From Octopus bimaculoides (taxonomy: Eukaryota), in assembly GCF_001194135.2 (NCBI RefSeq), contig NC_068986.1, forward strand, positions 31,500,875 through 31,564,874: DNA of 64,000 nt. The letters are read 5' to 3'. Of the stretch, positions 1-64,000 are shown piece by piece; position 1 is the stretch's first letter; each line of letters begins with the position of its first letter. The position numbers and the translations under genes were made by a program. The notes below the pieces were generated by a model. The model did not search any database, was not told the origin of the DNA, and worked only from the letters and a program-made list of their open reading frames with translations.

Positions 1-203
1 TAAAAGCGACCAACAAAATAAGTCCCAGACTTGAAAAATACTGGGGTCAATTTATTCAACTAAACTCTTGAAGGTGGTCCCCAAGTACGACTGCAGTCCA
101 TTGAGTGAAACAAGTAAAAGTCAAAAAAAAAAAAGACAAACTGTGATAAATGCCTAAAACAAAATCTAGTTGAAGGGGAAAAAAATTCTATAAATCAACC
201 TAC

Positions 204-3200
204 CTCCATCTTGTGGTTTGTCCATCGTGGAATTTCAACAACCATATTAAACTCAGTCTTGCTTGTATTTGAATATAAAGGAATATCATGGAATGGTGAA
301 ATGATGCCATTAGGACCACCTGAAGAATAGACAGAAATTTAAGGCTTTGGATTATTAAGTAAAAAATCTCATATAGAAATCACACAAGGTTCAAGCTCGT
401 ATGACTGACACAATTTATAGTGTTGTTACCGTTGTTTAGCTTTAAGCCAATCCTGAACAAGCAGACACTCCAGTCATGACCAACATATCTTTTTTATAAG
501 TGTTATGTTGACCTAATTCAACACAATGTCATCAAACAATATTCTAAAAATGCACAATCACATCATCAAACCATCAAATCTGATTTTTTTTTTTTCGTCG
601 TTTAACGTCTGCTTTCCATGCTAGCATGGGTTGGGCGATTCGACTGAGGACTGGTGGACCAGGTGGCTACACCAGGCTCCAATCTGAATTGGCAGTTTCT
701 ACAGTTGGATGCCCTTCCTAACTCCAACCACTCCGAGATTGTAGTGGGTGCTTTTATGTGCCACCAGCACGAAGGCTAGTCAGGCGGTACTGGCAAAGGC
801 CATGCTCGAAATGGTGTATTTTACGTGCCACCTGCACAGGAGCCAGTCCATCGGCACTGGCAACGATCTCGCTTGAATGTAGAAATATATTTGATGAATT
901 CAAAACAATGTGAATAAATAAGATTTACATTTGACAGAATCTGAATGCTAGATTTGATCTATTTCAACAGGCTATAGAGGATGAAAAGATGTAATTCTGA
1001 AGTGAACTTGGAATTTCAGAATTACTTGAAAATCATGCAAAATTTGGAGAAAAAAAAAAGTGTCATATACTGTAATGTATCACTGGTAACAATTATTACC
1101 GCCCCCTTAGCAAAGGGCAGAAGTGTTGTTTTCAGTCATGTTTGTTCGTTTGTTTGTCCGTGGATAAGATATCTCAAAAACTGCTGGATGGATTCGGATG
1201 ATGTTTGGCCCCATGACTAGCATGAACTGATTAGATTTTGGGATCGATCCAGTACCAGACAAGGATTCTGGATTATTTTTCATGTTTTTTTTTAACTTCA
1301 TTTTTGAGAGTGGTCAGGTTCATTCTTAGTATGAATGTTTGTGAGAGCAGTCAAGTTTATTTCAGATATTGCAAACTAGATTCCTCACTGACTTCTTTGC
1401 TAATGCTCATCTTATTTATTGACAGCATCTCTGTACATGGCTTATAGAGATCTCAAGCCATTCACCTACAAGTTTCCTCAGCAACCACCAGACTACAGAG
1501 CATGTTGCCTAACCAAAGTCCTCTCGTAGCTGGTTCTAAGCTAAGAACTTTTGTAGCAATGTCACAGGGAAGAGGCATTAATGGTGCCCTGTTCTAACAC
1601 AAACTCAAAAACTGCACTGCATCAAAGCTAATTTTCTTTGTAATGTCTAACTTATTCTTATACCTTAGATTTGATACCATGGTGTTTGTTAGATCATCTC
1701 TTTTGCCACAGTTGGTGATACTTCTCAAACAATCATTAGGTATGTCGTCTCCCTGTACTATCTGTTTAACTGTCCTAATTCAACCAGATATTTTTAGCAT
1801 TTTAACAACTATCCATCCATGACGATCCAGTTGCTTTCCACAACTTCATATTAATTGCCCTTTAGATTGTACAGCTGTCAAAATCAAGAACTGGTCCTTG
1901 TGTTAAGTCTACTCATGGTAGTCTCTCCCTCCCTCCCTCTAGCAACCTTTCATAAGTAGCATTTAAACTATTTCTTTCAATGTTGATGTCAGCAAATGTA
2001 CTGTTTTTCTATAAACACTTTTCTCAGAAAAATACTTCATGAGATTAGTAATGAATACTAAAATTTTAAAATAACCTCTTAATAAGTAAGGATTAATGTA
2101 GGCCTTCTGAAGAAGATCAATAAGTAGCAAATTTTATTTTTTGGTTCAATATCTGCTTATTTTCTCACATTTTTATAAAGTTCATCTTGAGTCATCATCC
2201 AAGATGGCTTGGACCAACTGAAAAATTGTCATTATTTAAAGTAATTATCCAAAGTATGACTTCATGTGATTGTATTTATTTTAAGAATTAATAAACTAAG
2301 GCAAGGCCAATAATATATAATAATATCCAAAATATATTAACAAATAAGAGAGCAATTTAACTGACAGACCAAGAGAACAAAAGTCCACAGGTAATCTATA
2401 TGGTACACTAAAAGTTACTTCCTTATAGATAAGGACAAATTGATTATGATGGCGTATGAATCCACTCAAATCAAGGCTACAAAAGCTGATATACAATCAG
2501 TTAAGAAAAAGGTGAAAAATCTCAAGATAAATACCATTTTATATCAGGCTTTAAAGTCTGATGTAGACATACTGATGTATATTATGAGTACAAGGTCATG
2601 AGAAATACCATTAATAGAACTGTTTCAGACAAAGCATATGTACTTCTACTTGTGTCAGTCTGCATTACTAATAAGAGGTACCATCCTTATCACATAGAAA
2701 AGTTAGGTTTAAGAAGGTATAAGTTTTTTAAAATGATTTTACAAAAATCACATGTTCCGACAACAAATGCTTAAATTAGTAAAAACCAGGTCGTACCTGC
2801 CATTCACAAGTACATATAACTCTGTGATATAATTGTTTTTAGGTGCCTATGGTGATATAATTGTTTTAGGTGCCGATGTACTTGCAAACGGACAGATGAG
2901 AGGTATTAGTGTGTTGGTACTCATTTTCAGCTGAATGTACTGGAGCAACACAAAATAAAGTGACCTTGCTAAAGAAAAAGCACTGCCTGGTCTGGGAATT
3001 GAACCCATGACTTTATGACTGTAAGCCCAACACCTTAGCCACTAAGCCATGCACCTTCATAATCCTAAACTACAAAGAAAATGCTCACAAGGTTCTCAAG
3101 ACCATATTTCTATTGAAAATGGATGGCCTGTGAGTTCCAATTAATTTTGAAAACAAATCAAGAATTCTGACAAATTTATTAAAGTAATTTTTGCATTGAT

Positions 3201-6200
3201 TTGATTGATATTTGGAACATTATCCTCACCATTTTTAAATCTGCTTTTTCCATGGTAACATGGATTCTTGAGGCTAGATGCCACCCTTCCTGACATCACT
3301 ATTCCACATATCAAACTGGAATACATTGTTTATGTGGAACATAAGCATCACCACAACCCAAGCAGTATCAATATGGAGACATGCAGAGAAACAAACACAA
3401 ACAGGTTTCCATACAGTTTCCACTTTAAATATTACTTTCATTAATTTTGAAAATAATCAAGAACTTTGTAGGGTTTAGTAAAATCCCTTTTATACTGAGC
3501 TGTTTGGTACATTAAAAGGTTCTTAAATAAAATTAAGAAGACGGGTATATTAATTCAAATATGAATGCTTAACCCTTCAGCATTCAGATTATTCTGTCAA
3601 ATGTAACGTTTATTTATTCACATTGTTTTGAAGTAATCTGTCATTGCTTAATTTTAGAATGACATTGCAGGATAGGTTAGAGAGGCTGGATCAGGGCAGT
3701 TTTAACATAAAACAAGTAGAATATTTCAGCTGGATATGGCTGTTTAAATGCTTACAGGTTAAATAAAGAGGGTTTGTATTAATAGAACTAGAAGGATATT
3801 GTTCTCCAAAGCTGCAAGAACTTCATAAATAAACAAAAACATTAAATATGTGAATCTTATGCATTGATTTCCTCAAAATCCTTTCATTTCTAATTCAAAT
3901 TCTTAATCCTGCCTCATTATATGAAGAAATGATTATCTCCCATGTTAGAACAGTCATCACTTGGGAAATCATGTGGAAAAAAAAAAGAAAGAAAGAAATG
4001 CCATTCTAGAGAACTGGATTGGCAGAACTGTCAGAGGGTGGGGTAAAACTCCTTGCAGTATCATTTTGGCATAATTTCCATTCTGAGATATAGGGCAGGT
4101 GTAAGTGGTCGGATCTGGTCAGTTTGAACTGAAATAGGCAGAATATTTGGACCAAATAGAGCCGGTTTGAACGGTAAAGGGTTAATTAAAACAGATTAGA
4201 ATTTGAACTTAGAAACAGTTGCTTGAACCATAAGAAATAGCAAAATTTCTTTCAAATTATAACACTTAAAATAAAGAATTCATTGAGCAGGTAGCCCCTG
4301 GGGAAAAAAAAAGGGATGGACAGTCATTGCTTGCTGGACTGTCTGATTATAAAGTCACTTAATCCAGGTTAATCCCAGGTCAAACAATAACTTGTTTATA
4401 TACCACACCAACTGTGTTTTGATATAAAAGATATTATATATTGGGGGAGGAGAGAAAAAAATTTACGTTATACAAATATAAAAATCGGAAGAAGTTCAAA
4501 AGTTTACCATATTCTAGACTTTGAAATACTCTTGTTTCACTGTCCCCACCCCCCTCTCACTTTTTTTTGTCTCCTTACAAATCAAAAGACTGACAAGTAA
4601 ATAAACCATATTGAATAAACAAGTGGTAACTTAGCCTGCTAGAAACAGTAGCAAAATATCTCAAGGCACACTATAACAAAAGAAAAAACAATGTTAACCC
4701 TTTAGTGTTCAAACCGGCCAAAATTAATTCTCCTTTATTTGTTCAAACTAGCCAAAGCTGGCCATATCTGACTCCTCTACGAAATCGCTAAAAAAATAAA
4801 ATCACTTTATTGAATTCTCGTAGCTTTGAGATAATGCAAAATGAAGCCTTTCCCGCCTTTATTCAAGAATAAATACTGTGAAACTGTTTAGACCACATTG
4901 TTTTTTTTTTCAACATTTATGTGTTTCCATGTTCTTTTGTTGCTGTTGATTACAGTATTGGAAGTGAGATGAAACCAGGATAGGCTATAAGGGCAGAGTA
5001 CATTTTCGGCAGTGCATGCCTGCCAAACCCACTAAATGGGGATCAAGGTATGGGAAGCTTGTGAATCAGACACTGGATATTGTTGAGGCTCCGGCAGTGG
5101 GGGTGGCGACCTCTGTTGTACTCTTTTGCTCTAACTTTCTCTCACTCTTTCTTGAGTAACGCTGCGATGAACTGGCGTCCCGTCCAGCTGGGGGGAACAC
5201 ATACACCATAGAAACCGGGAAACTGGGCCCATAATAAATAAATATATATATATATATATAAAACTGGAAGATTATTGTATGAACATCTTTGATCATAGGC
5301 TAACTCAATAAGATTGAGTTGGACACTTGAGTTTTTTTTTCTTTCTCATATGTTCACATAACACACTTAGGAACTAGACACGATTGCAATGAGATTACAA
5401 ATCAGAGATAATCTTCACATTAAGGACCTTGTTTAACCTTTTTGTTACCATATTTCTGTTGATATACACTGCCTCCCTTTTAATTAATTTTGAAAAATGT
5501 GCAGGATTTATTAAAAATCATTAAACTTTGTGCTTAGAACTTAAATTTACATAAAATTTTGATGGAAGATTTTAATTTAAATCTCTTTAAAACAAAAAGT
5601 ATATACCATAGAACTAGGGACGGTCTCAAATGGGTTGCTATTAAAAGGGTTAAGCGATAAAGACTTTCTCTCCCCGTTATCTACATGCACACACACAATC
5701 ATCAAGGATGAATCTGACAAAACAAATTATCTCAAAGACAAACCAGCTGTCTTTGCCCACAGAAACAATTTCACTGTTATTAGTTGTTTGGTGCCATTTC
5801 AACCCTGATCAAACTTAGCATTTCAAATTTAAGATGGTCACAGTTGCAATGCAAGATTTCATTAATCAGTGTACCTTCTGTAGAATGTGCTACAGAGAAA
5901 ATTCAGCTACGATTTCTGACAGGCAAGTGAGCACTTGAAATGTCCATTAGCTTGTGTCATTATCTAAAGATAACGATACAAGCTAATGATGGAACCTTTC
6001 ACATATTCTTTGTTCTGGACCTTTCACGTATTCTATGTTCTGAATACTAATCTACCTCAGCTAGCAGGATGTAATCATGGAGACATACTAACTAGTGACT
6101 TAATCATTATCAAAATTGCACTGGTTTACAATGGCAATAAGGGCGCCTTGACCTCGCCTGATGTATGTCCTCCTGTCCAGGTTTTCCGTTTCAAAACACT

Positions 6201-9200
6201 AACCTACGACCACTCAAGATAAACTGTACTAAGTTCACTCAGTTATCTTGTTTCCCCTCCACCCAATGTCTGAGAAGGCCAGAGAAGTTTATTGACAGTA
6301 TCTTCCCCCCCCCCCCTTAAACAGATTATATAATAGACAGAAATACACAAACACACAGACAGGCAGATAAAGTAAGATAAAAGAAACGCAAAGTGTAAGC
6401 ATGCATGCACATATATACGAGAAGAGAAAAAGACACACAAAGGAAGAGAAAAGAGAGAGACCAAGACTAACAGTGCCCAGTTCAATACCATCACTTGGTC
6501 TTTGAGTACTTTTAGTAGAAAGTCCACTCTCAGTTCCCTCCAAGTTTTTCTTACAGACACCAAGGTTGAATATCAAGTACATCAATCTGGGACAGCCTGC
6601 AAGAAATTTAGGACGCTTCCCCCTCTTAGCCAACAAATTAAGTAAACATGTTTTAAACCCCACCTTTCAAATGATGTTATGCTTCATGGAGTGGAATAAA
6701 ACAGGATATTTTTTTTTGTTTTATTTTTTATTTAACTATCTAGGGAAAAGTGACAATTGCCTCGACTGAGTAGGGAGAGTATACAGGATATAGCCAAGAA
6801 TATTTTGACAAGATCTATTTACACAACAAATAAACCAACATCATTCAGATCAGAATGCAAATACACAAATAACAAGACAACATACTACATAACTCACATT
6901 ACTTTGTCTCTCACAAGAACGTCTTTCATCATACAAACAATTACCACTCAAACATTTACACATCCGACATAAATAACTCAGCAACAAGGTATTTACTTTC
7001 GCCCGTCCCTCCATAGTACCCTTTATCATAAATATTTGATATCCATTTTCTCATGCTTGCATGAATTAGAATTTGTTGAGGCAGATTTTCTACAGCAGGA
7101 TGCTCTTCCAGTCACCAACTTATATACTTCCAAGCAATATTTCCTATGACCAGATGTTTTTTTCTTTTTGTTTTTACAGAAGACTGGAAATGAACAACTT
7201 CACTTGTACGAGTGATGACATCATGTGATTGTAAATAAGCAAGACTAGGTTTCTTCTAGTTTCTGTCTACCAAGTCCTCTCACAAGGCTTTGGTAGACCT
7301 GGGGCTATAGAAGATATTTGCTCAAGGTTCCACACAGTGAGACTGAACCCAAGACCGCATGGTTGGGAAGCAAGCTTCTTAACCACATATCCACGCTTAC
7401 ACTTTTAGCAAAAATTAAAATATTTTGCTATACTTTGTGCATAAAGTCAAAGAAAAATCAATTTGAAAATCCATTTTTAACCAATAAATATAAAAGCAGT
7501 TAATATCAACAGTTAATTTTTTTTTTTCAATGAAGCGTAGCTAACTATGAGAAACAGGATATATAATTTTATCTTCATAGTACACTTGAGAAACAGGAGC
7601 GTCGTACTATGTGGGATTTTAAAAACATTTCTTTAAACTATCATTTTACATCTGCTTTCCATTCTGGCATGGGTCAGACAGGCTATCAAAGTACAGATCT
7701 TTCAAAGTTACAATTGTAGCATAACTATTATTTTCATGGCACACCTTGAGAACTTCATGTTTTAGGAAATATCTTTCAATATTTAAAATGTTGCTTTGAT
7801 ATTTTACAGTGTTGGCCTTTTTTTTTTTTTTTTTTTTTTTTTGTAAAAAAAATAATTCATGGTTTTCACAAAACACCTGAGAAATATAAGCAAGTTTTGT
7901 ACCATATCTTTTACAGAGCGAAAATATTTTATTTTTGTAGCATACCTGAGTAATGTGAGCTTAATGTTTCATGGCAGATTCTTTTGTTAATACATTGCAG
8001 CATGTAGTTTTAAAACCACTCTTTTCCAGACAAAGCAGTCAGTATTGATTTCTGGAGGTGAGAGTCTACATGGCTATCCAAAGGGTTGATAAATATCCAA
8101 GTTGATTTTGAGCATTAAGGATGTGGAATTCATCATTTAACATGTTTTAAATGCTGGCATGGGTTAGACTGGAGCTATTAAACCAGAGGGCTGCACCAGG
8201 CTCCAGTCTTCTGTTTTGGCATGGATTCTATGGCTGGATGCCATTCCCAATGCCAACCACTTTACAGAGTGTACTAAGTGCTTTTACATGTCACCAGCAC
8301 TAGCAATGGTGATTCACTTAGATTGATGGGTCTTCTCATGCACAGCAAATTGTCAAAAGTCTCAGTCACTTGTCATTGCTTCTGTGAAGCTCAGCAACCA
8401 AAGATCATATCTCACCAGCTTGCCCCACATCTTCCTGGGTCTATGAATGAAATTTTTAGGCATAACAAGTCCAAATATTCTGCTGGCTTAATATTTAAAA
8501 CGGCCAAATCTGGACTCACACCTACCCTACAATGTCATTCTAAAATAATCACATTGAAATCTTGAAGTAACAAGATAATGAAGGATTAATTCAAACCAAT
8601 ATGAATAAATAAGAACTATATTTAATAGAGTAATCTGAATAATAATGAGTTAATTATTTCTAATAAGCACAAAAAAAAAAAGCTGTAGTAACCATGCCAG
8701 AACAGGCAATGAAGCCTGGTTTCACCCCCCCCCCCACCAGCTTTATCAGCTCTGGTCAAACTGTCCAACCCATGCCAGCATGGAAAACCGACATTAAATG
8801 ATATTTAAGTTGGAGAAAGATGTGCTATGGTTTTCGCAAACTCTCCCAGATAAGTGAGGTTGATGCAGCTGATACTGCAAAAGTTACAGACATTTACACC
8901 TCTGCAAGACAAAAATATATTTTAAAAAACATGGATGTATTGTGATATTAATGCCTTTCTGGAAGAAAGGAATACAAACTGAGCCTTAATTGGTAAAGAC
9001 TGTTTGTTACCAGTGACTTTTACCAATTTGTACCTTATTAAATCACACATACAAACAAGTCAATGAGAACTTCTACATTGTCTTTACTAGAAACTGCAGC
9101 CAAATTTTCAAGTCATACCCTATTATCATCATTGTTTAACATCCGCTTTCCATGCTAGCATGGGTTGGACGATTCGACTGATGACTGGTGAACCAGATGG

Positions 9201-9662
9201 CTGCACCAGGCTCCAATCTGATTTGGCAGAGTTTCTACAGCTGGATGCCCTTCCTAACGCCAACCACTCCGAGAGTGTAGTGGGTGCTTTTATGTGACAC
9301 AGGCACGAGGGCCAGTCAGGCGTCTTTAAAAAAAAAAAAAAAAAAAAGGCATTGATTATTGTGGTTTTATATATACTGTGTTTGGAACACAAAAGATGGG
9401 ATTGTCACAGGTGGAATACCTTTCAACCATAGGTTTATTTGATAGAGGCAACCTGAGATTAAAGAACAACATACATATTAAATACTACAAAGTTGTAGCT
9501 TTTTATTTATAGTGAAAATTTTAAAATTGACATTTAGCTCTTTGGCTTCAACCATATATTTCATATAAATTTAAAATGGAATTTATGATGGGCTAACAAA
9601 ATTTTAATTTAAAATTTTAGCTGTAAACTGAAAACCATGTCTATACTAAAACAGTTGCAGTG

Positions 9663-9701
<39 letters not shown>

Positions 9702-12700
9702 CTGTTTTCCCTGCTCACATATTCTATGCAAATTTGTCACATTCAGCTGAATCACATTTGACTGTCAATTTTCCCCACTTTGTCTTTAAAAGCTGAAACA
9801 TTTTTTTCACGATTTACATCTACACCATGTTTCAATCAGTTTGATCTTTGTTCATCAAGACAATACAGAAGAGATCTAGAATTTTTTTTTTTAAATGCTT
9901 CATCATTCATGAAGAGGTTAATAGTCCAAAAAATTATAATTAATATTAACAATAACTTAACTCAGATATTTAAAAATTTAATAATACTTGACACATCTCT
10001 CTTCAATGATTGCAAATCTTTAGCATTCCCTTTTCAGATCATGCTACCTATCACAAGCTATTAGCCAACAAAAGAGCTTCTCTGCCCACACCTCCCATAC
10101 GATTCACATGAAAACCTTCACAAACCAGGATACAAATATAAGAACATAAGTTACACTCCATTCTCACACATATTTGCAGATAGTGGTGGGGGAGCAAGAA
10201 AAAAATTATACAACTGCAGTTGCTGGTTTCCTTGTCTTTCAGTTTCAACCCTTTAGCATTCAGATTATTTTGTCAAATGTAATGAATGTTCATTCATTTA
10301 CATTTCAGTCCACTCTGCTGGGTGGTTGGTGTTAGGAAACACATCCAGCTGTAAAAATCCTGCCAAAACAGTCCCAGAAATCTGGTGCAGACTTCTGCTT
10401 GGCTGGCTCCTGTCAAACCGTCCTACCCATGCCAGCATGGAAGGCGAATGTTAAACGACGATTACGATTTTGAATTAATCCTGCATTATCTTGAAGATTC
10501 AAGATTTTGATGATTGACATTGTGGGTCAGGTGTGATTTGCCAGATCTGGCCACCTTGAACACAATACAGGTAGAATATTGGAGCCAGATATAACTACTT
10601 TAAATACCAAAGGGTTAGACTAGTTACTTTAGTTTGATGAGAAACTCAAAATTTCTTCAATGTGCCAAGGAAGGTTTCAAGAAAAGGAGCATAAAATTGA
10701 GAGTTGGCGGGGTGGGTGGGATTATGAAATAAAGTTAATATTTCTAGCTGGTTCGCCCCAGGCCAGTTCCAACAGAGCAAACATACAATTAAAGGCATTT
10801 TTTCCCCTGCCAGTTACAGAGAACCAAACTAACTTTTAAAAGAACCGATACTTGGTGTCCGATTTTGTTTCCTCATAACCTTCTTAAAAATGCACATTTT
10901 TGATGAAATTTCCTAGAAATACATTTTTTCAGATAGCATAGATTACAATTAAATGGGAGAGGGTGGAATTGGAAAAAAAAGAAGAAAAAAAAAATCTTTT
11001 GGAGGATCGTCCACCATCCTGGACACACGACATGCGATTTTGTTAAATGGATTTTTCATAAAAATTTTCTAAATTCTCCATTTTCGATGCTGTAGCTTAT
11101 GATTTCCCCCCCCTCCAAATTTTATCAAGACAGTTGTACTCAACACACTCTGGGAAATTTCATTTTAAAAGTACTTCTGAGGAAACAGGGGGGGAGGGTC
11201 CACTTCTGTACAGAAGTATGCGAGTCTCCGCCACCCCACCCCCGTTTCCTAAGAAATTTTATCACGATAAACGTAAAACATTTCTCTGGAAAATTTCATT
11301 AAAAATAACATTTAATAGTCCGGTACACTTCTATAGTTATGCTGAACTATATTATCCTAATCCTGAAATAAGCAGGTAAAATCACTTAAAAATCATACAC
11401 AATGATATTACAAAAGCAATAGACGACCGAAAAGGAAAGAGTTTGGAGGTGATCTCTTCATTTGCTTGAAATAATAGTTAAATCTCCCTCAAATCATATA
11501 CAACTATCTTTAAGAAGGATACGCAGAGTACGTAGAACTACATTGTCCTATGCCTGAAATCAAGACTGGAATTTGTGAAGACTGGAATGCTGCCGTTGCT
11601 CATATATCAGTTCAATCGAGTCGAACAAGGGTTTACACATTCAAAAGGAATTATACATTTACGACAACCGGAGAATAGACAAAATTATTCGCATCTGAAA
11701 CTCCTTTAATCAAACGTTTGTTCTATCGGAACTGATCCGAGACTTTGAAGTATTAAAGTGTATAAAGAAGCTTGCTTCCCAACCATGTGGTTTTGGGTTC
11801 AGTCCCACTGCACGGTCCCTTAGGCAAGTGTCTTCCACTATAGCTCCAGCCCGACCAAGCTTTGTGAGTGACTCTGGTAGATAGAAACTGAAAGAAGCTA
11901 GTTTTGTGTCTGTAAACAAACCAAAATTGGTTATCAAGCGGTGGTTGGTACAAACACAGATACATATATATATGTGTATATGTTCGTTTGTTTAATCCCT
12001 GAATCTTAGTGAAAAGAGACTGATGGAATAAGTAACTGGCTTAAAAATAAGGGTAAATTTTCAGATTAACACCCGCACGATTTTCACTAGGGTTAGGGTC
12101 AGGGACGGAATTCCCTAACCCTAAAACCTTAACACCCTAGTGAAAATCGTGCGGGTGTTAATCTGAAAATTTACCAAAATAAGTACTGGGATCGATATGT
12201 TCGACTAATCCTTTCAAGGTGGTGCCCTAGCATGGTTGCAGAACAAAAACATTTTAAGCTCCTGTCCGTAAAACACAGAACTCTCGAGATTCTTATGAAA
12301 CGAAGACAACATTAAACGGGAGACTGTAGTTAACCCACTTGTTCTTACTACCACCACCTGCAAATGTGTGGCCTTTGCGCCGAAATAGAAACATCAGTAT
12401 TTGAACAGAATTATAACACAAAAAACTAAATGTAACAGAAAGCGAAAAACTTCAGAATAGTCATTACAATAATAACCCAAACCGGTGCAGAGAAGATAAA
12501 ACTTCAGAACCGGGAATTCTTTAACGTATAAAACATTCTTTCTAGACAGCCTAAGCACATGGTTTGCTTCTTTAGAAATTCCATTCAAATCTTTCTTCAA
12601 TGCTCCACACAAATGCTAAAGCAGCACGGTCCCGAACGCGCAGCCGCGTGTCCGCGCCAGCCAGTCTTGAGTGGTCGATCCTAACCCCAACCCTAAACAC

Positions 12701-12811
12701 GTATTCATTTGCACACGCGGGTTAGGGTTAGGGATAGGGACAGGGTTAGGGCTAGAATCGACCACTCACGACTAGCTAGCGCGGACGCGCGACCGTACGG
12801 CTTTAGTAGTA

Positions 12812-12849
<38 letters not shown>

Positions 12850-15800
12850 CATATATAAAAGGATAAGCATATTAAAAGGGGCCTGTGGGGGAAAACTCAT
12901 TTAAATAAAAGGGTTGGAAACCAGTGCTCTACACTAACCCAGTTTAACTCCCTAATTGTCAGGTAAGAGAGGGTCGGCATACTCAACTGTATTCCATGAG
13001 ACCGCAAGTTTCAATTACGTATTTATACTACTTTGTAGGTACAGTGTGGTCGAATGATTAAGAAGTTCTCTTCGCCAACCTAGAGATCTGATTTCGATGC
13101 AAGTGCGTGGCATCAAAGACAAATGTCTTTATAGCCCCAGGACGACCTATACTTTGCGAGAAATTGGGGAGACGGAAACTACATAAAAGTCTATTGGGTG
13201 GTTGTACGTGTAATTCAAAAGGTACAGCCTTGTCACACTTAATTCTGCCTGAGAATTATGTTAAGGGTACAACATGCTTGTGGAATGCTCGCTCACTTAC
13301 ACGGTATGTCAGAAGTGGGTTATTCAGTTGATCAAACAAACTGAATCTCCATACATGTGTATTGCATTAATATTATGTATGCTATTCAAGCATGCGCTGT
13401 ATGTCTGAAAATTTTTTTGACGACAGAATATGGACACAATGAGAGCGTGATTTTTACCCAATTTCTATCATATGCATAATATACAAATACAAAAATGTTA
13501 CCCAGTACTTCAAATCGATTTGATACAGTTAAAAGCACAAGTGCTCGTTGGACCGCGTCCACAATACGGTTAAACTTGCTAATGCTCTTGGGAAAGACTT
13601 AGCCGTCCTTTGTATAAGGCCTGATGCCACGTAATATCGAAACATTCTAATTACAGAAATTATTTGTTTAAAAAATATTTTCTAGTTGATGTATACACAT
13701 ACAAATGTTAGATAAGTTAGTTCAAGGAAATCTTTTTAAACAATAGGAAGATATAGATTAGATTAAGAGACCATGATTAAAACGTCAATTGTTTCTTTCC
13801 TCAGTGATGCCAGCGTGTGTGTGTGTGTGTGTGTGTTTTATATAAGTGCTTAAACACGTGGAGTGTGTAAAATCCATTACACACACACACACACACAGGG
13901 TGTGTGTGTGTGTGTTGAGAGCAGGGTAACTTAAATGTTTAAAACGTCTACCATAGTTTCACGAAGGTATCCGTGTGAGTATTAGTGGCGCTAGGTGAAT
14001 GTGAATTACCCTTGTATCTAATTGGTTTAGATCTACTGGGACTACATTGTCAGGTGTGTCTTTCGAGACGATAGTAGGGAAAATTTGAGCACCTTTGCTG
14101 CTGACAAATGAGGAAACCGTTGATAAGTGAAGTATTCAGTTCTAATGCTACTAGCGGTGATGCTAAGCATAACCCATGCTAGTGCTTTTCGTTTTTTAGC
14201 CCCCAAGTCAACCTTACTCCCGCAGACCTACGATCTTAAGGGGGCCTAGCCATGACCCTCCTGTCTTAATTAGAACTTTAATAGGATTGCATCATCTAAT
14301 TAATTAGGTAATTAATCTAATTAATCAGAAGGTAAGGTGCAGATTGTGAAAGATAAGGACTATTTCTAGCGGGTCGAATGACCGGCATAACTACAGGGTT
14401 TTACCCCCCAGACTTTGGGAGGTCATAACTTTCAGAAAAATGAATATTTTTTAATGAAATTTTCTATGACCTAGTGGCATAACTACAGGGTTTAAAACCC
14501 TGTAGTTATGCCCTAGTAAATACTGTATGTATAGAAAATTTCATTAAAAAATATTCATTTTTCTGAAAGTTATGACCTCCCAAAGTCTGGGGAGTAAAAC
14601 CCTGTAGTTATGCCGAGTGACCAACCACGTAGAAAGCTCCGTGTTGGCAAACTGTAGTTGTACAGTAGATGATAAAACTGCAGGCCAAGTTGAAAGAGCA
14701 ACTCTTTTGGTTGTGGTTGTTTCACAATACTTAAGATAGATTATTCAGAAACAAAAAAGAAAATAAATCGCTGGAAGCAAGGTAACTGAAGACATTTAAA
14801 TGGCAAGCAAAACCGGTCGTTTTGGAATAACTGTCCCATAGAAAAGGTAAATGTATGAAATGGGAAGATGTAAAAAAAAAAAAAAAAAATTAACCTTAAA
14901 AAGGGAAACGTAATTTTCGTTGAATACAAAGATAGTCAAATTCGGTCAAAGCACATGAAAAATCATAGGAAGATCAATTTTCACCGTCAAAGTGAAACGG
15001 ATGTAATAGTAAAAATCTACCAAACTTTTTTCCTTTCCCATAAGATATGGGACTTCGAGGAATATTTATTCCAAAATTCCGTCCCAAAATCATCCCGATT
15101 ACTTGCAAAAGCACAAGCATTTTGGATATGCGTCAACGTAACACATTTTCATCAATCCGTTTTTCAGGGGACGAATCACATTTAAATCCTAAAAGGTTTA
15201 GTTTTTTGCTGGTTTTGTTTTCACGAGTTTCAGTGCTAAGAGTTGACTACGCCAGGATTTGAACTCAGAAATGCAAGAGAATAAGAGCACTTGCAGTTCC
15301 TCATTATTCACTGTAGAGCCGGCACAACAGAACTACCAATTCTCATAACGACAATAATAGGAATATGCCACTGATAAGACGGTAGATCCAAATATTGAGA
15401 GGAGAAATACGAAATCAGACACGTGCAGTGAAACCCAGTTCTAAAGCAGCAGTTTTTGCCGGCTACCGTTAAGTTATGCCATCCTTTGCTGTCTAAATTG
15501 ATATACGACCTTTATCTTATTACTTTTCAGAATACCTCAGAAATGGACATAGTCAACCGAAATTAAAATTAGATCTAGAATTCGCAATTTTACTTCAAAT
15601 AAATAGGCAAATGAACAACTAATATATATAACAGTTGGATTAAATGATAGAAGGAAACTAAGTGACTTGGTAAAAAGTCGAACAAAAATAAAAGGTTATA
15701 TGATATATGAAAATGAACTGTAATTAAGTATACGAAATGAAATTAATTATTACTATTTAATTATTATTATCATTACTAAACAGTAAGATTGAAGTAAAAG

Positions 15801-15871
15801 CACTTACTGTAGTATATTTTGTAGTCTTTGGTGTTGGGGATTCCTTTCTCGGTGATTTTGTACGTAGACAT
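204..15871 (-). CDS. PPA1: Soluble inorganic pyrophosphatase (PPA1/PPA2, Nurf-38-like), 5' part. Coding exons 15871-15808 and 319-204; the gene continues off the left edge.
   Basis: Exon 1 encodes [21 protein letters not shown] and ends phase 1 at a GTAAGT donor (15807). Exon 2 (acceptor ttcttcAG at 321-320) continues in phase as [39 protein letters not shown] and ends at a GTAGGT donor. This matches the family I PPase N-terminal motif ISPFHDIP...MVVEvPRWtNaKME. Intron 1 is 320-15807 (15,488 nt). Confidence 0.92.
590..875 (-). mobile_element. SINE/RTE-tail repeat with a (TGA)n 3' end; representative of many copies (e.g. 9128-9325 -, 20480-20665 +, 30600-30935 +, 51710-52005 -, 55290-55410 -)
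   Basis: The motif ...ggttggcgttaggaagggcatccagctgtagaaact...ccaacccatgctagcatggaaagcggacgttaaa(tga)n recurs at least a dozen times in the window. Confidence 0.8.
1093..1330 (+). mobile_element. Helentron-associated (HINE/DINE-1-like) non-autonomous element fragment
   Basis: It starts ttattaccgccc with a short hairpin (ccct-tagcaa-aggg), then a GTTT/GTCC microsatellite and the atctcaaaaactgctggatggatt...gattagattttggg core typical of HINE-like repeats. Family assignment is by recognition only. Confidence 0.5.
3573..3758 (+). mobile_element. piggyBac-type MITE flanked by TTAA (related copies near 4694-4840, 8440-8640, 10247-10615, 28100-28226, 36803-37017, 55100-55290, 61160-61310)
   Basis: TTAA-cccttcagcattcag...tttaaatgcttacagg-TTAA. 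The family consensus ends are CCCTTTAGCATT / AATGCTAAAGGG. Confidence 0.7.
12052..12175. mobile_element. 124-bp MITE with perfect 41-bp TIRs and an 8-bp TSD (Merlin-like), inserted into a SINE
   Basis: The TIR is GGTAAATTTTCAGATTAACACCCGCACGATTTTCACTAGGG. The TSD AAAATAAG is at 12044-12051 and 12176-12183. The spacer contains TTAGGG/CCCTAA. Confidence 0.88.
12615..12813. mobile_element. Fold-back TIR element with internal telomere-like (CCCTAA)n/(TTAGGG)n tracts, copy 1
   Basis: GC-rich inverted arms ending ...ctttagtagtacc flank the spacer acacgtattcatttgcacacgc. The same family occurs at 18320-18506. Confidence 0.8.
14384..14614. mobile_element. 231-bp fold-back MITE (GG ends, about 82-bp TIRs, 8-bp TSD GAATGACC/GAGTGACC; Merlin-like)
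   Basis: The arms ggcataactacagggttttacccc...aaattttctat are nearly perfect inverted copies. The centre holds a 37-bp palindrome made of the element's own termini. Confidence 0.85.
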
Positions 15872-16393
15872 AGTTGCTGTTTGAAAAGAAAAGAGCCGTC
15901 GCTGCAGACCGCAAGAGAAGAGCGAAAATGAATGAAGCTGATGTAATAACTGCAGCAATGGACTTGGCGAAATTAGTCGGCGATTGCTAATCACACAAGC
16001 AGGACTCGATCTAGTGGTGATATTACCGGCAGCGAGTAGACGATCTGATGTGCACCACCAATGGCAAATATTACTACTGCCGCTATGTATTCTTCTTCTT
16101 ATATCAATACTGCTGCCGTCGACGTTACAAAAGCTTCTACCACCACTACTACCACCTCCGTTGCTTAGATTATTCTTATAACACGAAGCGCGACGCTTAT
16201 GAACTCCTACTCCCGCGCTTTCTTGTTCGACAGCTTTCAAAACCCGCCACCTCGCAAGCGTATTAGTATTAATTGATTGACATCGGTTAACAGTGGCAGA
16301 GGTGGGGGTCTTTGTGGAGTGTACACTGAGCCTTAATATACCAGGAAGAAGGTAAAGACGGCTGCTTGCAAAAGAAGGGTGGAAATGTTGCAT
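15872..16393 (-). CDS. Putative 174-aa in-frame N-terminal extension of PPA (long, possibly mitochondrial isoform)
   Basis: The frame is stop-free from 16426 through the MSTY start. The only upstream in-frame ATG is at 16393. Composition is 17 R + 4 K versus 5 D/E and Ser-rich, ending in ...[13 protein letters not shown]. Confidence 0.6.
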
Positions 16394-16531
16394 CGCTGTA
16401 ACGTACAAAACACACCGACCTCTACGTCACAAATACATACACACACACATACATACATATATAAACACACATATCATGTGTAATATATATATTTAATTGG
16501 CAGAAATTACAAATTTAAAAACATACAGAGC

Positions 16532-16562
<31 letters not shown>

Positions 16563-17099
16563 GCGTTGTCTCTTATATACTTATATCTATATATGTGTAT
16601 GTGCATAGACACACACGTGTATAAATATGCTTTAATTTACAAGTACATCCACAGTGAATATTATATCATAACAAGGTGACACCTGGTGTCTGAGTTCATT
16701 TACTAAGATGCAGTAACTAGTGTTTGATCACGGACACCTGCCCAGAATAACTTAATGGGTCGAAAGGTTATTTGGCATTAGCAAAAGTTGGGTTGGCCAG
16801 ACCAAATTATATATTTAATTTCCTTGGACAATCTATTGTTTTATTTAAATTTTTCTTTTGATGTTTTATCAATAAACGTGATCTGGCAGTATTGTAAATA
16901 AGGAAATTTTAAATAAAATTATGATTATAATCACGGGATTTTATTTATGTATATATATATTAATCTTTAAATATATCATGAAATGCTTTTCTTTTCTTTT
17001 TGTACTCGTAGATGTTTTTAAGTACTTACCAATTAAAAAGAAATGAGTTCTAAATTCCGGGAAATCAGTCGTATAAAATAAATTTAAAAAGACATTTTT

Positions 17100-17612
17100 T
17101 ACAGTTTACTTATTTCAGTCTTAGACTGCGGCCATGCTGGGGCACCGCCATGAAGGCTTGTAGTCGAACGAATCGACCCCAGTACTTTTTTTTCTTTTTT
17201 GAAGCCTGCTACTTATTCTATCGGTGTTTTTTTTGCCGAACCGTTAGCTTTGGGGACGTAAACACACCAGCACCGGTTGTCAAGCGATGGGGTGGAGGAT
17301 ACACTCACATATATGACAGAGTCTAAGGCATTTACCCCTCCCCCTCACCGCCAGGACAATTACCCCTGAGGACAACAAATGATTCAAAACTTCTTAATAT
17401 ACTGGAGAGGGGGTAATTAACCAAATGGGGTAATTGTGCTAGGGGATAGTTGTCGGGGGGGGGGGGAGTATTGTCCTATGGGGGTGTAATTGTCCTGATA
17501 CATGACAAGCTTCTTTCAGTTTCCGTCCACCAAATCCACTCACAGGGATTTGGTCGGCAGATGACACTTGCCCAAGGTGCCATTCAGTGGGACTGAACCT
17601 GGAACCATGTAG
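17100..17612 (-). mobile_element. tRNA-derived octopus-type (OK-like) SINE interrupted by a GC-rich insert at about 17319-17499
   Basis: SINE head (ggttcagtcccactg...gggcaagtgtc) and tail (ctccagcatggccgcagtc...tgactgaaa) in reverse orientation flank a ggacaattacccc-motif insert. Confidence 0.7.
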
Positions 17613-18319
17613 TTGAAATTTCGATTTTCTGAAAGGTGTTCCAGCCATTCTGTCTATTTATTGAATATTGATGACTACATTACACAATCTGATCTCTTTT
17701 TTTTTAAGATTATAGGATATGATTTTGGAGATTTGGTTGCTATCTCTAGCAGGTTGAGAATCGACACAGAGACCCCTATTAACTCATATTCTAATGTAAT
17801 AAGTCACACAGAAACCGGCCGGTTTGATCCATATCAAAGGCGCAAGGTCCCTTATAGGGCTTAATTTGAATAGGGCGTAAGTAATTCCTTTCATAGGGCT
17901 TTAACCCACATACTATTGGCTCTCCCTTAGTAATTATGTTGTCGTACTTCGTGTTCTTTTAGATTAAATATATAATTTCCTTAATATATTGTTCTTCGTT
18001 ATTCTTTCAACTAAACATGGGTTATTTATCTTTATCTTAATATTGATCCCTTTTAATCTGCTGTATGTCACTGGCCCTATTACAGCCGTCGTTGTTTCTT
18101 AGACTTCCAACGCGGGATTAGCTTTCTGATTGTTATGTACACAGCACCAAATAAAGTACGTCAATTATAAAAAGCCAATGCGGCAGCCTCTACATGGATG
18201 CTTGTCTTGCTAGAAATGTCAGCCAAAATCTTCATTTATTTAGACACAATAAAAAGACGGTATAACAATGACTAGAATGTCTTCGATTACGATCTGGGAC
18301 TTAACAACAATGTCAACTA

Positions 18320-18506
18320 CGCGTCCGCGCTAGCTAGTCGTGAGTGGTCGATCCTAACCCTAACCCTAACCCTAACCCTATTCCTAACCCTAAACACGTA
18401 TTCATTTGCACACGCGGGTTAGGGTTAGGGTTAGGATCGACCACTCAAGACTAGCTAGCGCGGACGCGCAACTGCGCGTTCGGTACCGTGCTGCTTTAGT
18501 AGTACC
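18320..18506. mobile_element. Fold-back TIR element with (CCCTAA)n/(TTAGGG)n tracts, copy 2 (left arm truncated)
   Basis: It has the same spacer and arms as 12615-12813. Confidence 0.8.
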
Positions 18507-19379
18507 CATACTGATTTTAGTAAAAATTAAAATTTCTGACATCTTCGGAAGCCACATGATTGCGGACGCCTACTCGTGTACAGCATTATATACATCTACT
18601 AAATCAGTTTTTTCGGAGAGCGGGCAAATTGCTATATTTAATATAATTAAGATGCTTTTAAACTTTGTTAAATCTACGTGATACCATGGCGAAAAAAAGA
18701 CGAATTATACCTATACAAAAACCCTAATTTCTCACTTCTTAATAACAAAAGGGCTGCAAAAAAAAATTTTTTTAACTAATATTTTGTGTGTATATGGAGG
18801 GAAGACTCATATTTGTGAGTTTGATAATAATTTAGATGTTGTTTCTAGTTTCTGGTCAGTCTTTCATTGGTTTAAAGTGGAGTATGCGGATCGCACAGGG
18901 CGGTCACTTTATATGCATATGTATGCCGCAGTCGAAGATACGTTACACTTAATGAAGAAAGCAGGCAATTTAGCTACCACACGAAACGATCAAAATTCAG
19001 GCTATTACACCGCATTCTTTGTGACATTACTGGTAATGTCTGATACATTTTGAATGACGATGTGTACCAGGGCACAGTATTGAACATCTACAAAGTGATT
19101 CCCTCATTGTTGCTTTCACAAGAAGCTCTATTAAGAATGAAACATGTCCGGAATTGTCTCCCTCTATTGCCACAATCATTAAAATAATATTGGTGTTGTT
19201 CTCCATTGCCACTTATAAATTTTATTAATGCTCATCATATTGAATATGTTAACACTACCTTAACTATTGTGTCTTATGCGGATGGTGTCTCTCAGTAATT
19301 AACCATAATGATTCATATTTTTTATATACTAAATTCATAGCTGTACTGAGTCCAAAACTCATGCCCTGCCCGTCACACC

Positions 19380-20373
19380 CAATGAAAGCAGCTGCTAATG
19401 CCAATCCCTCTAGCTCTCTCAAACATGCCCTCAGTTGTGCAGTCAGCCACTCTCACCAGCTATGTTGATGATACAAAAGTATCTCAGACAGTCAAGGGCC
19501 CTGATGACATACAAAAACTACAAAATGACCTACATGCAATATACAAATGGGCTGATGAAAATAATATGCAGTTCAATGCTGATAAGTTTCAAGCACTCCA
19601 ATATCAGCCCACAAACAGACCACAATCGGAATACATAGAACTAGAGACTGGTGCAATTCCACAATTGGAATCGGTGCATAATCTGGTAATCCACATGATA
19701 AATGATGCAACATTTCATGTACATATTATCATGATGGCAACATAGAGGATAGATTCTTGAATCATCCAGAACCAGAAATAAGGATTCTGTGCAACTCCTA
19801 TGGAAGACTTTTGTTCTCAGTCACTTAGATTACTTTTCTCGACTGTGGTTGCCACAGAGCATCAAGCTGGTGGCGGAACTTGAAGCAATCCAGCACCACT
19901 ACATGAAGAAGATTGACTTGGTGAAACAGATGAGCTATTGTAAGAGACTACAAGAACTGAAGCTCTACTCCCTGGAGAGATGGAAGGTCTAGCACCCAAC
20001 TTTGGAATTAAAAGTTATACAAACCATCGAACTGGATGGCACTGCATAATACCAAAGATCCCATCTTCTTTATTATGGATAAGGTCCCAATACTGCTACA
20101 GCTTGGGTCTCAGGGGTCCACAACTGTTTAACGTCCTGCTAAAAAACCTCAGAGATTTTCAAGGTGTAGACATGGAAACCTTCAAAAGCACCTGGACAAA
20201 TTTCTATCTGAAATCCCAGGTGAACTCTCATTGCAGTTGGAGGCACAAAAGAAGAGCAGCTGCATTCAGCTCACTTCTTCACCAAAGACAATACAGAAAG
20301 GACACCCAAAAACACTGAAAGGTGGTGCTCCAGCATGGCCCCGGCCTTTGGCTGAAACCAGTAAAAGAGTAAA
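19380..20373 (+). mobile_element. 5'-truncated, frameshifted CR1-type LINE: RT C-terminal part plus 3' UTR
   Basis: Remnant frames read ...SYVDDTKVSQTVKGPDDIQKLQNDLHAIYKWADENNMQFNADKFQ (YADD-type motif), then VLSHLDY...LEAIQ...RLQELKLYSLER and EGLAPNFGIKSYTNHRTG. The element ends gtaaaagagtaaaa. Confidence 0.85.
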
Positions 20374-20429
20374 ACAACATAAAATACACACACACACATG
20401 TATTAATGTACATACATACACACACATAC

Positions 20430-20478
<49 letters not shown>

Positions 20479-23400
20479 CCGGTGGCACGTAAAGCACCCA
20501 CTACACTCTTGGAATGGTTGGCGTTAGGAAGGGCATCTAGCTGTAGAAACTCTGCCAGATCAGATTGGAGCCTGGTGCAGCCATCTGGTTTTTCCAGTCC
20601 TCAGTCAAACCGCCCAACCCATGCTAGCATGGAAAGCGGACGTTAAATGATGATGATGATGATGATATATATATATATATGGGGGGAAGATGAAAAGTTA
20701 CTGGCTTTGGGTAAAATAAAATACAGGAGGATCAGTTAATTATGATTTTATTCAACATATTCCCCTCTCAGATCCACACACTCATAGCAGTGGTCCTTCA
20801 ATTTTTCCCAACCCTTGCAAAAGAATTCGGACGGTTGGGCCTCCAATCAGGTCTTTTGCAAATACCCTCAAAGCCAAGAAATTTTCTGCACCTCCTCAAA
20901 TATCACACACACCTACATGTATATGTAAACACACATACACACATATGTATATGTAAACACACATACATACATGCCTGCACATGTATGTATTAATTTATAT
21001 ATATTTACTTATCTCTGTTTCAAGGTTTTTCACTTTGAATTTAGCTATAAAGATTGATAATGTTATTAGCTTTTCTACCCTTAACTTTGTCATTTAATCT
21101 ATTAATGTCGATTTTTCACTTTGTGTTGTTTGTATTATTAATAACATTGTGTCATAGAATACTGCATGTCACTGGAGTTTTGTTACCTTGGTTGTATAGG
21201 TATTTGACCTATTTTATATTGTTCAGTTGAATGTTTCTTTTTATGAAAAAGAGGGAACAAAATTGTGTAGCCATTTTATTTGTTAAATTTATACCAGAAC
21301 ATTATTTGAATTATCAATAATTGGATGGAAAACCATAAAAGGCAGACCCTAAATAATTAATAATCTCTTTGATATTAATAAAGCAAGAAATTTCGATGAA
21401 GACTGGAATGAGGTTGTGTGATATTCATTCATACTTTTCTGATAGGATATTAATGATACATACATACATACATACATACAAATAAACAAACTAGCAAAAC
21501 CTGAAAATTGTTAACCCATACCAGGAATTTCCACATCAGGTGCAGGTGTGGTTCTCTGATAAGACGTTTGTTTCCCAACCCACATAGTTCCGAGTTCAGT
21601 CCCACTGCAAAGCGCCTCGGGCATGTGTCTTCTACTATAGCTTCAGGCCGACCAAAGCCTTGTGAGCGGATTTTGTAAACAGAAACTGAAAGAAGCCCAT
21701 TACTTATCTATCTATCTATCTATATATATATATCATCACTGTTTAACGTCTGCTTTCCATGCTGGCATGGGTTGAATGGTTTGACCGAGAACTGACAAGC
21801 CGGGAGGCTGCACCAGGTTCCAATCTGATCTGGCAAGGTTTCTACAGCTGGATGCTCTTCCTACTGCTAACCACTCTGAGAGTGTAGTGGATGATTATTA
21901 CGTGCCACTGGCACAGGAGCCAGTCAGGTGGCACTGGCATTGACCATGCTCAAATGATGCTTTTTACATACCACTGGCAATGGCATCAGCCATGCTTGAA
22001 TGGTGCGTTTTACTTGCCACTAGGGCTGGCTCCTGTCAAACCCTCCAAGCCATGCCAGCATGGAAAGCAGACATTATTCTGCTGTTCTTTACCCTTTCTG
22101 TACTGTCAGTCATCACTTACTCTCCCCTGAGTCACTTCCATTTCTCATTTTTATCAGTTCTCCACCTATTCATTTTTACTATCATTCACCTCTCCACCCT
22201 TGTTCACCATTTGCATCACTTCTATATCTCTAACCATCTCCATCTCCCTCCCTCTCTCCACACTCTTGCAACTTATATCCATCCACCCTTCTAATCTTCT
22301 GTCCCACACTCTCTTCTATACAACTTCTTACACTTTAAGAGTACACTCTGGCATCACTGACTTTATCTCACTCTCTAGCTCCGTCCCAACTACTCCAACT
22401 CTTATACAATATGTTGCTGTCCCTTCTAACATAATTTAATCCCTCAACTCCTAACACAAGGCCACCTCTCTTAACTATATTCTCTCTCAGTTGAGGAGGG
22501 ATTTTAGTCTTACAAGTAGCATGGTGACCTCACTAGTGCTGATGCTACAAAGGAAACAAAAAGCCTCCTCTGCATTTTGTAAAGTGGTTGACATTAGGTT
22601 AGGAAGGGCATCCAGCTATAGAAAGTATGCCAAGCAGACATTGGAGCAAAACACAATCTCCCAACCACACACACACACACACAACTATCATTATTAGCAT
22701 GTCACTATCTCTGTTTATTCAAGCCTCTGAAATGCCTGGCCAACGCAAATAGTTACTATGATACTTACACCATGACTAAACTTATTGATAATAAAGTCAT
22801 GTCACTTAACTGTCTGATCTCATACTTTCACTATGATTGTATTTCATGGAAACGTGTGCTTTGGTTAGCTGAAGGCTGAACTGTCAGCAGTTATACACTC
22901 AATAGCAAGTAGTATATTTTATCATTTAGTAAATATTAAAAAGGCACAGATATTTTATTCAAACACTTGCTTTTAATACGGTTTGCTGAACTATAAAACT
23001 CAACAATTATCACTCATAGATTTTCTGACGTGGCTGTCAGGTGCAGGCATGGCCGTATGGTTGACATGTGTGCTTTTCAGCCACATGGTTTCAGTCCTCC
23101 CTTGTGGCACCTTGGGCAAGTATCATGTGCTAACCAAAGCTTTGTGAATGGGTTTGGTTGATGTAAAGTGAAAGAAGCTCATCATATATAGATATATATT
23201 CTTTTACTTGTTTCAGTCATTTGACGGTGGCCATGCTGGAACATCGCCTTAGGTCAAAGAAACCAACCCCAGGACTTATTCGTTGTAAGCCTAGAACTTA
23301 TTCTATAGGTCTTTTTGCTGAACCACAATGTTACAGGGATGTAAACACACCATTTCATTATTGAGATAAGGTAGTCATTTGAGTATCAGACAGGATGATT

Positions 23401-23957
23401 TGCAATATTTGTTTCAACACTCTGCACTCTTCAAATCTCACCAACATCAACTTTGTCATTCATCCTTTTGGAGTCGATAAAAATGTAGTAATCCACAGTA
23501 GTGAATTAGCAGAAGTTACAGAAAGCTTGGTAAGATGTCTTGCAGCATCTGTTCCAGCTCTTTACACTGGTGCCAACCTATATATAGACCCAAGGTAGTG
23601 GCTTTTCTCTTGAATAACACTGGTAGCATGGAGAGGGGAAATTTGTATGTTTGGGTAACTGCTAATCTTCTTCAATAAAATCTGCATATATGTGTGTATG
23701 TACATAGTCAGCCTTCAACTACAGAGGCCTGATTCCATCTCCAGATTACTGTAGGCATTTCTGATGACATCTCATAGCAGAACATATTTGATGGTAAATT
23801 TTTTTCAGTTGAAGTACAAATAGGAGTTGGTGAATTTGTAATAACATTGAAATGACATAGTTGGAGTAGACAGCAGAAAATAAGATGACCAGGAAGTTAC
23901 CCAACTCCATCAGCCGTTTTAATATAATAACAAAAAGAAACAACAATAAACAATATT

Positions 23958-26900
23958 TTATTTTTTATTATTTGCAGCACGATTTTTCTTCTTCATTTCT
24001 CTGTACAGTTTTACAACTCGTTCCCGCTCTTCTGATAACATACTTTGTTTCGCTAATGATAAATATTTCAATTTTGTTGACTTTTTATTTTTTGGTTTTG
24101 TTTCAGTGTTCTTATTTGTTTTTGTTTCAGGATTCTTCTTTGCTTTTGGTTCAGAATTCTGTTCTAAAATCTTCTTCAAGAGAAGCTCCTTTCTTCCAGG
24201 CTACAAATAATAGTACAAAAGAAGTCAATTAGAGGAAACACTGATCAATCTGGGTTGGCAAAATTTACTCCTTAGAAGTAAATACCCCTGGTTTAATATC
24301 TCTGGTCTGGTGAGCATGACCAAATACTTAAAGCCAAATCACTCTTACCTGTAAATCTAAAAAGTTTATAACTGATTGAATTACCTCCAATAGACCCCTC
24401 TCAGACAGCTCTCTAGCCCTTTAGCATTTCCACCCGCCAAGTAATACCAATACTACTAACAAGTCCAAAATAAGTTATCTCCCTTGTAAACATCACCCAA
24501 ACTGAGATATCCCAAGTCTGTATAATTTTTGATGTTTAAATGTCTACATAACATTTTAAGGCAATTTTTTACGCTGGAAGGAAAAATATTGGTTTCAAAT
24601 TTTGACACAAGGCCAGAAATTTCGAGGGAGGGACAAGTCGATTACATTAACCCCAGTGCTCAACTGGTACTTATTTTATCAACCCCCAGAGGATGAAAGG
24701 CAAAGTTGACCTCGGTGGAATTTAGACTCAAAACCTAAAAACATGAAATGTTGCTAAACATTTTATCTGGTGTGATAACAATTTTGCCAGCCCACCACCT
24801 TACTCATTCTAAATATTAAGGAAATGTTTTGACAGTTTCCTCTTTATTAATCATAAGATAAGATAGAGTTTGTATCCGTTTAAATTATCAGTGCAGAATT
24901 AGGCTGTTTACAACTGTCTGCTTGTAGATAGCACTGTTTTACTTCCTTTCATTTTAAAGTATTATCTTCAAATTTTCCTATGAAGTTTATTACAGCCAAA
25001 CACAACGACTATTGAAAAGGTTGCAAGACGCAATGAAAATTTCAGAAAAAATAAATAAGTAAATGAGTGGAAATCGAACCAGTGAGTGTGTTAAATAATA
25101 AGGCACTAAAAGAGAATGACTCTTCCCAGACACTAAAATATGTTTCAACACCCAAATTCACATAAAGAATCCTGCAAACTGAATACAATAACAAAACTTC
25201 TAGCATAGTTTGTTTATAACTCAAAGGTGTAGACCGTTTAATTAGAAGTGATGAGTTACTGCAAATTTCAGAAGATTCTGATGAAGATCAACAAGAATTT
25301 AACCAAACACATCCAGAGGATGACTTGGAGCTGGTTGAAGATAAAAAATTTCAAGTGGAAAGTGCTAAATATGTCTCCCATATGAGGAAGTATAGTTCTT
25401 AAGTAACAGACAATAGAAGTATTGCAACATTGTTATTAAATAAATTACCAATTCCATATAATATTCTCAATGTCTAGATGTTTCTGTTCAGTTGCAGCTG
25501 TGGGGCTAAGAAACTTGCTTCCCAAACATGTGGGCTGGAGTTCAGTCCTACTGTGACACCCACCTTGGGCAAATGTCTTCTACTACAGCCTTGGACCAAC
25601 CAAAGCCTTCTGAGAGGATTTAGTAGATGGAAGCTAAAAGAAGCCCATTGTATATACAAATGTGTGTCTCTTTGTATAGATATGTGACTATTGTAAATGA
25701 GCATCATTGCCATACAGGTGAGATTGTTGATTTCCCTGTGAAAAAGATGTCTAGTTGTAAGAAAATATTGTCTTGCTTGGAAACATGTAAGAGTCGGTGA
25801 CAGCAGGAATAGCAACCAGCTGTAGAAAATCTACCTCAACAAATTCAATTGACTCACGCAAGCATAGGAAAAGCAGATAGTAAATGATGATAGTGTGTAT
25901 ATTTTTAAGTGTTCTAGATATGGAACTCAGGTAATAGACGCAAGTTATCTTCCTGCACTAAAGGCTGATAGAGTTAAAACTACATAAGACACAAACAAAT
26001 GATTCCTTCACCCTTGGTCCAATTCCAGGAAGAAATAATAAAATAACAAACCTTTGAAACATTGGCAGAATCAGCTTTCCGAGGTTTAGCTTTGATTACA
26101 GGAGGTGCCATAGCTACTTCTCCAAACACCACTTCATCTAAAATACAATTTATCAAAAATTTTTTAAATAAAAATCAAGGAAAAATAAGATACTGAGCAC
26201 AAGTGTAAAAGAAAACAACAAGAATTAGTTGTAGAGATTCCAACAATTATTTAAATATTAAAAATCAAATGGAAATATAGAAAAAGAGAATCAGGAAGAC
26301 AACCAATAAATTGCAGGGAATTATGGGAATGAGTAAGTGATGGATGTTAAAGAAATGGGATGAAATGGTTGAGTCATTTGTTGAAGAAGGATGAAGGTGA
26401 CTGGATGAAGGGAATAATAGAAATGAATGTAGAAGAGAGTTAAGGAAGTAAACTGCAAAAATGGCCAAAGATGATAAAGGAGTAGATAAGGGAAATGGGA
26501 GTTGTAAAAGACAGGGTAAAAAAATGAAGATTGTCATGAGACTTACAAAGCTAACACTTGTTTTAGCAAGAAAAATAGCCTTAAAATGTTTGTTGTTATA
26601 TCTGCATGTGATGTCTATAATAGAACATTACATAAGCATCTTTTCAGCATTATATAGGGATGTTTGTCCAACCCATGCCAGCATGGAAAACTGACGTTGA
26701 ATGATGGTGATGAAAATGTTTTTTTAGAAACCTAACAAAAATATAAAGAATAGTGCAGACACAGGTGTGTAGCCAAAAATATAGATGCAGGTAGTATGAT
26801 TGCATAATTAAGAAGTGTTTTCTACTATAGCCTTGGGTTAACCAATGTCCCATAGTGACATTTAATAAATTGAAATTATATGTAACTTTGATGAGTGTGT

Positions 26901-29807
26901 GTGTAATCATCATTGTTTTAATGTCCATCAAATCCACTCATATGGCTTTGGTTAGTCTGGAGCTACTGTAGAAGAGACTTGCCTAAGGTGACATGCAGTG
27001 GGACTCAATCTGAAACTGTGTGGTTGGGAGAACAAACTTCTCAACCATACACACACCTGTGTGCATGTCATATCTCTATACCTGTTTGCACTGACACCAC
27101 TCAGTGATGATGACGTTCATGTTCCACATCATCATTGTTTAACGTCTGCCTTTCATGCTGGCATGGGTTGGACGGTTTGACAGGAGCTGGCTAGGCAGGC
27201 GCCTGCACCAGACTTTTGTGTCCGTTTTGGCAGTTTTTACGGTTGGATGTCCTTCCTAACACCAACCACTCAGCAGAGTGGACTACATAAACAAAATATC
27301 TGGCAGCTCAGTGATTTATGTGAAATCACAGAAAGAGAGAGAAAATTTAAAAAAATGCACAATTAAGTGTTGGCACCAGGAAGAGCATCCACTGTAGAGT
27401 ACTCCCACAATACATCTCATCCATGAAAAGAAAAGAAACAGATAAAAAAATGATGAGGAGTCAGCTGCTGATGATTTTCGTACCTTTAAAATGTTCAAAA
27501 CCGGTGTTGTTTCTGTTTTTATATTCTTCCTTCTTTTCTTTTTTCAATTTTGTTAGTTCTTTCAGTCTCCTTCAAAATTAGGAAAAGAGAAAAATTGATG
27601 AAATAGCAATAAATCAGTTGTTCTCAATCCATTTGATGCCTATTTTACTCAGGCGGACCCTCATAGCAATTAGATGCTTAAAAAGACCCCTACTGTATTT
27701 TTATAATCAAATATCAATAGGAATTGTATTAATAAAATTGTTAAAATGTTTTGTGTATTGTTCAATTTATTGCACATAAAACTTTAACAACAAAATCTTA
27801 TAGGTTTTTGCCATTCACTCCTTCCTCCTCCGCACTCTTTAATCACACTTCCTTCGCAATATCCAGTATAGTTGATTACCCCAACCCCACCCCATACATG
27901 ACTGGTGTCTTATTTTATCACCCACTGATAGGGTATTTGACTTTATTATAATGTTGAAGATAAAATTTGCCAAGATGAAAACAAGTTATTATGACATAAG
28001 TTATCAATCAAACCAAATTTCATTGAGAGAAAAGTTAATTTTTTTTTAATGTTTAATGAAGTGAAGAAATTGTCTCATTTAACGATTTATCATTCAAATT
28101 ACTCTGTCAAATGTAATGCTTATTTAATCACATTGTTTTCGATGAAGTGATCGTTTATTTTAAGAATGACATTGACAGGTAGGTGTGAGAGGTCAGATGT
28201 AGCTAGTTTAAATTTTGAAGGGTTAATACTCACTTCTTTTTGCTTGCTTTAATTACACGTTTGTTGTTTTTACCAGAATCGACATCTGCATATCGAATCT
28301 AAAAAAACAAACAAAAACAGATGAAAAACTGCACCACCATTACCATCCTTTCTTCCTTGCTTGCAGGAGTCAGATGGAATTTGTTGAGGAAGGTTTTTCT
28401 ACAGCTGGATGCCCTTCCTGTCACCAAGCAACGTAATTTTTTTCCCTTGGATGGATATGTTTATATGGAAGCTCGGAAACGAAAAATACCACTTGCATGA
28501 GGGTGACACTTGGTTTACAGCAATTACACAATATCAAGGACACACAGACTCACTCACACACACAATATATACATACATATATATGCATGACAGGCTTCTT
28601 TCAGTTTCCATCTATCAAATACCCTCACATATGTATGTATGTATTACAAATAGTTATGTGATAAGAGGACATTAATTATCAATTTAAACTGATCTTGGAA
28701 AGTATGAGCAGTAATTCCAGACATGTTCCAGTCTTATCAGACCTCTGAAAAGTACAACCATCACCAAACTTGCCAGATTAGTGACAAGCAAGTTTCTATA
28801 CTGATGATGTACAGTAATGTACTAATTGCTAATTAAAAGCATATAATAAAGCAGCACAAATTAATTAACAGAATGCACTTAATGAATAAAGTGATATGTT
28901 GTCAACTTAATGTGGCAGTCCCACAAAAGGGAAGAATGCTACTGCTATTTAGCCCTAGGAAACGTTTCCTGTTGGCCTTGACACATTTCCTGTGTCCTTA
29001 TGTTTTCAAACAGGGGAGATAAGCACCTCCACCCAGCAAAGCCAGCATCCAAAGACTAGTTTCAGTCATTGCTCATCATCAGTCTGGAGCAGCATGGCTT
29101 GCTAGCTGTCGATGCCTATCTGCCTTTGTAAACATATAATAATTCAAGTGAATAGTTCTACAACAACATATTATTGCCTAACATTTTCTAGACAAAATCT
29201 ATGAGGAAGTCATAAAGAAAAAAAAAAAAATCCACCATCCCCNNNNNNNNNNNNNNNNNNNNNNNNNNNNNNNNNNNNNNNNNNNNNNNNNNNNNNNNNN
29301 NNNNNNNNNNNNNNNNNNNNNNNNNNNNNNNNNNNNNNNNNNNNNNNNNNNNNNNNNNNNNNNNNNNNNNNNNNNNNNNNNNNNNNNNNNNNNNNNNNNN
29401 NNNNNNNNNNNNNNNNNNNNNNNNNNNNNNNNNNNNNNNNNNNNNNNNNNNNNNNNNNNNNNNNNNNNNNNNNNNNNNNNNNNNNNNNNNNNNNNNNNNN
29501 NNNNNNNNNNNNNNNNNNNNNNNNNNNNNNNNNNNNNNNNNNNNNNNNNNNNNNNNNNNNNNNNNNNNNNNNNNNNNNNNNNNNNNNNNNNNNNNNNNNN
29601 NNNNNNNNNNTGTTCAATATAAAGGATCAAATATATAAATACTTTCTTTCATGGTGCCATCCATTTTTATTTTATTTTATTTTATATTGTATATTGTATA
29701 TCATATTATATATTGTATATTCCATATTCTATACCCCACATTAGTTCTGCAGGAATATAAATAAAACATAAAAAACAGACAGTGTTGGAACTCTTTTAAG
29801 CAAAATA

Positions 29808-29841
<34 letters not shown>

Positions 29842-32800
29842 CTATGATTGTCCGCCCAACATCGCTTGACAACTGATGCTGGTGTGTTTACATCCCCGTA
29901 ACTTAGCGGTTCGGCAAAAGAGACCGACAGAATAAGAACTAGGCTTACAAAGAATATGTCCTGGGGTCGATTTGCTCAACTAAAGGCGGTGCTCCAGCAT
30001 GGCCACAGTCAAATGACTGAAACAAGTAAAAGAGTAAAGAGTATACCTTGTATTTATCAGACAATCTACTTTTCTCAAAGACTTTCTTCACTTCTTGCTT
30101 TGTCCTGTGTAGATAAGACCAGTCACTCTCTTCCTCTTTCTTGACCAGTGGGATATACATCGGTGCTGCTTCACTATCGGCAATCATCTGTGACTGCTTT
30201 TGTTTGTTTGGCTGCGGTTGTTTTACTTTCTTCTGTTTTACATTACCTACAACACCTGTAAAATGATTAATTAAAATACATATACATATATATATACATC
30301 ATTATCATTTACTATCCATCTTCTATGCAGGAATAAGTTTGACAATGTTAGAATGTTTACATTAAATACCACATCAACTTGTATGCCAGAAAATATGGTA
30401 GAGTGTGTGTGTGTGTGTATGTGTTACCCAGCACAGCCCTTGACTGTGTCACCCTCTGTCCCCCCCACCTGCTCCCTATATAGGCTTATACAGCTGACCC
30501 AAAAGTGGTGTCCCCCACCCTGCCACCTCAAAGAGCACATTCCAGGGAAGACTGCCTCCTTCATCCACACCAGTTATGCTTCAAGTTAGTTCTCATTTAA
30601 AGTTACTACGTTCGAGCGTGACCGTTACCAGCGTCGCGTTCCTGGCACTTGAAAAGTCATTTGAGTGAGATCATTGCCAGTGCCGCTGGACTGGCCCTTG
30701 TGCAGGTGGCATGTAAAATACACCATTTTGAGCGTGGTTGTTGCCAGTATTGCCAGACTGGCCTTCGTGCCAGTGGTACATAAAAGCACCTACTACACTC
30801 TTGGAGTGGTTGGCGTTAGGAAGGGCATCCAGCTGTAGAAACTCAGATTGGAGCCTGGTGTAGCCATCTGGTTCACCAGTCCTCAGTCAAATCGTCCAAC
30901 CCATGCTAGCATGGAAAGCGGACGTTAAACGAAACGACGAACCTATCCATATGAGTTGGAGAACCATGTTTTGTTGCTTGCATGTTTAATTTAGGTATTA
31001 ATCTTTATAAGATTTGTTCTTAGATACCTTTCTTACAATCCTTTCCAACTTTAGCATCAACAGTTCTTGGACTTTTAGTTTTTTTTTCCTCATACTGCTC
31101 TTTAAGTCGCATCATTTCTTTCCATATTCTAGGAACATGATCATCATCATTGTCTGGTGCCAAGTTTATGTTTTTCCTTTCACAACTGAAATTAGAAAAA
31201 TTACTCAAAGTTACAAGAGAGGCATAAACAAAGGAGAGATAGATAGACAGAGAGAAAGAAAGAAGTTGGAGGAGATAGCTTAAATGAAAACCATTGTACC
31301 ATGCCTTTCAACATCCGTTTCTCATGAAGGCATGGATAGAGCAGTTTGAGAGGAGCAGGCAAGTCGGAAGACTGCACTAAGCTCAACTGTCTGCTTTGGC
31401 ATGTTTTCTATGGCTAGATGCCCTTCTTAATGCCAACCATTTTACAGAGTGTACTGGGTTTTTTTTATATGGCACCAGCAGCAGTGAGGTCACCAATTGA
31501 ATTCCAAGACAAGACCCTCCAACTGGGGCTGGCGGGGTGGGGAAGTAGTACTGAGGGACAGAAATAAGTGTCTTGCAGAAGAGGAGAAACATGGCTATCC
31601 CAGGTGGAGAGTTATTGTGAAGAGAGAAATAAGATGGTGCAAATGTGACAGAGTGTACAACCAAGTTACTAGGAGGTGTGCATATAGTGAAGTAAACAGG
31701 TGATTAGAGAGGCAAGTGGTTGGGTGAGATTGTGAGAGTGGGGGATGGAGAGTAAAAAAAGGGTTACCTTCTTGAGTCATGTTGACTCATAAGGGCTGGT
31801 TTCCTGATTTCCATGGTGTATACATTCCTCACCTGGACAGGACACCAGTCCCTCACAGGGTAACTCATTTTTCTCAGCTGAGTAGACTGGAGCAATGCAA
31901 AATGAAGTGTTTTGCTTAAGAACACAATGCATCACTCGGTCCAGGAACTGAAACCACAACCTTATGATCACAAGTCCAACACCCTAACCACCAAGCCATG
32001 TGCCTCCCCGGGGCCAGGAGGGAGTATTAGAAGGATAGGTTGTGAGGAAGACATTTGACAGGGACACACAGTGTGCAGATAGTTTTGTGAGGGGGGGGAG
32101 ATGGGATGTTGGGAACAGACTGCCTGTTGGGGCTGGGGCATAAAAGACATGCCTTTATGACCTCAATTTTACTTAGTTTGATGGGCTTCGGAAACACAGC
32201 AAATTGCCAATTGTCATCTCCTCACCACTTTATCCCATGTCTTTCTCTTCCACAGGATCCCTCCACTTTTAGAAACTGGCACTTCTTCATGCAGCTGTTG
32301 ACATTCAAATACATCACATGACCATACTAGCACAGTCTTCTCTCTTGTACATTTTTTTCTGATGCTTCTTATACCTGATTTTTCTCCCAGGTATAAGAGG
32401 CATCAGTACCAGTTAACCACTCAGCTCAATTACACTCTCTCCTCTCAAATGAGTGACTGTGCGTAAGTTAGAAATCATTGTTACAATAACGAATTTTTTT
32501 ATTTAAAAAACCCCCAGTAAAGTCACATTTAAGTAGTTCTGATTGCCCAAACTCTGTAAACTTCACATTCTAATTAAATTATGTTATTAACGTTGCGTTT
32601 CATTAATTGTTACAACGCTTAAAGCGTTTTTTTGTTGGTTTCTACTGAATTTTCATGATTTTCATTCGTTGGATCCGCATGAATTCAACTCGCTTAAGTA
32701 TATCTTCGAAGGGCTATTTCCAAAATATAACAACTCTCCTTACGGCACACATGAATTTTGTGAATTTAATTAACTGATCATTACATTTTTACTGACGTAG

Positions 32801-33186
32801 ACGATCACTGGTTAACTCTGGTTCTAATTTTCTTTCTTTTCCAACAATCAAAATAAAGATGTACAGCGTATGTAGCATTATTGGCCCAGGGAATGTTAGG
32901 TGTGGTCGACAGGCTTCGTATTTAGCTGTTCAAAATAATTTACCGGATCTTATATCTTTGGAGTTTTCTGATCAAGATGAACTTTATAAAATCCTAGCCA
33001 TGCTTTCTTAAAATCTTAAAGCACAGATGGCTTTATTGCTCATAATAGTTGAGTAAAGTAATAATAATAAAAAAAGAACACTTACATATTTTTTCTGTCA
33101 CCCGTATAGAAAGGATCAATTGCTTTAATTTTATTATGTTTCTTGCTTTTTTTCAATTTAAATTGACTTTTATTATGAGTTGCCAT
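23958..33186 (-). CDS. CCDC137: Coiled-coil domain-containing protein 137 (about 315 aa). Exons 33186-33086, 31185-31028, 30255-30047, 28298-28234, 27569-27484, 26137-26052, 24200-23958.
   Basis: Seven GT-AG-bounded exons join in phase (948 nt, ATG to TAA). Recognisable motifs: KIKAIDPFYTGDRK; NLAPDNDDDHVPRIWKEMMRLK; EEESDWSYLHRTKQE; DEVVFGEVAMAPPVIKAKPRK (human TVKFGEVVLQPPELTARP); LSLAKQSMLSEERERVVKLYREMK (human SLARQRIVEEERERAVQAYRALK). Confidence 0.87.
29041..29098 (-). ncRNA. Degenerate minimal type I hammerhead-ribozyme motif (Penelope-like element remnant)
   Basis: The minus strand reads gcca-tgct-gc-tccaga CTGATGA tgagcaatgact GAAAC TA GTC tttgga-t-gc-tggc. Stem I pairs and helix III is the palindromic ACTAGT, but stem II is broken. 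Confidence 0.5.
29243..29610. other. Assembly gap (others at 36252-36673, 49542-49558, 52258-52411, 63167-63377)
   Basis: Runs of N. Confidence 1.
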
Positions 33187-33610
33187 TATAACATGTGAAC
33201 ATGTGCTAACCGGTGAATAAGTAGCAAATTATACCGTGGTTTTATGACCAGATCTATAACTTATAAATATCTACGACCTGCTGTATTTATCTGCTAAAAA
33301 TTTACAAAACACCTAAATTTGAAATATATTTTTTTATAAAAATCATCGTTTAAGATTTACTACAGTAAAAATTAATTTATTTCATGTTTTTAAAGAAATA
33401 AACGGCTGGAATTACTTTCAACAACGAACACCGTTTTCCTTAATTTTCATTGGTTGCTCGGATAATTTGTATTTATCAAGCGCTAAATTCAATCTCTTGG
33501 GTTTTGGATACTTTAAACCATTAATTTTGTAAGTGTTTTCTTATTATATTCAGCAATAGAAGTATTATTTGGTAATTACGATAATCTATACCTTACCAAT
33601 TAAAAAAAAA
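33187..33610. promoter_or_regulatory. Putative bidirectional promoter region between CCDC137 (-) and SPC24 (+)
   Basis: The genes are arranged head-to-head. CCAAT motifs occur near 33449 (reverse) and 33596, and a GTAAGT donor-like site at 33529 on + could end a 5' UTR exon. The TSS cannot be determined from sequence. Confidence 0.4.
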
Positions 33611-34946
33611 AGAGAAGGAGACGAAAAATTTATCTGTTTTCTTTATATATGTTAATTGCAAAAAAGGTTGACCAGGATTCCGTTGAAGGAGTAAATGATG
33701 TAATTATGACAACGTAATTAATTATTTGAAATCATCTCCTTATCATATTGAAACATAATTATCGTCAATGTTTTAGAAATAATACAATCTCTAATCGATT
33801 TTGGTAAATGTATGTTTATATTCCATTTGAATACGTAAAGAAACGAAAAGAAAACAATCGGTTTGCTGTGATAGGTATTTGAATGTTATTTGCAAACAAC
33901 TTATAAATGACTATTTTAGTCTTTTTGTTTAAACTGACTTGTATTTTTTTTAAAATATGTTTTTGGAGAATTTTAACAGCGGGCGGTTACAAATTGAAAT
34001 ATCCTTAAAACTTTGCTTCAGCTCAAGTTTCCTACCCCTGCCTTTTTTTGAATGTTCTATCTGCTAGCCTATTTTTTGAAGTTTCCCCTCCTTCTTCCGA
34101 ATATTATATTCAACAGTGTAAGTATTATTTGGTAATTACGATAATTTATATCCTACCAATGAAAAAGCAAAAGCAAAAACAAAAAAAAATGAGCTTGGGG
34201 TGGGAGGTTGGTGGGGAAAAGTGTTGAAGTGACGGAACTCTAAAAATATTTTTATCAACATAATTGTAATCAACAACACTCGAAGACGTGTCTTTGCAAA
34301 AGAACAAAAAACCAAAAAAAAAAAAACAAAGTATAGGCACAGGCAAGAAGGTTACATCCGAACCATATGGTTCCGGGTTCAGTTCCACTGCGTGGCACCT
34401 TAGGCCCCAAGTTTTTTTTTTTAAATGCATTTTTCAAGGAGAGGTGCGAAACTGCATTAGCCTCGGCAAGTGTCTTTTACGATTTGGTAGACGGAAACTG
34501 AAAGAAGCCCGTCGTTCTCGATTATACGTCGGTTTTCAAAAATAAAATATGGAAAAATGAAAATCAAGTTCAGTCATTTTACTCGACTTTACGTCTGTCC
34601 GCCACAAATACTGGAATCGTAAAATCACTAGAAAACCGTTAAAAGCACATAAAATCATGTTACTGTACAATAAGTAAGAGTAAAAGCATATAAAATCATA
34701 TTAAATTACGTAAGTAAATGTTAAGATACACACCATAAAGTAGTGTAGCTCAGTGAACGAAATCACAAAATCAGCTGTGTTGTCTTATTTATCGGTCTTT
34801 CGGAGCTTGTTTTGCACTGTAGTTCCAATATCTATCGTTAACCGTCATTGTCACTTGTGATACCTGCAATTGTTTTGAATTCAGATTTGTTTACGTCTGT
34901 TTATCGGCTACTTTCTCATTCATCTGTAACTTTATTTTTTAGCCCC

Positions 34947-35120
34947 ATGGGTCCTAAGAAAATTCATAGTGAAAGTGCTAAACATCATGCTATAACGCTG
35001 GAAGATAAACTGGTTATGATAAAGCACCGTGAAAAAGTGGTAGCAATTGCACGATCTTTTGGGACGAGTTGGACAATTGTATTGATGATTGTACATAATA
35101 CGGACAAAATTTTAGCACAC
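34947..35120 (+). mobile_element. Tigger/pogo-family transposase N-terminal HTH remnant
   Basis: MGPKKIHSESAKHHAITLEDKLVMIKHREKVVAIARSFGTSWTIVLMIVHNTDKILAH resembles the psq/CENP-B-type HTH start of Tigger transposases (MxPKK...ITLExK...VxxIARxxGxSxSTVxTIxKNxxKI). Confidence 0.7.
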
Positions 35121-35276
35121 ATGGTTTTTATTAACTATGTATTATTGAAAATGCACTCGTTAATAAAGTACAGAACTAGGAATGGTTATTATTGGTTTAG
35201 CCTAGAGACAAGTTAGTTTGACTTAAGTCATGCCTCCTGGAACCTATTAACGACATAGGGTGAGGTATGCCTGTAT

Positions 35277-35325
<49 letters not shown>

Positions 35326-35408
35326 GAATTTACAAAAAACCAAAAGACTGAGACGGGTGTTAAACAACAGACAGATGTATTAGTTTAACGCTCAGGAAGT
35401 GAGAAAGG

Positions 35409-35461
<53 letters not shown>

Positions 35462-37384
35462 CACACACACGTGTGTGTGTCTATGTTTGTTTCCCACCAT
35501 CACTTGACAACCGATGTTGGTGTGTTTATGTCCTTGTAACTTAGCAGTTTGGCAAAAGAGACCAATAGAGTAATAGAGCTTACGAACAATAAATCCTGGG
35601 GTTGATTTCTTTGACTAAGTAAATGAATAATAGAATATGGTAATCATCATCATCGTTGTCCTTCAATGTTCACCTTCCATGCTGGCATGGGTGGGACAAT
35701 TTGACAGGAGTCGGCCTAGCAGAAGCCTGCACCAGACTTCACTGACTGTTTTGGCAGGATTTTTACAGCTGGATGCCCTTCCTAACACCAACCACCCAGC
35801 AGAGTGGACTTAGTGCTTTTTATGTGGCACAAGCACAGGCGAGGTCAGATCTAACAGTGGCATTGTTCATTTTGTATGTGTGCATGTGGTGAATGCTCTT
35901 GTGTAGAGTGAGAAAAAGATCTATGTTTTAGGTTAGATTCAAATGTTATTTAATTCATCAGTCACCTTATTCCAGGTAAGTAAACGACAGTAGGCTATGA
36001 GAAAACTAATTATGCCTAGAAAACCTCTCTCTCTCGCTGGTGAACAGTTTTGCTGGAAATGTTATCAAATGTTGAAGAAGCAATTTTTATATGGCTGTGT
36101 GGTAAGAGGCTTGCTTCCCAACCATATAATTCCAGGTTCAGTCCCACTGTGCAGCACCTTGGACAAGTGCCTTCTACTATATCCTTGGGCCAGCCAAAGC
36201 CTTGTGAACAGATTTGGTAAATGGAAACTGAAAGAAGCCCATTGTATATATNNNNNNNNNNNNNNNNNNNNNNNNNNNNNNNNNNNNNNNNNNNNNNNNN
36301 NNNNNNNNNNNNNNNNNNNNNNNNNNNNNNNNNNNNNNNNNNNNNNNNNNNNNNNNNNNNNNNNNNNNNNNNNNNNNNNNNNNNNNNNNNNNNNNNNNNN
36401 NNNNNNNNNNNNNNNNNNNNNNNNNNNNNNNNNNNNNNNNNNNNNNNNNNNNNNNNNNNNNNNNNNNNNNNNNNNNNNNNNNNNNNNNNNNNNNNNNNNN
36501 NNNNNNNNNNNNNNNNNNNNNNNNNNNNNNNNNNNNNNNNNNNNNNNNNNNNNNNNNNNNNNNNNNNNNNNNNNNNNNNNNNNNNNNNNNNNNNNNNNNN
36601 NNNNNNNNNNNNNNNNNNNNNNNNNNNNNNNNNNNNNNNNNNNNNNNNNNNNNNNNNNNNNNNNNNNNNNNNNCCATCATCAAATCTGTTTTAGTTGAAA
36701 TATTCTACCAGTTTATGAATGTTATATTATATATAATTATACAATAATATATTTTAATTTTGAAGAAGCATTTCATGCGTGTTGGATTTCCAATTCATTT
36801 AACCCTTTAGCATTCAGATTATTTTGTCGAATGTAATGCTTATTTATTCATTGTTTTGACTTCATCATGCATTATCTCATAGCTTTGAGATTTTGATGAT
36901 CTAATTTATTTTTAGAATGACATTGTAAAGTAGGTGTGAGAGGCTGGATCTGGCCAGTTTGAACATAAAACATGTAGACTATTTGGGTTGGATATGGCCA
37001 GTTTAAATGCTGAAGAGCTATATAACGAGATGAAAAACAGAAATTTTGATGGTGCCCTAATATGGCTACAGTCAAATGACTGAAACCTGGTGCAGCTCCA
37101 GTCCAACTGTGAAACCCCCATACTAGTATGGAGAGCGGACATCAACTAATGACACAAATTGTTCTGTTTGCAGCACCATTTGCAACTGATTTCATATTGC
37201 ACAAACATAGCTAGACTCCACCAAACCTTTCCATATCTTACCATTGTGTATACATATACACCAGGTACAAAAAAAGGATGTCCAATCATTCCAAGCCAAT
37301 AAAGCTACCAACCCTGGTAATGTCTCTTCCATCTATTTCAAACAGCGTTCTCTAGATCCTGCACCCCCAATCCTAACTAAACTT

Positions 37385-37660
37385 GCCAACCTCTCTCTCC
37401 CTCCCTTTCACCCACTCACTTTCTATCTCTCTTTTGCTCTCGCCCTCCCTCCCTCCCATTTTGCTCTCTCTCTCCCCCTTTCGCTGTCTGTCTGTCTCTG
37501 TCGGTCTCTGTTTGTCTGTCTGTCTCTCCCTCCCTCCCCTTTTGCTCTCTCTCTCTCTCTCTCTCTCCCCCTTTTGCTCGCCCTCTCCCCTTTTGCTCTC
37601 TGTTTCTCTCTCTCTCTCCCTTTCGCTGTCTGTCTGTCTCCCCCCTCCCTCCCTCTCCAG
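37385..37660. repeat. Complex (CT)n/(CTGT)n low-complexity tract
   Basis: A pyrimidine mosaic that produces the spurious LSLS/ERER ORFs. Confidence 0.95.
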
Positions 37661-38304
37661 TGTATCCTGATCATAGGCAGATTGCAGCCTGCAGGACTTT
37701 CTGAATGTCTTGCCTAATGAAAAATCACCTCCAGTTTTCTTAACAGTGCAGCCTACCTGACAATGAGCCACACCTCATGTGGTCTGCTTTCCATAACAGG
37801 TTGCCTGTGCCTGGTGCATTTTATTCCCAAGAAGGAAATACCTTTCAGACCTCATCACCCTCTCACTTTGAAAATGATGGTAACAGTTGCTAACAAACAC
37901 CTTGGTTCTCTCTTCTTCAACAATGACCACTAGTATGATGGTACCATTTGAGTGAGATTTTGGTTGCTATTTCTAGTAGGTTAAATGATTGCATAGAAGC
38001 TCTCTTGTTACTTTCTTTTCCGTTTTTCCCTCACTAGCATCGATTTTCAGCTAGTCAAGCTGAACAACAAACCGCATCCACCTGAATTGTCATTGAGGAC
38101 CTGTAAAGATCATGAGTGCAGTTTTTTTTTTACTTGACTGAAACCCTTAAGAAAATAAAACCCTAAAAAGATGGGATGGTCGTGTGTGACATTCCTTTGA
38201 TTGTAGGCCTACTCAATTAGAGTTGACCTGGGAATAAACAACAAAATATAAGAGGATATTTGTGATGATGGTAGTGGTGGTGGTCATGTTGATTATTTTT
38301 GTGC

Positions 38305-38606
38305 GCCCTTTTAAAGCCTAACCAGGCTCATAGGCCTGGTTTCCCAGTTTCTATGGCATATGTGTTCCCCACCAGCTGGACGGGACGCCAGTCCATCGCA
38401 GCTTTACTCAAGAAACAGGAAGAAAGAGTGAGAGAAAGTTGGGGCGAAAGAGTACAACAGAGGTCGCCACCACCCCCTACCGGAGCCTCGTGGAGCTTTT
38501 AGGTGTTTTCGCTCAATAAATACACACAACGCCCGGTCTGGGAATTGAAACTACGATCCTCCAACCGTGAGTCTGTTGCCCTAAACACTGGGCCATTGCG
38601 CCTCCA
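38305..38606 (-). mobile_element. tRNA-headed SINE (variant 3' end), reverse orientation
   Basis: It is the reverse complement of tggaggcgcaatggcccagtg...cacctaaagctccacgaggctccgg and shares its 5' half with 38984-39350. Confidence 0.8.
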
Positions 38607-38679
38607 CCATGTTGATTATGACAACAGCAAAAGTAAAATTGCTGCTGATGATTTTTTTCCTTTTTGATATTTTTTTCAG

Positions 38680-39879
38680 GTTTGGAAAAACAAGTTAAGC
38701 GGAAAAACGAGGAACAGGGCGAGAAAGGGGTACTTAGTCCTAAAGAAAAGGAAATTCAACTTCAGGTAGAACGGGCCAAGCAACACAAACAAGATGCCAG
38801 TTTGGAATTGGAGAAGTATTTAACAGATATGCAACAGTGCCAGGAGCAGTTGTCAAAGTTGTCTGTTGATAGGGAGAATACCTGTGACAAGAACTCGACT
38901 CAATTGGAGAAGATCAAGTGAGTTTCTTAACTGAATATTCTGAAAGTGACTTATTCATTATATGTCTGCTATACTCTAGTCTGTGGAGGTACAATGGCCC
39001 AGTGGTTAGGGCAGCGGACTCGCGGTTTCGATTCCTAGACCGGGCGTTGTGAGTGTTTATTGAACGAAAACACCTAAAGCTCCACGAGGCTCCGGCAGGG
39101 GATGGTGGTGAACCCTGCTGTACTCTTTCACCACAACTTTCTCTCACTCTTACTTCCTGTTTCTATTGTACCTGTATTTCAAAGGGTCAGCCTTGTCACA
39201 CTGTGTCACGCTGAATATTCCAGAGAACTACGTTAAGGGTACACGTGTCTGTGGAGTGCTCAGCCACTTGCACGTTAATTTCACGAGCAGGCTGTTCTGT
39301 TGATCAGATCAACTGAAACCTTCGACGTCGTAAACGACAGAGTGCCAACAACTCTAGTCTGACCCATGCAAGCATGGAAAAGGTACATGATGATGATGAT
39401 GTGTTTTGAAAATCTGGTTTAATTTCTTTTTTTTTTTTTCTTACAGGTATGATATTGATTTATATACTCACATCACTGGAATTCGTTGGCAATATGATGG
39501 TGAAGCAGATGATATCAAAGGCTGTATCCTTGTGCTGATTGTCATAACTTTTCAAAATTAACTTTGTCAATTTTGTTAATTGCTGTTGTTATTAGAATGC
39601 TGAAAGACGGTGAGCTGGCAGAATTGTTAGCACACCAGGCAAAATACTTAGTGGCATTTCATCCGTCTTTACATTCTGAGTTCAAATTTCGTTGAGGTTG
39701 ACTTTTATCATTTTTCACCATTAAAACTTTGCTATTTGAATGCCAACTTGTATTTAACCTTAACTGATTCCACAGATATTTCTAAACATGGATTTCTCAA
39801 GCCGTTTACTTTGAACAGCAGGAAGAATTCAGGTTTCTTTGTGGCTAATTACTTGTGGGACCTGATGGAAGAGAGCTGA
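38680..39879 (+). CDS. SPC24: Kinetochore protein Spc24 (Ndc80 complex), last three coding exons 38680-38917, 39447-39523, 39776-39879. The N-terminal exon(s) were not located.
   Basis: A coiled-coil exon (LEKQVKRK...ELEKYLTDMQQCQEQLSKL) splices in phase to KYDIDLYTHITGIRWQYDGEADDIKGY and ISKHGFLKPFTLNSRKNSGFFVANYLWDLMEES*. This resembles the Spc24 RWD domain (human LYHQVSKIEWDYECEPGMVKG...FISDYLWSL). Confidence 0.82.
38984..39350 (+). mobile_element. Full-length tRNA-derived SINE with an 11-bp TSD, in an SPC24 intron
   Basis: A-box TGGCCCAGTGG and B-box-like GGTTTCGATTCC. The TSD ACTCTAGTCTG is at 38973-38983 and 39351-39361. Confidence 0.9.
39524..39775 (+). other. U12-type (minor spliceosome) GT-AG intron in SPC24
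   Basis: The 5' site is GTATCCTT. The branch motif CCTTAAC lies at 39758-39764, 11 nt before the intron end, and there is no polypyrimidine tract. The flanking exons join in phase (t|at = Tyr). Confidence 0.88.
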
Positions 39880-41699
39880 AAATTTAATACATTCTGTTTT
39901 TAATTTTTCCTATTTACCTCTAATTAAATTTTGATGTCTTACATGCTGCCATTAAAATTGAGTTAGGGTGTCAAAAGGTTGAGTTTTAGAAATGTGTGTG
40001 AGAGAAATGTTTGGTTAACATGTGAAAATGAGCATAGCTTTTATCAGTTTTTGTGGTGACCAACTTAGATTTAGGTTCTTCTCTTGTGAGAGACATAAGG
40101 CAGTAAGTTTCCACCAGCATGGTTGGATCTGTGGTTGTTCTTTCCTGATCTGTTCAACTGGTCCTTTTAAATTTGAGGTCTTTCAGGAACGTGCACTGCC
40201 AAAGTATTCTTGACTCTGTCCTTTTCCCTCTGTTTTTCTCACTCCAGTGCCAATGTCATATACTGAATGGTTAGCAGGTGCAAAATGACTATTTGACTTC
40301 TGGTAATTCATCTCTTTATTTTTCATCATAATCACCTAAGAAAAATTCTGTCATCACAAAAACAGTTTTAAAGAGTTCAGTGTGTGGAAAGAAGTAAACT
40401 TGTTAAGAAGGTAAAGTAAACATGTGATATGCATATGCTTAGCAAGTGTACAATGTAAGTGATAAGTGAAAGAGCTTTTAGTTCATTTTATTTATTTAAA
40501 AAAAATTCTGTTTTTATATTTTTTATGAGCCTCTTTGTTCTCTTCAAACAAACATTTTGTGATGTGTGTTGAAGCCAATAGGACCAAGTTTAAATTGATA
40601 GCCTGAATAGGTAGAACCAGTGACACATGGCTATGTAGATTTGAAAAAAAAAAAAAAACTTGCCTAGAACCTGATATGTAATGGAATCTGTGAATGAATG
40701 TGGAATGACTGTAAAAAACTGCACCATAAGAAAGTTATGTGAATGTGAAATGCATGACACCCCATTCTCTCTATGTATGTGTACCTGGATGTATTTGCTT
40801 CTCCAAATGTTTTCTTTTTCTATTTTCTTCCAATAAGACAAATTATACTATTCACTCACTCAGTCACGAGAATAAAATTCATTTCACGCTTTCATTCTTA
40901 CGAGTTGTTCTTCAGTTCTTCTTTCAAGTGAATGCCATGGAATGGTGGATGGTAAGCTTTCACGCAAGGCTGAATCTATGAGGTAAGTTTAATACTTTTG
41001 CAAAGCTAAGATAATTTCTGTTGAACTGATTTGTCCACAATGCATTACACCTTAATGAAACCTTTCTGTTTTGTTGTGACCCAACAACTCATAAAATAAA
41101 AGATTAGATGCTCTTTCAGACATGTAGTTTCGCTACTTGGAAAAGACAGTTTCTAACCACATGTTGATTATTCTTTATCATTTTTCATAATTTGGGAAAC
41201 GATAAATCAAACACCAAATACCAGAATTTTTCAAAATGTTTATTCTTTTCCCCCTTTCCCCCCTCATCATTTAATGTCTGTTTTCCATGTTGGCATGGGT
41301 TGGATGATTTGACAGGATCTGGTGAGCCATAACGTCATGTCAAGCTCCAGTATCAGCTTTGGTGTGGTTTCCATGGCTGGATACCTTTCTTATCGCCAAC
41401 CACTTTACAGAGTGTACTGAGTGCCCTTTTTATGCTACTGGCATTAAGCAAGGTTGCCAAGTAACTTGCAAGGCAAAAAAAAAAAAAACAGGAAGAAGGA
41501 AAAAGCCCCTTTGACTATATGGGGGAAGGGGTTAGTATTTGAAAAGAAGACGGGGGCAATGGTTCTATGTCAGGTGTTGAGTGTAATGGAAGAACAAATC
41601 TGTCACCCCAGGTCTTACTGAAAATATGCCCCAGCCACAGATTTAGTCTTGTCACATTCAGTAGGTTGTCCTGTAAGAACCTTCAGTTGTTTCCTGTTA

Positions 41700-42030
41700 T
41701 ATGTCTACAGATTGTTAGGTGATTAGGTGGCTGGTAAGTTTCCTGAAGATAGTGTTGCAGATTAATAAGCCATTTGCATCACAAAACTCCAGCAACATTG
41801 TTCCTTCCTCATTTCTGGAATCAAAGTTATAACCACCATGCATATCATGAAATCTGTTGGAGTGCTGTCCAACATGTCCATCAAAGTCACCAGCCACAAT
41901 AGTAAAGTCGGTGTCATTTGCCATCAAGGTAGTCTGCAGAAGAACCTCATAAAACTGGTCCTTCTGATCCTCTGCCAGCCCAGCATGAGGGGCATATGTA
42001 GAGAAAAATGTCACTGCTACATTATCCTAA
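41700..42030 (-). mobile_element. RTE-clade LINE AP-endonuclease fragment
   Basis: STYAPHAGLAEDQKDQFYEVL...IVAGDFDGHVG...GGYNFDSRNEEGTMLLEFCDANGLLICNTIFRK...HLIT matches the YAP...GDFNxHVG...RNxxG...NTxF...HxxT pattern of RTE endonucleases. Confidence 0.88.
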
Positions 42031-43142
42031 GATGAGTCTTAGTTTAACAATCATAATCAAAAGTCTACACATGTTCACTTTCCCACCTTTCACTTAAGAC
42101 ACACAAAACTATAACTATGTATGCACAACGAAAGTCTATAGCCTGTTAGTAGTCTGGGTCAGTGTTTGAGTGAAGACTTTCTTAATATACTGGAAGCCTG
42201 TGTTTGCAAGCAGTGGACACTCCATTCTGTATGTTTTGGTGTTTCTTAAGAGGAAATACAGCCAATCGTGATACAATATTGATTATGTGATCATCATTAT
42301 AGATGAGAACAAAGTATTGCTGAAACTGAATTAAACATTGGCACTGGAAGTTTTATAAAAAAGGAAAATTAGCATGGAAGTAAATCTAAAGCAAATGAAA
42401 TCAAAGAACACAAACAGTAAGTTGGTCCGTGTATGGATTTTAATAAAAACAGTTATCTTAAAACCCATCAGGTCAAGAAATATTACCTGTTTTTTTCCCC
42501 ATTTTTTTTTTTTTACATGAAACATCTACTGGTAGCTATACATAAAAATAAACATTTTTTTTAATATTCACAAACAACCCTCAGTATATTTTTCTGTTAT
42601 TTACAAGGCAAACTACAATTTAAATTATAAATGTGATAATAGAAAATAATTTAAAGAGTTCATATTGCTATCTAAAAGTGAAATGGGGAATTAACTTTAG
42701 GTTTGAAAAGTAAGTTGTTGCACCAAATTATGTGACAAGAATTAAATAAAAGGTAGACAAAAATTTCGATTAAATGACAGGAAAAATAAAACCTGTCATC
42801 TCAAATGTTTTACTAACTCAACAATTTTAGAAGGGGACAGAATTAAAAGAGGGAAAGGGGGGCAAAAAAAAAAAAGAATTTGACAAATAAACAAGAACTG
42901 GTTGGTTTTATTAAGGCATTGCCTTTAATTTAAAATCTTTTAAATTTTTTCTTCTTTCCTAGTATGAGATTTTATTTCAAGGATGCATGATGTGAAATGA
43001 AGAAAAATGGAAAGGAAAACCGTGGTTATTTATTTCATTTAGGAAGTTGTTTTTCCATTCTTCATAAAGTCTATAGTCTGTTTGCGCTGAAATATTTGTA
43101 CTCATTTTATAAAGGCTTGTTGAACAGTTTGGTTGGAACAAA

Positions 43143-62169
<19,027 letters not shown>

Positions 62170-62461
62170 CTAACAACATAAGAAAATACATATTGTATAT
62201 ATATATAAATATATATAAGAATAATAAGGATGTCTTTTGACAGGATAAATTATTCTTGAAAGAGGGAAAAGATACAATATAATTGACAAGCCATCCCGAT
62301 ATATTACTGCTACCATTTTATGAACACTAATGGTATGATAATCAAAAGTTAGCACTAACAGTATCTGAACTCAGAAATGTGTCCCTCAAAGCACCACTCT
62401 CGATACAGTCGCTGTTTCTTTATCATTTCCTCCATCTTTTCCACCCCAATAATTATTTATA

Positions 62462-62580
62462 CAGTTGAAAATCCTTTATCTAGAATTCCAAAATCTGAAC
62501 ATTTTTTGAATGCTGATATGACACACACCACAATTGGAAAGTTTTACAAAGTGCTGGGAAGGCTCCACCAAGTACAACTG
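62462..62580. mobile_element. Tigger4/Zombi-like MITE remnant
   Basis: ta-cagttgaaaatcc...tccaaaatctgaacattttttgaatgctgatatgac...caactg resembles Tigger-family non-autonomous ends. Confidence 0.45.
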
Positions 62581-63085
62581 TTGTATGCTGTTATGACATA
62601 TAACCTCACCTAGCTGTTTCCCATCCCTTCATATCTTTAATGGCCATTTTGACCATATGGCTGTCAATTTCAAATCTGGTCCACCCACTTCATAAAATAA
62701 GCACAGCATATCTTTGTGTAACATAATTTCTTCACTAATTTTTTAAACAGACTCAAATTAAGTGATTGGCATACAGAAGTTCCCAAAGGAATCTATTGAC
62801 AAAATCCTGTTATAGCCAGAAGAACTATAATAAACAGGCAGGTGAGGGTGGGGCGGTAGGAGAGACTAAGAACTAAACCCTTATGAATTGACTTGTAACT
62901 CTCTCTTTTACTTGTTTCAGTCATTTGACTGCAGCCATGCTGGAGCACCGCCTTTAGTCGAGCAAATCGACCCCAGGACTTATTCTATCGGTCTCTTTTG
63001 CCGAACTGCTAAGTTACGGGGACGTAAACACACCAGCATCGATTGTCAAGCGATGTTGGGAGGACAAACATATACACACATACAT

Positions 63086-63130
<45 letters not shown>

Positions 63131-63579
63131 CATATATACAATAGGCTTCTTTCAGTTTCCGTTTACNNNNNNNNNNNNNNNNNNNNNNNNNNNNNNNNNN
63201 NNNNNNNNNNNNNNNNNNNNNNNNNNNNNNNNNNNNNNNNNNNNNNNNNNNNNNNNNNNNNNNNNNNNNNNNNNNNNNNNNNNNNNNNNNNNNNNNNNNN
63301 NNNNNNNNNNNNNNNNNNNNNNNNNNNNNNNNNNNNNNNNNNNNNNNNNNNNNNNNNNNNNNNNNNNNNNNNNNNNNTGGACAAAAACATTAATGAGATG
63401 AAATGGATGATAAATATGATGGTATAATGAGAGAAGGCAAAAGCCACCCGCCGAACTTTGCTTCTCTATAACACTGTTCTTTATAAAATTAAATTTTCAC
63501 ATTGAGGCTATGAACCTCGTACATAAAAAGTCATAATTTAAGGCATTTGCCTCTTACGATTTTTCATTACACAATATGA

Positions 63580-64000
63580 GGCACTCGTCCTCTTAGGTTT
63601 TTTCGCCCGATATAGCCTTCGCTTCTCTCAAGCAACACGATGGGTCTGGGTCGGGCCACTCTTTAATACTGAATTCGCCGAGGGGGAAGGAATTCACCAA
63701 CGCACTTATGTGCCTACTCGACATGACCTCCGCAGACACTTGCGGAGGCCAGTCCGGATCCTTAGTACAGGTGATGACTCGCTCTCTATGACGCTTCCTT
63801 TTATTCACAAATTTCTGCAGGGCCCCTCCCTTTCAGAATAGGATTAGCCGATCCTTTTCCTCACAGGGTGAGCCCACAGCTTCTACTGTCGGCAGCACAA
63901 TTCCCGCTGACCTGCTTTCCTCCGTTGGTGGCACAATTCCCACCAACGGAGTGTCGGGACACGCCGGCGGTGCACTATCGAGCACCGGCTGTGCCTCGTT
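63580..64000 (-). other. GC-rich unclassified repeat or degenerate ORF (probably transposon-derived), running off the right edge
   Basis: GC content jumps abruptly. Two minus-strand frames join by a frameshift (NEAQPVLDSAPPACPDTPLVG...LILILK / KGGALQKFVNKRKRHRERVITCTKDPDWPPQV...). I recognise no DDX46 similarity. Confidence 0.35.

Follow-up and report, generated by a model that had tools for sequence, protein, structure and literature searches.

The locus considered here lies on the minus strand of a 64,000-nucleotide stretch of the Octopus bimaculoides genome (hereafter the window) and comprises the 5' part of a gene coding for a family I soluble inorganic pyrophosphatase (PPase). The family assignment follows from the orthologue in O. 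vulgaris (P0123), in which PF00719 is the sole Pfam domain and is matched with 168 bits against a gathering cut-off of 23.5. Two exons of the gene fall in the window, the rest of it being located outside. The conserved core part of exon 1 (15808-15871), whose junction with exon 2 was placed from loose ends of RNA reads, codes for 21 residues plus 1 nt and begins with an internal ATG at 15871-15869 that has an A at -3. It is followed by GTAAGT (15802-15807), which the sequence, RNA loose ends and assembled contigs all identify as the true splice donor of a 15.5-kb intron 1. Exon 2 (204-319; 39 residues), recognized by tblastn, by its sequence and by RNA cover with loose ends matching exon 1, holds the conserved ISPFHDIP...EIPRWTN block. 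The exon 1/exon 2 junction is seen both ways, i.e., reads and contigs leaving 319 resume at the end of exon 1, and the reverse. Over these two exons the long form read from the window is 100% identical to XP_014770567.1 (O. bimaculoides, 462 aa, P0219), which is recorded as 'inorganic pyrophosphatase-like isoform X1' under LOC106869360. Thus, the N-terminal extension with which this work is concerned is already an annotated coding sequence in RefSeq.

Upstream of the internal ATG, with which the conserved MSTY start of the enzyme begins, the reading frame continues without interruption. An in-frame TGA at 16427-16429 closes it on the 5' side, making an ORF start further 5' impossible, and from there to the MSTY ATG at 15871 it stays open for about 186 codons, in agreement with the roughly 185 stop-free codons counted in an initial annotation that was made from the sequence alone. 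The sole in-frame ATG in this interval, which that annotation had also singled out, lies at 16391-16393 in the context cagcgATGc, with a G at -3, and would serve as the start of the long isoform. It delimits an N-terminal leader of 174 codons (15872-16393, MQHFHPSF...LFSFQTAT) that runs directly into the MSTY start and constitutes the coding 5' part of exon 1, as attested by the ORF, the identity with XP_014770567.1, the RNA cover and the open frame in four octopods. A stop-free frame of this length was obtained in 0 of 2000 dinucleotide-preserving shuffles, and the remaining two frames carry 7 and 17 stops. The composition and motifs earlier ascribed to it can be read off exactly: 21 Lys and Arg against 5 Asp and Glu, 28 Ser and 19 Leu, the sequence QRRLFSF close to its end (residues 164-170), a donor-like GTACGT at 16401-16406 a short distance above the upstream ATG, and, before the MSTY ATG, the acceptor-like polypyrimidine-AG tract ctcttttcttttcaaacAG at 15877-15895, which codes for LFSFQT. 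The described sequence features are therefore genuine and far beyond chance, the use of the two splice-like motifs being a separate matter. Overlooked at first was an out-of-frame ATG at 16283, the only one in the leader, which opens a mini-ORF of 4 codons (MSIN followed by a stop; 16269-16283). A Pfam search of the leader returned no domain, and an AlphaFold2 model of the 462-aa protein built on an 11-sequence alignment has a mean pLDDT of 35.6 even in the catalytic core and is thus uninformative on the leader. A Cys/His metal-binding motif was considered in the leader and dropped, the cysteines not being conserved in Argonauta.

The initial annotation had interpreted the interval from 16406 to 15877 as a 530-nt retainable 5' intron, the splicing of which would give a cytosolic and the retention of which a mitochondrial enzyme. 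The GTACGT and the polypyrimidine-AG do sit where such an intron would have its ends, but the RNA evidence speaks against their use. In three raw paired-end RNA-seq runs, from unstranded libraries of which ~6% of each run was read, the gene is covered without a gap from 15808 to ~16410, with depths of up to ~120-320 reads. A junction from 16407 to 15876 was sought in these runs and none was present among the joints listed, so that any such junction could at most be rare. Likewise, none of the three runs has a depth step at 15877 or, among those listed, a loose end at that position, and upstream of it the depth goes up rather than down. Very few reads extend beyond 16407 to act as a first exon. 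From eight older RNA runs an mRNA contig of 1.4-1.6 kb was assembled in which exon 2 is joined to an unbroken exon 1. On exon 1 these contigs extend from 15806 to 16387, 16420, 16423, 16426, 16444, 16460 and, in two of the runs, at least 16432, so that 8/8 are contiguous and unspliced across the stretch. A retained or alternatively spliced 5' intron thus appears neither among the joints listed for the three raw runs nor in the eight assemblies; it is thereby refuted down to a frequency of a few percent, the donor-like and acceptor-like motifs are unused in these data, and a splicing switch of this kind is scarcely credible. The interval is ordinary exonic sequence and not an intron, and most likely represents the translated 5' end of PPase exon 1. 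Immediately beyond it lie (TG)n and (TA)n microsatellites at 16426-16600, to which RNA reads of unrelated origin map in their hundreds and contig fragments in their thousands. They give rise to spurious 'joints' and mask the point at which the longest transcripts really begin; the read piles over them were rejected as cross-mapping.

The distribution of RNA along the exon is biphasic. In all three raw runs the depth is about zero at 16430, climbs between ~16400 and 16250, remains on a plateau over 16160-16260 and then rises steeply from 16145 to 16100. The plateau corresponds to 20-50% of the exon maximum, a fraction that varies between runs. Molecule ends accumulate at 16391, 16246 and 16241, and over the upstream ATG at 16393 the depth is only 2-9% of the exon peak. 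This profile suggests that the ATG at 16393 is missing from most mRNAs, which would start 3' of it and code for the short isoform. PacBio or Nanopore runs containing the locus were sought, and none was found. A candidate internal transcription-start zone may be placed at 16100-16180 on the minus strand, on the strength of the depth profile in the three runs and the sequence rather than of mapped start sites. At its 5' edge, ~30 nt upstream of the steep rise and within conserved Cys-Tyr-Lys/Asn codons, is a TATAAG (16180-16175), a site at which four octopods have TATAAG, TATAAT or TATAAC. Another conserved element, TAGAGGTCG, is situated at 16416-16424, ~25-30 nt upstream of the long-form ATG, and was recognized by alignment with the octopod genomic contig L001 (~64-72) and the Argonauta sequence L004 (~2962-2970). 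It is kept in three octopod genomes though the flank surrounding it is otherwise unalignable with Argonauta, and may be viewed as a candidate core-promoter element for the long mRNA. The leader itself is poor in ATGs: counting any frame, a single ATG occurs in that of the window where 6.4 are expected (P = 0.0045) and none in that of L001 where 6.1 are expected (P = 0.001), while the Argonauta leader has 4 against 7.3, which is not significant, with its last 275 nt being ATG-free. Still further upstream, ~700 nt from the gene, there is a GC-rich patch (17100-17600; GC 0.47-0.51, CpG observed/expected 0.52) with short open frames only; RNA cover upstream of the gene was examined up to 17000.

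Leaders homologous to that of the window, ~170 aa long, are found ahead of the same Met in O. sinensis, O. vulgaris, Argonauta hians and the octopod represented by L001, a Logan genomic contig whose leader has 86% nucleotide identity with that of the window. In two transcripts from more distant and probably decapodiform cephalopods the leader measures 116 and 138 aa, and the range for other cephalopods as a whole is 116-176 aa. The frame is open in four octopods and these two further cephalopods, the other frames holding 5-19 stops, and shuffling assigns to the open frame a P of at most 0.0005 in three octopod DNAs and of 0.0125 in the sequence L002. Between the window and L001 the leader has accumulated 5-6 indels, every one of them a multiple of three (3, 3, 9, 6 and 12 nt), whereas the indels of the intron next to it, which is likewise 86% identical, measure 1, 3, 4, 5, 6, 7, 14, 22 and 25 nt. 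Random placement of the 69 observed substitutions leaves the frame open in just 4.8% of the trials. Against the Argonauta DNA only parts of exon 1 can be aligned, the intron and the upstream flank being unalignable. The frame also appears to be preserved among the alleles of O. bimaculoides: two of the eight RNA assemblies carry a 12-nt in-frame insertion at 16031-16032 (plus strand ACGAGTAGAGGT), which replaces A121 of the minus-strand product by APLLV and turns RLLA-AGN into RLLAPLLVAGN, i.e., the PLLV state of O. vulgaris and O. sinensis. The leader also has two common SNPs, at 15982 and 16032, both of them nonsynonymous (R138C and A121V, respectively), with allele fractions that vary strongly between runs, from ~15% to 100%.

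The substitutions present a different picture from that of the open frame. The differences between the leaders of the window and L001 are distributed over the codon positions as 23/22/26, the nucleotide identity of the leader equals that of the intron (0.86), and the frame-specific similarity to Argonauta is flat, with frame 0 no more similar than frame +1. A dN/dS below 1, which had been suggested as a check, is nominally found, omega being 0.62 for the window versus L001, but off-frame controls give 0.58 and 0.66 alike, and the value is therefore unusable as evidence of protein-level selection. By part, omega in the same comparison is 0.45 for residues 56-174 versus 0.99 for the first 55 residues. 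With the codon-position, omega and Argonauta tests all flat, the open frame is the sole coding signal. Thus, the substitutions in the leader look neutral, and what has been kept is an open frame, a composition and some nucleotide blocks, but not the amino-acid sequence. Conservation of this kind fits a presequence or a disordered leader, and is weaker than ordinary coding conservation.

A wider comparison places the octopus leader within a common arrangement. Other molluscs have leaders of ~45-87 aa before the same internal Met, as in the PPases of Magallana gigas (A0A8W8LFG1, 342 aa), Haliotis rufescens (356 aa) and Liolophura sinensis (335 aa). An extension of at least 25 aa is present in 129 of 211 related proteins, and in 123 of these 129 a Met lies within 3 residues of the start of the core. 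Leaders of at least 100 aa are found in only 12 of the 211, 8 of the 12 being cephalopod. The octopus gene itself displays what would be expected of a source of dual isoforms, namely two in-frame starts (16393 and 15871) that are split by the leader, with the downstream Met conserved.

Several features of the leader recall mitochondrial presequences. The first acidic residue occurs at position 56 in the window leader, the first 55 residues being free of Asp and Glu in O. vulgaris too, and at position 58 in Argonauta. The net charge over the first 50 residues is +6, there are 11 Ser and Thr in the first 40, and a phi-x-x-phi-phi motif begins at residue 16, but the helical moment is only moderate at 0.46 (on a heuristic of our own and not a trained predictor). 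Six residues ahead of the internal Met is the tetrapeptide R166-L-F-S169 (15887-15898), which is kept as R-x-F-S in 4/4 octopods and occurs as R-L-F-S in the equivalent place in the oyster. As a motif match only, R166-L-F/S169 (the slash marking the cut) has its Arg at the -2/-3 position relative to the predicted cleavage, and it resembles the R-3 type processing site of the mitochondrial processing peptidase. The usual mitochondrial presequence is ~20-60 residues long, a range well exceeded by the 174 aa found here and the 116-176 aa of other cephalopods. In view of the composition and the conserved R-x-F-S motif, mitochondrial targeting is plausible, and the leader is most likely a very long mitochondrial leader.

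These observations can be accommodated by a single gene from which dispersed or alternative transcription starts, perhaps together with leaky scanning, yield two N-terminal isoforms, an interpretation that we regard as reasonably probable. A minority of the starts would be located upstream of 16393, in the region where the conserved TAGAGGTCG sits at 16424-16416, and mRNAs beginning just upstream of that ATG would be translated from it into the 462-aa protein. Its ~55 acid-free, net-positive residues would then direct mitochondrial import, the predicted destination of the long form being likely on present sequence criteria, after which part or all of the leader would be removed, with the putative cleavage at R-x-F/S, 6 residues before the core Met. 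Most mRNAs would start within the leader at about 16390-16100, with the main step placed by the depth profile at ~16145-16100. In these the MSTY AUG at 15871, with A at -3, would be the first usable one because they begin inside the leader, and a cytosolic enzyme of ~288 aa would result. Leaky scanning from the long mRNA, made possible by the near absence of ATGs from the leader, is a plausible second route by which more of the short form could arise. Counter to a reading with two sets of starts, the depth step could be partly technical, given the unstranded libraries and the ~6% of each run on which it is based. As regards the initial annotation, its observation is confirmed and its intron mechanism refuted, while its broader idea of one gene serving both cytosol and mitochondrion fares better. 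The outline of one gene and two forms is favoured by the ATG-poor leader and the conserved Met, although not by way of a splicing switch, and the alternative transcription start, which had been offered as a fallback, finds support in the biphasic depth, its positions being deduced and not mapped. The alternative-start, one-gene-two-forms idea can thus be considered plausible and partly supported.

Different accounts of the same data have to be weighed against this. There might be only one class of mRNA with a single transcription start, both proteins being made by leaky scanning past the upstream AUG. The scarcity of ATGs in the leader is the classic signature of such a process, and the 5' leader before 16393 is probably very short, the depth being zero by ~16430; a short leader ahead of an AUG favours its bypass. 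A comparable mechanism is, moreover, documented for many human dual-localised proteins, PPA2 included (PMC12718117). Yet a single transcription start predicts neither a plateau with a second steep rise, the relative height of which differs between runs (20-50%), nor a pile-up of molecule ends within the leader, and these count against leaky scanning as the only route, which we deem fairly improbable. More radically, the entire stretch could be a long 5' UTR whose frame is untranslated, with the 462-aa protein being a longest-ORF artefact. The neutral substitution pattern and the want of frame-specific amino-acid conservation would be in keeping with this, as would the small number of reads that extend to the upstream ATG and the fact that the RefSeq models are predictions. 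It is, however, difficult to reconcile with the absence of stops from this frame, and not from the others, in four octopods and two further cephalopods, with indels that are all in frame in the leader and not in the intron, with homologous leaders before the conserved Met being the rule in molluscs and other invertebrates, and with the inclusion of the ATG at 16393 in mRNA contigs. On these grounds a purely untranslated leader is highly unlikely.

A further alternative accepts the translation of the long form but not the function of the leader as a cleaved presequence, or not as that only: it might direct the enzyme elsewhere, e.g., to the nucleus, or remain attached as a disordered regulatory tail. 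A length of 174 aa is atypical of a presequence, and residues 56-174 are better conserved than the first 55, as the omega values given above indicate. In addition, this better conserved part contains the basic clusters HKRRAS and IRRRIH, which could point to a nuclear route, and the orthologous Nurf-38 of Drosophila is one of the subunits that make up the nuclear NURF complex. On the other hand, the N-terminus is presequence-like in composition in all octopods, R-x-F-S is kept just ahead of the core, shorter and typical leaders occupy the same place in other molluscs, and the leader is without a Pfam domain. Hence, a destination or role other than that of a mitochondrial leader is considered unlikely. 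Returning to the reading with alternative transcription starts, an extension of it can be entertained, tentatively and with considerable doubt, in which the cephalopod leader, having grown to 116-176 aa, came to play a triple role as coding sequence of the long isoform, internal core promoter (e.g., through the TATAAG at 16180-16175) and ATG-free 5' UTR of the short one. Such an overlap of roles would explain why the leader can be aligned between Octopus and Argonauta without its flanks, why the frame never closes and why codon periodicity is absent.

Whether octopods possess a second PPA gene, a point to which the initial annotation had drawn attention, bears on the one-gene interpretation. 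A protein search was conducted with the octopus core against a collection in which three Octopus species and Argonauta are represented by their annotated proteomes. Among the 120 best matches, with identities of at least 49%, the cephalopod clusters consist of the orthologues alone, all of them leader-bearing. The lack of a second octopod cluster among these annotated proteins argues against a recent PPA paralogue in octopods; a divergent second PPA gene, below ~50% identity, or an unannotated one may nevertheless exist. Vertebrates and yeast have separate loci for the two compartments, PPA1/PPA2 and IPP1/PPA2, respectively, in contrast to the one PPA cluster of octopods among the 120 best annotated-protein matches. 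The Hydra vulgaris protein P0121 (640 aa), a very high-scoring PPase match that is double the normal length, is possibly a tandem double pyrophosphatase.

Both a cytosolic and a mitochondrial PPase are stated to be needed in model eukaryotes (PMC13170353). The closest experimentally studied case to the octopus gene is the sPPase locus of Plasmodium falciparum, PF3D7_0316300, where two promoters specify PfsPPase1 and PfsPPase2, one a cytosolic form and the other a form with a leader of 51 aa that has been shown by experiment to enter the mitochondrion and the apicoplast (PMC13170353). There, too, the shorter mRNA begins inside the longer transcription unit, and translation of the long mRNA from its internal Met has also been considered (PMC13170353). 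The parallel lies in one family I PPase gene providing a leaderless cytosolic and a leader-bearing organellar form, the octopus pair being a predicted one. The two differ in their layout: in Plasmodium two separate upstream exons code for the 51-aa leader and a 1.4-kb intron acts as the internal promoter, whereas the octopus gene has its 174-aa leader continuous with the core within a single exon, so that the putative internal starts fall within the coding sequence. More generally, two in-frame AUGs bracketing a mitochondrial signal, and used through leaky scanning or the choice of transcription start, are known from hundreds of human genes, including PPA2 and TRNT1, and alternative transcription starts produce the dual-localised isoforms of yeast CCA1 (PMC12718117). 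The octopus gene shares with these the pair of in-frame AUGs on either side of a putative targeting peptide, but their leaders are typically tens of residues long, and vertebrates have a separate cytosolic PPA1. The nearest likeness in sequence is with other molluscs and invertebrates, the insect Nurf-38 isoforms among them, in which a basic, Ser/Leu-rich extension is likewise followed by the conserved core Met; the molluscan extensions are of ~45-87 aa, as opposed to ~170 aa in octopods and 116-138 aa in the two further cephalopods. A search of the literature on invertebrate PPase isoforms and Nurf-38 found nothing specific.

If the interpretation is true, octopods, and probably most invertebrates, make both of their PPases from one gene by the choice of the mRNA start, in contrast to vertebrates and yeast, which have two genes for the same task. 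This would be a useful data point for the evolution of organelle targeting, but an unsurprising one, because the Plasmodium sPPase and many dual-localised enzymes of humans are documented to follow the same logic, and because the long coding sequence is in RefSeq already. Indeed, the arrangement is the norm for invertebrate PPases, the octopus gene being unusual only by the length of its leader, which is three to four times the usual and which has evolved near-neutrally with its frame kept open throughout octopod history. The possible double duty of the cephalopod leader as promoter and UTR may be added as a further modest point. For annotation, it follows that the octopus gene should gain a second, leaderless protein isoform and that the splice-like motifs within this exon are to be disregarded. 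The existing models also differ at the other end of the protein. Isoform X2 of O. bimaculoides is distinguished from X1 (the pair P0219/P0220) by one missing Val near the C-terminus (SDDQW in place of SDVDQW), as a NAGNAG-type acceptor shift would produce, and one O. vulgaris PPase model (P0218) has a C-terminus that is 10 aa longer.
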